From positions 160,001-224,000 of the forward strand of contig JBHLQH010000001.1 of assembly GCA_048884965.1 (NCBI GenBank): DNA of 64,000 nucleotides. Direction: 5' to 3'. How positions within the stretch are numbered: position 1 is the first letter of the stretch; every line of letters begins with the position of its first letter. Below the pieces are notes generated by a model. The model saw only the letters and a list, made by a program, of their open reading frames with translations. It had not been told where the DNA came from and searched no databases. Shown in pieces: positions 1 to 64,000 of the stretch. A program made the position numbers and the translations under genes. This stretch comes from Candidatus Thorarchaeota archaeon. GTDB taxonomy: Archaea > Asgardarchaeota > Thorarchaeia > Thorarchaeales > Thorarchaeaceae.

Positions 1-1
1 T

Positions 2-1156
2 ATCAAGATTAACGGACTCCTTGAGAATAGTATTGCCAGCAACTAGTCTTTGTACTTCGTTTGTCCCTTCGTAGATTTGTAGAAGCTTTGCATCACGCAT
101 CAGTTTCTCGGCAGGATATTCCTTAATGTAGCCATATCCTCCCATGATTTGAATTGCCTCGATAGCATTCTGCATTGCAGCATCACTAGCGAAGAACTTT
201 GCATATGAGGAATCCTTTGAGTTTGGTATATCCAGATCAGCCATCCATGCTGCTCTACGTGTAAGCAGTCTTGCTGCAGCAGTTCGTGCACCCATATCTG
301 CGAGCTTGAAGCTTATTCCTTGGAATCGGCCAATTGGTTGACCAAATTGATGACGTACATTAGCAAACTTGGCAGCTTCATCCATGGCTCTCTGTGCGAC
401 ACCTGTAGCAATTGCTGCGATACCAGCTCGGGTCTTATCGAGTGTGAGCATGGCGATTTTGAATCCTTCTCCTTCTTTCCCAACCAAGCATTCCTTGGGA
501 ACTCGAGCGTCCTCAAAGATAACTTCGCTTTGAATGGAGTTCAGCTGTCCGACCTTATTTTCGATCACTCCGATCTTAGTGGCCTTGCTCTTTGGAACCA
601 TGAATACAGATAGACCCTTGTGCTTGAGCTCTGGCTGGGTTGAAGCGAATACTGTGAACAGCGATGCGACTGGTGCATTGGTAATCCAGCATTTTACGCC
701 ATTAATGAGATAATCATCGCCATCTCTTTCTGCTCTGGTCGCTACTGCAGCTGCATCAGATCCTGCTTTCCGTTCAGTAAGACAGAATGCACCAAACTTG
801 ACTTCCTTTCCTGTAATGAGAGGTTCAATGTATTCTTGCAGCTGTTCGACTGTCGCTCCTATCACTAATGGTGCGAAGGCAAGGTTGTTGCACATGATAC
901 TAGTTGCCATTCCCGCACAGCCATACCCCGTTGCCTCAGAGACCAATGTTTCAGAGAAAAGCGAAAGTCCTGGTCCTCCAGCATCCACTGGGATGTGAAG
1001 GTTCATCAGACCCGCTTCATATGCCTTCTGAACCACTTCCTTGGGGAATTCGTTCCGTTTCTCAAGCTCGTGTGCTCTAGGAGTGATATACTCACGTGTA
1101 AACTCCTTTGCTCGTTTCTCGAGCTTCTCGTCCTTTTCAGATAGTGAGAAGTCCAT
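2..1156 (-). CDS. Acyl-CoA dehydrogenase (3' end runs off the window)
   Basis: Not in the ORF track. Hand translation from ATG at 1156 gives MDFSLSEKDEKLEKRAKEFTREYITPRAHELEKRNEFP; the C-terminal part reads MRDAKLLQIYEGTNEVQRLV, the classic ACAD C-terminal motif. Confidence 0.93.
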   Translation of the reverse strand, partial: MDFSLSEKDEKLEKRAKEFTREYITPRAHELEKRNEFPKEVVQKAYEAGLMNLHIPVDAGGPGLSLFSETLVSEATGYGCAGMATSIMCNNLAFAPLVIGATVEQLQEYIEPLITGKEVKFGAFCLTERKAGSDAAAVATRAERDGDDYLINGVKCWITNAPVASLFTVFASTQPELKHKGLSVFMVPKSKATKIGVIENKVGQLNSIQSEVIFEDARVPKECLVGKEGEGFKIAMLTLDKTRAGIAAIATGVAQRAMDEAAKFANVRHQFGQPIGRFQGISFKLADMGARTAAARLLTRRAAWMADLDIPNSKDSSYAKFFASDAAMQNAIEAIQIMGGYGYIKEYPAEKLMRDAKLLQIYEGTNEVQRLVAGNTILKESVNLD

Positions 1157-1291
1157 GGTTTGTCAACTCAACGACTGTTCCCTGAAACACTCCCCTATAA
1201 CAGCTTCGGAGTGAATTCTTTGCCGACTGGTATGTTTTTATATCGCCTTTTGTCGATGCGGCATATCATTTACACAAGGGAGAAAGATAAT

Positions 1292-2464
1292 TTGCCCCTG
1301 AATAATACGAACATAGTAAGCGGTGCTCAGACAAAATTCGGAGTATTGGAAGGAATTAGCCTGAGAGAGATGTTTGCTGAAGCCGTGGATAAGGCTACCA
1401 TTGAAGCAGGGATACCGAAAGAGGATATCCAAGCTGCGTTCATTGGGACGTTTATCCCGGAGATGCTAGTTCATCAGGGACACACAGCTCCTCTCCTGTT
1501 GGATTTCGCTGGCTTGAAGGGCATACCAGCAACACGGCATGAGGCAGCATGTGCTTCCGGAGCAACAGCTCTAAGAGCTGGCATCATGGCAATAGAATCA
1601 GGGCTTTATGATACAGTCCTTGTTGCTGGTGCAGAGAAGATGACATCAGTTTCCACGAATCGAGCAACGGAAGCATTAGCCGCAGCGGCTGATGATGACT
1701 TCGAATCATCTATGGGCCTTACTTTTCCTGGTGTATTCGGAATCGCGGCAGTTGCTCATATGCAAATGTATGGCACGACCGAAGAGGATATGGCGCGTTG
1801 TGCGGTCAAAGCTCACAAGAACGCAGCAACGAATCCTCTTGCGCAATTCCAGAAAGAGATCACACTGGAGAAAGCTATGACACCTCGATACATCGCATGG
1901 CCTCTGAAACTTTTCGACTGCTCACCTATCTCTGATGGAGCAGCAGCGCTTGTTCTCAGCTCCAATGAGAAAGCCAAGAAATACACTGACCTTCCTGTCA
2001 AGATTGTCGGAAGTGGTCAAGCCTCTGCCTCGATGAACCTCTGTGATAGGGACCAGTTGACCTCATTTGAAGCAACTGTCAAAGCAAGCAGGTCCGCCTA
2101 CGATATGGCGGGGATGACCGCGAAGGATATGGACTTCGCTGTAGTTCACGATTGCTTCACCATTGCTGAAATCATTGCATCCGAAGACATCGGCTTCTTC
2201 AAGCCTGGCGAAGGTGCAAAGGCTGTACGTGATGGCGTGACTGAACGGGATGGTGACAAACCCATCAACCCAATGGGAGGTCTCAAAGGCGTAGGTCACC
2301 CAGTTGGTGCAACGGGAGTTAAGCAAGCATATGTCGTATACAAAGAATTGCTGGGTGAAGCCGGAGCTAACCAGATTCCGAAACACGATACGGGTCTTAT
2401 GCACAACTTCGGAGGTACAGGAGCAACTTGTGTGGTCAACATCATGAGGAGGGCTGACGCATGA
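1292..2464 (+). CDS. Thiolase (SCP2/archaeal acetyl-CoA acetyltransferase type)
   Basis: Motifs EAACASG (catalytic Cys), HDCF, GHPVGATG, HNFGG. Start placed at in-frame TTG 1292 after GGAGA; the track start at 1160 is probably too long. Confidence 0.93.
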   Translation: MPLNNTNIVSGAQTKFGVLEGISLREMFAEAVDKATIEAGIPKEDIQAAFIGTFIPEMLVHQGHTAPLLLDFAGLKGIPATRHEAACASGATALRAGIMAIESGLYDTVLVAGAEKMTSVSTNRATEALAAAADDDFESSMGLTFPGVFGIAAVAHMQMYGTTEEDMARCAVKAHKNAATNPLAQFQKEITLEKAMTPRYIAWPLKLFDCSPISDGAAALVLSSNEKAKKYTDLPVKIVGSGQASASMNLCDRDQLTSFEATVKASRSAYDMAGMTAKDMDFAVVHDCFTIAEIIASEDIGFFKPGEGAKAVRDGVTERDGDKPINPMGGLKGVGHPVGATGVKQAYVVYKELLGEAGANQIPKHDTGLMHNFGGTGATCVVNIMRRADA

Positions 2465-2850
2465 GTGAGAAACCATCAGTAGACGCCTATAAGCAATTCA
2501 TAAAGAGTGAGGATTTCCACGCATACAAATGCGTTGACTGCGGTGCTGTCATTGCACCTCCATCAGGCTCATGCTATACCTGTGGAAGCAGTAATATGGA
2601 ATGGACGACTGTCAAAGGAACTGGAAAGCTTGTTTCCTTTACGATCATTCATATCGCACCTGAGGAGTTCCAAACCGAAGCTCCCTATTACATAGGTATC
2701 GTTGAGCTAGATGAGGGAACTCGGGTAACTTGTAGACTCAAGGGATTCGATCCTGAGAATCCGACATCTGTGCGACTTGGCACACCAGTAGTCATCGACT
2801 ATGAGCATGGAGAGTCTGGTAACACCTATCTTGCTTTCAGACCTGCCTAG
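2461..2850 (+). CDS. DUF35 Zn-ribbon/OB-fold protein, thiolase partner
   Basis: CxxCG..PP...CxxC followed by G.G.L.SFT and IVELDEG; overlaps the thiolase stop (ATGA). Confidence 0.92.
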   Translation: MSEKPSVDAYKQFIKSEDFHAYKCVDCGAVIAPPSGSCYTCGSSNMEWTTVKGTGKLVSFTIIHIAPEEFQTEAPYYIGIVELDEGTRVTCRLKGFDPENPTSVRLGTPVVIDYEHGESGNTYLAFRPA

Positions 2851-2935
2851 TTCACAACTGAGTAGGAACAGTCATGAGAAACCTTCTTGACTGTTCACTA
2901 CTTCGAGTTTATTACTCTATACAAGAATATGGATT

Positions 2936-3913
2936 TTGATCACAATGGTCGAGAAGCCTCATTTAGAACACATTCGTATTTCTCCAAAGAAGCTCACGTT
3001 CAACTTGGTAGACCGAAATCTCGTAGCTTGGTACGATGAAGGACTCTTGAAAAAACACCTTCCTCCAACCTCTGGCGTAGAGTCGGCAGACATGAACTTG
3101 GTAAAGGGACTCTCCAAATACCTTCCTGAAGACACAAAGGAGGCTCTGGAATCCACCGAATTCGTCAATGTTTTTGGAAGAGCAGTGCAGAGGAAGGACA
3201 AGAAAGGCCCGCTCTGTCTGCAATACCTCTACGTTTGGGACTATCAAGCCGTGCCGCTTCATGAGGCTGACTACGAACCTATCTATGTGTATATTGAGAA
3301 TGACCAGCGATACGCAATTTATGATCTCGTACACTATTGTACCCGTAGGATAGATTTAGGACCACTGGGGCAAGATGGTCCTGGTCTGCATGTCGTTCCG
3401 GGTTGGCATTCTTTCTTGCCTGCGACCTTGAAGTCTTCACAGATAGATAGTGGTCTTCGCGTGATCCCCCTTTCAGATCAACATCTAAACTCTTGGTGGA
3501 ACATTCCCCATGAATCTACAAGATTGAAGATAGATGGACACATGCAGAATCCATTCGGACTGAAAACACCTGGTCACTTCATGGATACACCCGACGAAGA
3601 AGCGCGTACAATGTGTTGCACATTCAAGGAAATAGAAGGTGCATTCAAAGACTTCGAAAACCCAAGAGATGCCATCATTGAAGGGTTCAAACGAGCATTC
3701 GCCAGATGTATTGGGATTTTTGCACTGCATCGACTCCCTGCGTTCATTACCTTGCTGAACGAGATGAACGACGTTGGTATGATTACAGTACCTCCTGCTC
3801 TTAAACAAGGATTGAACATAGCATCAATAGGATCTTTCTTATCAGGCGGCCTAGTCACGCTGACCGAGAAAGGAAAGAGCTTTCTTGAGGGGTTGAAAGA
3901 CGAATCCGAGTGA
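2936..3913 (+). CDS. Hypothetical protein with NPP1/Vps62-like HExDxE motif
   Basis: 325-aa ORF containing LQYLYVW..Q....HEADYEPIYVY and a later PGWHSF. Confidence 0.6.
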   Translation: MITMVEKPHLEHIRISPKKLTFNLVDRNLVAWYDEGLLKKHLPPTSGVESADMNLVKGLSKYLPEDTKEALESTEFVNVFGRAVQRKDKKGPLCLQYLYVWDYQAVPLHEADYEPIYVYIENDQRYAIYDLVHYCTRRIDLGPLGQDGPGLHVVPGWHSFLPATLKSSQIDSGLRVIPLSDQHLNSWWNIPHESTRLKIDGHMQNPFGLKTPGHFMDTPDEEARTMCCTFKEIEGAFKDFENPRDAIIEGFKRAFARCIGIFALHRLPAFITLLNEMNDVGMITVPPALKQGLNIASIGSFLSGGLVTLTEKGKSFLEGLKDESE

Positions 3914-3918
3914 GCCGA

Positions 3919-4773
3919 TTATTGGTAGATAGAATCACTCTTTTCATGATCAGCTGTTCTGCTTTCGCTCTTATCCTTTCGAAACTTTACCTTTGACCAA
4001 TCAATTCTAAGAACCAGATAGATACCAATTACTAGTATTAGAAGAGCAACTACTTCGATTGACTTTGTCAATGGATTTGTAGGATCCCCGATGACAAAGG
4101 ATTCTACAAATGATAATCCTAGCCTTCCTGCCCACGCTATTATTATCAGAAACATGCACTTACCGATTAACTGAGGTATCAATACCTTCTGGAACGGATA
4201 TCTCGCAACTCCCAGAGGTATCACTACAACATCATCAGGTACAGGTGTTAATGCTAAGAACCATAGAACGAAAGGTGTCATCCTCGGGTATTTCTTCACG
4301 AAGTCCAAGAATCCACTACGCTGTTCCTGATTGACAAATCGAGACCCAAATCGGCCGAGGAGATACCCTGTCATCTCTCCTAGTGTCGCTCCGATACCTC
4401 CAATGATACCCAGTAGCCAAGGATCAAAGAAGAATGGTCCTGAAACTCCTGCACTCGCTCCTCCAAGGAGAAATATGACCGCAATGTATGGAAATGGAAA
4501 GAGCACTGTTACATTTCCCAGTAGAGAAACAAGGAATGCGCCTGGGTATCCGATGAACAATGAAAGACTCTGAATCCAGTAGTAGAGACTAACCAATGGT
4601 CCGGTGAGATCCACGAATATCAAAATAAGAATCCAGTACACCATTATCAAGCAGATAGATATCAACAAGACCTGGTCAATTCTTCTCATCAGCTTCGCCT
4701 CCATAGTGAGCGTTATGTGTGAATATGTGTTTTCCCCTTCTGATTTGACAACCTTAAGTAGCTGAAGTAACAC
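3919..4773 (-). CDS. DedA/VTT-domain membrane protein
   Basis: Multiple TM segments; GATLGEMTGYLLGR and ALTPVPDDVVVIPLG..RY motifs. True start is probably a downstream Met. Confidence 0.85.
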   Translation of the reverse strand: MLLQLLKVVKSEGENTYSHITLTMEAKLMRRIDQVLLISICLIMVYWILILIFVDLTGPLVSLYYWIQSLSLFIGYPGAFLVSLLGNVTVLFPFPYIAVIFLLGGASAGVSGPFFFDPWLLGIIGGIGATLGEMTGYLLGRFGSRFVNQEQRSGFLDFVKKYPRMTPFVLWFLALTPVPDDVVVIPLGVARYPFQKVLIPQLIGKCMFLIIIAWAGRLGLSFVESFVIGDPTNPLTKSIEVVALLILVIGIYLVLRIDWSKVKFRKDKSESRTADHEKSDSIYQ

Positions 4774-4792
4774 GTATTTTTAGGACGGAGAT

Positions 4793-6052
4793 ATGAGATT
4801 AGATATTGCTTATGGTGATGGATTCCTCCCACTTGATCCAACTCGATATAATGAATTTCAGATCATCAGTCCAAAGACTGCAGCTGGAATACAAGATATC
4901 GACCGTTACGTTCAGCATAGAGTAACTGAAACTGATATGTTTAGGGAACTCATCAAAGCTGATCCAAGCAAACACAATGTTATCATAGTCTTAGAAATGC
5001 CTCAGAGAATCATTCACCTAACTTCTATACTTGAGCCACTTGTTGATACTCTTCAAACCACCTCTCTAACTCCCTCTAATATTCAGTTCCTTCTTTGTGG
5101 GTCAAGTCACTATCAACTCGATCTAGATGAAACTGTACGATATCTTGGAAGATTCACCTCTGAAGGAAGTGAGATACATATTCATGATCCACATAATGAG
5201 AAAACATTGAGGTACATGGGTGATGAGCCCATTCGATCTATCCCTGTGCATCTCAATGCGAAGTATATTCATTCCACCTTTAGAATCACACTTAGCTCAG
5301 TTATGCAGAGTATCTTCACCGGTACGACTGGTGGCTTGCTCTCAATCGCTCCCGGTCTTTGCGGTAACAGGACTGCATACCACCTTGCAAAGCAGCTTGC
5401 TAGATATGAGTCATCAGTGTTCGAATGCAATCCTGAGTATCTCAGCATTCTACATTCAACAACTAACTTTGCTACACCACATTTGTATCTCAATCTAGTT
5501 CAAGATGTGAAGGGTACTATTGCTCATGTAGCTGCAGGTAAGGTTGATTCAGTTGCCAAGGAATGCAAAGATGTCGCACAGAATCTGGCAACCTCTGGAA
5601 TACGCAGACGAAGTGATGTCGCTGTGGTCGGTGCAGGAGGCAAAGGGTATGATTCCACATTATACGACGCTACCGAGAGTCTTCATGCTGCTTTCTCAGC
5701 AACGCGAACCGGTGGAACAATCCTTCTCGTTGCGGAATGCAAAGATGGCGTTGGTCCTGAAGGATTCTTAGAGGGGATGACAAACACGAAGACGGAATCA
5801 GAACTAAGGGTTATGGCTGAAACTAATTTCAAGATTGGTATGGAGCGAGCACGCTTTCTACGAAAAGTTATGGAATCTAGAGATCTCGTGATATGCTCAC
5901 GTCTTCGAGAGTCACTAGTTGTTGAAAAGATTGGATGTCCCGCGGTTCGTGATCCCCAAGAGGGATTGGACATGATTGTTAGATCAAATGGTACTAATTC
6001 ACGTATTGTGATAATTGAGCAAGCCCCTTTTGTTCATCCCATTGTGATTTGA
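4793..6052 (+). CDS. LarA (lactate racemase, DUF2088) fold protein with degenerate active site
   Basis: N-terminal MRLDIAYG, HIHDP, PVHLN, GG..SIAPG, GGTILLVAECKDGVG match the LarA family; catalytic residues appear substituted. Confidence 0.8.
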   Translation: MRLDIAYGDGFLPLDPTRYNEFQIISPKTAAGIQDIDRYVQHRVTETDMFRELIKADPSKHNVIIVLEMPQRIIHLTSILEPLVDTLQTTSLTPSNIQFLLCGSSHYQLDLDETVRYLGRFTSEGSEIHIHDPHNEKTLRYMGDEPIRSIPVHLNAKYIHSTFRITLSSVMQSIFTGTTGGLLSIAPGLCGNRTAYHLAKQLARYESSVFECNPEYLSILHSTTNFATPHLYLNLVQDVKGTIAHVAAGKVDSVAKECKDVAQNLATSGIRRRSDVAVVGAGGKGYDSTLYDATESLHAAFSATRTGGTILLVAECKDGVGPEGFLEGMTNTKTESELRVMAETNFKIGMERARFLRKVMESRDLVICSRLRESLVVEKIGCPAVRDPQEGLDMIVRSNGTNSRIVIIEQAPFVHPIVI

Positions 6053-6068
6053 TTGCAGACCATCTGTC

Positions 6069-6506
6069 CTATTTCTTCTTCGGAGTAGCAGCCTTCTTCT
6101 TCTCTTTTGGCTGAGACTTGGTTTTGGTTTCAGGTTTTGAGGATTTCTTGGCTTTGCTTTTTGGTTTTGGCTCAGACTTGCTCGCCTTCTTCTTTGGTTT
6201 CTCTTCCTTCTCATCAAAGAGAGCATCAACAGCGCCCAGAGCCCCTTTTGCTTCAGATTCCGTGAATACCTCTAAGTCGCCTGGTTTCGCAATCTGGATG
6301 GTGACAATAGCATTTTCTCCACAAGGTCGCATTTCCCATGACATCTCTACACCTGGTTGTTCTGATACGAACTGACCAAGCATTTGCATCCACGCATCCT
6401 TTACATCATCGATGTTGGTGTACAGGAATTCCATCAACGGGATAGATATTTCGACATTAAGGATTCGTCCATCAATGATGTGGTAATTTTCGATGTCCCA
6501 AGGCAA
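6069..6506 (-). CDS. Hypothetical protein with Lys-rich C-terminal tail
   Basis: 145-aa ORF with a globular N-terminal part and a KPKKKASK...PKKK tail. Confidence 0.7.
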   Translation of the reverse strand: MPWDIENYHIIDGRILNVEISIPLMEFLYTNIDDVKDAWMQMLGQFVSEQPGVEMSWEMRPCGENAIVTIQIAKPGDLEVFTESEAKGALGAVDALFDEKEEKPKKKASKSEPKPKSKAKKSSKPETKTKSQPKEKKKAATPKKK

Positions 6507-6568
6507 TGTCAGTGTCCCTCTGAAATATTTGCAATATGACGGCTAGATAAGTGTTCTTTGCTTTGAGT

Positions 6569-9500
6569 CTATTCTTCTCCATCCTCTTCTTTCTCTTTCT
6601 TCAGGAGAGATTCAACTTCTTTTAGGAACTCATCTCTAGGATCAGCATCCTCTGTTTCTGGTTCTTCTCCTACAATCTCTTCTGGTTTCGATTCACTATC
6701 GTCTTCTTCGGGAACAACGGGCTCTTCTTCTTCGCTCGTAGGTTCATCCAAGGGTTCAGACACTTCGTCATCATCTCCAGATACATCAGCAGGTTCCTCT
6801 ACAGCATCCACATCTGTGGTATCCTCGTGAGGTATTTCCTCTATTGGAGTTGGAGTGATTTGCATGTCCATATCTGAGCTTACAATACCCAGACCTTGCC
6901 GTTGCAAGAAGGTATGAATGCTTATTGGTTGGATGATTTCCTTCTCCTCAAGTCCAACTATAATATCAAGTATCTCTGCTTCTGTTTTTCCTAACATAGA
7001 TGAGAGTGGTTGGAGGTAGTCCTCAACGAGAAACTCTCTCTTGTTTCCAAGTGATGCTTGAATGTAATTGACTATCTTCTTCTCCGGTCCTGAGAGCTTC
7101 TTGTCAGGATGAAGTGTATGAGGTAGCATCCAGCTGTATCCCAAAGTGGAGATGAGATTGGAAACGATCCACTCTGGATCAAAGCAGTCCGTAATGCCGG
7201 TCCATCCATCGAGATGACTCTCATATTCATTCTCAAAAAGATCCACGAAGAATTGTAGTCTATCCCTCATGAGAACTGAGATTTCCTTATCAAGAATGAG
7301 GATACCAAGTACATATTCCCCACTGTAGCTATTGAGCCGCAGGCCTTGATATTGAATCTCCTCTAATGTGCCTTGCACACCGTCCCCTTTTATCTCTCCA
7401 TACACACTCGTTACCGCTGAGATGAACCCACTGATCAGGTCCGCCTGAATTCTTGCTTCTTTGAATGGATGATAGAACACACAAGTTCCTCTGTTTACGT
7501 ATACCGCCATGAAGTGCTGGACTGACTTGAGATCCTCAAAGTTCTTCAATTGCCTATCCAATGCTGCTCTACCAGCTCTCTTCTTTGGCTTAATCCTCTT
7601 GTTGTATCCAACTGATAGAATCGCCAATATCCCGATGCCAAGTAGCACATACCTTCCTTCCTCCACAAACCAGAATGACAAAACCTGTTCTATGGGGTCC
7701 AGATTAACTGGGATAGTATATGCTTTCGAAGCATCCCAATACACATAATCCTCGTTAATGCTTCCATCATAGAACACCTCGATAAGGATACTTGTCACCC
7801 GATTATCTGTAACCTGAGGGATGTCGAATGATACTGATGCCAGACCTTGAGCGTTTGTGCTATCTTGAACTGATACCAAAACACTTGTTCCATTATCATA
7901 ATTTACTGTGATATTGAATAGAAGTGTTCTGAGTTGAAGTGCTCTCTCAGTGTCATTCTCTCTGAGACGGGCATCAATGGAGATGGTGTTCCCTTGAAAT
8001 GCACTCCCTGAGAAACTTATACTGATGTAGACATAGGTCTTTGCTAGAACTCGGATGGAGATATCCTCAGTTGCGGGATTTGTACCATTTGCTAATGCTG
8101 AAATTGTTGCTGTATGGTAGTTTACTGTGAAATCAAGAACAAAGACTACGACATAATGTGACCCATTGAAGGTCATGGGGTATACTGTGCCCTCAATAGT
8201 TAGATTGACTGTTGCCCAATAGATAATCGTTCGATGGATATCATCAACAAATTCTACTGCAATCTCGATATCTTCAGTTTCATATTGACTATAAATTGGG
8301 CTGGTGACCACAATTTCTGTCGTCGCTCGAATTGTCAGATTAAGCTGAATTGAGGTTGTAACGAATCCGGTTTCTGTGAGTATTACTTGGATTTGATGTG
8401 TGCCCATGACTGCATCGGGGATAATAGCAACAGAATAGAGACCATTCCCGAGATGCGTCATAGTGAACTTAGAATCCAATAGCGTGACGGTCAGATTACT
8501 ATTCAAAATGGGATTGCCAAGGGAATCATGAGCTGAGACATTCAGCACTATGTTCGTTTCGTAGTCGGTGACCTCATGGTCAGACCACGAATCAGTGAGG
8601 ACTGGTACATCTTCCCATATGTCAAGGATGTTCTGAACACTTTTATTTCCATATCCGACTGCATCAGCAAAGACTGTGAATTCCCAGTAGCCGACACCAA
8701 TGTCACTACCTGGGAGGAGAGTATACCAAAGGCCATCAGATGAATTGTACTGCAAAGATATTGGAGTGGATACATTGAATTGAATTGTCAAGGTCGCAGC
8801 TGGAACAGGACTTCCTGAATAGGAATAGTTGGCAATAATCCTGAATGATTCAACATAGGTCATATCCTGATCTGATGGAGTGATTATGATCTCAAGTGAC
8901 GTGGCTGATTCCTCATATACATACAATTTCAGACTGCTATTGGCTTGAGATTCATGACCAAGCTTCCATGCATTCACTGTGAGATTGATCGTATCGGGAA
9001 AAGTTGAGAAATCAGTTCCATTGAATTGAATGGTGTAATTCTCAGCGACTGGATCCCATGTTAACGACCACGTCGAAGTTCCATCAGTGACATTTACTAT
9101 CGCATTTGCAATTGCAGTTCCATTGGCAAATCTATAGAGTATGGTGAGATTGGTACTCTGTAGATATGTTATGCCATTCTCTTGTGGATCCGTCCAATTG
9201 TATGTAAGGGCTAGTGTTTCATATGTTAATTCCACATCTATAGATAATGATTGATTCTCAATAGCGAAACCCTCTGCATATACAACAACTGAGTGTAACC
9301 CTGCGATCTCACCTGTTGTATCAATAACTGCTGTCCAAGTTCCATTTCCAAGGTCTGTTAATGATACATTGGATCCTGAATCATATGAATACACTACGCT
9401 TGCATATGTAGCAGTTAGAGGAGTTGGACTGAACGTATCCACAAAATCAACTCTAATCTCGAAGCTGCTGTCCGTGAAAGCTTCCATTTGGGTGTTACCG

Positions 9501-11113
9501 GTTAAGCTTGTTGGATAGTATACAAGAATTTCTTTTGTTAGGTAACCTGCTTCTGTGCCGTTCGTCCAGAACATCTCAAGAACGTAAGTGCCATTGGAAG
9601 AGACCCACGCATCAATATTCCAGAGATAGGAGAATCCCATAGCATAGGTTCGGTTTGGAGGATTATAGACCGCAGAGCCCTCGTATGTAGCTGTCAAATT
9701 CATAGATCCCGAATCAACGTCAGTGCCAATTCCATCCTCTACTATGGCCGTAATAGTGACTGTATCTTCAATACTTGCGATATCAGGCGATTGGATTTCT
9801 GTGATATAATTATCAGCTGTGTGTGATAAAGTCCATGTGCCATTCGTCATGCTTGAGCAAGTGACAGTTGTCCCTGAAACCGCATAGTTCCCATAGTTTG
9901 TGGAAGGTGTCGTACTATTGTACAATCCCGTGACTGACCAATCAAGAGGTCTTGTGAAGTTCATGTACCTGCTAATCGTTCCGCTTGTATTCGGGTATTG
10001 AATTGCTGCAGTGATATTCCATTCTATAGAATCGCCAGATGTCTGCACATCCCAAATTGTTGAAGCATCAAAGTTTCTCTTGTACCAAAGGGTGAGGTCA
10101 TATGTCATATCTATGGACTGATTTGTCTGAAAAGCAATTGAACTCAATCCTGCACCATTCAAAAATTCCCAAGAAGTTCCAGTAAGACCAGTTGAGTTAC
10201 CTAAAAGGGAAACCTCGTCAGCGCTGAAATATTTCAATGCGGCGTTGCTTGTTTGATTCCAAGGTGTGTACGTATAATTCAAGTTCGCTTCCCGACGATT
10301 TATTCCACTGTAAGGCCACCAAGCATCACCTCTTAGGTTATACAAAGTCTGAAGTCCCAAGAACGAATCGGTGGCTTCCCAATTTATCCGATTGAAATAC
10401 CATGTATCTACAATATATACTCCTGATAGCGCCGTTCCATCAATGACAACATAATATGTACTGCCGGAGGACAAGATTGCATTATCGCTAGAAACATCAT
10501 GAGTGTACAAAACAGCTGATGGATTTTGAGTGAATGGAGAAACCCAAGAAGTTTCATTTGTTGAACCATCAGAGTAGTCACTTCTGACGACCAACCATGC
10601 TTTTCCAAGAGAAGTAGTGTAATATGGCACTGCGTACTCTACAGTATAATTCTCCAGTCTTCCATCGTGGGGTTGATTGTAAAATGCTTGTGTAAGGGCA
10701 TCGGTAACCAGACCACTTGCATTTCGTATCATAATTGGTGTGGATGGATTAGGAGTTACACCTAATGACTCTCTTTCTGAAATAGCTGTCATATCGGTCA
10801 TGTCGATATCCGCTCTATAAAGCGTCCATCCAGAGATCACATATCCAGATAGATCTAAACTCCCCAGGTGTGTGAGATCTGAATATGAGTTTGATATTGT
10901 AGATGAGATGCCTGTTAGGACTCTAGACATATTTGCAGTAGCTTCAGTAGAGCTTCCCTGGCCTCCAGCTTGTGCAACTTGAAACAAAGCATCATTATCT
11001 ATTGAATCTAATGTAATTGCATTCATGATTCTGTCAGGTGATGATGTGATTGTAGGAATACATAGTATGACTAGGAACATTGCTGTTAGTGCAATAATAC
11101 GGTTTGACTTCAA
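6569..11113 (-). CDS. Large single-pass surface glycoprotein with Ig-like repeats and cytoplasmic longin-like + wHTH domains
   Basis: Signal peptide, many N-x-S/T sequons, beta-rich ~100-aa repeats, TM YVLLGIGILAILSVGY followed by a basic stop-transfer, then GTCVFYHPF...ADLISGFISAVTSV longin-like segment and an acidic tail. Confidence 0.85.
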   Translation of the reverse strand: MKSNRIIALTAMFLVILCIPTITSSPDRIMNAITLDSIDNDALFQVAQAGGQGSSTEATANMSRVLTGISSTISNSYSDLTHLGSLDLSGYVISGWTLYRADIDMTDMTAISERESLGVTPNPSTPIMIRNASGLVTDALTQAFYNQPHDGRLENYTVEYAVPYYTTSLGKAWLVVRSDYSDGSTNETSWVSPFTQNPSAVLYTHDVSSDNAILSSGSTYYVVIDGTALSGVYIVDTWYFNRINWEATDSFLGLQTLYNLRGDAWWPYSGINRREANLNYTYTPWNQTSNAALKYFSADEVSLLGNSTGLTGTSWEFLNGAGLSSIAFQTNQSIDMTYDLTLWYKRNFDASTIWDVQTSGDSIEWNITAAIQYPNTSGTISRYMNFTRPLDWSVTGLYNSTTPSTNYGNYAVSGTTVTCSSMTNGTWTLSHTADNYITEIQSPDIASIEDTVTITAIVEDGIGTDVDSGSMNLTATYEGSAVYNPPNRTYAMGFSYLWNIDAWVSSNGTYVLEMFWTNGTEAGYLTKEILVYYPTSLTGNTQMEAFTDSSFEIRVDFVDTFSPTPLTATYASVVYSYDSGSNVSLTDLGNGTWTAVIDTTGEIAGLHSVVVYAEGFAIENQSLSIDVELTYETLALTYNWTDPQENGITYLQSTNLTILYRFANGTAIANAIVNVTDGTSTWSLTWDPVAENYTIQFNGTDFSTFPDTINLTVNAWKLGHESQANSSLKLYVYEESATSLEIIITPSDQDMTYVESFRIIANYSYSGSPVPAATLTIQFNVSTPISLQYNSSDGLWYTLLPGSDIGVGYWEFTVFADAVGYGNKSVQNILDIWEDVPVLTDSWSDHEVTDYETNIVLNVSAHDSLGNPILNSNLTVTLLDSKFTMTHLGNGLYSVAIIPDAVMGTHQIQVILTETGFVTTSIQLNLTIRATTEIVVTSPIYSQYETEDIEIAVEFVDDIHRTIIYWATVNLTIEGTVYPMTFNGSHYVVVFVLDFTVNYHTATISALANGTNPATEDISIRVLAKTYVYISISFSGSAFQGNTISIDARLRENDTERALQLRTLLFNITVNYDNGTSVLVSVQDSTNAQGLASVSFDIPQVTDNRVTSILIEVFYDGSINEDYVYWDASKAYTIPVNLDPIEQVLSFWFVEEGRYVLLGIGILAILSVGYNKRIKPKKRAGRAALDRQLKNFEDLKSVQHFMAVYVNRGTCVFYHPFKEARIQADLISGFISAVTSVYGEIKGDGVQGTLEEIQYQGLRLNSYSGEYVLGILILDKEISVLMRDRLQFFVDLFENEYESHLDGWTGITDCFDPEWIVSNLISTLGYSWMLPHTLHPDKKLSGPEKKIVNYIQASLGNKREFLVEDYLQPLSSMLGKTEAEILDIIVGLEEKEIIQPISIHTFLQRQGLGIVSSDMDMQITPTPIEEIPHEDTTDVDAVEEPADVSGDDDEVSEPLDEPTSEEEEPVVPEEDDSESKPEEIVGEEPETEDADPRDEFLKEVESLLKKEKEEDGEE

Positions 11114-11323
11114 TCTTCATCGCCTCACTGTCTTCCCCTTTTGAGATTGGAGCCATAACCAGCTTTCTGGTTCCTGAAGCTCAATCAAGGGTACTAGATG
11201 ATGCTGGTGGCATGTGTTATCACAAATGTCACATGGGTCCTAGAAACATGACGATTAGTGCTTATTTATAGCTATCCTGAACTAACTGCTTCGAAAAATA
11301 GATGACCATTTCATAATAGAAAG

Positions 11324-14300
11324 TCAATCTATAGTATCTGTATATCCAATCTTCCGAATCCTGCCTTCTCGTATCTCTACAACATCCACATTGTCGTTCA
11401 ATAGGTCATTTACTAGCTTTCGTGTTTTTGAAATGCTGAGATTAAGTTCTACAGATATTTCCTCTCGTGACAAAGGTTTGCCTGCTTCTTTAAGCAGACG
11501 AATTAGTTTGGATCCATCGTCGACCACCTCTTTTCCTTGAGGAGTTTCTCTAACAAATAGAGAAACAGTTGTCGAGATTCCTGCAGCAGCGAGAAATGCA
11601 CTTGTTGATGATTCATCGATTCCTGATATTTCATCTATTTCTCTCAGTGAATCAATTACATCTGGAATCAGTAATTCATTTTCTTTCGATATTTGGTATA
11701 CTGATTGAGCGATGTCCGGAGCATGTGAAATGGCTGGACCCGGTGTGAGCGAAGTCATATCGGTTCTGGAAGACAATCCCTCAACTCTCCTTCTTTTTCT
11801 TAGCAAGACTGCAGCAATGCCTACTGCTGCAACTCCTCCAACTGCTAGTGTGACTGTTAATGGTCCTGTAAGTGGAGTTGTGGGTTCAGGCGTGATTTGA
11901 ATGACACTGATTACAGTTGTCGATGATTCAACTGGCCATGCACTGATTTCTCCAGCAAAGATCGCTCTTACGAATATTTCATTACTATCCATTGGTACTG
12001 TGTAGCTAATAGTTATCCTTCCATCAGAACCTGTGGATAACATGAATCTCTCCTCTATTTCTGAGCCATTCAAGAACGCAATTCCGAGAATTATCTCTAT
12101 GACCTTATCCGATATTGGTTGCGAGTTATAGGTCAAAGAAGCGGAAATTGAAATCGCAGAGTCTTCTTCCGCCGCATCTGGATGTGACAGTGCAATTTCG
12201 TAAGCCATCTTTTCAAGGACTGTCAATGTTATGTTAAAATCTGAGACATCGAAGTCGCTAGCAATCGCCTGCAAGAATATCTGATATATGCCTGGAAGTA
12301 GATTCTCTGGCAATTCAAACTCTATTCGATACAGTTCCAAGACGGAATCAAACATCATCTGATATTCGTTTTCCTCAAACGTGAAAGAGAGAGATGCCCA
12401 TGTGACATTTGTGTCATGATATGCATCAACGAGAAATGCTGTGATAAGAAGAGATTCTTGTTCGTATTGGCTAATGCTCTGATCAGACACGATATTCAGT
12501 GGGAGGAGGTCGACCTGAATCTGTTGGATATAACCCATTGCTATGTATCCTTCTTTTGATAGATGAACCTCGATCGAATAGTTGCCAGCAGACAATGCTG
12601 TGCTGCTTACGAGAATTGAGTATACATTGTTAGCTAAGAGCTCGATTTCATATTCACCTTGCCATGATACTTGAATCGCAACATCATCTATGTTCTCATT
12701 AGTCCGAAGATCTCTATATTGAAGACGAAGTTCCAAAGTGTCATTCACATACAACCAGTCACTCCCTATGCTTACCAAAGTGGTTGGTATCAGATGAATA
12801 AACACATCGAATTGATAGAATTGTGAATCGAATCCTTCAGAACTTAGGTTAACTGTACATGAGTAATATCCAGCATCATGAATCAATCCAGGAATAGTAA
12901 AGGTCCAGTTGGTCATATCCCATGTTGCTAGAATTTCTGTTTGGTTGAGTTGGATGTACACGATTGTGTTGGGAATTGATGAACCATTAAGCATCTCATA
13001 GGATATCGATCCATTCACGAACCCATCAGCGTATATCGTCGTATTCGTATGGATCACACTGAAGGCGGTTGACGTAGCTATTACATCCAATGTGAGGAGT
13101 GATTCTATTGTATTGAACCAGCTTCCAGTAATTGATACATTCACTACATAGGTGCCAATAGATAGTTGGGGTCCAATTATTGTGGTGTAAATGCCTTGGC
13201 CTTCATTGAGTACAACAAGCATAAATGAGTTTAGAGATATTGTCACTGTGGCATCTGTAACAGGGTTTCCAGCTGATGAGTTGCATTCAATGCTTAGAGC
13301 TGCAGTTGATATATAGTCAATCGTCGACTCCGTCCAGTTTGAGGTGAATTGCAGAGTGTCCCTATAGACGGTAATTATCTTCCATTCGTTTCCTTCTTGC
13401 TGTCCCGTTCGATTTGCCCTTATTGTGGCGTTCCAAGTGCCCAAAGAGATGTCAAATCCTGAAAGAGTAATGTGCCACATCTGATCGGTGCTGCTATATT
13501 CCAAGGGGTAGGGTGAAGAACTATTCAAGACCAAGGTCACGGTCGCATCAAGTATGGGCTGGAAATCGCTTGTGTATATCACGGATATATTGAGCTCAGT
13601 GATGATATTCACATTTCCATCTGATGGTTCCCAGTAGACCAAGAATGAGTTGGATGCTAATGTCACATTAACATTGTATGTCGTGTTGGTGAACACTCCG
13701 AAACCATATTGCCATGCACTGATATAGGCTTCATAGACTCCTATTCCTATTTGTCGACCTAGAATAGAGATTTTCCAAGAACCCAGTGAATATGTCAGAT
13801 TATAGACAATGCTGTTAATGGTAACATTCACCGTTGCTGTATCTGGCACATCTCCATATGACGACAAGTAATCTACGGTGAGATTCAATAGATCCGTGTA
13901 TTCTATTGTGACATTCGATGGTTCCCATGTAAGAGATGATATAGCTGTTGAAACTACTGCAACAGTTACTATTGTTGTGTTCTCTTGGTACTCGTAACCA
14001 TACACCCAAGTTCTGATGAGAATCGCATGTGGTCCTAGATCAAGCATCACACCACTGAGGTTTGCAATCCAATAGTTGCCAGATGTATTGAGACCAATGG
14101 TATACCAGCCATCAATTGTGATATTTGCTGTCACAATCGTTTTACTAACATCTCTGAATGCATTGTCATCCCAGTATTGTGCTGTGAGATTTGCTTGTCC
14201 TAAGTAGTCGATTTCGACTGAATCCCATGTGACAAAGAGTGACGTAGGCACTTCTGTAATATTGTAGTGGAATCCATCTTTGAATGCGTAGTCGTAGCCT

Positions 14301-17300
14301 ACCTTGCTCACATTTACAGTCACTACATGATAGCCCAAACCCGTTTCATAACCGAGCTGAATCCAATAGTATCCAGATGCTTCATTCATTGAATAGATTG
14401 TGCCATTCACAGTTACGGTTTTTTGAGAGGCTCCAGGAATGAATGTTCCCATAGAATCTCGATAATAGACTCGCAACACCTCAGTTTGAGTGTAGTAGAA
14501 TGTTGAATTCGAATCTGTTCCTGCTCTCTGCCACCATATTGAAACACTTGTTCCTTCATTTATGATCGCAAATACTGTACTAATCTCCACATTAGTGTAG
14601 ACCGGTCCAGATGCCTTCACTACAGGTAGAAAACTACCCAGACCTGGGGGATTGTCGGTACCATTTAGTACGAGCTCGTACCCTCCGCTTGTTTGATTCC
14701 AATTCAAGTCAAATGTAAACCCTGCAATCGTTATGTTAAGAGAACCATCAGAAATAGAAGTTCCATTACTCATCCTATAGAAAACAACTATCTTGGTTTG
14801 CTCGATATACGTGATCGTGTTCCCTTGTGGCCATGTCACTTCTAGAGAGGATGGATCTTTTCTTACGATTAATGTCTCATCGGAATCAGATTGAGATTGA
14901 TAGCCATATGCATCCGCCTGGATGAATAACGCATGTTCTCCAAATCCTGGAGGTGTATCTGTGCCATTAATGATGAGCTCAAATCGTTCGCTAGTTCCAT
15001 TCCATAATAGATTCCAAGTAGTAAACCCGATCGTTACATTAACGGTTGCGAATGGAATGTTTGAACCATTGCTCATTTGGTAAATCACTTGGATGGCTGT
15101 GAATTGGAAATAGCTGATATTATTCAGATAGGGCGTTATCCACGAAGCACTGAGAGAGGTGCCTTCATTTGTGATTGATAGAACCATCGAGGTGTCTTGG
15201 ACGTAGTCAAATCCATCTCTCCATGCCTTTATTGTTAGGCTGTGAACACCTAGTCCTGGTTGATTATCGCTTCCATTGAATTGGATACGATAAGTTTCAG
15301 AAGCATCATCCCATATCAGATTCCAAGTTGTAGTATCTATCGTCACATTCACTATAGCAAGAGGTATTGCAGTTCCATTACTCATTGTATAATTAGCTGA
15401 TAGTATTGTAGATTCAACAAAGGTTATGGTTCCCCCACCAATCCACTGACTCTCTATCTGACCTAATTCACCAGTTATCACAAGATTTTCTGTGCTGTCT
15501 ACATGTGATTGATATCCAAATCTCCATGCTCGGATGGTAAGTCCATGAGTTCCAAGACCAGGTGGCACATCTGTTCCATTGAACTGAATTCGATAGGTAT
15601 CAGAGTCCTCATCCCATTGAAGTGTCCAAGTACCAGTTCCAATAGTTACATTCAGTTTCGCACTAAGAACAGCACTACCATTTGTCAAGGTGTAGTTGAC
15701 AGAGAGAATTGTCGATTCAACATATGTAATCGAATTCCCCGGAATCCAATCGATGGTCATCGCTGTACCCTCGACAGTAATTGATAGGACCTCTGTCGAA
15801 TTAACTTGAGTTTGATAGTTTGCTTTCCAAGCAGAGATGAGAATATTGTGTATGCCAAGTCCGGGTAAAGCATCTGTACCATTGAAAGATATCTCGTAAT
15901 ATTCAGTAGATGGATTCCATATCAAAGACCAAGTCGTGGAGTCAATCGTGACATTGATGGTTGCTTCAAGGATTGAAGTTCCATTTCTCAAATAGTACCC
16001 AATTTGCAATGTTGTAGTTTCAAGATATGATATTGAGGAGTCAGCATCCCACCCAATAGTTAGGTCTGCATCTTCGACACGTATTGTCAACTCCTGAGTA
16101 GCATCAATCACTGAGATATAACCGAATTTCGAACTCTTTATGGTGAGGGGGAATGTCCCAAACCCTGGAAATGAATCGCTTCCATTGAATTGAATCTCAT
16201 AGCTTTCTGAGGTTGAATTCCAAAACATGGATAATGTAGTTGTATCGATTGTCACATTGACTATCGCATCAACAATTGGAGTCCCATTACTCATTTGATA
16301 CACAAGCACCAATGTTGTAGATTCTAGATAGGATATGTTATTGCCAAATACTATGTTCCAGTTCAGTGAATAGATGATCTCCTCTTGTCTAAGTGTCAAT
16401 TCCTGTGCGCTATTCGTGAATGACACATATCCGAACTTCTCAGCTTTGATTATCATTGAATGCGTACCAAGACCTGGTGGAGTATCCGTTCCATTGAATA
16501 TTAGACGATAATCAAGATTTGACGCATCCCATCTTAGGATCCATGTGGTTCCGCTAATAGTAGCATTAACGACTGCATTTGGAATCTCTGTGCCATTGCT
16601 CATGAGATAATCGATAATCAGAGTAGTGTGCTGCACATAGGTTATGTTATCTGTAGCTGACCAATTAATCGTATAACTAGTATCTTCCTTACTCACTGTC
16701 AGTGTTTCAGTATCATCAACCCAACTCTGGAAGTCCACCTTTGAGGCTCTGATATCTAGGCTGTACGAATCGATTCCTGGTGGATCATCATAACCATTGA
16801 AAACGACCTCATAGATCTTTGACACACCGTTCCACTGTAGAGTCCAAGTCGTGACTCCAAAAGTCACATTCACAGTTGCTTGCTCAATTACAGTACCATT
16901 GAACATGGTATAGTTTACGATCAGTTTGGTTGATTCGACATAGGATATAGAATCTCCATTTGTCCATGAAATGTCGAATAGGGTTGGAATTACTGGAAGT
17001 GTCAATGTTTGAGTTGTATCAACTTGTTCCTCATATCCGAATACCCAGCAACTTACCGAAAGACTATGCGTTCCCACGCCTGGAGGTACATCGGATCCAT
17101 TGAATGTTATTTCAAAGTACCCCGACGTTGAGTTCCATATCAAGAGCCAGGTCATACTATCGATTGTTACATTGACCTCTGCATTTGCAATTGGAGTAAG
17201 GTCAGACTTCGTATAGCCCACCAGCAATGTTGTGGAATCTAAGTAACTAGGACTGTTTGTGTTCGTCCATTGAACAGAGAATAGGGTTGGTTCAATTCTT

Positions 17301-20300
17301 AGTGTGACATCATAGGTGTTATTCGTTTGATGGATGTAGCCATACTTGCCAGCTTTCACCAGAACATTGAATGTGCCAAACCCAGGAGGTGAATCTGATC
17401 CATTTAATCGCAACCTGTAATTCTGATTATCGGAATCCCACCACAGATTCCAGACATTCGAGTTGATTGTGACGTTAACTTCTGCGCCAATGATTGCAGT
17501 TCCATTGCTCATAAGATAGGTGGCAACTATTGTCGAATAATCAGTGTACGTGATGTCATTATCAGGTAGGAGTACAATTGTAAGGGTTGTGTCCTCAGGG
17601 TTTATCGTTAATGTGCTTCCATCTGTTCTATCGATATATCCATACTTGCCTGCTTTAATTGTAATCGAGTGGGTTCCAAATGATGGCGGATTGTCTGTGC
17701 CATTGAATGTAATGACGTATGTGGATGTAGACTGATTCCAGACCAATAACCAGGTATCGCCATTGATTGTAGCATTAAGATTAGCATCCACAATCGCAGA
17801 GCCATTACTCATGGTGTAGCTCACGTTTAGAATTGTATACCCAACATAGCTTATCGTGTTCGTGGATATCCACTCGAAAGCTAGAGATGTGAACTCCTCC
17901 CTGAGAATTAGATTTTCTGTATTATTCTCTCTGCTTTCATATCCAAGCAAATCAGCTTTCACAATTATTGAATGTGTTCCAAAGTCTGGTGGTGCATCTG
18001 TCCCATTGAATTGGATCTCGTAGTATCCTGTACCAAAATTGTAGCTTAAATCCCAAGTAGTAAGACCTATAGTAACATTTACTTCAGCGGTATCGATTGT
18101 ACCACCTGAGGTCAATGAGTAGTTAACCTGAAGGATAGTGTACTCAACGTAACTGATGTTATTCCCATTTGACCACTGAAATGAGAGAATTGTTGGCTCC
18201 TCTCGTATAGTGATGGTCTTAGAACTATCAGCTTGACTTTCGTAGCCATATCTATCTGCATTGATATTGACTGTGAATATTCCAAGACCAGGTGGCACAT
18301 CTGACCCATTTATCCTGATTCTGTAGTCCTCGTTTGCAGGGCTCCAAGTAAGATTCCATGTGGAAGTTCCCAAAGTGACATTAATGATTGCACCCAATAT
18401 CGCAGAGTCATTACTCATCAAATAATCACAGATTATTGTGGAATATTCTGTGAATGTAACATCATTATCAGGTTCAATTACCACAACTATTGAGGTTCCT
18501 TCTAGGTCTATTGATAGAGTTTCGGTGTTATTCATTCTGTCAACATAACCAAATTTGTCAGCGAGAATTGTAATTCCATGTGTCCCAAATCCTGGGAATA
18601 GGTCATCACCGTTGAACTGATATCTGTAAGTCTTGGACCCTGATTCCCAGTCAAGAGATAATGTTGTGGTGTCTATTGTAAAATTCAATGTGGCTCCTTC
18701 AATGGCAGTCCCATTGCTCATTGTATAATTTACAATCAAAGTCGTGTATTGAACATAGGTTATGGAATTCGTGTTTCCCCACTGAACAGTAAGTGAAGTG
18801 TCTTCTTCAGAAACAGTAAGGATTTGGCTACTATCGTATTGGGATTCATACCCATATTTGGATATAGCAATCTCAACTAAATGAACACCAAAGCTTAGCT
18901 GTGGTGAACTTCCGATAAATGTGCAATTGTACGTTTTACTATCTGAATCATATACAAGGTCGTATGTGTATCCGTTTATCGTTACATTCGCGATAGCATC
19001 AACAATTGAAGTACCATTTGACATCAAATACGATATCGATAAAGTTGTACTTTCAACATAAGAAATGCCATTGCCTGATGTCCATTGGATATTAATCGTT
19101 GTTGATTCTTTCCTGATCGTGATACTCTCAGAATCATCATATTGATTTTGATATCCAACCTTCCAAGCTTGAATGGTGATTGAATGAGTACCAAAACCTG
19201 GATCTGAATCTGTTCCATTGAATCTCATTTTATATGTTTCATCAACTGGGTCCCATCTGAGCTTCCAAGTTGTGGTGTCAATTGTCACATTCAACTGAGC
19301 ATCAGATACATTTTCTCCTGATGTTCTTTGGTAAAGCACGGACAATTCTGTGTATTCTACATAAGTAATATTGTCAGAATTCGACCACCAAATGTCAAGG
19401 GGTAAAGTTTCATGTATTAGAGACACATGTATTTCCAATGATTGATTCTCTAATGCGAAACCCTCCGCATATACATCTACGATATAATCACCTGGAGCTT
19501 TACCTGTGGTACTAATGCTCGCTGTCCATGTGCCATTTGCGAGATCACTCATAGTAGCATTTGATGCTCCATCAAACGAGTATTGTACTGTTCCCAGACT
19601 ACCATTGATGCCCTTGGGTGTGAAGATTTCTTCGTAATCTACCCTAATCGCAAAACTGCTTTCCGTATAGGCATTGATTGCATATGACGTAGCTGTGAAG
19701 GTTGTTGAATGAAATACTGCGAGTTCTTGAGTCAGATACCCTGAAGATGAACCATTTGTCCAAAATGCCTCTATTCTATAGATTCCGTTCTCACTTATTG
19801 TGGAAGGTATATTCCAACTATAGCTTGTTCCTCCTGACGAAACCGATTCATTTGCTGGAGCGAATATGATTGTGGAGTCTTTCCAAACTGTAAGATTGGT
19901 AGTTCCACTCAGAACAGGACTACTGCTCTCCTCTGAAAGTGTCAAATTGATCTCCAAGATGACCTCACTGTTAACCTCATAGGTAATCGGGGAATCATCA
20001 CTAGAATCATAGCTGGATATATCCGAAAGATGATTGAACGAAGTAGAAACGAGCGTCCATGTGTCATTATTCACAAACGATGCTGCTACTATATTCTGAG
20101 AAACTAAATAGTATGAATGATTCGATGATGGCATCGACGAATTATACATCCCAGTTGGCTTCCATGTACTTGGAATCGTGAAATTCAAGTATCGCATATC
20201 CGATGATTTGGGATACTCTGGGGTGGCTGTAAGATTCCAATTGACCATGTTTCCTGAATTTTGAACTTCCCATTGAGCCGACCCTTTCATATCCTGCTTA

Positions 20301-21313
20301 TACCAGAGCGTGATAGAATAATCGATTTGAACAGATTGATTGCTTTGGAATGAAATAGATGTGATGTTACTGCTGTCACTAAATGTCCAGGAATCTCCCG
20401 TTAACGAAGATGAGTTAGCTGTAAGAGAAACTGATTCTGGAATGGAATAGACCAAAGCTGAGTTGGAGGTTTGGTTCCAAGGTGTATAAGCATATTGCAG
20501 GAACGCTTCTTGTCTTTCTGCACCAACATATGGATACCAAGTGCTATCATCTCGCAATCGATAGCCAGTATCATCTCCCAATACGGATGATGAGGACCGC
20601 CAATAGAGCTGAGGGAATCCTCCATAGTTAATGAGTCCTGTACCATCTATTACAACATAATATGGAGTAGACTCAGACAAAATGCTATTGTCCGATGAAC
20701 AATCATGGGTAGTAGTTGTGTCAAATATTGTCTGAGTGAAAGGAGTAGAATAGCTTGTTTGATTTGTACTGGGATCGGTGAAATCGCTCCGAACAACAAG
20801 GTAGGTTTGACCAGCACCAGAGGGAAGATATGGCGCAATATAGATTAGTGTATAATTCTCGAGTCTTCCATCATGAGGTTGGTTGTAGAACTCTTGGTAA
20901 AGTGCATCAACAGTCAAACCGGAGCTATTCCTGATTTGCATATAGCTATTCGGAGTGATTCCTGTTGATTCCCGTTCGGGAACTGCTGTGATGAGAGATG
21001 GTTCTACATCCGCTTTATACAGACACCATCCAGACAGTAAGTAGCTTGACAGATCTATCTCTCCGAGATGCTGGCTTGTGCTAGAATACGAATTTTGAAC
21101 ATTGAGGTCTAGTCCATCTATTACCCTCGATGCATAGATACTCACATCCTGTTCATCACCAGCTCCACTCACATAGCTAAGTACTGAATTTCTGCTTTCA
21201 GTTAGAGTCTGTTCTCTCATATCGGTTACTTTCTCGAGGGGAAGAATACTCAGCGATGGAATTGGCACTGCAAGTACTATTCCAACGATTAGGATAACGA
21301 GAACTCTCTTCAT
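11324..21313 (-). CDS. Giant (3329 aa) single-pass surface glycoprotein with tandem Ig-like repeats and C-terminal wHTH
   Basis: Signal peptide; N-terminal ~630 aa paralogous to 6569..11113; repeated NGxDxxPG[FL]GxHxxxIxAxKxGY; TM LAVGGVAAVGIAAVLL-RKRRR; C-terminal LSREEISVELNLSISKTRKLV HTH. Confidence 0.88.
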   Translation of the reverse strand: MKRVLVILIVGIVLAVPIPSLSILPLEKVTDMREQTLTESRNSVLSYVSGAGDEQDVSIYASRVIDGLDLNVQNSYSSTSQHLGEIDLSSYLLSGWCLYKADVEPSLITAVPERESTGITPNSYMQIRNSSGLTVDALYQEFYNQPHDGRLENYTLIYIAPYLPSGAGQTYLVVRSDFTDPSTNQTSYSTPFTQTIFDTTTTHDCSSDNSILSESTPYYVVIDGTGLINYGGFPQLYWRSSSSVLGDDTGYRLRDDSTWYPYVGAERQEAFLQYAYTPWNQTSNSALVYSIPESVSLTANSSSLTGDSWTFSDSSNITSISFQSNQSVQIDYSITLWYKQDMKGSAQWEVQNSGNMVNWNLTATPEYPKSSDMRYLNFTIPSTWKPTGMYNSSMPSSNHSYYLVSQNIVAASFVNNDTWTLVSTSFNHLSDISSYDSSDDSPITYEVNSEVILEINLTLSEESSSPVLSGTTNLTVWKDSTIIFAPANESVSSGGTSYSWNIPSTISENGIYRIEAFWTNGSSSGYLTQELAVFHSTTFTATSYAINAYTESSFAIRVDYEEIFTPKGINGSLGTVQYSFDGASNATMSDLANGTWTASISTTGKAPGDYIVDVYAEGFALENQSLEIHVSLIHETLPLDIWWSNSDNITYVEYTELSVLYQRTSGENVSDAQLNVTIDTTTWKLRWDPVDETYKMRFNGTDSDPGFGTHSITIQAWKVGYQNQYDDSESITIRKESTTINIQWTSGNGISYVESTTLSISYLMSNGTSIVDAIANVTINGYTYDLVYDSDSKTYNCTFIGSSPQLSFGVHLVEIAISKYGYESQYDSSQILTVSEEDTSLTVQWGNTNSITYVQYTTLIVNYTMSNGTAIEGATLNFTIDTTTLSLDWESGSKTYRYQFNGDDLFPGFGTHGITILADKFGYVDRMNNTETLSIDLEGTSIVVVIEPDNDVTFTEYSTIICDYLMSNDSAILGAIINVTLGTSTWNLTWSPANEDYRIRINGSDVPPGLGIFTVNINADRYGYESQADSSKTITIREEPTILSFQWSNGNNISYVEYTILQVNYSLTSGGTIDTAEVNVTIGLTTWDLSYNFGTGYYEIQFNGTDAPPDFGTHSIIVKADLLGYESRENNTENLILREEFTSLAFEWISTNTISYVGYTILNVSYTMSNGSAIVDANLNATINGDTWLLVWNQSTSTYVITFNGTDNPPSFGTHSITIKAGKYGYIDRTDGSTLTINPEDTTLTIVLLPDNDITYTDYSTIVATYLMSNGTAIIGAEVNVTINSNVWNLWWDSDNQNYRLRLNGSDSPPGFGTFNVLVKAGKYGYIHQTNNTYDVTLRIEPTLFSVQWTNTNSPSYLDSTTLLVGYTKSDLTPIANAEVNVTIDSMTWLLIWNSTSGYFEITFNGSDVPPGVGTHSLSVSCWVFGYEEQVDTTQTLTLPVIPTLFDISWTNGDSISYVESTKLIVNYTMFNGTVIEQATVNVTFGVTTWTLQWNGVSKIYEVVFNGYDDPPGIDSYSLDIRASKVDFQSWVDDTETLTVSKEDTSYTINWSATDNITYVQHTTLIIDYLMSNGTEIPNAVVNATISGTTWILRWDASNLDYRLIFNGTDTPPGLGTHSMIIKAEKFGYVSFTNSAQELTLRQEEIIYSLNWNIVFGNNISYLESTTLVLVYQMSNGTPIVDAIVNVTIDTTTLSMFWNSTSESYEIQFNGSDSFPGFGTFPLTIKSSKFGYISVIDATQELTIRVEDADLTIGWDADSSISYLETTTLQIGYYLRNGTSILEATINVTIDSTTWSLIWNPSTEYYEISFNGTDALPGLGIHNILISAWKANYQTQVNSTEVLSITVEGTAMTIDWIPGNSITYVESTILSVNYTLTNGSAVLSAKLNVTIGTGTWTLQWDEDSDTYRIQFNGTDVPPGLGTHGLTIRAWRFGYQSHVDSTENLVITGELGQIESQWIGGGTITFVESTILSANYTMSNGTAIPLAIVNVTIDTTTWNLIWDDASETYRIQFNGSDNQPGLGVHSLTIKAWRDGFDYVQDTSMVLSITNEGTSLSASWITPYLNNISYFQFTAIQVIYQMSNGSNIPFATVNVTIGFTTWNLLWNGTSERFELIINGTDTPPGFGEHALFIQADAYGYQSQSDSDETLIVRKDPSSLEVTWPQGNTITYIEQTKIVVFYRMSNGTSISDGSLNITIAGFTFDLNWNQTSGGYELVLNGTDNPPGLGSFLPVVKASGPVYTNVEISTVFAIINEGTSVSIWWQRAGTDSNSTFYYTQTEVLRVYYRDSMGTFIPGASQKTVTVNGTIYSMNEASGYYWIQLGYETGLGYHVVTVNVSKVGYDYAFKDGFHYNITEVPTSLFVTWDSVEIDYLGQANLTAQYWDDNAFRDVSKTIVTANITIDGWYTIGLNTSGNYWIANLSGVMLDLGPHAILIRTWVYGYEYQENTTIVTVAVVSTAISSLTWEPSNVTIEYTDLLNLTVDYLSSYGDVPDTATVNVTINSIVYNLTYSLGSWKISILGRQIGIGVYEAYISAWQYGFGVFTNTTYNVNVTLASNSFLVYWEPSDGNVNIITELNISVIYTSDFQPILDATVTLVLNSSSPYPLEYSSTDQMWHITLSGFDISLGTWNATIRANRTGQQEGNEWKIITVYRDTLQFTSNWTESTIDYISTAALSIECNSSAGNPVTDATVTISLNSFMLVVLNEGQGIYTTIIGPQLSIGTYVVNVSITGSWFNTIESLLTLDVIATSTAFSVIHTNTTIYADGFVNGSISYEMLNGSSIPNTIVYIQLNQTEILATWDMTNWTFTIPGLIHDAGYYSCTVNLSSEGFDSQFYQFDVFIHLIPTTLVSIGSDWLYVNDTLELRLQYRDLRTNENIDDVAIQVSWQGEYEIELLANNVYSILVSSTALSAGNYSIEVHLSKEGYIAMGYIQQIQVDLLPLNIVSDQSISQYEQESLLITAFLVDAYHDTNVTWASLSFTFEENEYQMMFDSVLELYRIEFELPENLLPGIYQIFLQAIASDFDVSDFNITLTVLEKMAYEIALSHPDAAEEDSAISISASLTYNSQPISDKVIEIILGIAFLNGSEIEERFMLSTGSDGRITISYTVPMDSNEIFVRAIFAGEISAWPVESSTTVISVIQITPEPTTPLTGPLTVTLAVGGVAAVGIAAVLLRKRRRVEGLSSRTDMTSLTPGPAISHAPDIAQSVYQISKENELLIPDVIDSLREIDEISGIDESSTSAFLAAAGISTTVSLFVRETPQGKEVVDDGSKLIRLLKEAGKPLSREEISVELNLSISKTRKLVNDLLNDNVDVVEIREGRIRKIGYTDTID
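14560..19400 (-). repeat. 16 tandem ~101-aa (~303 nt) Ig-like repeats inside the giant gene
   Basis: Counted 16 consecutive units with I[ST]Y.E.T.L...Y.MSNGT.I..A.VNVTI...TW.L.W and NGxDxPPGxG. More diverged units continue toward the TM. Boundaries are approximate. Confidence 0.85.
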
Positions 21314-21425
21314 GAATGGGCCTCAAATGGTATGTTCACTGGTTGTTCAAAGGAGCAAATATACCTACCTTATTGATTATTCATAAAAAAGGTGAATTGC
21401 TACATACCCAATTCGATAATTCGAA

Positions 21426-21941
21426 TCATGTGTAATAGGAAGGTCCTGTATCTTCAGTTGGTGGAGTTATCGCTGGGCTGCCTGCAATCTCGTTCAAGAC
21501 AGCAATCACCATGTCCACCGCGCCGTGCACCCTCTTCATTATCTGCCAAAGTCTATCATCCGAGAACGCGTCGTCATACAACCGGTCGGATACTACGAAT
21601 CCTGGTCCCGGAGGTTGTTGAGGTCCTTTCTGTCCCGGACGTGGTTGGATGAATCCAAGAGTCAAGCCTTGCTGAAAGCTGAACTTGAGCGCTTCCATCT
21701 GGAACTGTTTCATTTTCTCAGGAGTCAAAACCTGAAGGTGTTGAGGTGAGATCATCACCTGAGACTCGACCTGCAGGTAGCGTTGCTCATTTGGTCTGAC
21801 CACGGTGAAGAAGAATCGCAGGTACTTCACCTTAAACAAGAACTCAGCTCTTGGATTCGAGATGCTTTCTACCTTGATTCCTTCATTTGAGAACCAGTTC
21901 TTCACGGAGTTCTTGACCATTTCAGACATGTCGCTACTCAT
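21426..21941 (-). CDS. DUF2299-like archaeal protein
   Basis: VKNWF..EG, N..AEF.F, ISPQH, and LY.D..S.DRL pattern typical of this family. Confidence 0.65.
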   Translation of the reverse strand: MSSDMSEMVKNSVKNWFSNEGIKVESISNPRAEFLFKVKYLRFFFTVVRPNEQRYLQVESQVMISPQHLQVLTPEKMKQFQMEALKFSFQQGLTLGFIQPRPGQKGPQQPPGPGFVVSDRLYDDAFSDDRLWQIMKRVHGAVDMVIAVLNEIAGSPAITPPTEDTGPSYYT

Positions 21942-21996
21942 TGGTGCACACTCAGATAGATTTGAGGCAGCCAGCTAGTCACTTAACGGTTGTGTT

Positions 21997-22803
21997 CTAT
22001 TCTTTCGAGACCTCTATCTTCTCATATTTGTCAGGTACTCTGTCCTGCCAGCAGGTGATTTGCTTCCTAACTTCTCGAATCATATCTGTGTCCCCTTTGT
22101 TTCTGAAGACGAAGATGTCACTATTGATTCTAGTTGACCGAACACCCCAGGGGTCAACGAATTGACTATGTCCAAAGTAGGTCTTCCCATCATATCCCCA
22201 TCCTACTCTGTTAGTGGCTGCTATGTATACCTGATTTTCAATTGCTCGAGCCATGACCAGATTGTCCCAGTGCGCCGCCCTCGGATCCGGAAATGCTGCT
22301 GGGAGAAGTAGTAGGTCAGCTCCATATCCTGCAAGCAATCTTGATAATTCAGGAAATCTGACATCATAGCAAATCTGCAAACCAACTTTGATATTCCCTG
22401 CTTCAACGATCACTGCAGTGTTACCACCCTCAAAGACATCCTGTTCATCTTGGAATGGATGCATCTTTCTATAGGTCGCAATGACTCTCCCTTTTGGATT
22501 TACCATAACGAGCGTATTGTGGTATTTAGTTCCGGTACTTTCAATATCCGTAGCCGCGACATATGCTGAATGCTCTTCTGCAATGTCCTGAAGAAATTCC
22601 GTAGTTGGTCCCGGTATTCCTACTCCTAGCTTGGAATAGTCAGAATACCTGAAACCGATAGAGAAGAGCTCGGGGAATAGAATAAATTCCCTACTTGATT
22701 CTGTCTTGTGATTTTCGAGCATTTCCTTTGCATAGCTGAAGTTATCCTCACGATTTCCTTCATTGCAAGGCATCTGTACAAGAGCAACGCTGAAGTCTAC
22801 CAT
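21997..22803 (-). CDS. Carbon-nitrogen hydrolase (nitrilase superfamily, omega-amidase/Nit1-like)
   Basis: Catalytic triad motifs FPE, YRKMH, ICYDVRFPE; also ARAIENQ and GHS..VDPWG. Confidence 0.93.
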   Translation of the reverse strand: MVDFSVALVQMPCNEGNREDNFSYAKEMLENHKTESSREFILFPELFSIGFRYSDYSKLGVGIPGPTTEFLQDIAEEHSAYVAATDIESTGTKYHNTLVMVNPKGRVIATYRKMHPFQDEQDVFEGGNTAVIVEAGNIKVGLQICYDVRFPELSRLLAGYGADLLLLPAAFPDPRAAHWDNLVMARAIENQVYIAATNRVGWGYDGKTYFGHSQFVDPWGVRSTRINSDIFVFRNKGDTDMIREVRKQITCWQDRVPDKYEKIEVSKE

Positions 22804-22891
22804 AGTTGACCCTGATTTTCGAATGAGTAACTACATCATAAGGCTTATCTTATCCATTTCGTGAGCCCAACTTGTCTAAGCTCGCACGGAC

Positions 22892-23230
22892 GTGTTGCTT
22901 GTGGTCAATGAAGTAAATACAGAGCCTAAGGGTAAAAGCGAGATGCCAACTACTTCTTACTCTAAACCTTCAATCGGTGCTACTGGGAAGACTGGTAGCT
23001 GGCGAATTTTTGAGCCGGAGATTGATTATGATAATTGCAATAGATGTAGAACATGTTGGCTGCATTGCCCCGAAGCTGTCATATCAGTAGATGAAGACGG
23101 CACACCTCATATTGACAAAGACTACTGCAAAGGTTGTGGGATTTGTTCTCAGGTGTGTCCACCAAAATGTATCAAGATGGTGCGAACAGGTGAGGATACT
23201 CCATTGCCTGTCGCTTCTGAGGAGGGCTAA
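22892..23230 (+). CDS. porD: 2-oxoacid:ferredoxin oxidoreductase delta subunit (2x[4Fe-4S])
   Basis: KTGSWR, CNRCRTCWLHCP and CKGCGICSQVCP. Start may be ATG 22943. Confidence 0.92.
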   Translation: MLLVVNEVNTEPKGKSEMPTTSYSKPSIGATGKTGSWRIFEPEIDYDNCNRCRTCWLHCPEAVISVDEDGTPHIDKDYCKGCGICSQVCPPKCIKMVRTGEDTPLPVASEEG

Positions 23231-24411
23231 TGATGAAGACCGAACTAATGAGTGCGAACTATGCAGCAGCTCGAGCGGTCATGTCTGCTCGGGTTGAAGT
23301 GGTCGCTGCTTACCCAATCACGCCTGCAACTACTGTTCCTGAACAAGTAGCGTTACTCAATGAGAAGGGACTCTGGCCCGGTCAGTTCATCAGAGTTGAA
23401 TCAGAGCACTCCGCGATGTTCGCCTGTATTGGTGCAAGCTCTACTGGAGCTCGAGCATTCACGGCAACTTCATCGAATGGATTGCTTCTCATGCACGAGG
23501 CATTGCATTGGGCTACTGCAGCAAGACTTCCTATTGTCCTTGCAAATATCAATCGCTCTGTATCACCTAGCTGGAACATTCATGTGACTCATGACGATGC
23601 CATGTCGCAACGTGATACAGGATGGATCCAATTCTATGTGGCGAGTGTTGACGAGTTCTATCACACAATCATTCAAGCATTCAAGCTTGCAGAGGATGAA
23701 CGTGTGCTACTGCCAGTGATGGTTAATGCTGATGGATTTGTCTTGAGCCATACTGTGCAACCCTATGATTATCTCGACCCTGAAGAGGTCGACAAGTTCC
23801 TACCTCCATACGAGGCACCTCATTGGAAGATGGATCCCGATAATCCAGTTTCTCACGGGAATATCGTCTTCCCTGAGCACTACCAAGAGTTCAGATATCT
23901 GATGCATCAGGCCGGCAAGAACGCCCTCGATGTGTATGAGGAAATAGAACAGGAATACAAGAAGCTCTTTGGCAAGTACTTTGGAGGTCCTATCGATTGT
24001 TACAAGTGTGATGATGCAGAAGTCATCTTCACCTCCCAAGGTTCGATGGGTGCTGAAGCCATTGACGCGATTGATGAGCTGCGTAAGGAAGGCTACAAGG
24101 TCGGCAATGCTCGAATCCGAATGGTTCGTCCATTCCCAGTGGCTAAGATACGCGAACTCGGTTCCAAGGTCAAAGGAATCGCTGCATTCGATAGAGGTGT
24201 TTCCTATGGCTATGGAGGTCACATGGCAAGCGAGATACGTTCTGCCATGTTCCATACTGATTATCGTCCGATTATCAAGAGCTACATAGGTGGTCTTGGT
24301 GGTCGTGACATGACTGTTGGTGATATCAAAGCAGTCATTCTTGATGCAGTCAATGCTGTGGAGAAGGGAGAAACTGGTGCCGAAGAGACTTGGCACGCAC
24401 TAAAGGAGTGA
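23230..24411 (+). CDS. porA: Pyruvate/2-oxoacid:ferredoxin oxidoreductase alpha subunit
   Basis: AAYPITP, ESEHSA, TATSSNG, GGLGGRD. Substrate specificity (por versus vor) cannot be resolved. Confidence 0.93.
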   Translation: MMKTELMSANYAAARAVMSARVEVVAAYPITPATTVPEQVALLNEKGLWPGQFIRVESEHSAMFACIGASSTGARAFTATSSNGLLLMHEALHWATAARLPIVLANINRSVSPSWNIHVTHDDAMSQRDTGWIQFYVASVDEFYHTIIQAFKLAEDERVLLPVMVNADGFVLSHTVQPYDYLDPEEVDKFLPPYEAPHWKMDPDNPVSHGNIVFPEHYQEFRYLMHQAGKNALDVYEEIEQEYKKLFGKYFGGPIDCYKCDDAEVIFTSQGSMGAEAIDAIDELRKEGYKVGNARIRMVRPFPVAKIRELGSKVKGIAAFDRGVSYGYGGHMASEIRSAMFHTDYRPIIKSYIGGLGGRDMTVGDIKAVILDAVNAVEKGETGAEETWHALKE

Positions 24412-24417
24412 TAAAGA

Positions 24418-25323
24418 ATGGTCGCAACAAAAGATATGCCGCTGAAAGAATATGTACTGAAGGGAAATGCTGCGTGCGCTGGATGTCAAGATATGGTTGC
24501 CTTGCGTCATGCTCACAAAGCTCTTGAAGGTGATGTGATTCAAGTAGTTCCTGCATGCTGTACCAGCGTAGTTCAGTCACTCTGGCCAAAGTCTGGTCTA
24601 GCCATTCCAGTTCTCAATACCGCATTTATGGCCGCAGCAGCGACAGCATCAGGTGTTCGAGCTGCACTCAAGGCAAAAGGAAATGATCACACTACAGTCA
24701 TGTGCTGGGCTGGTGATGGTGGTACATTTGATATCGGTCTCCAAGCTCTGAGCGGTGCTCTTGAGAGGAGGACTGATTTCCTGTATGTCTGCTACAACAA
24801 TCAGGTGTATAGCAATACCGGTACCCAGCGTTCTGGTGCAACTCCCCTACATGCATCCACAACTACGACCTGGTTCGGGAAGACCGAACCGGAGAAGATG
24901 CTTGATTTGATCGTCGCAGCTCATGAGCCTGTCTACCAAGCAACAGCGAATACGGCATACCCACGAGACCTTTATGAGAAGTTCATGAAGGCAAAAGAGA
25001 TTGAAGGACCCAAGTTCATTCATATCTTCTTGCCGTGTCCTCAAGCCTGGAATTACCCTGTTGAGAAAGGCGTTGAGATTGGAAAGCTCGCCGTGGAAAC
25101 TGGCTATTGGATTCAATGGGAGCGAATGGGTGACGAGTTCGTTCTGGGCCGCGAGAGCAAACGCTTCCAAGACCCTGAAAAGCGAAAGCCGATAGAGGAA
25201 TTCCTCAAGCTTCAAGGTCGATTCTCACATCTCTTCAGACCGACAAAGGACGAGAAGAAGATTCAGGAACTACAAGATTATGTCCAGCATCGCTGGGATG
25301 TAATCCTGAGGACCTTTACATAA
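24418..25323 (+). CDS. porB: Pyruvate/2-oxoacid:ferredoxin oxidoreductase beta subunit (TPP-binding)
   Basis: ACAGC, GDGG...YNN TPP motif, YSNTG.Q.S, PCP. Confidence 0.93.
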   Translation: MVATKDMPLKEYVLKGNAACAGCQDMVALRHAHKALEGDVIQVVPACCTSVVQSLWPKSGLAIPVLNTAFMAAAATASGVRAALKAKGNDHTTVMCWAGDGGTFDIGLQALSGALERRTDFLYVCYNNQVYSNTGTQRSGATPLHASTTTTWFGKTEPEKMLDLIVAAHEPVYQATANTAYPRDLYEKFMKAKEIEGPKFIHIFLPCPQAWNYPVEKGVEIGKLAVETGYWIQWERMGDEFVLGRESKRFQDPEKRKPIEEFLKLQGRFSHLFRPTKDEKKIQELQDYVQHRWDVILRTFT

Positions 25324-25330
25324 TCGATAG

Positions 25331-25358
25331 GATGATGGGCAAAATCGCCCATTTCATC
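25331..25358. terminator. Hairpin between convergent porB and M28 peptidase genes
   Basis: ATGGGC-AAAATC-GCCCAT core with flanking GATG/CATC, followed by a pyrimidine run. Confidence 0.55.
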
Positions 25359-25364
25359 CTTCCT

Positions 25365-27428
25365 TTATTTCCAGTTCTTTTTAGCTGCAATTAGCCAAAG
25401 ACAAAGCCCTAGACTGAGAATAAGAGCCGCCCTTAAAGTAAGAAGTTGTACTGCGGTGTCAATTCGGGGATTGGTCCCTTGTAGATATTCTTCAAGATTA
25501 CTAGCACCATCATAGTCTGGGTCTTCCATTGAATCATCGAACAACGGATTCAATCCATTTTGTACTTCGAAATTATCTGGCATGAGATCTTGATCAGAAT
25601 CAATGCTTCTTGGATTGGTTCCAAGTAGATACTCTTCAAGATTCGTTAGTTGATCTCCATCTGCATCCAAATATGAATCATCTCGAGTTGGGTCAAAGGC
25701 AAACATAACTTCGAAGTAGTCTGGCATAGAATCTGCATCGCTATCATTCAGGAGTGGATAGGTTCCAATTCGATACTCCTCGAGATTTGTTAGTGAATCA
25801 CCATCAGGATCAAGATCTGCATCCGGTGTTAGCGCATCAGTTCCATTGATGACCTCCCAAGAATCGATGATTTGATCACCATCGCTATCCGCAAGCATCG
25901 GATGGGTTCCTGCTGCGTACTCCTCCGAATTATCCAGAAAATCATGATCGGGATCTTCCTCGGCATCAGGACGAGTCGCATCAGTTCCGTATGTATATTC
26001 CCAGAAATCAGGAAGATAGTCATCATCGGAATCCTGTGAGTAGGGTGACGTTCCAATGATTGTTTCTAGGGCATTACTGAGAGTATCCCCATCATCATCA
26101 ATTTGGAACTGTGATGCATCCAGCCAGAACTCATACCTATCCAGTATTCCATTCATGTCCAAATCAGTATCATAAAGGATTCCAAGGTTGAAACGCGCAT
26201 CACTTCCCTCCTGTCCAGAGAGAATGAATGAATATGTCCCTCTTCCTGTTACAGTGAAGTTGGATATGCTGCGATCGCCTGAAGTTTCTGTAATATTAAT
26301 CGTGGTCAAAAGGAATCCCTGTGGGGAGATGATTTTCAATGTAAAGCCCCCACCAACCCACGAGCCCTTGATCTCAAGGTTCGTTGATACAGTTATTGGC
26401 ACCTCAATCATGGAAGGCTGATTATTTCGTAAACGACCCGTGAAGACCTTCGTCATTGGCTCGATATGGGCTCTTGCCATTGTGTATGCCATACTAGCAC
26501 CAATAGATGCAACGGCATCAATTGCCACGGTATAGTTGTAGAGAGAATTATCCCATCTATCATTAGGACTATGATATGCTGTATCACGAGATGAACCTGA
26601 TTCGAATGCGAATATCACACTATCAAATCCCTCGGTCAGGAACGAGGCATGATCCGAGCGACCCCACACTGACATCTCTGTTCCTTCAACTGACTTGATC
26701 AGGTCCTTTCCATTTGCTTTACTCATAAAATCTGTGATCATGGCGTAGTTCATTGCAGCTCCTGAGTATCCTAGAATTACTCTCTCATCTGAAGGTGCTT
26801 CAGTATCTTCAACAAGAAGCATGTCGATATTATAATAGGTCAGAATCTCGATATTCCATTCATCGAAGATCTTGGCCACTTCATGACTACCAATCAGACC
26901 GATCTCCTCTGCATTCCATGCACAGAAGTATATGTCAAGAGGCCATTCATATCTTGAGAACACTCTCGCAAGTTCTATTGCGGCTGCGACCCCTGTTGCA
27001 TCATCATTTGCACCTGGAGATCCATGAACCGAATCGTAATGACCTCCAACCATCAGAACAGGACCTAGTCCAAGGTATCCCGGAAGTCGTCCAACTACTG
27101 ATTCATGGGCGCCCAACATCTGAGCTTCAATGCGTCCATTTGACACGACCCGGAGTTCTTCTACGATCCAGTCTCTCGCATATCGATTGTTATCAGCACC
27201 ACTTGGCCTTGAGCCATTCTCTGTGAGTTTTATAATCAGATTCAAGTAGTTCTCTTCAGAAACAGCTCTAAAGATATTAGAAGACAGATCTTCTCCGTAG
27301 ACTCGAATTAAGTCGTTGCTCTGAGAAACTGTGGATTGTGTCGTCTTCAGCGATTGGGCATCAGTCAGAAATAGACTACCTATGACAAGAAGAAGAGAAA
27401 CAAGCAGGGCAGTCTTAATTCGAATCAT
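25365..27428 (-). CDS. Membrane-anchored M28 zinc peptidase with Ca-binding DxDxD (TSP3-like) repeat stalk
   Basis: Signal peptide; GGHYDS, GANDD, AEE, NIDM, YH ligands; repeated DSDxDxLxD/DPDxDxLTNLEEY; C-terminal TM. Confidence 0.9.
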   Translation of the reverse strand: MIRIKTALLVSLLLVIGSLFLTDAQSLKTTQSTVSQSNDLIRVYGEDLSSNIFRAVSEENYLNLIIKLTENGSRPSGADNNRYARDWIVEELRVVSNGRIEAQMLGAHESVVGRLPGYLGLGPVLMVGGHYDSVHGSPGANDDATGVAAAIELARVFSRYEWPLDIYFCAWNAEEIGLIGSHEVAKIFDEWNIEILTYYNIDMLLVEDTEAPSDERVILGYSGAAMNYAMITDFMSKANGKDLIKSVEGTEMSVWGRSDHASFLTEGFDSVIFAFESGSSRDTAYHSPNDRWDNSLYNYTVAIDAVASIGASMAYTMARAHIEPMTKVFTGRLRNNQPSMIEVPITVSTNLEIKGSWVGGGFTLKIISPQGFLLTTINITETSGDRSISNFTVTGRGTYSFILSGQEGSDARFNLGILYDTDLDMNGILDRYEFWLDASQFQIDDDGDTLSNALETIIGTSPYSQDSDDDYLPDFWEYTYGTDATRPDAEEDPDHDFLDNSEEYAAGTHPMLADSDGDQIIDSWEVINGTDALTPDADLDPDGDSLTNLEEYRIGTYPLLNDSDADSMPDYFEVMFAFDPTRDDSYLDADGDQLTNLEEYLLGTNPRSIDSDQDLMPDNFEVQNGLNPLFDDSMEDPDYDGASNLEEYLQGTNPRIDTAVQLLTLRAALILSLGLCLWLIAAKKNWK

Positions 27429-27540
27429 GCGGTGAGTGATTCCACTTTTCCAAAATAAGCTACTGATTCACGCGTTTTTCGGTTCTCTAGTTCACAATAG
27501 TCAAGCTATTAAGGGGTTTCTGTATAATTATGATTTACCG

Positions 27541-28812
27541 ATGCCAATGAAAGATATTCCATTTACCCTTCAGATAAAGGACCCCCTACATGGGTATCTT
27601 GGACTTACTCAGTTAGAACAGAAGATCGTGGATTTGCGACTATCTCAGAGATTGCGATACATCAGATCGCCAGCAGGAACACATCTGGTCTTTCCAGGAG
27701 TAGACACATCCCTAATGGGACGTATGCTAGGAGTCATGCATGTTACTCAGATATTTGTGGAATACCTCGGGGGAGAAATGGAAGAGGTCGAGAAGGCACG
27801 GCTCGCGACCATGATGTATTCGCTATCTTTTGGTCCGTGGGCGAATGTAATGGACGAGTATCTAACGACCCGTGGTCTTGATAGAAGAAAGATGGCGAGT
27901 CTTGTAGTACAATCAGGACCAGTTGCTGATATCCTGAAGGATAGTCGCTTTAGTGTAGCTGAAGTGCAGGATTTAGTTCTCAAAGGAGTTCCGATTAAGG
28001 GGATTAGAGTAGATCTTCTTACCACACCAATAAATCCAGAGCTAATCGATAATCTGGAACGGGACGCATATTTCGCAGGAGTTGAGTATGCACAATTAGA
28101 GTTCAGGCGGCTATTTGGTGCTACACGTATCGCGAAGAATAAGATAGCCTTCGAGCGTGGTGCATTGTTCACACTGGAATCCTACATGAGTGCAAACCTC
28201 AATATGTTTGATGCTGTCTACTATCACAAGACGGTCCGAGCTGCTGAACTAATGATCCTTAGAATCCTTGACGAAACGGGTTCACGTTTGATTCCGTATC
28301 CAGGTGATGACTTGGATGCCTTTCTGCTGAGTGATGATTTGACTTCTCATGACATCTTGCTTTCAGTTCAATCTGATGATCCTGAGGGAATGGTCAATGC
28401 CAATAGAATATTCGTTGATTATCGAAAACGGAATCTCATCAAAATGGCTAGCGCCAGGTCCATCTCCAATGATGCATTCTTGAAGAAGCTTAAGACTCCA
28501 GATGGTCTTTTTGCCGTAGAACAGGAAATTGCAGACGAAGTTGGCATTGATCCAAAGAATATCTACGTAGATTATCCTGATCGTCCATCAGTACCATACT
28601 ATCCTGGTAGACATAAAATGGATGATCTCGTTCTATTTGAGAGGGGGTCGTCTGGATATGAATTCTGGCCAGTAGATGAGATAAGCGAGCTGGCAAGAAG
28701 CTATAAGCGTAAGATGAAGACGATCAGAGTTTATACTACCAAGGGCTATCGACAGAAGGTCCGGAAAGTCGCAGATGACTTCCTTGAAAGCATAGACAAT
28801 CCTACACTATAA
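27541..28812 (+). CDS. SAMHD1/dNTPase-like HD-fold protein lacking the HD motif
   Basis: IKDPLHG, QRLRYI, LVFPG, LERDAY.AGV, VYYHKTVRAAE. Start moved to in-frame ATG 27541. Confidence 0.85.
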   Translation: MPMKDIPFTLQIKDPLHGYLGLTQLEQKIVDLRLSQRLRYIRSPAGTHLVFPGVDTSLMGRMLGVMHVTQIFVEYLGGEMEEVEKARLATMMYSLSFGPWANVMDEYLTTRGLDRRKMASLVVQSGPVADILKDSRFSVAEVQDLVLKGVPIKGIRVDLLTTPINPELIDNLERDAYFAGVEYAQLEFRRLFGATRIAKNKIAFERGALFTLESYMSANLNMFDAVYYHKTVRAAELMILRILDETGSRLIPYPGDDLDAFLLSDDLTSHDILLSVQSDDPEGMVNANRIFVDYRKRNLIKMASARSISNDAFLKKLKTPDGLFAVEQEIADEVGIDPKNIYVDYPDRPSVPYYPGRHKMDDLVLFERGSSGYEFWPVDEISELARSYKRKMKTIRVYTTKGYRQKVRKVADDFLESIDNPTL

Positions 28813-28821
28813 GGATTCTAG

Positions 28822-29352
28822 ATGCATCGTACATCCACACAATGTATATACAATCACTCCGATACAATTGGATTGGTGCAGAAATTGAGTATGGATACAA
28901 CTATAGGTGAGATGCAGAAGGACCCAAATTTTGGTCTAATCCTTCTTGGCGCACTACTATGGATTGCGGGATCATATATTCCCTTCATCGGTCCTTTTTT
29001 CCTGACCATTGGATTTGGCATTGTATGTACAGCTGCCGCTATCACTTCACTAACGCGGTCCTCTGAAAATGCTGTCTTTGGCCTGCTATTGGGAGGAATC
29101 ATTCAAGTCATTGGGTATTATCTCGCAGGAGTACTTCTCATTGGGCTGATTGCCCCTATTCCGATAGTATTGGGCGGAGTCTTAATCATCTATTTCGCAA
29201 TTCCGTTGGCTATTCAAACTGGAAGAGTTCCATTCATCGAAGAATTCCAAAAGAAAATCGATGCACAAAGACACAAAGATGAGAAAGTCGTTGATGCAGA
29301 TGTCGTCGAATCTGATGATGAAGACAGCTTTGATGATTCAGCAGCGAACTAG
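28822..29352 (+). CDS. Small 4-TM membrane protein with acidic tail
   Basis: Four hydrophobic segments and an acidic C-terminus. True start probably near 28876-28891. Confidence 0.75.
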   Translation: MHRTSTQCIYNHSDTIGLVQKLSMDTTIGEMQKDPNFGLILLGALLWIAGSYIPFIGPFFLTIGFGIVCTAAAITSLTRSSENAVFGLLLGGIIQVIGYYLAGVLLIGLIAPIPIVLGGVLIIYFAIPLAIQTGRVPFIEEFQKKIDAQRHKDEKVVDADVVESDDEDSFDDSAAN

Positions 29353-29423
29353 TCAAGCTAGACACACTCAGTCCATGAATGTTCATATGCTAAAGATGGT
29401 AATTCATACTAGATGCATTTTAG

Positions 29424-31709
29424 GTGATTCTCTTGTTCTCATGTAGCAAGTGCGGAAACGCCCTCTTCATACGTTCAGCTTATCTGAAAGACATGATATT
29501 GAGTCTGGATGTGCAATGCCTCAATGGACACAAGAGTGTTCGTAGAATTGCTGAGCATCAAGTTGAGGATGTTGCTCAAGAGCTATTCAGTCGTATGTAC
29601 AACTGCTTAGATTGCGGATACACCATGATGGTAGTTGGTTCTGAATCACATGGTGAGATTACAGAAAGTATTTTCCTGTGTCCGAATCATGGCCCTCAGT
29701 ATCGAGAATTTCCAAGCAAATATCTTGGGCACGTAAATCTTGCAGGAGCTGACCTTGATCCCTACATCGCGATCAGAAATTCATTTCGCTGCAAAGAATG
29801 TGGACTTGTGTATGCAGTAACTGATGTTGTAGAACGATCGGGAATACTTGAGCTTGCGACACGTTGTGCTAATGGGCATAGGGATACAAAATATCTTGCA
29901 CCTCAAATTGACGAAAGCATCTTGAAAAGAATACTACAACGTATCGTTCATTGTGATCGTTGTGGTCTTCCTGGACACATCTCGACAATAGAAGAGAGGA
30001 AGAAGGAAACTCGCTTGGTTGCTCTTTGCCCTACTCACGGTGAATCCAAGAAATCCATCCCCTCGAACATGCTGGCAATCGTACAAGCAGCAGTAGCTGA
30101 GATCCCTGACGATGCTGTCGTGCGTTCAATGTTGACTACCTCCAAATGTCATAGACCTCTGGTAATTCGAGAAATCGAAGAGACCTATTCCGGATACAAA
30201 TTCAAAACTATATGTCCTGGTAGAGGAAGCACTGGGGACTTTGTAATTCCTGTGAATTGGAATGAAAGAAACAATGAACTTGTTTCACAGTCCGTTCTTA
30301 CGTGCTCAGAATGTGGACTACAGACCCATATCCTTGAAGGAAGAAAAAAGAAGACCAGCATTGAATTCAAAGTCGTCTGTCCTATTCATGGAGTTATGCT
30401 CCGAGAGACCCCTCATGATATATTTGAGATTATCAGGAACACGTCAGCAGAATTCGATAGAATGCCATCACTGATTAGAAGCCTTGGATGCCAGGAATGT
30501 GGACTTCCCCTCACATTGCGTGATGTTGAACAGAAACGGAATCTCGTAGAATTCGACATGGATTGCAGAAATGGGCATCGCACAAAACGATTCTACGTAC
30601 CTAATATGGATCAAGATTCTCTGATTGGTCTTTACAAGAATCTCTACAAATGTCCCGAGTGCTACGATCCTGTTGATTTGGTTTACACAAAACCCGAAGG
30701 GAGAGAAACTCGGGTTGTGCTCCTTTGTCCTCTCCACGGCAAGCAAGTTCTAGATGTACCTGATAATCATGCGAATGCAATGAACCTTGCTTATGCTGAG
30801 ATCAAAGAAGATCGGATGAAACCTCGAATCGAAGCTATTCAGGAGGACCCTGCAGTTGAGCTTGAGGCTCGAACAGAATCGTCTGATATTCCACTGAAAC
30901 AAGTGGATGTTCTACGAGGGTGCGAAATTATTGGTGGTAAATTCGACTTCAAGGTAAAAGTAGCTAATAATACGGACTTCGTGATTACAAATGTGACAGT
31001 CAGTATAGTTGCATTTCCGCAGGATTGCATGGAAATCGGCGGCGAGAATGCCAAGACCATATCTCGAATTGAGGTAGGTGGGTTCAGAAGCCCCTCATTC
31101 ACTTTCTATCCTACGAAGGATTGTGTGCAAGGGAAAGTCGTGGCGACTGTTTCATATATTGATTTCAGGGATCAACTTCATACAATCCAGGTCGAGCCCT
31201 ATCTTATCAGATCTGTGTGCGACCTGCTCAAACCATCAAAAGCCACATCGCAACAATTTGATTTGATTTTGACGAGTCTCACAAAGGCTGGAGAAGAGCA
31301 AACCCTAGAGTGGAATCCAAAGATTCTCTTCACCAAGGCTGAGAAACTCCTTCCAGCTAAAAACTTCCATATAATTGATACTGATGAGAAGATCATCTCA
31401 GGTCAGTTCATAGGAACGATTCGCGGATATGCAGAAGGAAAATACACCGGAAAGAAAGTCGCTGTTGTTTTTCTTATTTCAGGTCCTGAGAATGGCCGCA
31501 ATTCAGCTGTCAAAGTCGAGGCACTTGGTGAGGATATCGCCATGCTTCCGACAACAATAGATGAACTGGCAGAAACGATGGATTCATGGATTTGTCTTCG
31601 ATGCGGTGCGCCGTTGGATACTGAGCAGGTTGATGAACTTGGTAAAAGGCAACCTATCAGATGCAGATACTGTTCACATACATTGACCATGGGGCTCTAT
31701 TTGATGTGA
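29424..31709 (+). CDS. Multi-Cys3His repeat protein with adaptin-appendage-like domain and C-terminal Zn ribbon
   Basis: Eight CxxC-x~21-C(xNGH|PxHG) units, then a beta-sandwich plus platform-like region, then CLRC...CRYC. Confidence 0.8.
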   Translation: MILLFSCSKCGNALFIRSAYLKDMILSLDVQCLNGHKSVRRIAEHQVEDVAQELFSRMYNCLDCGYTMMVVGSESHGEITESIFLCPNHGPQYREFPSKYLGHVNLAGADLDPYIAIRNSFRCKECGLVYAVTDVVERSGILELATRCANGHRDTKYLAPQIDESILKRILQRIVHCDRCGLPGHISTIEERKKETRLVALCPTHGESKKSIPSNMLAIVQAAVAEIPDDAVVRSMLTTSKCHRPLVIREIEETYSGYKFKTICPGRGSTGDFVIPVNWNERNNELVSQSVLTCSECGLQTHILEGRKKKTSIEFKVVCPIHGVMLRETPHDIFEIIRNTSAEFDRMPSLIRSLGCQECGLPLTLRDVEQKRNLVEFDMDCRNGHRTKRFYVPNMDQDSLIGLYKNLYKCPECYDPVDLVYTKPEGRETRVVLLCPLHGKQVLDVPDNHANAMNLAYAEIKEDRMKPRIEAIQEDPAVELEARTESSDIPLKQVDVLRGCEIIGGKFDFKVKVANNTDFVITNVTVSIVAFPQDCMEIGGENAKTISRIEVGGFRSPSFTFYPTKDCVQGKVVATVSYIDFRDQLHTIQVEPYLIRSVCDLLKPSKATSQQFDLILTSLTKAGEEQTLEWNPKILFTKAEKLLPAKNFHIIDTDEKIISGQFIGTIRGYAEGKYTGKKVAVVFLISGPENGRNSAVKVEALGEDIAMLPTTIDELAETMDSWICLRCGAPLDTEQVDELGKRQPIRCRYCSHTLTMGLYLM

Positions 31710-31711
31710 TG

Positions 31712-32281
31712 TCAATTTTCACCAGTCCATTCGATTCGAGGCTTGTCCTTTGCGTGGAGATGTGTTAACAATCGGTCTACCAAAGCATCAAGCAACTCAT
31801 CAATAGTCTGTGGCTTATGCCAGAACGCTGGGGACGCAGGAAAGATGGTTGCTCCTGCGGCTGCTACCAATTCCATGTTCTTGATGTGAATGAGATTCAT
31901 TGGTGTTTCTCGGACAAGGAGAACTAAGGGTCGCTTCTCCTTCAGGCTACAATCTGCTGCACGTGCGATAAGGTTGTCTGCATAACCATGAGCGATTCCT
32001 GCAAGTGTCTTCATAGAACATGGTGCGATGATCATGGAATCCAAATGAAAACTACCACTAGCAGGTCCTGCTGTTAGATCATCCTCTTCGTACGATATAT
32101 CAACATCTCTAGCGATTTGGTCAATACTCAATCCTGTTTCATGTTGTAGGGTCTTCTCTCCCCATCTACTGACAATCAGATGGATCTCATGTCCTAATTC
32201 CTTCAGGGCACGAATCACTTTCACACCATAGATGGCACCACTTGCACCTGTGAGAGCAACAAGTATTCGTTTTCTTTCCAT
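31712..32281 (-). CDS. ubiX: Flavin prenyltransferase UbiX
   Basis: TGASGAIYG, ASGS, PCSMKTLA, RAAD..LKE, RETP. Confidence 0.96.
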   Translation of the reverse strand: MERKRILVALTGASGAIYGVKVIRALKELGHEIHLIVSRWGEKTLQHETGLSIDQIARDVDISYEEDDLTAGPASGSFHLDSMIIAPCSMKTLAGIAHGYADNLIARAADCSLKEKRPLVLLVRETPMNLIHIKNMELVAAAGATIFPASPAFWHKPQTIDELLDALVDRLLTHLHAKDKPRIEWTGEN

Positions 32282-32357
32282 TTGGTTCCACTCTATCTGT
32301 ATCCTTTCTTCTCGTGTCCTTTAGTTATTTTCTTTCCGGAATATCTCTAATTATCCA

Positions 32358-34205
32358 TCAAGCGAGAAAACTCAGGATGAGTGACAGTAGAAACGCCATT
32401 CCACCAGAAGCAATCCCAATCCGTTTAGCTATTTTTGCTGCTTCTGCTACATCTTGAGTCAGTGTGTCAAATCCCTTTGTTCCGAAGGTTCTGATTCCTT
32501 TTGCCTCTCCGAAGACAAGACCTACATCCACTTGACTCATCTTTCCCATAGCCAAAGCTGCCGCCTCAAGTATCGCCTCTAATACCTCATCAGGCTTATT
32601 TTGACCAACAGGTGGATATCCTTTGCTTGAAAGGGAGATTGCGTTAACCAAATGAGTGTCAGTCGTGGTTACTTCAGCGGCATCAAACCCTTTCTTCAGG
32701 AGCGCCTCTTGAACACGTTCTCTATATCCTGGTTCAACATTATTGCCATCGACAGAGACGATGACACTGGTTCTTCCTGCAACTTGCAGAACAACGGCAG
32801 TGACTCCTCCGGGCCCCATACCTTCTTTTGAAGAGATAAAAGTAGGCACTATTTGATGGATTCCGATTGAGAGCCTTCCTCTTGCAGCCGTTTGATTCTC
32901 AAGAATGGCATCTCTTACTGCCTCGATATATTCCCTCTCTTCTGTGTCCCCTGGCATAACGGAGACTGCATCATGATCTATGCAGTTGTGGGCATCTGAA
33001 AGCGCAACATACCGAATTCCGGATGCACTCTGTCTGGCAGCATCAGCCGCTGATTCACCTATCTCCAGAGCAATATCATCTGTGAACTCAGGTGCACTCG
33101 TTGTAATTGCCAATGCGTCATCTCCAGTGTAGAAAGTCCAGACTTTGAATTTGCCATGATCCGTCCAGTGAAGTCCCGATGCTGTTGAATGCACTTCCGC
33201 ACTCTCTATCAATCTATCAAGCTCGTCAAAGACTATTTGGTAATCTATCTTGTTCGTTAGGTTTTGGTGATGGGTACAAGTTCCGTGCAGTACAAAGGCT
33301 TGAACACCATGTCTTTCCTTGATATGTTGGATCACTCTCGATGGTAGTCCACTGCTTCCGATATCTCTGAATGGGCCAGGATGCACATAGAGAATCACGC
33401 CAACTGAAACAAGCTGCTTTCCTGATTTGAATACTAGAAGCTCCATTGGAACATCTTGGATAACGCTAATTTGGGTTAGTAGGGTTTCCAGTGGCTCCGG
33501 ATTCTCTGCAAGATAGTCGTATCCAAATGCACGAAGGAGCTCGGGTCCATTGATTCCTAAATCACGTTCAAATGGCACACTAACGGATCGGAAGATATAG
33601 TGGACCGCAATTGAACCTATCAATAAAATGAGTGTTACCGCGATATACCAAAATTGTGGGAGAATAGGGAGCATGGAGGTGAATGACGAAAGACCATATA
33701 GCAACATGATCCAAGTAATTGCAGGCATCATTGCCGCAATGAAATTCCTGATGGGATGATGGTCACTCAATCCTGTAACGAGGAATGAGAATGCTAGATA
33801 TCCCAGGCCCATTCCCCAAATCCACATATTGATTTCTATCTGTGTTTGAGCGATCAAATCAATTAAGCCGCCCAAGGTACCAATAAAGTACCAGAATATT
33901 ATCCCAAATTGAGCTGCCCCTAAGGCTCTTCTAGCATCTAGCGGCGAGCCCTGCTTTCGCACAAATAAGTAGAGTAGACTTGAGCCCACGAATGCTGCTG
34001 AGAAGAGCAGGACTCCATAATAGAAGAATGCTTCAAGTCCGGATACCAGACTAATTTGCACTGCCCGAAAGAGAGCGAACAATCCTGAAGATACAAGAGC
34101 CATTGCGATGGTTCTGACTATGATTCCCCTATAGGTAGGTAGTTGCCAGACTTTCGAGTAGAGTCGGACTGTTTCTTTTACCTTCGCTTGTTCACCCATT
34201 GCCAA
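32358..34205 (-). CDS. DUF2070 family membrane protein
   Basis: N-terminal TM block; VHPGPFRDIGSS.LP, DAHN, DGNN, TTDTH.VN motifs. Confidence 0.88.
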   Translation of the reverse strand: MAMGEQAKVKETVRLYSKVWQLPTYRGIIVRTIAMALVSSGLFALFRAVQISLVSGLEAFFYYGVLLFSAAFVGSSLLYLFVRKQGSPLDARRALGAAQFGIIFWYFIGTLGGLIDLIAQTQIEINMWIWGMGLGYLAFSFLVTGLSDHHPIRNFIAAMMPAITWIMLLYGLSSFTSMLPILPQFWYIAVTLILLIGSIAVHYIFRSVSVPFERDLGINGPELLRAFGYDYLAENPEPLETLLTQISVIQDVPMELLVFKSGKQLVSVGVILYVHPGPFRDIGSSGLPSRVIQHIKERHGVQAFVLHGTCTHHQNLTNKIDYQIVFDELDRLIESAEVHSTASGLHWTDHGKFKVWTFYTGDDALAITTSAPEFTDDIALEIGESAADAARQSASGIRYVALSDAHNCIDHDAVSVMPGDTEEREYIEAVRDAILENQTAARGRLSIGIHQIVPTFISSKEGMGPGGVTAVVLQVAGRTSVIVSVDGNNVEPGYRERVQEALLKKGFDAAEVTTTDTHLVNAISLSSKGYPPVGQNKPDEVLEAILEAAALAMGKMSQVDVGLVFGEAKGIRTFGTKGFDTLTQDVAEAAKIAKRIGIASGGMAFLLSLILSFLA

Positions 34206-34297
34206 CCCTCTTAGAATGACTCAGTGCCAGAACTCATTCTTATCAAACTTACCATAGGTTAACATCAGGTCCAAAAAGGCACAAAACATTATCTTTA

Positions 34298-34324
34298 TAT
34301 CGCATTCGATAATCGCATTCGATA
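34298..34324. promoter_or_regulatory. Tandem palindromic operator upstream of PadR gene
   Basis: ATCGCATTCGATA occurs twice back to back (34299-34311, 34312-34324); each copy is ATCG-N4-CGAT, immediately after TTTATA. Confidence 0.7.
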
Positions 34325-34342
34325 ATAACTCTGTGAGTTGAT

Positions 34343-34891
34343 TTGATGCCAAAGGATAGTTCCAGCACACAGGAAAGCTGTGAGAGCGTTAGAATGCCTC
34401 ACTCGATGCCTCGTGGATTCCTTCGTTTAGTGATTCTACGACTATTGAAGAATCGGGAGATGTCTGGAACTGATATCATGAATATACTTGACGAGAGGAC
34501 TGAAGGTCGCTGGCAACCAAGTCCGGGTTCGATGTACCCAATGCTTTCCTCATTGGAGGCGACAGGTTCTATCGAAGTCGTTCGGACTGAGGGACGAAGC
34601 AAGATCTACAAAATATCTGAGGCTGGACTTGAACAGCTTAGAGCTACGTTCAAGAATAAGGGTGACCTCGGAGAGAAAGCAAGTATGGGCCCTCGGTTAT
34701 GGGAGAAACTCTTGGAACCTGTTGATAGAGCACGTTTCAATGCGACTGTAATCGGGCATCACTTTGAATCGTTGAGTGAGGTCATTGAGCAACTCACTGA
34801 TATCCAAAAGCAGAAACTACTGCAACATTTAGAATTACATAAGGAGCAACTTGGAAAGCTCATTGATTTATTGAAGAAGGATGTGCAATAA
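34343..34891 (+). CDS. PadR-family transcriptional regulator
   Basis: PRGFLRLVIL.LL, W.PSPGSMYPML..LE, K.Y.ISE.G. Confidence 0.92.
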   Translation: MMPKDSSSTQESCESVRMPHSMPRGFLRLVILRLLKNREMSGTDIMNILDERTEGRWQPSPGSMYPMLSSLEATGSIEVVRTEGRSKIYKISEAGLEQLRATFKNKGDLGEKASMGPRLWEKLLEPVDRARFNATVIGHHFESLSEVIEQLTDIQKQKLLQHLELHKEQLGKLIDLLKKDVQ

Positions 34892-36745
34892 ATGACTACG
34901 ACTGATGATTGCAAAGAGGAACGCAAGTGCAGTCCTACAAGCTACATGCTCGGAGGACTTCGAAAGCATCCGTTATCAATTTCATTCGCAACTTTTCTGA
35001 CAATCGTTTCAACACTTTTAGTGACAATTCCAACTCTGATAGTTGGTTGGGCTGTTGATGAACTCGAAATTGGTGGCATGAGTATGCAGTTCGTCATCTA
35101 TGTGTGGTGGATAATCGCTCTTGCTTTGGTCTACATGGGTCTCTACTTTGTAGTGGGATATGTCTGGGCGGTAGTAACATTGCAATGGGAAAGAGATGCC
35201 CGTCAAGACTTCTTTGAGGCATTGCAGGATTATAGTATGACCTTCCACGACGAAGTAGATAGCAAACGCCTCCTATCGGTAGCGATGCAGGATATCAATT
35301 GGGTTCGGATGTCAATTAACCCTGCTTTCAGGAATATTCTAGGCGCGTTTACCTCCATAGCGATTACAGTAATCTTTCTGGCAGCCATTGATCAGACTCC
35401 CGGACTTATAGTATTCTTCGTTATCCCGATATTTAATCTGAAAGTCGGGGTATTCACATTGATTCTTCTCATCGGAATCCCTCTCTATCTGGCATTTGCC
35501 TATCGATACGCAAATGCTGTTGAACCTGTCCGAAGACAACGTTCTGAAGATATCGAAACCCTCACATCCATATCTCAAGGAGTATTCAGAGGCATAGAGG
35601 TTGTCAGAGCATTCGGTGCGGAAAAGCGAGAAGAACAGAAGTTCACTGATGCAAGCAAGGAATATCAGAAGATGGTCGCTAAAGAAGGCAAACTCGCGGC
35701 ATTCTATATTCCCGCCTTAGTGCTTACAGCTATGACCACAGGAGCATTCTTTTACAGTGGATTTGCAACTTGGACATTGGTAATCTCTACAGGTACTATG
35801 ATTCAGATTCTAGGACTCTTGTCCGCTTTAGAAGGTATGAATTTCTTCCTTCCACGAATGCTATTAATGCTCAGAGGTGGATATGTCAATGCTGCTCGTA
35901 TAGTAGACATTCTAACTTGGAGGGATCCCATGGTTGAACCTGACACAGAGATTGGAGATGTCAACTGGTTGGGTGCCATATCATTTCAAGATGTTAGTTT
36001 CTCCTACACCAATAACGGAGAAACGAATCATTATGCTCTGAAAGATTTCAGTATTGACATCCCTGGTGGTTCCCGAGTTGCTTTGATAGGAGGTCCTGGT
36101 GGAGGGAAGTCCACTTTCTTGAAGTTGCTGCTTAGGTTATATGATCCGACTAGCGGATCCATCAGAGTTGGAAAGGTGAATCTACGAGACATTACTACCA
36201 AAACAGTTCGTGACAATGTTGGACTTGTAGAGCAAGATATCTTCCTATTCAGGATGAGTATTCATGATAATATTGCATTTGGCCGAACGGATGCGACTCG
36301 TGAAGAGGTCATCGAGGCGGCAAAACGAGCACAAGCTCATGAGTTTATAATCGAGCTTGAAGATGGCTATGATAGTATCATCGGGGAACGTGGTATGACT
36401 TTGAGTGGAGGCCAACGCCAAAGGTTAGCGATTGCGCGAGCACTCATCCAAGATCCCAAAATCCTGCTTCTCGATGACTCAGTTAGTGCAGTAGATGCAC
36501 AAACCGAATTCCTAATGCGAAAAGCGCTGGATGAAGTTATGGTGGGACGTACTAGCATAACGGTTACGCAGCGATTACGGACTCTTATTGAGTCTGATCT
36601 TGTTATCATCTTGGATAAGGGTCAGCTAGTTGCTGCAGGTTGTCATAAAGATCTACTACGCGACTCTGAGCACTATCGTCGTATCTTTGAGCGTCTTCCT
36701 GGGGCGCATGCACTACTTGCAAGTGTATCTGGAGGTGGCCAATAA
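34892..36745 (+). CDS. ABC exporter TMD-NBD half-transporter carrying the degenerate-site motifs
   Basis: Walker A GPGGGGKST, LSGGQ, Walker B LLLDD (no catalytic Glu), switch VTQR (Gln for His). Confidence 0.92.
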   Translation: MTTTDDCKEERKCSPTSYMLGGLRKHPLSISFATFLTIVSTLLVTIPTLIVGWAVDELEIGGMSMQFVIYVWWIIALALVYMGLYFVVGYVWAVVTLQWERDARQDFFEALQDYSMTFHDEVDSKRLLSVAMQDINWVRMSINPAFRNILGAFTSIAITVIFLAAIDQTPGLIVFFVIPIFNLKVGVFTLILLIGIPLYLAFAYRYANAVEPVRRQRSEDIETLTSISQGVFRGIEVVRAFGAEKREEQKFTDASKEYQKMVAKEGKLAAFYIPALVLTAMTTGAFFYSGFATWTLVISTGTMIQILGLLSALEGMNFFLPRMLLMLRGGYVNAARIVDILTWRDPMVEPDTEIGDVNWLGAISFQDVSFSYTNNGETNHYALKDFSIDIPGGSRVALIGGPGGGKSTFLKLLLRLYDPTSGSIRVGKVNLRDITTKTVRDNVGLVEQDIFLFRMSIHDNIAFGRTDATREEVIEAAKRAQAHEFIIELEDGYDSIIGERGMTLSGGQRQRLAIARALIQDPKILLLDDSVSAVDAQTEFLMRKALDEVMVGRTSITVTQRLRTLIESDLVIILDKGQLVAAGCHKDLLRDSEHYRRIFERLPGAHALLASVSGGGQ

Positions 36746-38814
36746 TGGGAATGAGTGGTCATGGTGGCCCTAGAGGTCTTATGGGTGGAAAAGACACTCG
36801 TAGCAGACCGGTACGAGTTTTGTTAGGTCGGATGGTTACCTATCTAGGTAAGTTCCGACGTATCGTAGCCATTGGTGCACTTCTATCACTAATTGCTACT
36901 GTGCTATCAGTTGTCAATCCTCTGATATTACAAGTTGGGATTGACGCAGTGCTTGTTGAAGCAAGTACCTTGGATGTAATCCTCTTCCTTACAGGACTAT
37001 ATCTGGTGATCCGAATTCTATCCTGGGTATTAGGCAGTCTCAATGTTTGGATTCTAGCTGATGCACAAGCAGGATTTGTTCAGAATGTACAGGAAGATGT
37101 TTACAATCATCTGGTCGAAGCTGATCTATCCTACCATAAATCCCAACAGAGTGGAAACGTCACATCAAGGGTGACGACAGATGTGGTATCGCTCGGAACG
37201 GGAATCCAGGTCCTTATCGATTTTGCGTCCCAGATTTTAATGATTGTAGCAACATTCTTCCTATTATGGACTGCATCACCACTTATTGCATTAACTTCAC
37301 TAGTCGTAGTCCCTGGTGTTATATTCATCACCATTCTCTTTGGCTCTGTTGGTCAGAAGATCATGCTGGCGTCACAGAGGGCCTATGGCAAGGTTTCTGG
37401 TCAGATAGCTGAGAATCTCAGTGGAATACACATTGCTAAGGCATTCAATAGAGAAGAAGAGCTCGCTGAAGAGATGTCAGAATTGAATCAGCAGGCATAT
37501 CACCATGGTTTCAGATTCATGATCCTGATGAGTGCAATGCAGCCTCTTGTCCGAGGCATTGGACAACTCGGAATTGCCGCGGTGCTATTTGTTTCAGGTT
37601 CTCTTGCTGTTGGAACACTCGCTGTTCTTACACCCGGTCAGGTATTTCTGGGCGTTACACTTGTTGGTACATTTATGTGGCCTTTACTTGGTCTATCGAT
37701 GATGTTCTCTCAGGTACAAGCGTCACTTGCAGCAATGGACAGAATATCTGATGTACTTGAATCTGATAGGGCTATTATCGATAGTCCTGAAGCAATTCCT
37801 TTGAATCCTGAGAATGATGGGATCGTTTTCGATAGCGTGACATTCTCATATATCGAGGGAACAGAGGTATTGAAAGATGTGAGCTTTGAGATTCTACCTG
37901 GTGAACTTGTTGCCGTCGTAGGACATACAGGAGCTGGAAAGACAACATTAGCTGCTCTAGTAAATCGATTCTATGACCCTGCCTCAGGAAGGATAATGAT
38001 TGGGAACCAAGACCTCCGTGGAATCACACTTGAATCACTTCATGATACAGTTTCTTTGATCCCCCAAGAACCCTACCTCTTCGATGGAACAGTGATGGAG
38101 AACATACGGTACGGGAAGCCAGCCGCGACGGATGAAGATATCATCAATCTGTGTAAAATCATCGGAGCGAATGAGTTCATTGATGTCCTCGCTGAGGGTT
38201 ACGACACCATAATACTTGAGAGTGGGAAGAATCTAAGTGCAGGACAAAGGCAGATGATCACTATTGCCCGAACGATGCTTGCAGATCCAAAGATCCTGAT
38301 TCTAGACGAAGCTACAAGTCGACTCGACGCCTATAGCGAATCATTGGTACAGGATGCACAGGCTCAGTTGTTCGCAAACAGGACGACCATTGTTATTGCG
38401 CACAGACTCACCACAATTGCCAATGCCTCACGTGTCTTTGTGTTCGATCATGGAAAGCTAATAGAGCAAGGTACACACAAGCAATTGCTTGAGTTGGATG
38501 GAACCTTCAAAGCCCTCTATGAAACATACTATGCTCACCAAGGCATAGAAGAGATTACTGAGGAGGCCGCTGAACAGGCTAAATCCGAGGTATCAAAATA
38601 TGGTGAGCCTGAGATTCCAGCTGCTGGACCTGGAATGGGCGGTGGAATGATGGGCATGATGGGTGGTATGGGTCCGATGGCTGGAGGAATGGATCCAAAG
38701 CAGATGTTAGAGCGATTCAAAAAGATGCCTCCAGATCAACGGAAACACATCTTGGAAATGATGCCCCCTGAAATGAGAGAGCGTATTGAGAAAGCACTAG
38801 AAACGTCTGACTAG
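36745..38814 (+). CDS. ABC exporter TMD-NBD half-transporter carrying the consensus-site motifs
   Basis: GHTGAGKT, LSAGQ, ILDEA, IAHRL; Gly/Met-rich C-terminal extension. Confidence 0.92.
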   Translation: MGMSGHGGPRGLMGGKDTRSRPVRVLLGRMVTYLGKFRRIVAIGALLSLIATVLSVVNPLILQVGIDAVLVEASTLDVILFLTGLYLVIRILSWVLGSLNVWILADAQAGFVQNVQEDVYNHLVEADLSYHKSQQSGNVTSRVTTDVVSLGTGIQVLIDFASQILMIVATFFLLWTASPLIALTSLVVVPGVIFITILFGSVGQKIMLASQRAYGKVSGQIAENLSGIHIAKAFNREEELAEEMSELNQQAYHHGFRFMILMSAMQPLVRGIGQLGIAAVLFVSGSLAVGTLAVLTPGQVFLGVTLVGTFMWPLLGLSMMFSQVQASLAAMDRISDVLESDRAIIDSPEAIPLNPENDGIVFDSVTFSYIEGTEVLKDVSFEILPGELVAVVGHTGAGKTTLAALVNRFYDPASGRIMIGNQDLRGITLESLHDTVSLIPQEPYLFDGTVMENIRYGKPAATDEDIINLCKIIGANEFIDVLAEGYDTIILESGKNLSAGQRQMITIARTMLADPKILILDEATSRLDAYSESLVQDAQAQLFANRTTIVIAHRLTTIANASRVFVFDHGKLIEQGTHKQLLELDGTFKALYETYYAHQGIEEITEEAAEQAKSEVSKYGEPEIPAAGPGMGGGMMGMMGGMGPMAGGMDPKQMLERFKKMPPDQRKHILEMMPPEMRERIEKALETSD

Positions 38815-39590
38815 AGCGCCTCTATCAGACGTTCTCCCTTTCCTATTAGGAATATTGAGAATCCAATTAGCCAGTACGCGATTGCTGCCATAATCTGCAT
38901 AGCAGGAGTTGCGTAGCTCGGGAAGATTGAACTCCAGATGATGGTCCTTGCAAGCAGTGCCAAGGTGCCAATGATTGAGAGTAGCAGCGGAAGGCTGAAG
39001 AATCCCTTTCTGAAGTGATAAAGAATGATAAGATTGGAGATTACCACAATTGTTAGTCCTATCTCAAGAAGTATAGTAACAATCAGATGACTCCACAACA
39101 TAGCGCTACTCAAGAGAATGAATACCTGAACCACTATGTATGGAATTGCTGAGAGTATCAGGATTAGAGGCATGATGAGTTTCTTGTCTGAGAACTCTAG
39201 AACACTATTTGTTGCATAGAGATAGAATACGACCCCTTCTACCCAAAGCAGTACGCCTATTAATTGCACCAAACCTATTGCTATCTGGTAGCTTGCTGCA
39301 ATCCCCAAAACCTCAACGCTAATTCCTAGAATCTCAGCTATCGAAAAGAAGAGTACTGCAATGGCTAGATTTGTCTGAAGCATATGGAATTTATCATCAT
39401 TGAGGATTCCCTCTCTCGCAAAAAGAAGTAATCCAGTGAGTGACATAAGTATACCAATAGCTACGACGAGGCTGGAAGAAAGAATGAATGAGAGTGTTTC
39501 ATCAGCAAAGAATGAGATTGTAGATATCACAAGAATAAGCAAGCCTGCCATAATAAATGGAATGATTTGCTTCTTCAGATGCTGATACAA
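38811..39590 (-). CDS. Hypothetical ~8-TM membrane protein
   Basis: Eight hydrophobic segments and no soluble domain; lies downstream of and co-oriented with the longin gene. Confidence 0.75.
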   Translation of the reverse strand: MYQHLKKQIIPFIMAGLLILVISTISFFADETLSFILSSSLVVAIGILMSLTGLLLFAREGILNDDKFHMLQTNLAIAVLFFSIAEILGISVEVLGIAASYQIAIGLVQLIGVLLWVEGVVFYLYATNSVLEFSDKKLIMPLILILSAIPYIVVQVFILLSSAMLWSHLIVTILLEIGLTIVVISNLIILYHFRKGFFSLPLLLSIIGTLALLARTIIWSSIFPSYATPAMQIMAAIAYWLIGFSIFLIGKGERLIEAL

Positions 39591-39659
39591 TCATTTTCCT
39601 CCTCAGACATACTATCGCGGAACTACCTTGGAATTATATATTGTGCTGATATCCATAGC

Positions 39660-40853
39660 CTATGCAGTCAACTGCTCCCACTGCACCTCGTTAGCAATTC
39701 TTGGATATATTTGCTCAAGTTCGTCACGGGTTCGAGCAACTACAACATTTATTGGATGTGCTCCGATTAGGAGACTCACTCTTTTCGTAACGAACTGCAT
39801 TAGAGCTCTTAATCCATCAATGAGGACATCTGGAAGTATCTTGCTTTTGATTGCCGCACTGGATAAGGAGCTTCGAATCTCAACATCAACACCATTCTCA
39901 AGATCGATAAAGGTGAGCCAAGTATAGTTCTCAGCTAATGCTTGTCGCGAATCAAAGAAAATCTGTCTTGTCATTTTCCTACCAAGAAGCACTGAACAAC
40001 TTCTCAAAATCTCCTGCAACACATTCGAATGCTGAACTAAGATAGCCTGTGCTTCAGAAACTCGTTCTACTGCATCGCGCTCAGCAAGAATGGCTATCTC
40101 TTCAAGAAACCTCCGTAGGTCAGTCGTCTTTACTCTCTCAGCCGCTATTGCTAATGGTGTTTCACCATCTAGTTGACTCAGTGCCGCAGTAGTTTCAGGA
40201 GAAACCCCATCAATATAGTCCCCTGTTCTCTCTAGAGATGTAGTCTGGTAGATATCATCTGGACGAACAGGAGTGGAAAGAACAACAGCTTTCTCCCAAA
40301 TGGCATTCGCGACGATATTGGCAACAACTTCCAATGGCATCTCAAGGAACTTGGCTGCATCTTTCACCGAAATGGTTTCAGGCAGAAGTTTGAGGAAGGA
40401 TACGACCTCTGGATCTCTGACATAGAGATCCCAATTCAACTTCTGACGAATGTGACTTTCTGGAGTAATCTGACAACGAAGAAGCTCTGAGATCACATGT
40501 TTCTCGAACCTACTATATACTGCCAAGTCCATCTCGACCCAACGAAGCAGATTGAATTGCTCCTCGAAGATTACGATGAGATTACGAAGTCGTTCACGGA
40601 TTATCTCGTCATCTTCAGATGCTGCAATCGCACCCAGTGTCCATTCTCCAAATTCGACGAGGATTTTGTAGTCAGTACCTTCGAACGCTCGAGCCCTGGA
40701 AGAAATCGATTGATTTGCTTCGTCGAAAAAAGATGTCATGGCACTGATGAATGAAGAAATGAGGTCTGGGTCGAAGATGGCCTCTACGAAGTCTTTGTGA
40801 TACATGCAAACGCCTGTTTCGCGTTTTATGATGTACATGCTCTTTATGTTCAT
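39660..40853 (-). CDS. Longin-like domain protein with tandem wHTH-like modules (NPRL2-like architecture)
   Basis: MYII.RETGVCMYH..F....DPDLISSFISAMTSF longin-like N-terminus, then two L..LD/PG..S/PV...A HTH-like units. Confidence 0.72.
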   Translation of the reverse strand: MNIKSMYIIKRETGVCMYHKDFVEAIFDPDLISSFISAMTSFFDEANQSISSRARAFEGTDYKILVEFGEWTLGAIAASEDDEIIRERLRNLIVIFEEQFNLLRWVEMDLAVYSRFEKHVISELLRCQITPESHIRQKLNWDLYVRDPEVVSFLKLLPETISVKDAAKFLEMPLEVVANIVANAIWEKAVVLSTPVRPDDIYQTTSLERTGDYIDGVSPETTAALSQLDGETPLAIAAERVKTTDLRRFLEEIAILAERDAVERVSEAQAILVQHSNVLQEILRSCSVLLGRKMTRQIFFDSRQALAENYTWLTFIDLENGVDVEIRSSLSSAAIKSKILPDVLIDGLRALMQFVTKRVSLLIGAHPINVVVARTRDELEQIYPRIANEVQWEQLTA

Positions 40854-40999
40854 GAAGGAAATTCCTCACTCATTCACCTAATGTCTAGCAAGCCACATTC
40901 CAAAAATAGGAATGGAGGAGGAAGTATTAATCTTATTAGGGATGTATTAGTTTGTTCCCTTTCATTAGTCCTATAAGGGTTCAAATCTGACGTGAGATT

Positions 41000-41608
41000 A
41001 TGACTCCCGAAGAGCTAGCCCTCACATGCCCGATATGCGGTTCTGCCAAGTTTGCAGTGCAATCCATGCTCTACAGCGTTCCGTTCTTCCATGAGCTAGC
41101 GATGTTCACAATGAAGTGCAATGAATGCAATTTCGCACATAACGACGTATTTTCCGCAGAAGAACGACCTCCTATGAGATGGACGCTGAAAGTCAATGAA
41201 CCTGAGCTACTCAATACAAGAGTTGTACGTTCTGGGTCAGGTACTATTCGTTTTCCTGAATTCGGGATTACTATTGAGCCTGGTCCTACCGCTGATTCAT
41301 ACATCTCAAATGTTGAGGGTGTTCTCTACAGGACGCGTCCCGTTGTTGAGTCTGCTGTTAGATTTGCTGAGAAGGAATCAGAGAGGACTCGCGGTCTGGA
41401 GGTCCTCGAGATGATGATATCAGCAATTCGAGGAGAATTTGAGTTCACGATGATCATCGAGGATCCTATGGGCGTAAGTGGTATACTACCTGAGGATATG
41501 AGGTTGGTCAAGAGAGAGGAACTCAGCAGAGAGGAAGCATCCAAACTTCGAGGTGCTCCAGCATGGCTCGATACAGCTCGAGAACAGTATCACGAGCGTA
41601 AGGGTTAA
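41000..41608 (+). CDS. zpr1: ZPR1 zinc-finger protein (archaeal single-module)
   Basis: CPICG, VPFF.E, CNECNF...DV, LN.RVVRS, IEPGP, SNVEG.L, IEDP.G.S. Confidence 0.93.
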   Translation: MTPEELALTCPICGSAKFAVQSMLYSVPFFHELAMFTMKCNECNFAHNDVFSAEERPPMRWTLKVNEPELLNTRVVRSGSGTIRFPEFGITIEPGPTADSYISNVEGVLYRTRPVVESAVRFAEKESERTRGLEVLEMMISAIRGEFEFTMIIEDPMGVSGILPEDMRLVKREELSREEASKLRGAPAWLDTAREQYHERKG

Positions 41609-41639
41609 AACGGTGGCATTAAGTTTTCACGGTACACGT

Positions 41640-41716
41640 GGGCCGGTAGATTAGCCCGGCAGATCGCATGGTTTGCATCCATGAGGCCGCGAGTTCAAAT
41701 CTCGCCCGGTCCACCA
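41640..41716 (+). tRNA. tRNA-Ala (TGC), intronless, CCA encoded
   Basis: Acceptor GGGCCGG/CCGGTCC with G3:U70, anticodon arm CATGG-TTTGCAT-CCATG, T arm GCGAG-TTCAAAT-CTCGC, ends ACCA. Confidence 0.96.
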
Positions 41717-41844
41717 TCTCCTTCATTATTGTCCATTTTTCATTGATGAAATTACTTTTGGTTCTTAGCGGAGGTCATGTGCATTGCAAGTGATAGCGAA
41801 CAACATATCTGAAATCTTGCATAATTGTAGCATAGGAATCAGTA

Positions 41845-42408
41845 ATGGGATCATTCGAAAAGAAGTGGCATATGGGGAAGAAACATGCTGCTAGTATCAG
41901 TGTCATCATTACCTTGGCGGTAATTGCTCCACTACTTGCAATTCAAATAACTGGACTCGGTATGCCCCACACCGGAAAGATCGATTTGACAACATCTGTT
42001 CTCCATTGGTTTAATGGTACAATGATACTCGAATGTGATGATGGATACACCGAGAGGATATACATCCGATATCCAGATAATCTACCTCCTTTGGGTCCTG
42101 ATGAACTTGTACAAACTGGGTCATTGGTGAACCGTGATTTTACGAAGTCAACTCTTTGTACTCTCACATTCTCTATCCCTGTCCTGGGATTGACCTTGGG
42201 ACCTTTTCAATTCCAATCATATCAAAGCAAAATCCTCTACCAAGATGATGACGAGAATATGATTGAGTGGGTTGTTATGGAATCTCAGGCAAATGACATG
42301 TCAAATTCAAGGATGAGTTGTGGATTCATAACCTGCTTTTCAGATGAAATGAAAAGATTACCCTTGTTTGATGGGTATGAGAATCTCGCCAGTAGGCAGA
42401 TTAAGTAG
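41845..42408 (+). CDS. Hypothetical protein with N-terminal TM/signal anchor
   Basis: 187-aa ATG ORF with one hydrophobic segment. Confidence 0.6.
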   Translation: MGSFEKKWHMGKKHAASISVIITLAVIAPLLAIQITGLGMPHTGKIDLTTSVLHWFNGTMILECDDGYTERIYIRYPDNLPPLGPDELVQTGSLVNRDFTKSTLCTLTFSIPVLGLTLGPFQFQSYQSKILYQDDDENMIEWVVMESQANDMSNSRMSCGFITCFSDEMKRLPLFDGYENLASRQIK

Positions 42409-42652
42409 CTGAGAAGGTCATGCCATTTACTTCAACGGGATTCTCCTCATTTCCCAGAGGAGCGACTGCTGGGGGGAGTGGTGTGGGTTTTTCTTCACTC
42501 TTTGGCTCGAATATTATTAGAGGTACCAATACAACCAGAATTGTACAGATTCCTGCGACCAATAACAGCAATCTACGATCCATCTTCCCACCTCTTAATG
42601 CATTCTCTATTAGCGACATATAATCTCGCTTTTGCACGCGAATTCCCTGCAT
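42401..42652 (-). CDS. Small single-TM hypothetical protein
   Basis: MDRRLLLLVAGICTILVVLVPLIIF followed by a Pro-rich tail; probably starts at the internal Met after GGTGGG. Confidence 0.4.
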   Translation of the reverse strand: MQGIRVQKRDYMSLIENALRGGKMDRRLLLLVAGICTILVVLVPLIIFEPKSEEKPTPLPPAVAPLGNEENPVEVNGMTFSAT

Positions 42653-42739
42653 TTTCTGGAAATACTCTTCTTCAGCTATTGTGTTTGGTGAAAAGTATGT
42701 CTGTACGAAAGGAATAATATATACAAAACTGAGAAGAGC

Positions 42740-45619
42740 ATGCCCAGTGATTTTGGAGAGAGCGACACAGTGACCGAAGAATACGAATGGTTCCGGCGGA
42801 CACCAGAAGAAACTCTGGAGCGACTCAACTCATCTGAAAACGGTCTAAGTAGCGAAGAAGCCAATCAACGGCTTTTCGAATATGGTCCGAATGAACTTGA
42901 AGAAGCTGACCGAATAAGCCCATTCAGGATGTTCCTTGAGCAGTTCGCAAATCCCATGGTCATCATTCTTCTGTTTGCGATCATAATCTCTGTAGCAACT
43001 GTTATGTTACATGGCAGTCATGAGGAGGAGGGATTCATAGATGCATTCGTCATTTCAGCTATCGTTCTTATCAATGCTATTTTTGGATTCGTACAGGAGT
43101 ATCGATCTGAACAAGCATTGGAAGCATTGAAGGATCTCTCTGCTCCCATGGCCATAGTAAAACGAGATGGCGAATGGATCGAAATCGAAGCACGAAATCT
43201 TGTTCCAGGTGATATTGTGTCTCTTGAAGCAGGTGATATCGTTCCAGCTGATGCTCGTTTGCTCACCTCCTCAGGATTAGCAACCGACGAGGCTGCTCTT
43301 ACAGGGGAATCCCTAGCAGTACATAAGAGAGTGAAAGAAATCTCATCCGAGCGACCTGCATTGGGTGATATGCTCAATCTAGTATTTCAGGGATCAATAG
43401 TGAGTGCCGGCAAAGGTACTGCTGTTATTACATCAACGGGCATGAAGACCGAATTCGGGAAAATCGCTCAACTGGTACAACAGAGTGAACAGGAGTTGAC
43501 CCCTCTTCAGATTGACTTGGAAGACTTGGGCAAAAAGCTTGGAGGCATTGTCCTATTCTTATCCATTATTGTATTCGCGGCATTGGTGTTTGTCAACACC
43601 TCCTATGATTGGACTGAAGCTCTTTTCGTGGCGATAGCTGTCGCGGTTGCAGCAATCCCTGAGGGACTTCCAGCAGTAGTGACAGTCACTCTTGCAATTG
43701 GAGTCAGTCGGATGGTCAAGAAGAATGCCATTGTACGTAGGTTGCCTAGCGTTGAATCATTGGGATCAACGACTGTGATATGTTCAGACAAGACTGGTAC
43801 GATTACCAAGAATGAGATGACGGTTCGTCATGTCTACTTGCCTTCCGCAAGGGTCGCGATTTCTGGTATTGGATATTCTATGAACGGCCAAATGTTCTAT
43901 GCTTCCGAGTATGCCACATGTGTTGACCCTCCAGAAACCGTGAGCCCCTTCAATGTTGCTGAGAGTGAAGAGATGCTGATGCTACTCAAGGCTGGTCAGA
44001 TTTGCTCCACAACAAAGTTGGCACCAGATCCTGAGAATCCTTCTAATTGGAAGATACTAGGTGACCCGACTGAAGGAGCACTTTTGGTCCTTGCAGAGAA
44101 AGGCGGACTGAGATATGATGAAACAGCATCCGAATTCGAGGAACTTGCAGAGTTCTCATTTGATTCTACGCGAAAACGAATGACGACTATAGTGAGGGAT
44201 AGGTCAGACGGATTGTGGGCCTTCGTTAAGGGTGCCCCTGAGGTGATACTTGAGAAATCAAGTAAGGTCATTGTAGGTGCTGATGAGGTGGAATTGTCTG
44301 AGGATAGAAGTGATGACATCCGAAAGGCGAACATCACTATGGCTAGCTGTGCTATGAGAGTTCTTGGCTTGGCGTACAAGAGGCTGGAGCCTCAATCTGC
44401 TGATTGGGTCGAGGATGAGGTCGAAGTTGATTTGGTCTTCTTGGGGCTAACCGGTATGATAGACTCCCCACGAGAGGGAGTTGTTGATGCAATTGCTAAG
44501 TGCCGAAGAGCTGGCATTCGTCCAATCATGATAACTGGCGACCACGCGCTTACTGCGTTGTCTATTGCGAGAAGTGTGGGCTTGACAAAGACAACATTTG
44601 AAGCCGTGACTGGTGCAGAACTCAGTGAGATGACTGACGAGGAACTTGATGTCATTGTTAGGGAGAGGGATGTCTTCGCTCGCGTAGCACCAGAACACAA
44701 GCTTAGAATTGTACAAGCACTCAAACGGCAGAATCAAGTCGTTGCAATGACAGGTGATGGTGTTAATGATGCTCCCGCCATAAAGACCGCGGATGTAGGT
44801 ATCTCAATGGGTATTCGAGGCGCTGGAGTGACGAAGGAGGCGTCCGATCTCGTTCTCACCGATGATAACTTTTCTACCATCGTTTCTGCGATTGAAGTTG
44901 GTAGAGAAATATACGCGAACATTCGAAAGTTCGTAAGATTTCTCCTTTCTGCCAATGCAGGGGAGGTGCTTCTGGTCTTCCTTATGGCAATGATAGGTCT
45001 ACCAATTCCCCTGACACCAGTCGAGATTCTCTGGATCAATTTAGTGACAGACGGACCTCCAGCTCTTGCCCTTGGTTTTGATCCTCCTCCAAAGGGGATC
45101 ATGGACCGTTGTCCTAGGAAACCGGGAAGCAGAATGCTGGACAAAGGAATGGTTCGCATAATTCTTGTAGGTGGATTATTGGCTACGTTTGCGGCGAGCT
45201 TTGTCTATCTATTTACACTGTGGTTCAGTATTGGGTATATCCCTGGGATCACTGGCCCTCCTGCAAACTGGCTCCTACCACAATATGCAGATGCACTAAA
45301 GGTATCTCAAACTGCTACCTTCACAACAATGGTGGTTTTCCAGCTTCTATGGGTATGGAACTGCAGAGACGAGTGGAACCCCGTTTGGCGTACCAATATC
45401 CGAGAATCCCGTAGTCTCATAGTTGCTGTTGCTTTCTCATTTGTACTTACTTTAATGGTACTCTACACTCCACTATCTATCGCATTTGGCACCGTACCTC
45501 TTGGATTAGATCTATGGATTCTGATAGTTATTCTTAGCTTGGTTGGTCTATTAGCTCCAGTATACAAGCTGTTAGGCCATACTGAGGAGGAAACATGTAA
45601 AGAAGACGATACTGACTAA
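42740..45619 (+). CDS. P-type ATPase, P2A (Ca2+-transporting-like)
   Basis: TGES, IPEGLP, DKTGT, KGAPE, TGDH, GDGVND, M5 SANAGEV, M6 NLVTDG. Confidence 0.95.
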   Translation: MPSDFGESDTVTEEYEWFRRTPEETLERLNSSENGLSSEEANQRLFEYGPNELEEADRISPFRMFLEQFANPMVIILLFAIIISVATVMLHGSHEEEGFIDAFVISAIVLINAIFGFVQEYRSEQALEALKDLSAPMAIVKRDGEWIEIEARNLVPGDIVSLEAGDIVPADARLLTSSGLATDEAALTGESLAVHKRVKEISSERPALGDMLNLVFQGSIVSAGKGTAVITSTGMKTEFGKIAQLVQQSEQELTPLQIDLEDLGKKLGGIVLFLSIIVFAALVFVNTSYDWTEALFVAIAVAVAAIPEGLPAVVTVTLAIGVSRMVKKNAIVRRLPSVESLGSTTVICSDKTGTITKNEMTVRHVYLPSARVAISGIGYSMNGQMFYASEYATCVDPPETVSPFNVAESEEMLMLLKAGQICSTTKLAPDPENPSNWKILGDPTEGALLVLAEKGGLRYDETASEFEELAEFSFDSTRKRMTTIVRDRSDGLWAFVKGAPEVILEKSSKVIVGADEVELSEDRSDDIRKANITMASCAMRVLGLAYKRLEPQSADWVEDEVEVDLVFLGLTGMIDSPREGVVDAIAKCRRAGIRPIMITGDHALTALSIARSVGLTKTTFEAVTGAELSEMTDEELDVIVRERDVFARVAPEHKLRIVQALKRQNQVVAMTGDGVNDAPAIKTADVGISMGIRGAGVTKEASDLVLTDDNFSTIVSAIEVGREIYANIRKFVRFLLSANAGEVLLVFLMAMIGLPIPLTPVEILWINLVTDGPPALALGFDPPPKGIMDRCPRKPGSRMLDKGMVRIILVGGLLATFAASFVYLFTLWFSIGYIPGITGPPANWLLPQYADALKVSQTATFTTMVVFQLLWVWNCRDEWNPVWRTNIRESRSLIVAVAFSFVLTLMVLYTPLSIAFGTVPLGLDLWILIVILSLVGLLAPVYKLLGHTEEETCKEDDTD

Positions 45620-45662
45620 AGAAAGTAGCAGCATTCTCTCCTGTTGACATCGACTCCTTTAA

Positions 45663-47090
45663 GTGAGAGCGCATACAAGGAGGTTTGCTATTACAATCCG
45701 TTATGAGGCTTCATTTGTGAGGGTTAAGGAAGTCGTGGCGCTTGCGCTGATACTTGCTTGTAGCTGTTGCATACCCCCATTGGAAACCATAGCGATGTCT
45801 CTCGAAGACTCTGTGAGTGAGTTTCCATATGTAGAGGAGTTTAGAGGCGGAAAGAAATTCGCATTCATGCTGTGCTGGGATGATGGTAATTATGACTTAG
45901 AATTCTCTCTCATGGAGGATGAGATTGGAATCAAGCATACGTCATTTGTGGTCACTTCTCGTGTATATGATAAAGTATTGTGGGGACTGGATATGCTCTT
46001 TCGTGGACATGATATTCAGTCTCACTCCCAAGTTCATTTGAATCACAAGAGTCTCGAGAATTCATATCAGGAATATCTGTTGGAACAGAGCAAACTAGAC
46101 ATAAAATCCCTCTTCGGATATTCGCCAATTCTTTTTGCATATCCATACGGAGCAAGTGATTCCTATTTGAGAAGTCATGTGCTTGATTACTACCGAGTAG
46201 CTCGAGGAATCGTTTTTGAGAAGGACAAGGAGATTGGACAATGGCCAATCCAAATCCTTGAGAATGCGAAGCACACATTTCCTGATGCCGATGGACTTAC
46301 TGGTGAGAATCTTCATGAGCTGTTGCCCTCCTTTGGTCAGATGATTGCCAACTATGAAAAGAAGTCTCTTGCGTACAAAGCATATGGTCACACCAAGAGT
46401 TTCACAGATGAGCAAATCACTGATCTACGAACTGCGTTATCCACGATTGCGAATCGAACAGACACATGGATCACCACATGGGGTGAAGCAGTGGCCTACC
46501 AGATTCAGAGGGATAGCTCGAATATCTATGACTATCGGATGGGTGAGGACTTCGTTTCCTTTAATATTCGTGTACCTGAGCAGGACAATTTCGGGATTCC
46601 TCTTACTTATCGCATTGAGATTCCTGAGCAATGGGAATACTTCACCGTTCTTGATGGTGGGAAGATATCAGATAGATTTTCCTTCCATAATGATGCAAAG
46701 GGCAGGTATATCCTTCTTGATGCCGTTCCAAATAATCAAAGGATTACTGTTGAAGCTTTCTCCTATCATGATACCCTCAAGCCAATAATCCGAAATCTTA
46801 GAACAATCGTCACTACCGAAGGAGTCGCGTTTCTCGCAGATGTCAGTGATGCTGGTAGCCTGATATCTAATGTGAATATCACTGTTAGTGGCAATGGATC
46901 TATCTATGAATTCACTAATGTTCGCAATCCTCTTTTTTGGTCCAATTCCACATATGGACGAGTGTTGTTTGGTATTATCAAGGGATGCTATCAGTTCAAA
47001 GTCACTGCTCGTGATGCTTCTGGGAATATCGTGGTTCTTGCCTATAACTTCAATCTTGAGCCCACGCACAGATTAGACATGCCCTCATGA
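45663..47090 (+). CDS. Secreted polysaccharide deacetylase (CE4/NodB-like) with C-terminal beta domains
   Basis: WDDG, IQSHSQVH, FAYPYG; signal-like N-terminus. Start uncertain. Confidence 0.82.
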   Translation: MRAHTRRFAITIRYEASFVRVKEVVALALILACSCCIPPLETIAMSLEDSVSEFPYVEEFRGGKKFAFMLCWDDGNYDLEFSLMEDEIGIKHTSFVVTSRVYDKVLWGLDMLFRGHDIQSHSQVHLNHKSLENSYQEYLLEQSKLDIKSLFGYSPILFAYPYGASDSYLRSHVLDYYRVARGIVFEKDKEIGQWPIQILENAKHTFPDADGLTGENLHELLPSFGQMIANYEKKSLAYKAYGHTKSFTDEQITDLRTALSTIANRTDTWITTWGEAVAYQIQRDSSNIYDYRMGEDFVSFNIRVPEQDNFGIPLTYRIEIPEQWEYFTVLDGGKISDRFSFHNDAKGRYILLDAVPNNQRITVEAFSYHDTLKPIIRNLRTIVTTEGVAFLADVSDAGSLISNVNITVSGNGSIYEFTNVRNPLFWSNSTYGRVLFGIIKGCYQFKVTARDASGNIVVLAYNFNLEPTHRLDMPS

Positions 47091-47224
47091 AAATCAGTTG
47101 TAAAGTAATCCTTAAGAGGAGCGGTTTTTGGGTTCGGTATCAATCACACCGGAAACTAGGTCATGCATTATGCAAATTCTATGACTGAACCTGACCTGGT
47201 AAAACTGGATGGTGAAAATACAAA

Positions 47225-49591
47225 ATGCAGTTACTCGAGACATTCATTGGCATGGAACTGATTGAGCAAGTGATGATGATTGTGGTCATCCTTGCAGCAA
47301 TTACAAGTCTCGTGTATGCCTGGTGGCTCAGAAAAGGGGTACTTCAATTACCCAAGGGTACTGAGCAGATGCAGAAAGTATGGAATGGAATTAGGGAAGG
47401 TGCTCTATCCTATCTGGATAGACAGCTAAAAACAATCCTACCAATTCTCGCAGTTCTTTCCATCCTTCTCTTCTTTACGGTTTACATCACACACCCTGAA
47501 CGAGGAACACTTGAACTGTTCGGCGACACTCCTGAGGGGATTGCCACAGCACAAGTTGTCGTTGGTATTGGACGTTCAATAGCATTCATCCTTGGCGCCA
47601 GCTTCTCTTTGATGGTTGGTCAACTGGGAATGAGAATTGCTGTCGAGTCTAATATTAGGGTGGCACAGGCTACACGTGAAGGCGAAAACAGGTACAATCG
47701 CGCACTTACAATCTCTTACCGTGGTGGTACCTTTACTGGGATGCTGACTGATGGATTAGGACTAATGGGCGGCACTGTCATCTTTATCATCTATGGAATT
47801 GCAGCACCTGACGCTCTGCTTGGCTTTGGTCTTGGTGGCACTCTTCTTGCTCTCTTCATGAGAGTTGGAGGAGGTATCTACACTAAGGCGGCAGATGTTG
47901 GTGCAGACCTAGTTGGGAAAGTTGAGCAGGGACTTCCAGAAGATGATCCAAGAAATGCTGCAGTGATAGCTGATCTAGTTGGTGACAATGTGGGTGACTG
48001 TGCCGGAATGGCTGCAGATATCTTCGAGTCATATGAGGTCACAATAGTATCTGCACTGATCTTGGCAATAGTTCTCTATTTGGACAATCCCACTTTGCTG
48101 GTATTCCCATTTGCTGTTGTCGTATTCCCACTATTCATCCGTGCGATCGGTGTAATTTCATCTATGGTTGGAACCTTCATGGTCCCCGTATGGCCAAGAC
48201 TGTTGAAGAAATCTGCAGTATATGCTGAAAAGGCAATGTTCCTCTCTTATGAGGCATCCAGCATTTTCACCATTATCCTGAGTATGTTGTTGTCATGGTT
48301 CTATGTTGGCGACCTACGATTCGGAATTCTCATCGCAGTTGGTGTCATGCTTGCGGTGTCATTCAATCCAATCACTAGTTACTTCACCTCTTTGAAGAAG
48401 CCCCCGGTTCGAGAGATTGTAGAATCTGCTGACACTGGGTATGCTACCTTCATTCTATCAGGCCTAGTTGCAGGGTATGAGTCTGCAGTTGCAGCAGTAG
48501 TTGTGATTGTCATTTCATTTGGCATTGCGGCTGTTTTGTTCATGGCTCCAATTGCGGCAGCTGTTACCTTCTTCATCACTGACATCCATGGAACTCTATG
48601 GACTCTCTATGGTATTGCATTGATCGGTATTGGTATGCTCTCACACACTGGCAACAACGTTGCTATGGACTCATATGGTCCAATTAGTGACAACGCTGCT
48701 GGAATTGGCGAGCTCTCACCTGGCGATTTTGATGCGACATCGATGAAGACGATGGCTGAGCTTGATGCTGTTGGTAACACCACAAAGGCAATCACTAAAG
48801 GTGTAGCAATTGCATCTGCAGTTATTGCTGCAGTAAGTCTCTTTGACAGCTATGTTGTTGTTGCTGGTCTTGATCACATCCTACTGGATGATCCCCTAGT
48901 CTTTGCTGGATTACTCTTGGGTGCCGCACTCCCATGGCTCTTCTCCGCCTTTAACATTAAGGCTGTCACGAGAGCAGCTGGTGAGATGGTCCAAGAAGTC
49001 CGAAGACAATTCAAGATTCCTGGAATTCTCGAAGGCACTAAGAAACCCGATTATGACCGCGCAGTTGATATTTCAACAACTGCAGCTCAGAAAGAGCTGA
49101 TTTCTCTGGCTGCATTGACTGTATCCGTACCAATTATCATCGGTATCCTATTCGGTGTTGGTGCACTGGGTGGATTCTTGGGTGGTATCATTGTATCTGG
49201 ACAGTTGCTTGCTGTGTTCATGTCGAACGCAGGAGGAGCTTGGGATAACGCTAAGAAGTCAATCGAAGACGAACCTTGTAGTATTGAGAATAACACCGGC
49301 AAAGGTTCTGAGCGCCATAAATGCGGCGTTGTAGGTGATACTATCGGTGATCCGCTGAAGGACACTGCAGGACCCGCACTCAATCCTATGATCAAGGTTG
49401 TCAACCTACTCAGCCTTATACTCGCTCCATTGCTTGTGCAATTCCAGATTGGTTCAACACCTGAAGTCACTGCTATTCTGTTAGTAGTTCTATTCATACT
49501 CTTCATGGTAACCATCTGGTCTATCCGCAAGAGCTCGAAACCTGCTGACTTTAGCGCTCCACCAGAGATTCTAGCTGAAGCAACTAACTAA
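47225..49591 (+). CDS. hppA: Membrane-bound ion-translocating pyrophosphatase, K+-independent H+-PPase type
   Basis: GGGIYTKAADVGADLVGKVE, EDDPRN, GNTTKA, GGAWDNAKK, GDPLKDTAGP. Confidence 0.96.
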   Translation: MQLLETFIGMELIEQVMMIVVILAAITSLVYAWWLRKGVLQLPKGTEQMQKVWNGIREGALSYLDRQLKTILPILAVLSILLFFTVYITHPERGTLELFGDTPEGIATAQVVVGIGRSIAFILGASFSLMVGQLGMRIAVESNIRVAQATREGENRYNRALTISYRGGTFTGMLTDGLGLMGGTVIFIIYGIAAPDALLGFGLGGTLLALFMRVGGGIYTKAADVGADLVGKVEQGLPEDDPRNAAVIADLVGDNVGDCAGMAADIFESYEVTIVSALILAIVLYLDNPTLLVFPFAVVVFPLFIRAIGVISSMVGTFMVPVWPRLLKKSAVYAEKAMFLSYEASSIFTIILSMLLSWFYVGDLRFGILIAVGVMLAVSFNPITSYFTSLKKPPVREIVESADTGYATFILSGLVAGYESAVAAVVVIVISFGIAAVLFMAPIAAAVTFFITDIHGTLWTLYGIALIGIGMLSHTGNNVAMDSYGPISDNAAGIGELSPGDFDATSMKTMAELDAVGNTTKAITKGVAIASAVIAAVSLFDSYVVVAGLDHILLDDPLVFAGLLLGAALPWLFSAFNIKAVTRAAGEMVQEVRRQFKIPGILEGTKKPDYDRAVDISTTAAQKELISLAALTVSVPIIIGILFGVGALGGFLGGIIVSGQLLAVFMSNAGGAWDNAKKSIEDEPCSIENNTGKGSERHKCGVVGDTIGDPLKDTAGPALNPMIKVVNLLSLILAPLLVQFQIGSTPEVTAILLVVLFILFMVTIWSIRKSSKPADFSAPPEILAEATN

Positions 49592-49595
49592 ACAA

Positions 49596-49632
49596 AGAAG
49601 GTGGCAATTTGCCACCCTCTTCTCTTCTTTTT
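49596..49632 (+). terminator. Hairpin plus T/C-rich tract after hppA
   Basis: GGTGGC-AATTT-GCCACC (49600-49616) followed by CTCTTCTCTTCTTTTT. Confidence 0.65.
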
Positions 49633-49714
49633 CACAGATTCTTGTTGTCAAAGGATTAATTAGGTCATTTGTTCTATCGTTGCGAGAATCTCAAGCTTGC
49701 TTTGAGAAGGAGAT

Positions 49715-49756
49715 AGGTAGTGTCCGTTTTAGAGGAGACGGATGTGTGGTATTCGC
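49715..49756 (+). repeat. Dispersed GTAG-led short repeat, copy 1
   Basis: AGGTAGTGTCCGTTTTAGAGGAGACGGATGTGTGGTATTCGC; similar to copies at 56710, 57145 and 57566. Confidence 0.65.
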
Positions 49757-49853
49757 ATTTTTTTCCTTTACTCACCTTAGTGATGACCTTATTTGCTGAT
49801 CATCCTATCAAGTAGTCCATGAAATCGAATAAGTCATATTCCTAAACTATCAA

Positions 49854-51008
49854 TCATGAGCTATCGATGTATCGTAATACTTCCTCAAGGAAATCAACTG
49901 TATTATCCAATATCTCTGGATCCAGTCTATCAATGGTATCAGCTGCAGTATGTACAACCTCACGTACTTCTTCCTTGTATCTCCAAATAGTGATGGCATC
50001 CAAACCATTCTTAGAGAAGACATAGCCATCAGTCGTTGTGCTTTGACGCATTGGCTCTACAACGCCTATGGTCTGCTTTGCAACATCTTTCAGAACCTTC
50101 GTAAGCATCTCAGAGGATTTTGCAGTCATTATTGACATCTCCTTTGTAGAGTATGTTATTGGTCCCTCTGTTCCTCCTCCTTCAAGGTTGAGAACCCAAG
50201 CTCCATCGAGTTGTGATTTATACTTCTTAACGAAGGCATGAGCTCCTTTCATAGCAATCTCCTCTCCATCCGTGAAAAGGAACCAAACCTCTGTTTTCCA
50301 AAGCGGATTGCTCTTGATAGCCTTGGCCAATTCCAATGACAGTCCTACTGCAGCAGCATTATCTTCTGCGCCTGGACTTGGTTCGACGAATCTGGTCAAA
50401 ATATTGAGGAATAGATAGAACGAGTGGTAAAGAACCATAATTAGAATTCCAATATATATCAGGTCTTCAAAAAATGCATACTCTGGGAGAACAAACAAAG
50501 TAATCAGATGAAGAAACGAACCTGCCATTAAATAGATCATAGAGATAAATAGGATTACGATCACAGTCCCTCTAAGTTTGATTGGAATTGCTTGTGTCTT
50601 ACTATCATGATGTGCACATATGATTACTCTATGTATTGGTGAGGCCACAGGCTCTTCTTTTCCAATCACATTCCTTCCGACAGCTGAGGGAAAGAGGCGC
50701 AGTGCGATCTCTCTTCCTTTATCTATTTCAAATATCACTAAGAGGGGGAATATTACTGATAGAAGGAATGAAGGCACCGGGTAGGCATAGTATGTAAGGT
50801 AGATCGCAAGTGCAAATAGAACACCCAAAAGTGCTGTTCCAGTCCAGAAGTAGGGGCGTAGCTTGAATTCCTGTAGTTCAGCATCTATCGCCAAATGCTC
50901 GAGCTGGTTCAGTATGTATTCTGCACCTATCCTACAGTTTTCAGATCCAGATGGACGAGGTCCTATATCTATGGATAGGACTCTTACATGACCATACGCT
51001 CCCATCAA
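49854..51008 (-). CDS. M28-family peptidase with internal TM helices
   Basis: GPRPSGS, AHHDS, GAEDNA, DGEE, NLEG, TDG, VHT..D. Confidence 0.88.
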   Translation of the reverse strand: MMGAYGHVRVLSIDIGPRPSGSENCRIGAEYILNQLEHLAIDAELQEFKLRPYFWTGTALLGVLFALAIYLTYYAYPVPSFLLSVIFPLLVIFEIDKGREIALRLFPSAVGRNVIGKEEPVASPIHRVIICAHHDSKTQAIPIKLRGTVIVILFISMIYLMAGSFLHLITLFVLPEYAFFEDLIYIGILIMVLYHSFYLFLNILTRFVEPSPGAEDNAAAVGLSLELAKAIKSNPLWKTEVWFLFTDGEEIAMKGAHAFVKKYKSQLDGAWVLNLEGGGTEGPITYSTKEMSIMTAKSSEMLTKVLKDVAKQTIGVVEPMRQSTTTDGYVFSKNGLDAITIWRYKEEVREVVHTAADTIDRLDPEILDNTVDFLEEVLRYIDSS

Positions 51009-51098
51009 GTCTACATCCTACTCAGGACTTACCTAGTATTTTTATCTTGGATATTTAACTGCTGTTGCCCCCTATAATGGTATTCCGAGGGAACAAGG

Positions 51099-52343
51099 AT
51101 GGAAGTTACGAGTGCAACTGACTTTGAATATCGACCCAAGTTATTCAAAGGTCTCTATGGGTTCTATTACGCTACAGAAGGTTTCGCTACGACAGGTATA
51201 CTGATGTTCCTACCTCTGTATTTGAGGGATATCATACTATTTGATGAGCTACTAGTCGGTTTGATTCTTGCACTTGGCGCCATACCCGGTTACCTGAAGG
51301 TTTTCTATGGATTCGCCTCTGATTCGATGCCAATAGGAAGATTCGGGCATCGTCGCTCCTATGTCCTAATCTCCATACCATTGATCATTGGCGGGTGGAT
51401 ACTTCTTCCTCTAGCTACTGAAGCTATCCTTTTCATAGCAATCATTTTCATCACGACACTTGGATTCTACCTTGGCGATGTTGCTGTCGATGGGTGGGCT
51501 GTTGATGTAACTCCTGAATCCGAACGAGGATCGATGATGGGGTTGGGCTGGGGCGCACAAGGAATTGCCTCTGTCATTGGTGTACTAGTAACAACTTTGA
51601 TGGCTCCAATATACGGATATGCTACGGCATTCATCACTCTTGGTATCATCGCTGGAATTGGCAACCTGGTATGGTTCCTAGTCGCAAAGGAAAAACCAGT
51701 TGCTGAACCGCGTCACTACTCAAAGACCTTCAATGAACTTGTCTCCGAGCTTCGGCATTCCTATCTTTGGCTTGCATTTCTAGCGTTCATTGGTGGAGGA
51801 TTCATCTTTGGAGTCGGAACGAATTTCATCACGCTTTTCTACGAAGATGTCGTTGGAGTAGATTCCACTGGCGCTGGAATTTTCGTTCTGGTATGGTCTG
51901 CTTTCTTCTTTGTAGGAGGAATTATTGGCGGATTCTCATACGATCGATTCAAAGACTATCGAACTGGAGTATATGTAATCGCTCCAATCTATGCGATCTC
52001 ACTTGTCTTGATGGGATTGAATTCAACTGGGAATATGGGACTCGCATATGCTACGACTATCTTGTTTGGACTAGGGAGTGGGATGACTACGGCCGCGATA
52101 ATGGGATTCGCCATGCATATCACACCTCCCGCTATTGCCGGTACTACCTTCGCGATTCTTACGTCTCTTGTGAATCTAGGTCAAAGTGGCATCGGAAATG
52201 TCTTCCTTGGATTTATGGTTCCTCAATTTGGCTATGTCATTCCATTCATCATAGGTGCCATTGTGGCAATTCCAGTGATTCTCTTAGCCAAGTTCATAAT
52301 ACCACCATGGAAGAAGGAGCAGCTCCAAGAACCTGTGAGCTAA
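51099..52343 (+). CDS. MFS transporter (AmpG/FBT-like)
   Basis: About 12 TMs; LK.FYG..SD....GRFG.RRSY and DVAVDGWAVD. Confidence 0.88.
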   Translation: MEVTSATDFEYRPKLFKGLYGFYYATEGFATTGILMFLPLYLRDIILFDELLVGLILALGAIPGYLKVFYGFASDSMPIGRFGHRRSYVLISIPLIIGGWILLPLATEAILFIAIIFITTLGFYLGDVAVDGWAVDVTPESERGSMMGLGWGAQGIASVIGVLVTTLMAPIYGYATAFITLGIIAGIGNLVWFLVAKEKPVAEPRHYSKTFNELVSELRHSYLWLAFLAFIGGGFIFGVGTNFITLFYEDVVGVDSTGAGIFVLVWSAFFFVGGIIGGFSYDRFKDYRTGVYVIAPIYAISLVLMGLNSTGNMGLAYATTILFGLGSGMTTAAIMGFAMHITPPAIAGTTFAILTSLVNLGQSGIGNVFLGFMVPQFGYVIPFIIGAIVAIPVILLAKFIIPPWKKEQLQEPVS

Positions 52344-52374
52344 TCTCTCTCCTTCTTCTTGGATTTGTCACCTA

Positions 52375-53445
52375 TTAAGAGAAGAATCGGTGGAATGATT
52401 TCGGTAGTTTGGTGTAATCACCATGCTGCCTCGCGATGGGTGATAGGTCAACTGAATTATAGGTATTCCAGAAGAGGATTGGTTCGTCTTCCAGAGATCC
52501 TGACTTCACATCATCGACCATACATGCGAAAGCCTTTGCTGTATAAGTAGTTTCCAGCTCTATTCCTTCAGTTACCTTTAAGACTCTAAGTCCATCCGTC
52601 CCTTTTTCTGTTACTGATCCATAGCAGGGTCCAGCATACTCATGATTGATGATTACGTCCTTAGGTGTCACAGAGATTATAGGGATTTCATCAGAGAAGG
52701 AAGCTAGATATCGAGCAGTCTGATTGATCATATTGGATGTCTTCTTCTCGTTGGTCATACCTATATCTGTGACTCGGACTCCAACAAGCTCAGTATCAAG
52801 ATTTGCAAACTTCAGACCCAGATACAATCCCGTGAAAGTTCCCATCGACCCTAATGCTACATATATCCGCCTGGGTGTTGGCGTTACTCCTTCCTCTATC
52901 TGCCTGGCGAGTTCCAATGCTGCATCAATGAATCCCAAATTACCGAGCTCTGAGGATCCCCCGGGACCAAGAAAATAGACTCCCCTCTTTGTCAGAAGTT
53001 GCCATAAACCCTTTACGACTGCTCCCAGTGTATTCTTCGCATATGTTATCTTGGCCTCGTAGTGATCGAATAACATGAGTTGGTTTTGAACGTGAGGTGT
53101 TACTGGCTGATCGATTAATGCGAGTACGGCCTTCAGTCCCTTCTCTCGACCATATATTGCTGTAGCAAGTCCATGGTTCGTTCCTAATCCTCCAAAGGTA
53201 AGAATCCATCTCTTTTTCCGCTTCAAAGCATCTCCAAGAACGAATTCAAGCTTCCTTACCTTATTGCCACCGTATAGCTCTCCTGAGAGATCATCCCTTT
53301 TGATCCAAAGACTTTGGTGTCCTAACGAAGATTCTAGTTCAGTCATCTCTTGGATTGGGGTCGGAAAAGTACCAAGTGACGTCCAAGGTATTGCATCCTC
53401 AAGTGAAGGATACCAATCAAAGAGGACAGGTTTTTTGCGAGTCAT
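52375..53445 (-). CDS. PLP-dependent D-cysteine desulfhydrase/ACC deaminase family protein
   Basis: PTPI, IKRDD, GGNKVRKLEF, LETTYTAK. Confidence 0.92.
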   Translation of the reverse strand: MTRKKPVLFDWYPSLEDAIPWTSLGTFPTPIQEMTELESSLGHQSLWIKRDDLSGELYGGNKVRKLEFVLGDALKRKKRWILTFGGLGTNHGLATAIYGREKGLKAVLALIDQPVTPHVQNQLMLFDHYEAKITYAKNTLGAVVKGLWQLLTKRGVYFLGPGGSSELGNLGFIDAALELARQIEEGVTPTPRRIYVALGSMGTFTGLYLGLKFANLDTELVGVRVTDIGMTNEKKTSNMINQTARYLASFSDEIPIISVTPKDVIINHEYAGPCYGSVTEKGTDGLRVLKVTEGIELETTYTAKAFACMVDDVKSGSLEDEPILFWNTYNSVDLSPIARQHGDYTKLPKSFHRFFS

Positions 53446-53710
53446 AACGATGTACTCCGTCTAGTGCTGTGAGTTCGACATGACTCAAATATGTGATGGC
53501 AAATTTCCAATTTACCATATCAAAGCGGTAAAGTCCTGATAGGGCTAGGAATGAGCGATGCCTAATGATGAAATAGTTGTACTAAAGCGACTGCTAGAAC
53601 AATCAAATCAAAAAGTAATCCGGGGTGAGATTAAACTACTTCATCTTCTCGCTGTTTTATGTGATCGAATCACTCTACATTCTGTTTGAGATAGGATACA
53701 CCCCAGTTCC

Positions 53711-54106
53711 TCACTCATCCTTGAGATTGATTCGGTCCATAAAGACACTGAGAAGTTGCTGAACTTGGTATGGTTTGAGCTCCGCAAAAGAACGGTCAAA
53801 ATCCGTCCTATTCATTGAGTATTTTTCAAACATCCTTTTCATCTCTGGATTTCGAGGATTGGTTATCCTTCTCCAAGAGTTCTCAGGTGCTTTCAACTTC
53901 TTCCGACCAACTCTAAGATAGAAATCTCGTATCCCTCGAGCATGTTCTTGATACATTAACTCATCGAGGGTTATTCCTTGTAGATTGTTCTTCAATATGT
54001 ACTTGAGAGCTGCCATCATGAAGATTGGCTTTTCATACTCTGCTCTCATCTTTTCTGCTGAACCAACAAGGTATTCGTAGAATTCTCTTACTACATCATC
54101 TGACAA
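53711..54106 (-). CDS. Hypothetical protein
   Basis: 131-aa ORF preceded by a GGAGGTGA SD. Confidence 0.7.
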   Translation of the reverse strand: MSDDVVREFYEYLVGSAEKMRAEYEKPIFMMAALKYILKNNLQGITLDELMYQEHARGIRDFYLRVGRKKLKAPENSWRRITNPRNPEMKRMFEKYSMNRTDFDRSFAELKPYQVQQLLSVFMDRINLKDE

Positions 54107-54370
54107 TATTTCACCTCCATATCCGTTGAGAATAACTCAGAGAATCCGTTTTGGAATTGCATATTCTAGTTGACATGCCACCCTATGAACTATCGCATGT
54201 GGACACGTGAAATTCCGATGGTTCCATTCTGCTAGTTATTTCTTACAAGTATAATTATATAAAATATGATTTAAAACAATGGTTCTGTCTATGAACCTCA
54301 TATCTATCGTACTGATGTACAGCGAATAACAGATAAGCATGGAAATCGAGAAATCACTGGGGGGGAAATT

Positions 54371-54682
54371 ATGCAATCGGATATACTCATCGGACCCTTC
54401 TTCTTCAGCGCAATCATTGGATACTTACTATTGATTGTCCTATTTGTGATTATCCGCCCAAGAGAGAATGAAGTATATAGTGACTTCAGACTAGTATGTT
54501 GGTTGTTCATCGTATCCATCAGTTTGGTTCTAGGTGCCGCAATTGGGTTGTTTGTCGAGTTTATGAGATCCTTGCATATTTTCCATCTATCAGATCCTCT
54601 ACTATTGATTATTATCATAACTTCCTTCATACCACCAATTCTAATGCTATTGTATATCCCTTGGAAAACACGAAACAGCTGA
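54371..54682 (+). CDS. Small 3-TM membrane protein, paralog A
   Basis: MQS start, RPR after TM1 and PP.L...W.T C-terminus shared with the ORFs at 56790 and 57236. Confidence 0.72.
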   Translation: MQSDILIGPFFFSAIIGYLLLIVLFVIIRPRENEVYSDFRLVCWLFIVSISLVLGAAIGLFVEFMRSLHIFHLSDPLLLIIIITSFIPPILMLLYIPWKTRNS

Positions 54683-54734
54683 TCTTCTAAATGGTTGAAT
54701 CTAAGGAAAGAGTTGTACTCGTGCTCTCTAGTTG

Positions 54735-56603
54735 TCATTTCTTTTGATGCAAATACCATCTGGACAGAACTAGAACGATTACTAGAACTGATATGGCTGT
54801 AACTGAGTACGAAACTGACAAGTCGTTGAGGAGGAGATCGAAGAAATTTGAAAAGACACTTTCATTTGTGTTGCTTGGCGTAGTTGTATCAGAACTCTGA
54901 GGTCTATAGAGATAATATGGATTGGCTGCCAAAGTGATGTACTCACCCAGAACATGCTCTTCAATTGTGTATGGTCCTGAGTAGACCAGTGTTCCATTGA
55001 AGACCGCCTCATCCCACAGATCCCAATCCTCCGTTCCTATCCCATGGAGCATTACTCGTGGGATTATTGGTTTGTATACAACAGAATGAAGATGCCAGTA
55101 GGATTCTGTATTGAATTCCACAACAAAAGTACTCGGAGTACGTGCATATACTGCGGTCATGTTTGCCAAATCATCCATGAATCCATATATTTCCAATTCT
55201 CGGTACTTGTTCAAGGCAAAAACAACATCATCAGTAGTTAGTTGTGAGCCATCTGACCATGTGAGGTCTTCCCGCATGTCAAACACAAATCGAGTATGAC
55301 CTTCAGGTATGTATTGGTTGTCTTCGTGGGTTTCAGTTATGAATGATTCCACAAGCCAAGGCACATCTTCTCCATCTGGTCCTATCTTGAAGAGAGAATC
55401 AAAAAGATTATCCAAGACATTTCTTGAGTATATTGAGTTTGTAACCAGTGGATTATATGTGTCAAGGTCCATTGCATTACTCCATTGCAATGTTCCACCA
55501 ATTGGACCTCCTCGATTTGGTAGGAGCTGAACTTTGAAGTTAGACCACCATCCAGGTATACCCCTTGAAACATCATTCACGAACCCTGTGAATCTGTCCG
55601 TTCTGTATGCTGAGAGTAGAAGATTCTCATAGCAGACAATAATAGGACACTCATAGACCAAGATCTCTTGCATATGTTTCGCTGCGTTTTGAACATCCTC
55701 GTAATCTATCGAATGAAGAAGAATATCCGCATAGAGGTCGTACGTTGCATTGCAAAAGTTGGGGAAATTGTAGAATGGGATAGTAGAATAATCAGAGTGA
55801 AATTCATACCCCAACCAATCGACATCAAAACTAGGGAATGATGTCCCTAAAAAGATTATATCATAGTCTCCATGGTTGTACAGACTATTCCAAATACCTG
55901 AACAATGCCAACATGTTGGATGATGAACATCAGTGTAAATACTCAATGATTCAATTGCTTCTATCAAGTTCTCAGTCACTTCTATTGCTATGCTGGAAGA
56001 GTCCGGCCACTCTATTGTAATGTTGAATGCTTCACCATTTGGTGCCTCTCTATATCCAGTAGTTTCATTGATGGCAAATCCTGCTGCATCAAGAAGTGCA
56101 TTCGCTCTTTCAGTGTCCGATTCGTAGTACGTATAATCAAGAGCGCCTTCTATTGATATGGGATTACATTGAGGAACCGGACTGTCTTGGGGGATTGATA
56201 GACCATCCCAAATTTCATCAGAGATATATTCCTTATCTAGAGCGAATGCAATAGCTCGTCGCAATGCGGTATAGTTGAAAGGAAACTTCTGAGTATTCAA
56301 TGTAAAATATCCATAGCCATTTCTCAGAGTATCATCAACAGCAATGTTCTGTGCTTCTTGAAGAATCTCAAAAAATGATGGATCCACTGTGTTCCCTATC
56401 AAATCAATCTCATTATCCTGCAACGCAAGAACCTGTTGATCGTCCTGTGTGATTATGTTGAAGGTGACCTTATCCAAGAATGGACCTGTCATGAGCTGGG
56501 AATCTACTTCTTGTACTGCCTTGGAAAAGAAAGGTCCAATAGAGATAGTCGATATGCTGATGATGAGAACGATTGTGATGCTCATCCTCGTCTCTCTCTT
56601 CAC
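54735..56603 (-). CDS. Family-5 (peptide/nickel) ABC solute-binding protein, circularly permuted, C-terminal TM anchor
   Basis: PFN..ALRRAIAFALD, GGTL..., WSDG..LT.DDV.F, SGPY...NPYY motifs in permuted order. Confidence 0.88.
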   Translation of the reverse strand: MKRETRMSITIVLIISISTISIGPFFSKAVQEVDSQLMTGPFLDKVTFNIITQDDQQVLALQDNEIDLIGNTVDPSFFEILQEAQNIAVDDTLRNGYGYFTLNTQKFPFNYTALRRAIAFALDKEYISDEIWDGLSIPQDSPVPQCNPISIEGALDYTYYESDTERANALLDAAGFAINETTGYREAPNGEAFNITIEWPDSSSIAIEVTENLIEAIESLSIYTDVHHPTCWHCSGIWNSLYNHGDYDIIFLGTSFPSFDVDWLGYEFHSDYSTIPFYNFPNFCNATYDLYADILLHSIDYEDVQNAAKHMQEILVYECPIIVCYENLLLSAYRTDRFTGFVNDVSRGIPGWWSNFKVQLLPNRGGPIGGTLQWSNAMDLDTYNPLVTNSIYSRNVLDNLFDSLFKIGPDGEDVPWLVESFITETHEDNQYIPEGHTRFVFDMREDLTWSDGSQLTTDDVVFALNKYRELEIYGFMDDLANMTAVYARTPSTFVVEFNTESYWHLHSVVYKPIIPRVMLHGIGTEDWDLWDEAVFNGTLVYSGPYTIEEHVLGEYITLAANPYYLYRPQSSDTTTPSNTNESVFSNFFDLLLNDLSVSYSVTAISVLVIVLVLSRWYLHQKK

Positions 56604-56709
56604 CTAGAATGAACCCTCCTGAATGTATAATTATAGGAGCCTAGCGAGTTTAATGTTTCTTCTGATGTAATTAGATACACAAAGCTTTGAGTTCGTCAAT
56701 GGAACAAGT

Positions 56710-56748
56710 AGGTAGGGTCAGTTTCAGAAGAATGTTGTGTACTTTTCC
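56710..56748 (+). repeat. Dispersed GTAG-led short repeat, copy 2 (degenerate)
   Basis: AGGTAGGGTCAGTTTCAGAAGAATGTTGTGT. Confidence 0.55.
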
Positions 56749-56789
56749 AAACAAGAAGATTAACATGAATAACTAATTCATTGTTATTT

Positions 56790-57074
56790 ATGCAGTCATG
56801 GCTCAATATCCCTCCTCTCTTTGCTGGGGGCGCCGGTATCTATATTGTATCAATTTTCATCTACATAATCTTCCGTCCAAGAATGAATGAATCTACTTCA
56901 AATATGAAGCTTGCCGCTTGCTTGACTGCAATTTCTATGGAGATCATAGTTGCAGGACTTTATGCAGGGATATACTCTTCATGGTTTGCAATTTCCATCT
57001 ATGAACTCTTACTTCCGTGGTTGATTCTTCCAAGTTTACTTCTGATTCATCTTGTTTGGACAACATCAAAATAG
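56790..57074 (+). CDS. Small 3-TM membrane protein, paralog B
   Basis: MQSWLNIPPLF...FRPRMNE...IHLVWTT; in-frame ATG at 56790. Confidence 0.7.
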   Translation: MQSWLNIPPLFAGGAGIYIVSIFIYIIFRPRMNESTSNMKLAACLTAISMEIIVAGLYAGIYSSWFAISIYELLLPWLILPSLLLIHLVWTTSK

Positions 57075-57144
57075 ATCACTCATTTTGATACACATCGGAT
57101 AAAAGAACGCTTTCCCTTACGCACCCCTACAACGTGATTCTAGA

Positions 57145-57186
57145 AGGTAGGGCCCGTGTCAGAGGAAAGATGTGTGGAGATTCTCA
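57145..57186 (+). repeat. Dispersed GTAG-led short repeat, copy 3
   Basis: AGGTAGGGCCCGTGTCAGAGGAAAGATGTGTGGAGATTCTC. Confidence 0.7.
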
Positions 57187-57235
57187 CAACAAGGTATTAT
57201 TTGCTCTATATGCAGAAGAAAAGGAGGCTACAGAT

Positions 57236-57547
57236 TTGTATACTCCAACCAGTTCCACAGGACTTCTATTTGCCTATTTTCTTATCCTATTTCTCTATGT
57301 ATGGCTTTGTCCAAGAAGATCTGTGATTTATAATAACTCCCAGTTGGGTCAATGTCTATTATTAATTTCTGGATCCATCATTCTAGGTACTATGATTGGA
57401 TATAACATGACATCTTGGTGGTGGTCAATAACTCTGGATATTATGCATCTTCATACAACGGCTTTTCTATTCCCACCTGCTATCATGATGATTCATCTGA
57501 TTTGGGCGACTCAAAGCACACCTCAAAACCAATTGGATTCAGAATGA
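57236..57547 (+). CDS. Small 3-TM membrane protein, paralog C
   Basis: TTG start after AGGAGG; LCPRR...L..CL..IS..I..G...FPPAIMMIHLIWAT. Confidence 0.7.
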   Translation: MYTPTSSTGLLFAYFLILFLYVWLCPRRSVIYNNSQLGQCLLLISGSIILGTMIGYNMTSWWWSITLDIMHLHTTAFLFPPAIMMIHLIWATQSTPQNQLDSE

Positions 57548-57565
57548 GTGAAAATCAGAAGTAGT

Positions 57566-57606
57566 AGGTAGGGCCCGTCTCAGAAGAAAGAGTTGTAGGT
57601 ATTCGC
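57566..57606 (+). repeat. Dispersed GTAG-led short repeat, copy 4
   Basis: AGGTAGGGCCCGTCTCAGAAGAAAGAGTTGTAGGTATTCGC. Confidence 0.7.
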
Positions 57607-57812
57607 GTGGTTAGGAGGGGGAGATTTAGTTTTATTCCGAGCCGGAACCCTATATGGAAGTCGATTCAAGGTATTATAATACTTATCTTTGATGCAGAAA
57701 TGAACTGATAGCTTCATATTTAATAGAATAGACATTTCACGAAGCAAAAATCGTCAGAATACTACCAAAACTGAAGTCCACTAATTCTGTGAGGCCGTGC
57801 CCCAATGGCACC

Positions 57813-58172
57813 CTAATAGCCCCATTCCTGTCCAAGGCGCTGACGATACCAGCGTTGTCCCTTCTTAGTAAGTGAATATACACCCATGATGTCCTGAAGG
57901 AGTCCCATGCTTATCATATTCTGAACCACATTGTACAGGGAAGCATCAGCTGCTCCAGTTGCCTGCTTGAGTTGCTCGAAATCCATCTTACCCTCACGCT
58001 TGAGAGTCTGAGCGATATCGAACTTGCCAGTGGATCGTGTTTCTTGTCTGGTGACGATATGACCACAGTTGGTACAGATCATGTCTCCTTTATGGTCGTC
58101 ACGGGCTACTTCCTTCGCTCCACAGATCGGACAGGATGTCTTTGAGAATCTTAGTGAACGTCGGTGTGACAT
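57813..58172 (-). CDS. TFIIB-type Zn-ribbon + wHTH protein
   Basis: CPICG......D..KGDMICTNCGHIV followed by a wHTH ending YSLTKKG. Confidence 0.8.
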   Translation of the reverse strand: MSHRRSLRFSKTSCPICGAKEVARDDHKGDMICTNCGHIVTRQETRSTGKFDIAQTLKREGKMDFEQLKQATGAADASLYNVVQNMISMGLLQDIMGVYSLTKKGQRWYRQRLGQEWGY

Positions 58173-58234
58173 GTATAACGACCAAAGTTGGCACGACGTG
58201 GAGCCTTGATAAAACTAACGACATGACAGTAAAA

Positions 58235-58750
58235 CTACTCGTCACCTGATTTGGTTTGGGCAAGCTTTCTGAAGAAGGCTTCGTAGTCTATCTCAAAGGC
58301 GACCCTACTCCCTGGACGTGCCTTACCACCTCTCCCATCAAGCTCGATATATCCCATATCGCTCAACTCACGAAGATCTGTTACTACGCTGCGTCTAGCT
58401 TTCCGCCGAAACTCACGAATCCTATCAATGCTGACCCAGTCCCCTTCCTGATATGCTAGGGTGATTACCACCAGCAAGGTTGCAGCCAATCGATCCGGTA
58501 AGGGTGAGTCCTCCAGCAAAATATCACTGCTAGTGTCAGTGTCTAAGTAGAACACATGACTTACTGGATTATGGCGAATAACAAGTCCAACAGGTTCGAC
58601 CTTGCGATGCAACTCCGCTAACCTCTGAAACAGGATATGCCTACCAGCTCCCTCTGGCAGTCCCAGTGCATCGAGCATATCATCTACACCAGCTCCAATG
58701 GGATCTCCTGTTCTTGTGAGTAGTTTCATGAGGATGGAGTACTCGTTCAT
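58235..58750 (-). CDS. Tandem winged-helix KITE-like protein (Nse1/Nse3/ScpB-like)
   Basis: Two wHTH-like units; L.EL...GYI......G...PGSRVAFEI C-terminal motif. Confidence 0.62.
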   Translation of the reverse strand: MNEYSILMKLLTRTGDPIGAGVDDMLDALGLPEGAGRHILFQRLAELHRKVEPVGLVIRHNPVSHVFYLDTDTSSDILLEDSPLPDRLAATLLVVITLAYQEGDWVSIDRIREFRRKARRSVVTDLRELSDMGYIELDGRGGKARPGSRVAFEIDYEAFFRKLAQTKSGDE

Positions 58751-58821
58751 CGAATCTAAGAAAACTCAATAGCAATTAAACTTAGCACTTTAGGGTCTAT
58801 GAACTCGCCTTTCGTGCCTTC

Positions 58822-59208
58822 TTAGTTGATCTCAAAGGAGTCCTCATCTGAATCTCCATAGAGTTTCTTGTACACATTTGAGATCTTCCCTTCCTTCTGA
58901 AGATTGTCGATATACTCTCTCTCCTTTTGCAGGCGAATCCTACCGAGTTCAATCTTCTTGTTTATCCATTCTTCTCCATCTAAATTATACCACTTCCAAA
59001 ACAAGAGGGCTCCAATCAAGAAAAGAATCGCAGAAAACAATCCGTATCCCAATTGTATTCCGAAGATTGCTGATGCTGATTGAGTGTTCAGAGTATTATC
59101 AAAACCAAATCCACTGATAATCATCAAGAACAGTGCGTTGCCAATCGAGATTGCGGGTTTAGTGATCAGGGCATTCATACCTGCATAAGTTTCTGGTCGA
59201 ATCCTTCG
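58822..59208 (-). pseudogene. C-terminal remnant of a GPH-family (MelB-like) MFS transporter
   Basis: Frame extends upstream as RRIRPETYAGMNALITKPAISIG...QSASAIFGI...Y.LDG. Only the last two TMs are present and the upstream space is occupied by another gene. Confidence 0.7.
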
Positions 59209-59295
59209 TATGCTGATTTATACAGATAAGCAATCTACATACTCATCCCACTTGAAGTAAGTGGAGACATTTCTCCACTCAGAAAGGAATCTCAC

Positions 59296-59325
59296 AAAAA
59301 GGGAGGGATTGATTGCAATCCCTCC
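59296..59325 (-). terminator. Intrinsic-type hairpin with U tract
   Basis: GGAGGGATTG-ATTG-CAATCCCTCC perfect 10-bp stem with an adjacent A5 (U5 on the minus strand), about 10 nt after the 59336 stop. Confidence 0.75.
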
Positions 59326-59335
59326 AAGAATCTGA

Positions 59336-59776
59336 TCAATTTATCTGTACAACTCCATAGCAAGTCCATATCGGAGTTATCATTGACTCTATGTGTATAT
59401 TTCGTCCGATGAGATAGGCCCAATCAGTAGATGCTGTTGTTACCTCACCATTCATGACTCCCTCTCCAGTGGACCAAACCACATGTCCAGTTATTGTTCC
59501 TTCAATTGATTCTCCATCATCCCAAACAATCATTATTTTTCCAGAGAATTTTTGAACATCTGGTAGATCTCTCCATTCAATGACATCAAAGTAGAGAGTC
59601 CCTTGACTGCCATCTTCTCTCGTTATATCACCTGTCCATTCGGGTTCGAATGTATACCAGGCATCGAAATTCCACAGTTGCGGAGGTTTAGCCTGAACAG
59701 GAGCGACTGACACCAACGCAAGTATGAGAAAGAGACTGAGTATGCCGATACTTCCTAGCCTTCGAATTCTTTTCAC
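59336..59776 (-). CDS. Secreted beta-rich hypothetical protein
   Basis: GGAGGTGA SD, signal peptide ending PVQA, beta-strand-rich mature part. Confidence 0.8.
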   Translation of the reverse strand: MKRIRRLGSIGILSLFLILALVSVAPVQAKPPQLWNFDAWYTFEPEWTGDITREDGSQGTLYFDVIEWRDLPDVQKFSGKIMIVWDDGESIEGTITGHVVWSTGEGVMNGEVTTASTDWAYLIGRNIHIESMITPIWTCYGVVQIN

Positions 59777-59826
59777 TAGTTCACCTCCAAACTCGCTAAG
59801 GACATTTGTCCTCCCTTTGCTCTGAC

Positions 59827-59898
59827 ATTACTTTGTAATAAATATTACGTTATTACATTATTACATTAGAAGTTATATTTAATAGAACCCTTTGTAAT
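59827..59898. promoter_or_regulatory. ATTAC/GTAAT repeat array in a divergent promoter
   Basis: ATTAC at 59827, 59844, 59852, 59860 (last three 8 bp apart); GTAAT at 59835 and 59894. Confidence 0.55.
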
Positions 59899-59923
59899 AG
59901 AATAAGTAGAGAAGGCATTTCCA

Positions 59924-60232
59924 TTGACGAAGAAGAAAACCAATACATCACAGAGCTTAAAGTCTGCAATGATTGAAGAACTCTCCCTCAAAACATCCGA
60001 CTCAACTCGTGATATTGCGGTTATGACACGTCTAAATGGTGAAAGTGTAAATATGCTAGACATTCTCGTGAAAGTAGGGATCTTTAAGAGTAGATCTGAA
60101 GCAGTTGCTGCAATTATTGAGAAGACATTGCTAACACACAAAGACAAATTCGCACAACTAGAGGTTGAAATAGCTAAATTAGAAGAGATCCAGGAGAAGG
60201 CCAAAGAAATAGCATTCGATGTAATCAAGTGA
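59924..60232 (+). CDS. Ribbon-helix-helix (CopG-like) DNA-binding protein with coiled-coil tail
   Basis: VMTRL......LD.LV..GIFKSRSEAV pattern. Confidence 0.75.
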   Translation: MTKKKTNTSQSLKSAMIEELSLKTSDSTRDIAVMTRLNGESVNMLDILVKVGIFKSRSEAVAAIIEKTLLTHKDKFAQLEVEIAKLEEIQEKAKEIAFDVIK

Positions 60233-60237
60233 TTCAA

Positions 60238-61707
60238 CTATCTTGTTATCTCAGGTAAATGAAAGTCAACCATGTCATGTATGTACATCATACTCGAATC
60301 AGATATAGACCTGAGCTCACTAACCAGTTTCTTATATTCTCCATAGTTACCATGCTTCCAGTGATACTTGGCTTTCAGAATCTTAGCTTGGGCAATGAAA
60401 CCAGGAAATTGCTTTTCCTCTACGTATTTATCAAACCGATTCAACCAAGAATCTGAAGAAGATATGTCTACTATTCCGTTCGTTTCTACTTCAATATCTG
60501 CAAGGTGAAAGAAACACAGATTCTTGTAAAGATGATCTGCATCGCTAAACTGAGCCATCAACATTTCAAGTGTGTTAATAGCACTTTGAAAATCACCAGT
60601 GTCTTTCTCGAGTATTCCCTCAAGTAACAGATGAAGATTCATTGCCTTTTGGAGACCTGACTTAATGGCTAGTTGCTTTCCTTTATCGAGATAAGAAAGC
60701 GCTTTTACAGTATCTCCAAGTATGATACTAGCATAGGCGATGTTTAAGTAATAAAGAGGTAAAAGCCTCTTCCTTCCATCAAATTTTCCTTTCGAGTTCT
60801 CTAAATAATTAAGCGCATCTCTTCCTCTTCCTAGCAAAGTGTATACAAGTGGAAATGTCAGGTCTGCGAAAGCTTCAGGATGGTTAATTGATGTTGTAAG
60901 ATCATGATACTCTTGAGAATACTGCAGCGAGGCGTTATATTCACCTCGCAAATTCGTTAGCGATCTCAAGAATTCCAAATTTCTAGCAACACCCCATGAA
61001 TATCCAAGATCTCTGCCTATTCTCGTACTTTCCAACATCATGTCTATTGCATGTTGAGTATCATTAGATCGAATTATCGAGGCAATGTAGTATAATCCGT
61101 CTGATACAAGAGGTAGGTCATCAAACTTTCGTGCTATCATTAAACCTTGTTTAAAAAGCACTAACGCATCCGCGTGATATCCCTTAATGAGTAACTGGTA
61201 AGCTTCGAGACCGATCAGCAAAGATTTGAAGAACTTATAATCTGGATCAATCATAATGCGTTTATCCAGAATATCCATAATCCTGAGTTGAGTGTCACTC
61301 TCAGGATACCAAGATTCGGCCGCTTTACGCCATGCAAGATAGAGATGGCATCCAAGCCAGTCATTCGGAATGCACTCTAATGCTTTTGCGAGAGTTTCTC
61401 TCATTGCTTCCATCCGAATAGACTCACCATGAATGGTACGAACAGCCTGAAGAAGGGGTTCAACTATAAGGTATGCTGACTGGTTTCTGATGAAAGGCAT
61501 CAGGAGAGTGTACTCATCTATATTATACGAGTGAAACACAGCGAAGTATAACACTTCTTCTGAAACATTTTCTGATTGTGCTAACTCACATAATTTTTTA
61601 CAGAATTCACCATAATGTTCTGACTCTGCCATCACAGATTCAAGTACTACTTTGGTATCCTCACTTACATGTGGAAAACATATGGTAATGGTTCCAAGCG
61701 GTTTCAC
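60238..61707 (-). CDS. TPR-like helical repeat protein
   Basis: Repeated A..L...GL.IAR / A..YL..G..LA helical pairs; starts MKPLGTITICFP. Confidence 0.75.
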   Translation of the reverse strand: MKPLGTITICFPHVSEDTKVVLESVMAESEHYGEFCKKLCELAQSENVSEEVLYFAVFHSYNIDEYTLLMPFIRNQSAYLIVEPLLQAVRTIHGESIRMEAMRETLAKALECIPNDWLGCHLYLAWRKAAESWYPESDTQLRIMDILDKRIMIDPDYKFFKSLLIGLEAYQLLIKGYHADALVLFKQGLMIARKFDDLPLVSDGLYYIASIIRSNDTQHAIDMMLESTRIGRDLGYSWGVARNLEFLRSLTNLRGEYNASLQYSQEYHDLTTSINHPEAFADLTFPLVYTLLGRGRDALNYLENSKGKFDGRKRLLPLYYLNIAYASIILGDTVKALSYLDKGKQLAIKSGLQKAMNLHLLLEGILEKDTGDFQSAINTLEMLMAQFSDADHLYKNLCFFHLADIEVETNGIVDISSSDSWLNRFDKYVEEKQFPGFIAQAKILKAKYHWKHGNYGEYKKLVSELRSISDSSMMYIHDMVDFHLPEITR

Positions 61708-61836
61708 GATTACTCCTCAACGAGAGAAACCTATAGATATTAGCTGACCTTCTAAATCAGTTTTTTCCCAGATTGAAACGAATGACGTAAAAATCATGCA
61801 AACCAGAAATACAATTACTTTTCAAGACTGCTCAAG

Positions 61837-62517
61837 TCATGTGGAATTTATGTTTCTATTGTATGGGCATGCTTCAATACATCGAATACACCACAAAACA
61901 GCATTCTTCGTAATGTATTCAAGGTTGCTTTCACAATAGCTGCGACATTTCTTCTTGTCATACCCTTGAGTCAATGCGTCAGCTGGACATGCCTTGATAC
62001 ATAGGGTACATTCTTTGCAGAGATCATTTTCAAGCAGAGGATCCGAGTTGAATTGAGCGTCAGTCACCAATGCTCGAAGCCTGATGTTAGGACCAAAATC
62101 AGGATTCAGCAATAGGTTGTTATTTCCAAATACGCCAATTCCCGCATAGTAGCCTGCTTCTTTCAGAAATATCGATGGTTCATATGGAACAACTTCGGCT
62201 ATATGACCTGATCGTTCAATGAACAATGCAATTCGATATGCAATGCCTCTCAGAATCTCATCTTCAAAAGCTCTAGACGGTCTCCCTGTTTCTCTCCACT
62301 CTTCTGTATGCAACCAAAGGTCAAGTGATGGATCCACCATGTGAATGCCAATAACTATGACTGTCTTTGCAGATTCAAGCGTTGATTGAGGATGGTTGTC
62401 AGCGGCAAAATCTGTAAACCGATCTATAGAAGCAAAACCGATGAGATCAGCACCCCATTTTTTCGCTTTCTCTCTTACTTCCATCTTCAAAGCATCAATA
62501 GAGGTCAGGTGTATCAT
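61837..62517 (-). CDS. Epoxyqueuosine reductase (QueG)-like Fe-S protein
   Basis: GADLIGFA, AGIG.FG.NNLL..P.FGP.IRL...VTD, CKECTLCIKACP, CIRCIEACP. Confidence 0.85.
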   Translation of the reverse strand: MIHLTSIDALKMEVREKAKKWGADLIGFASIDRFTDFAADNHPQSTLESAKTVIVIGIHMVDPSLDLWLHTEEWRETGRPSRAFEDEILRGIAYRIALFIERSGHIAEVVPYEPSIFLKEAGYYAGIGVFGNNNLLLNPDFGPNIRLRALVTDAQFNSDPLLENDLCKECTLCIKACPADALTQGYDKKKCRSYCESNLEYITKNAVLWCIRCIEACPYNRNINST

Positions 62518-62600
62518 CTCTAGTATTTATTCAGCAAATGCATGCCTGCTCCTTGAACTAAGAGAGGGAGGATATAGGGATTTCGTCTGATTCTTGCACC

Positions 62601-64000
62601 TTAGTATTCTTTGTATTTATTGAATACCAGACTCTTCACAGTGACTGGAAATACATGACCTTCATGTAATGGGGCCCCAATGTCAATCCAATCTCCTTCT
62701 TCGAGGACCAATTCGTCGAGACTAATCAGATTGTGTTGAATCGAGGTCTCTCTCTTTGTCATCAACCCAACCATCTTTCCAATATCCGTTTCAAAAAGGA
62801 GGATAACCATCATCTTATTGCCAATTGTTTTTGGAAGAGCATTTTCAATCGACTTGACGAATTCCTGCAGCCATGAATATGACCTGTAAAGAGCATCTTT
62901 GAAGTAGAGCGCAACAATTCCCTCGCTCTCGACCATATCGTGCTTTTTGAAGGATCGCTTTACTTCTTCTTCAACTATACCGGGCCGATAATTCTCTGTT
63001 GTCACATTGATTGGGAGAACCGGGATGTTGACAATTGGAAATTCTATTGTCCTATCAAAGTAACATGTTGATCCGGATATGGATAGAGTGAATGCACCTG
63101 CGCCTATGACAGTTGCTCTAATCTTCGTTTCAGGCTCGATGAACTCCATATCATGTTTGTTTGCTAAAGTCTTCAATTCTTGAGCAAGGTACAATCCAAT
63201 GTCATCATAGAACTTCTCTGAACCATAGAATAGCTCCGCAATTCCGCCAGAGAACGAATACTGATCAACCTTGATAGAGAGATCAATGTCTTTGGTCATC
63301 ATAAGTTCTTTAGCTATGGAGCTGCTAGCAGAACCTAGCATGACTTCTATCAAAGCTTCAGCATATGTATGAGCAATCAATCTCACGTCTTCCTCCGGGA
63401 TAATGTCGTCCAATTTGTAGTTCATCCCTAGCTCTTTCATGACGAATTTGGTTGGTTCATCGATTCTCCATATCTTGAACTCATCGTCAATTCCTAGCAA
63501 GCGACCTCCTACATTGATGCAACCTGTACTGTGAATATGACCTCTGGTTGTAATTGCGATATTACTGGTTCCGCCGCCGATATCTACATTCATTATTGTC
63601 TTATTTGTTTCTTTGGAAATCTCGACAACTCCACTTCCCATAGCACCAAGAACTGATTCGTAATTCGGACCAGCAACAGCACTAACAAATTTTCCTGATT
63701 CGGAGGATAGACGTTTCACAATCTCCTCTGCGTTCTGCTTCTTAGCGATTTCTCCAGTGACAATGACGGCACCAGTATCAACCATATCCGTTGTAATTCC
63801 AGCTTTTTGATACTCTTCCTTGCAGAACCCAATTATCGCCTCAATATCGATTGTGTATCTATCTAGGAGTGGTGTGAAGATAATTTCACTCTCATAGATA
63901 ATCTCTCTGTCTTCTAGCATGAATCGATTTGTGGGATTTACGAATGTCCTCTCTCTCTTTAATGCGAGTCGAGAAAAGACCAAGTGTGATGTGGAAGATC
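62601..64000 (-). CDS. eutA: EutA-like reactivating factor (5' end outside window)
   Basis: Frame stays open to the window edge (SSTSHLVFSRL); TGAVIVTGE, NVDIGGGTSN, NVGGRL, IRATVIGAG...SGST. Confidence 0.9.
   Translation of the reverse strand, partial: SSTSHLVFSRLALKRERTFVNPTNRFMLEDREIIYESEIIFTPLLDRYTIDIEAIIGFCKEEYQKAGITTDMVDTGAVIVTGEIAKKQNAEEIVKRLSSESGKFVSAVAGPNYESVLGAMGSGVVEISKETNKTIMNVDIGGGTSNIAITTRGHIHSTGCINVGGRLLGIDDEFKIWRIDEPTKFVMKELGMNYKLDDIIPEEDVRLIAHTYAEALIEVMLGSASSSIAKELMMTKDIDLSIKVDQYSFSGGIAELFYGSEKFYDDIGLYLAQELKTLANKHDMEFIEPETKIRATVIGAGAFTLSISGSTCYFDRTIEFPIVNIPVLPINVTTENYRPGIVEEEVKRSFKKHDMVESEGIVALYFKDALYRSYSWLQEFVKSIENALPKTIGNKMMVILLFETDIGKMVGLMTKRETSIQHNLISLDELVLEEGDWIDIGAPLHEGHVFPVTVKSLVFNKYKEY

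Follow-up and report, generated by a model that had tools for sequence, protein, structure and literature searches.

Predicted tandem giant surface glycoproteins of a Thorarchaeal genome with related heads, stalks of different length and a longin-winged-helix tail on the shorter protein

Analysis of the window, a 64,000-nucleotide stretch of a Thorarchaeal contig, revealed two adjacent minus-strand genes, here called A and B, with intact open reading frames, a short spacer between them and a small gene downstream.

6569..11113, minus strand: gene A, 1514 aa from a TTG start, a predicted type-I surface glycoprotein with a longin-wHTH cytoplasmic tail (from the ORF and from homologues of head and tail)
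11324..21313, minus strand: gene B, 3329 aa, a predicted type-I surface glycoprotein with a long stalk and a short wHTH tail
11114..11323, minus strand: B-A intergenic spacer of 210 nt, with a T-run past the B stop and a TATAAATA box, both read directly
6069..6506, minus strand: small conserved downstream gene, a ~98-aa core with a Lys-rich tail, the syntenic partner of the pair

The original prediction, made from the letters of the window, that A and B have an N-terminal region of ~630 aa in common was borne out by a BLASTP alignment of 972 aa at 39% identity (E 2e-177) and by 47% identity in tblastn over a head of 640 aa. The motifs quoted for this region (FYNQPHDGRLENYT, LVVRSD, YTPWNQTSN, FWTNG and YAEGFA.ENQSL) all lie within aligned A/B blocks. 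The unique head is ~540 aa, because one stalk-type unit, at residues 540-622 of A, falls within the 630 aa first assigned to it. Heads at 39-47% identity need not share a ligand.

10235..10885, minus strand: tip domain of A (residues ~77-293), a jelly-roll/lectin-like beta-sandwich containing FYNQPHDGRLENYT, LVVRSD and YTPWNQTSN
9197..10234, minus strand: rest of the A head (residues 294-639), MG/Ig/PKD-like beta-sandwiches, one of which (540-622) is the first stalk-type unit
19388..21241, minus strand: head of B (residues ~25-642), paralogue of the A head

Structural comparison showed a lectin-like tip followed by an MG/Ig-like remainder, with no recognisable S-layer domain; a generic S-layer head would have counted against the original prediction. 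The structural match for the A tip emerged only with a VIA-wide search; Foldseek matches for the full head model of 701 residues were all of the generic Ig-array kind, and a search with the tip domain of the ESM Atlas, which contains no model of this protein, returned nothing above the chance level (0.81). Pfam searches with the whole A and B proteins gave no match at E <= 0.1 except two chance-level ones, and these longin-tailed Asgard surface glycoproteins were found nowhere described in the literature searched.

Below the head, an HMM seeded with a single unit and built up by iteration detected stalk units with a period of ~101 aa, five in A (residues 540-1016) and 25 in B (residues 542-3025), which fits the earlier estimate of about 5 versus more than 25. 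The units are beta-sandwiches of ~90-100 aa that match solved Ig, MG or PKD domains.

7664..9196, minus strand: stalk of A (residues 640-1150), four HMM-detected ~101-aa Ig-like units and a membrane-proximal segment
14885..19387, minus strand: amplified stalk core of B (residues 643-2143), 16 units with a mean pairwise identity of 44%
11864..14884, minus strand: membrane-proximal stalk of B, eight divergent HMM-detected units (mean 20% identity) and a last segment

The unit type of the 16-unit core of B occurs once in A (640-725), and the eight membrane-proximal units of B are the counterparts of A's distal units. Tandem Repeats Finder detected no repeat at the DNA level, and the stalk units are therefore old. 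An Ig-like domain is ~4 nm long, so that the rod would reach ~40 nm in A (roughly 10 domains) and ~110 nm in B (roughly 30 domains).

Both proteins begin with a signal-like hydrophobic segment, and each has the single transmembrane (TM) segment originally proposed, followed by basic stop-transfer residues.

11039..11113, minus strand: signal peptide-like N-terminus of A (residues 1-25), from hydropathy
7604..7657, minus strand: TM segment of A (residues ~1153-1170), followed by NKRIKPKKR
11798..11863, minus strand: TM helix of B (residues 3151-3172), followed by RKRRR

The TM of A, a 16-residue hydrophobic segment at 1155-1170, has weaker hydropathy, yet aligned with the TM of all relatives. 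NxS/T sequons numbered 41 in A compared to 17 expected and 120 in B compared to 49 expected (2.4-fold enrichment); those of A are confined to the N-terminal side of the TM, the last at residue 1074. These topology signals place the tails of both proteins inside the cell, as had been supposed. As judged from predicted topology and sequons, A and B are probably heavily N-glycosylated single-pass (type-I) cell-surface proteins.

The cytoplasmic tail of A comprises, in line with its first description as longin-like plus wHTH plus acidic tail, a longin fold, a wHTH-like domain, an acidic stretch and a terminal helix.

7127..7525, minus strand: longin-fold domain of A (residues 1197-1329), cytoplasmic, preceded by a juxtamembrane helix
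6884..7120, minus strand: winged-helix-like domain of A (residues ~1332-1410), three helices and a strand in the model, with PF22451 in homologues
6572..6883, minus strand: acidic disordered linker of A, 35% D+E, with a conserved amphipathic motif at its end
6596..6634, minus strand: C-terminal motif DEFLKEVESLLKK of A, family pattern [DE]xF[VLI]x[DE]VExLL[KS]

The first of these domains matched solved longins over its whole length, in the order beta-beta-alpha-beta-beta-beta-alpha-alpha, although the third strand of the sheet (TLEEIQY), which is strongly conserved, was modelled with a pLDDT of only about 46-53; the tail alignment, used as a sequence profile against the PDB, gave no match (E 1.3, to Sap). 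The winged-helix-like domain was modelled as H168-180, H189-199, H203-215 and E219-221 (model numbering). PF22451 (NirdL-like HTH) was detected in 23 of 40 tail A homologues with a best E of 3.8e-6 and in A itself at E 0.19, the wHTH matches of A falling under the Pfam thresholds. The DEFLKEVESLLKK-type motif was present in nearly all full-length A-class relatives and doubled in some.

The longin domain is the fold by which eukaryotes dock small GTPases, and longins bind such a GTPase, a SNARE or a coat partner, mostly as homo- or heterodimers. Longin domains act as GTPase platforms and as dimers (PMC10933270, PMC12290439), and longins of the GAP type are marked by a GP motif that ends the beta1-beta2 loop and adjoins the arginine finger (PMC12290439). 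Assignment of A to this type (FLCN, NPRL2, SMCR8, C9orf72) was rejected because the loop has no GP motif: its sequence is NRGTC in A, the family consensus has DRGTC, and 14 Asgard relatives show xGx[CSIV]. NPR2/NPR3 was absent from the 25 commonest Pfam families listed for the 40 tail homologues (E <= 1), and a longin-wHTH paralogue encoded in the same genome matched HTH_NPRL3 at E 0.0047, under the cut-off. Soluble longin-wHTH paralogues are also present in this genome (at 39660-40853 of the window, at C6:147640-148311 and, as a tandem pair, on C66), making them candidate heterodimer partners for the tail of A. Membership of the ToxR/CadC type was likewise rejected, the order being reversed (external N-terminus, C-terminal wHTH) and the HTH matches being of the HTH_24, IclR and MarR types; Trans_reg_C appeared in just 2 of the 40 homologues (E 0.054).

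The tail of B is simpler, and its original description as a linker followed by a wHTH agrees with HTH profile matches near the cut-off and with a conserved block in the alignment of tails.

11522..11797, minus strand: cytoplasmic linker of B (residues 3173-3264), not conserved and longer than that of its relatives
11327..11521, minus strand: putative C-terminal winged helix of B (residues ~3265-3329), from HTH profile matches and the conserved block in the alignment of tails

This region scored 21.7 bits with HTH_IclR (cut-off 22) and also matched TFIIE_beta, HTH_24 and DUF7343; among orthologous B-type tails, five of seven matched HTH_24 (best E 2e-5). Alignment of tail B with tail A by hhalign showed no relation, a weak test given that the tail A alignment includes ectodomain columns. 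A [DN]P conserved ahead of the TM, along with an LPXTG-anchor match at chance level, suggested a PGF-CTERM/sortase-like anchor for the B-class TM, an idea that was dropped since most members have a folded domain after the TM. The long paralogue of one genome (G087) stops eight residues past the TM and has no cytoplasmic tail, so that in that genome at least a tail of the B type can be dispensed with.

Comparison across Asgard genomes revealed a point that the original prediction had missed. The TM plus longin-wHTH module was matched in 165 of 201 genomes, from most Asgard families, behind unrelated large ectodomains, and in 12 of 14 loci fetched from other families the module comes within about 25 residues of a TM that is itself preceded by a signal peptide and 650-1800 aa of sequon-rich ectodomain. 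Five smaller open frames, fetched as possible split forms with the longin-wHTH in a gene of its own downstream of a tail-less surface gene, were all cut off at contig ends and are therefore uninformative. Judging from these matches, the longin-wHTH tail is a pan-Asgard module joined to unrelated ectodomains. A is probably the local member of this pan-Asgard family, with a lineage-specific ectodomain, one TM, and a conserved juxtamembrane helix, longin and winged helix.

The head is confined to one Thorarchaeal family and to one syntenic slot, where it was found in 56 of the family's 76 genomes, mostly in single copy and beside housekeeping genes. The long-then-short tandem flanked by DUF2299 and the small conserved gene occurs in the window and in all seven tandem loci fetched; the small gene, which has no Pfam match, adjoins the surface gene in the same orientation in 10 of the 12 loci inspected. 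In three single-copy genomes the slot is filled by one medium-length gene with a longin tail. A scan for sigma-70 promoters and intrinsic terminators gave nothing above shuffled sequences, a bacterial-type scan that is uninformative for an archaeon.

Among 102 representative clusters, head-bearing genes of 1460-2170 aa (4-14 units) have a longin-wHTH tail and those of 2550-3360 aa (18-26 units) have, in nearly all cases, a tail of 88-156 aa. There are two intermediates. The long gene of G128 is intermediate in having kept a longin-like domain, a wHTH and the B-type wHTH. On this comparison of loci, the ancestral state was one medium-length gene, and the long gene B is derived from it by tandem duplication, a point also missed at first. 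B would have arisen from the ancestor of A by in-situ tandem duplication with ~16-fold amplification of one stalk unit, and its tail would have lost the longin part, leaving the terminal winged helix alone. With a longer stalk and without the longin, B would therefore present a related tip much farther out, with a cytoplasmic connection that is reduced or partner-dependent.

We propose as the best overall explanation, which we consider probable when taken as a whole, that A carries a lectin-like tip on a rod, a TM and a longin-wHTH docking platform, with B as its duplicate. The tip would bind an external ligand, either a glycan or the surface of another cell, and the longin-wHTH module, lying against the inner membrane face, may dimerise and serve as a docking platform for a partner in the cytoplasm, the likeliest being a small GTPase or a further longin-wHTH protein. 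A second, flexible binding site could be provided by the acidic linker with its terminal amphipathic motif. We infer that tip binding and membrane-apposed docking would thereby couple the surface protein physically to cytoplasmic machinery. No Ras/Arf-type GTPase gene lies on the window's whole contig, with 36 such genes elsewhere in the genome, and no other signalling gene linked to A or B was found. Of the modular receptor with two outputs proposed in the original prediction, the anatomy stands, but the sensing head, the two intracellular outputs and the choice of receptor rather than S-layer are conjectural, given heads only 39-47% identical, the tail-less long gene of G087 and the missing linked signalling gene.

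These last two observations also speak for A and B being simply the main envelope proteins, S-layer-like or glycocalyx, of this Thorarchaeal family, with tails that only anchor and oligomerise them, for example by longin dimerisation, without passing information or recruiting a GTPase; we regard this as possible but less likely. The fixed slot and near-universal single-copy synteny of the head in 56 of 76 family genomes fit a plain envelope protein equally well, as does a sequon-rich Ig-like string with a C-terminal TM anchor, which is found in many archaeal S-layer proteins. S-layer proteins of Nitrosopumilus and B. anthracis (Sap) were among the Foldseek matches, but these (8c8l, 6qx4) are generic Ig-array similarities with TM-scores of 0.13-0.23. 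Moreover, a module of ~240 aa, found phylum-wide behind unrelated ectodomains, far exceeds the needs of an anchor, the tail ends in a conserved linear motif, and the surface proteins of cultured Lokiarchaea are unordered rather than arranged in a lattice (PMC9834061).

It is improbable that the winged helices bind DNA, making A and especially B membrane-tethered transcription regulators that work either from the membrane, like ToxR/CadC, or once cut free by a protease, as in Notch or anti-sigma cascades. Tail B and its orthologues match HTH_24, IclR, MarR_2 and TrmB, annotation pipelines label tail A fragments as Lrp/AsnC regulators, and B-class tails have a flexible linker of 30-95 aa between TM and wHTH. 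However, a wHTH that follows a longin, as in NPRL2/3 (Pfam HTH_NPRL3), is a protein-interaction module, both the HTH type and the domain order are unlike those of ToxR/CadC, neither a protease site nor a linked protease was seen, and the long gene of G087 has no tail. Very improbable is a sorting device in which the longin and the acidic LL-ending motif route the protein to protrusions, vesicles or a membrane subdomain via coat/adaptor-like Asgard proteins; the motif at the C-terminus agrees with the acidic dileucine pattern of eukaryotes, [DE]xxxL[LI], and the nearest folds to the A longin include those of adaptor sigma/mu and zeta-COP, but so short a pattern arises easily in any amphipathic helix and Thorarchaea have no demonstrated coat.

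If A does combine an external tip with an internal docking platform, a bolder extension, which we hold to be doubtful, is that TM plus longin-wHTH forms an Asgard-wide transmembrane coupling device, in which ligand engagement by the tip, or its clustering, would alter how the membrane-apposed longin dimerises and so recruit or regulate a small GTPase or a soluble NPRL-like longin-wHTH partner, with the longin-less B as a far-reaching co-receptor working through A or a soluble paralogue. This would amount to a prokaryotic adhesion receptor with outside-in coupling, assembled from a part that eukaryotes later put to use in GEF, GAP and adaptor complexes of membrane traffic.

Longin/roadblock proteins and small GTPases number in the dozens in Asgard archaea. 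The longin-wHTH on giant surface glycoproteins is a concrete candidate for a link between the lattice-free Asgard surface and the cytoplasm, with A placing a longin platform beneath the membrane, attached to an adhesin-like rod. The long/short pair also offers a natural experiment, in which the tip is related, the stalk changes about three-fold and the longin is either present or lost. Should a GTPase or cytoskeletal partner exist, it would give a prokaryotic precedent for receptor-to-GTPase coupling, relevant to eukaryogenesis; if there is none, A and B would still be the best candidates for major surface proteins of an uncultured Asgard family.

Several known systems resemble parts of this arrangement. 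Eukaryotic adhesion receptors (Ig-CAMs, integrin-type outside-in coupling) have a like layout, with a signal peptide, a glycosylated Ig-like rod that ends in a binding tip, a single TM and a cytoplasmic part in which a linear motif accompanies a folded adaptor domain, although head and tail of A and B show no homology to them and coupling in A and B is hypothetical. Archaeal S-layer and surface glycoproteins (Nitrosopumilus 8c8l; Sulfolobales SlaA/SlaB) share N-glycosylated Ig-like strings, a C-terminal TM anchor and two adjacent genes, but, unlike A, have no folded cytoplasmic domain of ~240 aa, and the similarity to 8c8l is that of a generic Ig-array (TM-score about 0.14).

Closer to the tail, NPRL2/NPRL3 of GATOR1 and the Asgard 'NPRL2-like longin' asCOGs have, like A, a longin followed by a winged-helix-type domain, although A has neither a Pfam NPR2/NPR3 match nor the GP motif. 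'NPRL2-like longin' proteins are reported from most Thor MAGs (Liu et al., bioRxiv 10.1101/2020.10.19.343400); those described are soluble or fused to two-component domains, whereas the A longin is fused to a surface protein. Similarly, the Asgard Roadblock-Longin and longin-GTPase fusions (Tran et al. 2024, PMC10933270; PDB 8yqg) are cytosolic and joined to roadblock or GTPase domains, in contrast to a longin that forms the tail of a type-I membrane glycoprotein. Finally, the eukaryotic longin platforms, including the Fuzzy/Inturned and Mon1-Ccz1 tri-longin GEFs, TRAPP Bet5/Trs23, adaptor sigma/mu, SRalpha SRX and Sec22b/VAMP7, have 7-14% sequence identity to the A longin, which differs from them in its covalent link, by way of a TM helix, with a giant glycoprotein outside the cell.

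By the names of its close homologues, the genome belongs to the Thorarchaeota, a lineage of Asgard archaea. Its pair of surface-glycoprotein genes is flanked by archaeal housekeeping genes of an ordinary kind (thiolase with its OB-fold partner, LarA, a VTT membrane protein, CN-hydrolase, DUF2299 and pyruvate:ferredoxin oxidoreductase (POR)), with the short gene A 210 nt downstream of its long paralogue B:
11324-21313, minus strand: gene B, intact open reading frame of 3329 aa
6569-11113, minus strand: gene A, intact open reading frame of 1514 aa with a TTG start
Alignment of the two proteins over 972 residues (39% identity, E 2e-177) bore out the original prediction of a shared N-terminus, and all of the motifs it had quoted as common to both fell within the aligned blocks. 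Directly 3' of A on the same strand is a small gene (6069-6506) with a conserved core of ~98 aa (PWxIENYxI...VEIxIPL...DDVKxAW...SWEMxP) that showed no Pfam match; the window copy carries an extra Lys/Pro-rich tail. This gene adjoins the surface gene in 10 of the 12 loci examined and is missing in two related genomes (G075 and G112), where the surface gene has another context.

Analysis of the extracellular regions revealed a shared head and stalks of different length. An HMM grown from one Ig-like unit recognised five such units in A against 25 in B, recurring every ~101 aa, in keeping with the roughly 5 and more than 25 units claimed earlier, and no tandem repeat was detectable at the DNA level. 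Sixteen consecutive units of B (residues 643-2143) share a mean pairwise identity of 44% and are of a type occurring only once in A (640-725), so that an old amplification of one unit accounts for most of the difference in length. The eight membrane-proximal units of B are divergent (20%), and their partners are the distal units of A. The AF2 model of the head (A residues 30-730, aligned with 26 relatives) was all beta (pLDDT 87). As a whole it retrieved only generic strings of Ig/MG domains in Foldseek (TM-score 0.13-0.23), two S-layer proteins among them, unlike an exhaustive VIA search, which resolved its separate domains.

A signal-peptide-like segment opens each protein. In B a strong TM segment (3151-3172) precedes RKRRR; in A the hydrophobic segment is shorter (1155-1170), has NKRIKPKKR directly behind it and lines up with the TM of every relative. 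NxS/T sequons were enriched 2.4-fold, the last in A (residue 1074) lying N-terminal of the TM. Together, these features indicate a predicted type-I topology with cytoplasmic C-terminal domains. In B-class proteins a conserved [DN]P[LMI]x[LV] (11798-11880, minus strand, and orthologues) stands just before the Gly/Ala-rich TM helix; A-class proteins are without it.

When 1.84 billion representatives were searched exhaustively with HMMER, only 102 clusters had the head, N-terminal in all. In a set of 301 Asgard genomes, 56 of the 76 from the window's own family had the full head, as did one sister-family genome (30% identity); other Asgard families gave weak matches only, to the Ig-like part. A survey of C-terminal partners showed a longin-wHTH tail on head genes of 1460-2170 aa (4-14 units) and a B-type tail of 88-156 aa on those of 2550-3360 aa (18-26 units), with two intermediates.

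In the window and all seven fetched tandem loci the gene order was the same (POR genes, CN-hydrolase, DUF2299, long, short, small conserved gene, LarA). The long gene is a derived tandem duplicate, since in three single-copy genomes one medium gene with a longin tail (1768-1961 aa) fills the exact slot of the tandem. A quick ML tree of heads placed the long clade sister to the short clade in five genomes; in G087, G120 and G128, each long head paired with its own genome's short head (support 100), which suggests repeated duplication or gene conversion between tandem heads.

Residues 1176-1415 of A, aligned with 39 homologues and modelled with AF2 (pLDDT 82, pTM 0.79), form a juxtamembrane helix, beta-beta-alpha-(low-confidence loop)-beta-beta-alpha-alpha and a helical unit that includes a short strand. 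The best Foldseek PDB matches of this predicted model were all longin proteins (adaptor sigma/mu, zeta-COP, Fuzzy, TRAPP Bet5/Trs23, VAMP7 and Mon1-Ccz1), with Roadblock proteins ranking lower, upholding the longin-like assignment. A GAP-type identity was rejected because the GP motif, reported as a mark of such longins (PMC12290439), is absent. By family-level evidence the following unit is probably a winged helix, with PF22451 present in 23 of 40 homologues (best E 3.8e-6) and the window's own score sub-threshold. The remainder is an acidic, disordered linker up to a family-conserved, amphipathic terminal motif, [DE]xF[VLI]x[DE]VExLL[KS] (6596-6634, minus strand), twofold in some relatives. 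The motif matches the eukaryotic acidic dileucine pattern [DE]xxxL[LI], possibly by coincidence.

In tail B, which has no second copy in the genome, a linker of low conservation leads to a C-terminal block of ~60 aa kept in orthologues. This block scored 21.7 bits against HTH_IclR in B itself, just under the threshold of 22, and orthologues matched wHTH families more clearly (HTH_24 in five of seven, best E 2e-5). The long gene of G128 (L026 4407-13526, plus strand) is an apparent intermediate, with a 317-aa tail in which a wHTH and lastly a B-type wHTH follow a longin-like domain; that of G087 (L024 3642-12617, plus strand) stops 8 residues past the TM, without a tail.

The 240-aa longin-wHTH module matched 165 of 201 Asgard genomes (81 of the 85 of high quality) in nearly all sampled families, with positions conserved phylum-wide. 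The best matches from families other than the window's own begin at the juxtamembrane helix, in open frames of 1000-2250 aa. Twelve of 14 such loci fetched encode a hydrophobic N-terminus (one clipped by a contig end), a sequon-rich ectodomain, a TM, P[KR][KR]R and the module, which begins within ~25 residues after the TM and basic motif; 10-86 sequons precede the module and 0-4 follow it. The heads of these twelve are unrelated to the Thorarchaeal head. Four relatives in the Asgard family f9 (L034, L035, L036 and L044) have a conserved 180-400-aa extension after the module (LVNDLAxMxPAEREAYF..., then Lys-rich helical repeats), absent from Thorarchaeal proteins.

Soluble copies also occur in the window's genome. 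These include a stand-alone 348-aa protein comprising the whole module (L004 1498-2544, plus strand, contig C6; 37% identity to tail A over 226 aa) with its own C-terminal extension, and a 397-aa protein within the window (39660-40853, minus strand), without a Pfam match, whose N-terminus (MYIIKRETGVCMYHKDF...DLISSFISAMTSFF) is paralogous to the tail A longin (E 2.3e-7). A translationally coupled pair on contig C66 (L009 539-1414 and 1411-2322, both plus strand, overlapping; 292 and 304 aa) is longin plus wHTH by appearance, one member weakly matching HTH_NPRL3 (E 0.0047), and could be an NPRL2/NPRL3-like heterodimer. The 36 Ras-family GTPase matches of the genome all lie outside the window's contig.

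We regard the anatomy of A and B as settled with good confidence. The most economical reading of function, which we infer, takes A to be an adhesin-like glycoprotein of the cell surface, with a longin-wHTH module that would lie against the membrane as a docking platform; B would be a stalk-amplified derivative that has lost its own longin platform. The main rival is a purely structural role for both proteins in the envelope. Weaker alternatives would make A or B a membrane-tethered transcription factor, or the tail a sorting signal.

The literature searched yielded no description of a longin domain as the cytoplasmic tail of a surface protein, though one may still exist. Asgard longins have already been described, among them 'NPRL2-like' ones common in Thorarchaeota and fusions to GTPase, roadblock, TRAPPC3 or two-component domains (bioRxiv 10.1101/2020.10.19.343400, PMC10933270, PMC12290439). 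Cultured Lokiarchaea display complex, unordered surface proteins in place of an S-layer (PMC9834061).

Follow-up and report, generated by a model that had tools for sequence, protein, structure and literature searches.

In eukaryotic vesicle coats, ears serve as the interaction hubs. In a 64,000-nucleotide stretch of a Thorarchaeota contig (hereafter the window), the 3' part of one gene had been predicted from the sequence to encode an appendage of the adaptin, coatomer or BBSome kind, composed of a beta-sandwich and a platform and fused to a novel metal-binding solenoid. The question raised by this locus is whether an archaeal protein indeed carries such an appendage and, if so, what role it may have there.

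Gene and domain organization

An ORF located at 29424-31709 (+) contains the segment at 30894-31709 as its residues 491-761 and stop codon, and all sequence strings quoted in the original prediction were found in its 761-aa translation. The protein consists of four regions, i.e., Cys3His repeats, a helix with an acidic hinge, a sandwich joined to a platform, and a C4 ribbon:

29424..31709, plus strand: whole gene, a single ORF of 761 aa (zinc-ribbon array, hinge, ear, zinc-ribbon cap)
29424..30761, plus strand: trunk, residues 1-446, eight ~55-aa zinc-ribbon repeats (motif positions and AlphaFold2)
30762..30899, plus strand: helix (residues 447-465) and disordered acidic hinge (residues 468-492), from AlphaFold2 pLDDT
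30900..31235, plus strand: ear subdomain 1, Ig-like beta-sandwich, residues 493-604 (both AlphaFold2 models)
31236..31583, plus strand: ear subdomain 2, platform of TBP-like beta-alpha-beta4-alpha fold, residues 605-720 (both AlphaFold2 models)
31584..31706, plus strand: C4 zinc ribbon capping the ear, residues 721-761 (invariant cysteines)

Thorarchaeota orthologues of the protein are 738-762 aa long. Its N-terminal FSCxxC motif is kept in orthologues that begin with MFSC, and the gene start is therefore placed at or near the GTG codon at 29424. We detected no transmembrane (TM) helix in the 761-aa protein; because its hydrophobic-window maximum (1.27) lies below the TM threshold, the protein is predicted to be soluble. 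A signal peptide is also absent. Searches of the protein against Pfam and NCBIfam returned only zinc-ribbon noise, all of it sub-threshold, and Pfam gave no ESCRT domain. Two minus-strand ORFs (30839-31102 and 31403-31690) were set aside, as they lie inside the conserved coding frame of the ear gene.

Adjacent genes in the window code for HD_assoc_2, a small TM protein, UbiX, DUF2070 and an M28 peptidase, and the gene order around the ear gene is unchanged at one orthologue locus. At neither of these two loci were trafficking genes found among the immediate neighbors, nor does either represent an ESCRT neighborhood. The small membrane protein of 176 aa encoded upstream, which is co-transcribed, has a conserved juxtamembrane acidic-Phe segment and a poly-acidic tail.

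The trunk repeats follow the motif CxxC...C-x2-3-H (Cys3His), with unit 5 being degenerate. In the full-length AlphaFold2 model, each unit is formed by three strands and one helix (pLDDT about 85-95), and C180, C356, C410 and C413 are invariant. Thus, with regard to the fused metal-binding part, motifs and model agree on eight zinc ribbons, but the solenoid shape was not borne out. Hinge residues 468-492 have pLDDT <50 in the same model, and residues 447-492 include 11 D+E versus 6 K+R. Among species representatives, identity is 77-89% in the ear versus 45-69% in the trunk.

Predicted structure and conserved residues of the ear

Two AlphaFold2 models were analyzed, one of the ear module based on a 75-sequence alignment (pLDDT 94.6) and one of the full-length protein (pLDDT 86.9). 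The sandwich (residues 493-604), whose strands lie at 494-604, shows the strongest conservation within the family, with R498, G499, K510, K512, N515, P532, a GGFRSP motif, D566-C567 and C599-D-L-L-x-P604. The last of these motifs, followed by F612, marks the junction with the platform. The platform is predicted to start with a helix that precedes the beta-alpha-beta4-alpha topology, and its conserved residues include N647-F648, G668, A670, G672-K673-Y674, D704 and M707. C724, C727, C747 and C750 of the C-terminal ribbon are invariant in 69 orthologues and paralogues, and weak Zn_ribbon Pfam matches occur in many family members. In a subset of relatives this ribbon is missing, and their match ends near position 238. 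The two models differ in the angle between the subdomains: superposition on known ears gives an rmsd of 10-15 Å for the module-only model versus 3.5-4 Å for the full-length model.

Structural similarity to coat-adaptor ears

Coat-adaptor ears ranked first with both AlphaFold2 models and in all three structure searches. The top Foldseek matches were COPI 9qpq_H, the AP-2 alpha and beta2 ears, gamma-COP and BBS2/7/9 (E 3e-9 to 8e-9). A VIA search against 48,161 chains had adaptor, COPI or BBSome appendages in its first two places and in five of its first seven; Z scores were 14.9 for 1w80_A, 13.9 for 3h1z_A, 13.4 for 2mj7, 12.5 for 1r4x and 11.8 for BBS9. The closest non-archaeal ESM-Atlas clusters were alpha-adaptin and beta-COP ears. 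Outside the Asgard phylum, structural neighbors in the Atlas were seen in Methanobacteriota and Thermoplasmatota.

With the full-length model, the beta-COP ear (9qpq_H) was superimposed at Z 18.6 and rmsd 3.8 Å over 228 residues, the AP-2 alpha ear at Z 17.1-17.6 and 3.5-4.0 Å over 210 residues, and the beta2 ear at Z 14.9 and 3.6 Å over 205 residues. Both subdomains of the module-only model also align to ears, but at the larger rmsd given above. The platform matched that of AP-4 beta4 (2mj7) at Z 13.4-13.5 and 2.3-2.4 Å over 113-114 residues with 16-17% identity, about 4 Z units ahead of generic helix-grip folds (Z <=9.7). An Ig-like sandwich by itself is a common fold, and the single-domain matches of the sandwich alone were lacto-N-biosidase (Z 12.6), TRAP-beta (12.6) and BBS1 GAE (11.8), with GGA and gamma-adaptin GAE domains at 9.3-9.5.

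Judged from these models, the likeness to ears goes far beyond chance. The last 270 residues are confidently predicted to fold like a two-part ear of the beta-COP and AP-2 type with a zinc-ribbon cap. The proposed sandwich and platform in one archaeal protein were thus recovered by both AlphaFold2 and the structure searches, and the best matches spanning both subdomains (beta-COP, AP-2 alpha and beta2, gamma-COP, BBS9) are of the kind originally named. They were neither unrelated folds nor CARDB domains devoid of a platform; a platform is present, and ears match best.

As in the eukaryotic COPI and AP ears compared (9qpq_H, 1w80, 1b9k, 1e42, 1pzd and 1r4x, and 2mj7 of AP-4 beta4 for the platform), a sandwich is followed by a TBP-like platform in one chain (whole-ear Z 14.4-18.6), and this unit lies C-terminal to a repeat trunk, to which it is joined by a hinge that pLDDT indicates to be disordered. 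Unlike in the eukaryotic proteins, the trunk is a zinc-ribbon array rather than a HEAT trunk, and the Thorarchaeal platform bears an extra C4 zinc ribbon. In addition, eukaryotic adaptors are heterotetramers, whereas the Thorarchaeal protein is known here from its gene and model alone. The GAE and platform domains of BBSome proteins (BBS1/2/7/9) are also similar, with BBS9 at Z 10.7-11.8 over 179-190 residues, but the 761-aa protein has neither the beta-propeller nor the C-terminal helical domain of these proteins. Sub-threshold matches to GAE_BBS1 were observed in 10 of the 75 family members (best E 0.0028), and one relative matched PTHB1_GAE, also sub-threshold, at E 0.015.

Sequence comparison with eukaryotic ears

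The similarity to eukaryotic ears is structural only, with identity of 9-17%. None of the Pfam ear models (PF02883, PF02296, PF09066, PF07718, PF14806 and PF08752) matched the protein at E<=1, ear families were not among the 25 most frequent Pfam families in the 75 relatives, and PF14806 and PF02883 had no match at E<=1 in the whole genome. PDB sequence and profile searches found no ear chain. In AP-2 and COPI ears, an FxxxW motif in the platform mediates ligand binding (PMC2262067). This motif is absent from the 761-aa protein and present in the platform region of only three of the 75 family members; the conserved aromatic residues F612, W630, F636, F648 and Y674 are found at other positions. 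By these sequence measures, membership in the eukaryotic ear families fails.

Relation to published archaeal appendage proteins

Ears, or adaptin-type domains, have already been reported in archaea (Liu et al. 2020, preprint; Eme et al. 2023; Makarova et al. 2024), and the Thorarchaeal protein is therefore a new layout of a known part. For the same reason, it is the architecture and its pattern across the family, and not the fold assignment, that give the present data their value. Liu et al. (10.1101/2020.10.19.343400) described Asgard Vps28 and Vps23 together with adaptin/COPI C-terminal domains and E3-UFM1 ligase-like proteins. Makarova et al. (10.1101/2024.02.06.579148) described Asgard Vps28-C/longin fusions and Meth_adaptin with zinc ribbon and TM-GOLD fusion; Thorarchaeota are not named in their text, and in the texts consulted there is no mention of a Thorarchaeota expansion onto the tails of hundreds of membrane proteins.

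A Loki-type relative with the order PCI, ear, VPS28-C was detected by the family profile HMM (E 8.2e-20) and by BLAST with the ear from the window (3e-8 over 235 residues), and Pfam assigned PCI (9.7e-18) and VPS28 (2.9e-5) to its ORF. This PCI-ear-Vps28C type is the already published Asgard "adaptin/COPI C-terminal domain" fusion. The 761-aa protein thus shares with the published appendage proteins the same cassette by sequence and the same IG and TBP layout, and zinc-ribbon association and TM-linked forms are likewise described for them. It differs in having an eight-ribbon trunk and in lacking Vps28-C, SB, longin and wH domains, and its gene is neither located in an ESCRT neighborhood nor fused to ESCRT components.

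Distribution of the cassette in Asgard proteins

A relative search with the single protein returned close Thorarchaeota orthologues only. Overall, the ear cassette forms 451 clusters at 50% identity, and the best 150 of the 451 representatives are 129-2867 aa long. A TM helix precedes the ear in 97 of 130 representatives examined (about 75%), in 86 of these 97 within 135 aa, and the net charge around it is +2.4 after and -1.1 before the helix. The ear is predicted to be cytoplasmic in these membrane-bound relatives, given that it lies behind the TM helix and a K/R-rich stretch and that a zinc ribbon terminates the cassette. In most relatives, unlike in eukaryotic adaptors, it is the cargo-like membrane protein that bears the ear.

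Carrier ectodomains include Big_13, SBBP, PKD and beta-helix domains; for example, a second ear copy of the same genome has an SBBP ectodomain, a TM helix, a K/R-rich linker and the ear. Ten polytopic carriers gave no Pfam family except for one zinc-ribbon match. The ear also occurs in HEAT, TPR, double-ear and PCI-ear-Vps28C proteins. Thorarchaeota genomes that are closed or near-complete have 4-8 copies each. As a mobile cassette, the ear extends across the Asgard archaea, with an expansion in Thorarchaeota.

Alternative interpretations

The low identity to ears (9-17%), the missing Pfam ear and PDB sequence matches and the missing FxxxW would also be consistent with convergence, in which an Ig-like sandwich was paired with a helix-grip/TBP-like domain, both of them very common folds, with no ancestry shared with ears. 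The helix-grip domain would then bind inner-leaflet lipids or a small ligand in a KA1- or START-like manner instead of acting as a hub for peptide motifs. KA1, Bet v 1-like and polyketide cyclase folds do match the platform (Z 9.0-9.7), the best single-domain matches of the sandwich are glycosidase, transglutaminase and complement domains, and most carriers are membrane proteins, in which the helix-grip domain would sit 20-130 residues below the membrane. However, ear platforms score well above the generic helix-grip folds (Z 13.4 versus <=9.7), and the order of the subdomains is that of ears, as is their rigid arrangement in the full-length model (Z 17-18.6, 3.5-4 Å, 210-228 residues). Matches to GAE_BBS1 and PTHB1_GAE, although weak, are recurrent, and fusions of relatives to Vps28-C, HEAT and PCI are as expected of trafficking-type scaffolds. 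We consider convergence unlikely, if worth keeping in mind.

The many zinc ribbons of the 761-aa protein, the source annotations of its relatives (RPC12/RpoP, Elf1, topoisomerase zinc ribbon) and the DNA binding of the TBP fold in TBP itself (PMC3597702) could be taken to indicate a nucleic-acid-binding or transcription protein whose TBP-like domain contacts DNA or RNA. This is highly improbable, as the same cassette is mostly tethered at the cytoplasmic side of membrane proteins, and the nearest structures are ears rather than TBP or RNase HIII N-domains. The RNA-polymerase and Elf1 labels were rejected, since the zinc-ribbon similarity behind them is generic and sub-threshold. A CARDB/DUF11-type adhesion domain located outside the cell, suggested by weak DUF11 matches in six of the 75 members and by a CARDB cluster at rank 10 of the Atlas search, is scarcely credible: the protein lacks a signal peptide and a TM helix, and membrane-bound relatives place the cassette behind a TM helix and K/R-rich stretch with a zinc ribbon at its end. 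The presence of the ear-like platform led us to reject a CARDB-only reading, and the topology of the relatives together with the zinc ribbon an extracellular location.

Proposed role

Taken as a whole, the best explanation, which we regard as probable, is that the 761-aa protein is a cytosolic trunk-hinge-ear scaffold whose ear acts as an interaction hub. From its array of eight Cys3His zinc ribbons, a disordered acidic hinge of ~25 residues leads to a bipartite appendage of the kind that terminates beta- and gamma-COP and the large subunits of AP complexes, with a C4 zinc ribbon added. We infer that this appendage is homologous to eukaryotic ears. Many different surface and polytopic membrane proteins have the same Asgard-wide cassette as their cytoplasmic tail, and it is also carried by the HEAT, TPR, double-ear and PCI/wH-Vps28C proteins. 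The ear is most likely a protein-protein interaction hub in membrane-protein sorting that may bind one conserved partner or other ears, and soluble multivalent carriers would then link or sort the ear-tailed membrane proteins. Such an ear system may feed into the ESCRT machinery.

A more far-reaching proposal, quite unlikely as it stands, is a Thorarchaeota network of cargo-borne ears. Here, hundreds of membrane proteins would each be equipped with a coat-adaptor-type appendage facing the cytoplasm, and the soluble zinc-array-ear, double-ear and HEAT-ear proteins would serve as multivalent cross-linkers or sorters. The system would represent a primitive adaptor or proto-coat that shares ancestry with AP and COPI ears, and the upstream small membrane protein could serve the ear as a linear-motif ligand.

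Overall, a sequence-tractable and highly conserved ear cassette brings the binding partners of archaeal ears within reach of study, and allows one to ask whether there was cargo recognition before dedicated adaptor complexes.

The P0001 gene and its zinc-ribbon trunk

The segment at 30894-31709 comprises the final 271 codons of a single ORF encoding P0001, a protein whose relatives carry Thorarchaeota labels, which makes the source an Asgard archaeon. Neighboring genes code for DUF2070, UbiX, Peptidase_M28 and HD_assoc_2 proteins; the UbiX and P0001 genes are convergent, with the UbiX end 2 bp away. The features considered here are:

29424-31709, + strand: P0001 gene, single ORF, 761 aa
28822-29352, + strand: upstream small transmembrane (TM) ORF, 176 aa, 3-4 TM helices
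27436-31709 (+) and 31712-32281 (-): conserved block, same order at comparison loci L016 and L019-L042

No above-threshold Pfam or NCBIfam family was found for P0001, and a hydrophobicity scan detected no TM helix in it. Residues 1-446 are filled by eight zinc-ribbon units (CxxC...C-x2-3-H), of which unit 5 is degenerate. For several database orthologs (738-741 aa), the annotated start is an internal Met, which costs them half of unit 1 (the first CxxC). Since this CxxC is kept in orthologs beginning MFSC, the start of P0001 is placed at or near GTG 29424. The longer start (29424-29495) is favored by the conserved upstream FSCxxC; its codon would be the GTG at 29424 or else a TTG close by.

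Predicted fold of the C-terminal module

Residues 488-761 of P0001 were modeled on alignment A1 (75 diverse relatives) with a mean pLDDT of 94.6. This module model contains, in order:

model residues 7-117: beta-sandwich
after the sandwich: short helix
model residues 133-232: beta-alpha-beta4-alpha domain
C-terminal to that domain: zinc ribbon

In a second, independent model of full-length P0001, based on alignment A3 (69 orthologs and paralogs; pLDDT 86.9), every N-terminal zinc unit forms three strands and a helix, a long helix spans residues 447-465, and a disordered hinge (residues 468-492, pLDDT < 50) is followed by the same ear as in the module model. The C-terminal C4 zinc ribbon is present in the models, and C724, C727, C747 and C750 are invariant in A3.

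Comparison with coat-adaptor ears

The original prediction was that this module resembles the appendages (ears) of adaptins, coatomer or the BBSome. It was borne out by a Foldseek search of the PDB with the module model: COPI, AP-2 alpha, beta2 and gamma-COP ears, and then BBS chains, occupied the top ranks, each spanning about 240 columns. The best matches were thus ears with both subdomains, not unrelated folds or structures devoid of a platform. VIA-align, which is independent of Foldseek, was run with the same model against 48,161 chains, where generic helix-grip folds (KA1, Bet v 1-like, cyclases) reached only Z 9.0-9.7.

Structural matches of the P0001 ear
Foldseek, module model
9qpq_H, COPI leaf chain: E 3e-9
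1w80_A, AP-2 alpha ear: E 1e-8
1e42_A, beta2 ear: E 1.5e-7
1pzd, gamma-COP ear: E 1.3e-6
6vbu, BBS9, BBS7 and BBS2: E 6.5e-5 to 6.2e-4
VIA-align, module model
1w80_A, alpha ear: Z 14.9, 12.3 Å over 209
3h1z_A, beta2 ear: Z 13.9, 10.3 Å over 194
2mj7, AP-4 beta4 platform: Z 13.4, 2.4 Å over 114
1r4x_A, gamma-COP ear: Z 12.5, 15.1 Å over 209
6vbu_9, BBS9: Z 11.8, 10.1 Å over 179
Full-length model
9qpq_H residues 711-953 (which we take, from COPB1 length, to be the beta-COP appendage): Z 18.6, 3.8 Å over 228
alpha ear, several entries: Z 17.1-17.6, 3.5-4.0 Å over 210
1e42_A, beta2 ear: Z 14.9, 3.6 Å over 205
1pzd and 1r4x, gamma-COP ear: Z 14.4, 6.9-7.6 Å over 222-226

The two models differ in inter-subdomain angle: the whole-ear rmsd of 10-15 Å obtained with the module model indicates an angle unlike that of real ears, whereas the ear of the full-length model fits known ears as one rigid body. 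In a shape search of the ESM-Atlas, the family of P0001 itself came up along with further archaeal clusters; next were ears of alpha-adaptin and beta-COP, which were the nearest eukaryotic clusters. The sandwich by itself is a common fold, as glycosidase, transglutaminase, complement MG and TRAP-beta domains score level with GAE domains when it is considered alone. Judged from the models, the platform and its pairing with the sandwich are ear-specific, and an ear-type fold of the P0001 module is highly probable.

Pfam ear models gave no match at E<=1 in P0001, the 75 relatives (25 most frequent families) or the genome (PF14806 and PF02883), nor did a PDB sequence search. The only ear-type matches, all sub-threshold, were to GAE_BBS1, with a best E of 0.0028 among 10 of 75 members, and one to PTHB1_GAE (E 0.015). 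The FxxxW platform motif, a ligand-binding element of AP-2 ears that the gamma- and beta-COP platforms also conserve (PMC2262067), is absent from P0001 and occurs in only 3/75 family members. Because gamma-COP and adaptin ears are themselves just 12-16% identical to each other (PMC2262067), the missing sequence signal is compatible with homology. We somewhat favor common ancestry of the P0001 and eukaryotic ears.

Soluble and membrane carriers of the ear

When 1.84 billion representatives were searched exhaustively with phmmer, the cassette was recovered in 451 clusters at E<=1e-3, 151 of them at E<=1e-30. Among the best 150 of the 451 clusters, carriers are 129-2867 aa long, and in most of them the module lies at the C-terminus. 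A simple hydrophobicity scan of 130 of these representatives placed a TM helix ahead of the module in 97 (one or two helices in 62, polytopic in 35), the last helix lying within 135 residues of it in 86 of the 97; net charge over 20 residues is +2.4 after this helix versus -1.1 before. The N-termini of long carriers resemble signal peptides, and their ectodomains contain Big_13, SBBP propeller, PKD, beta-helix/NosD and TSP3 domains. A second full ear copy lies on another contig of the window's own genome (L002, G000:C53:283-4083; ORF 64-2304, +), in a type-I membrane protein composed of an SBBP-propeller-like ectodomain, an Ig-like domain, a TM helix, a K/R-rich linker, the ear and a zinc ribbon. 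From this layout and the helix and charge pattern, the cassette is a cytoplasmic tail domain on many membrane proteins, and P0001 is a soluble carrier.

Other soluble carriers include TPR-ear proteins and the double-ear protein P0014, whose ears occupy residues 170-436 and 485-753 and share 42% and 54% identity with that of P0001. Paralogs of about 700-800 aa (P0014, and P0002-P0024 from other Thorarchaeota) have two full ears in tandem, with a zinc ribbon on each. A 485-aa protein from another Asgard family (L045:1306-2763, -, G041:C5) combines HEAT repeats (HEAT_2, 1.7e-7; Adaptin_N sub-threshold, 0.009), ear and zinc ribbon, a layout equivalent to a miniature trunk plus ear, and 50 Thorarchaeota proteins that form one ESM-Atlas cluster (407 aa, HEAT_2 in 80%) have the same appearance. 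A 788-aa protein from an Asgard family other than that of the window (L047:1279-3645, -, G147:C1) carries N-terminal zinc ribbons, a PCI/wH region with a weak EAP30 match, the ear and VPS28-C.

Distribution and genomic context

A search of 300 additional genomes from the phylum detected the cassette in 74/76 genomes of the window's family and in 65/68, 5/5 and 6/7 genomes of three other families; it was not detected in several other families searched (0/28, 0/19, 0/11 and 0/11 genomes). At E<=1e-10, each Thorarchaeota genome that is closed or nearly complete has 4-8 copies. In several Thorarchaeota genomes, genes for short ear proteins (350-500 aa) lie in tandem, four to five to an array, for example:

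G254:C51:20892-27424
G140:C2:25767-30707
G218:C15:4386-11263
G257:C20:11533-19183

The order HD_assoc_2, small TM ORF (at most loci), P0001 gene and opposite-strand UbiX recurs across about 20 representatives of Thorarchaeota species; a paralog, P0005, resides elsewhere, in an unrelated FeoAB/LarA context. Shared order is weak evidence for a functional operon, because the convergent UbiX synteny is conserved as well. In orthologs from the conserved loci, the ear is 77-89% identical versus 45-69% for the zinc trunk, and is therefore the more constrained part. In all recovered orthologs of the 176-aa ORF (L020-L042, ~15 species), the last helix is followed by a conserved acidic-Phe segment (VPFIEEFQ or IPIVKDLEDFIE) and a poly-acidic C-terminal tail, which could be a candidate linear-motif ligand for the ear.

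Discussion

Asgard proteins fusing Vps28/Vps23 with C-terminal domains of adaptin and COPI subunits and with E3-UFM1 ligase have been described (Liu et al., 10.1101/2020.10.19.343400), and the L047 protein is an exact counterpart of these ESCRT-linked appendage fusions. Eme et al. 2023 (PMC10307638) found the two ear Pfam domains among Asgard proteins, "not fused to each other". Makarova et al. 2024 (10.1101/2024.02.06.579148) reported "adaptin appendage regions" of the IG + TBP type from Methanosalsum and from ESCRT-linked proteins of Asgard, one with a zinc ribbon and another joined to GOLD via a TM segment, and proposed that they are interaction hubs analogous to ESCRT-0; Thorarchaeota go unmentioned in the text of that report. 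Given these reports, the fold assigned here is of a known kind. Apparently undescribed are the trunk of eight zinc ribbons, the zinc-ribbon cap and, in Thorarchaeota, the spread of the ear onto membrane tails.

The Vps28-C fusion, found in another lineage, is the one observation that suggests an ESCRT connection. The analysis established the anatomy of the domains and their predicted fold, the hinge, the family architectures, the cytoplasmic topology and the phyletic spread. That the ear is strongly conserved on carriers unrelated to one another suggests a single shared partner or contacts between ears. The ear may be a protein-interaction hub, and P0001, being soluble and multivalent, might link or sort ear-tailed membrane proteins; we propose such a hub or sorting function tentatively.
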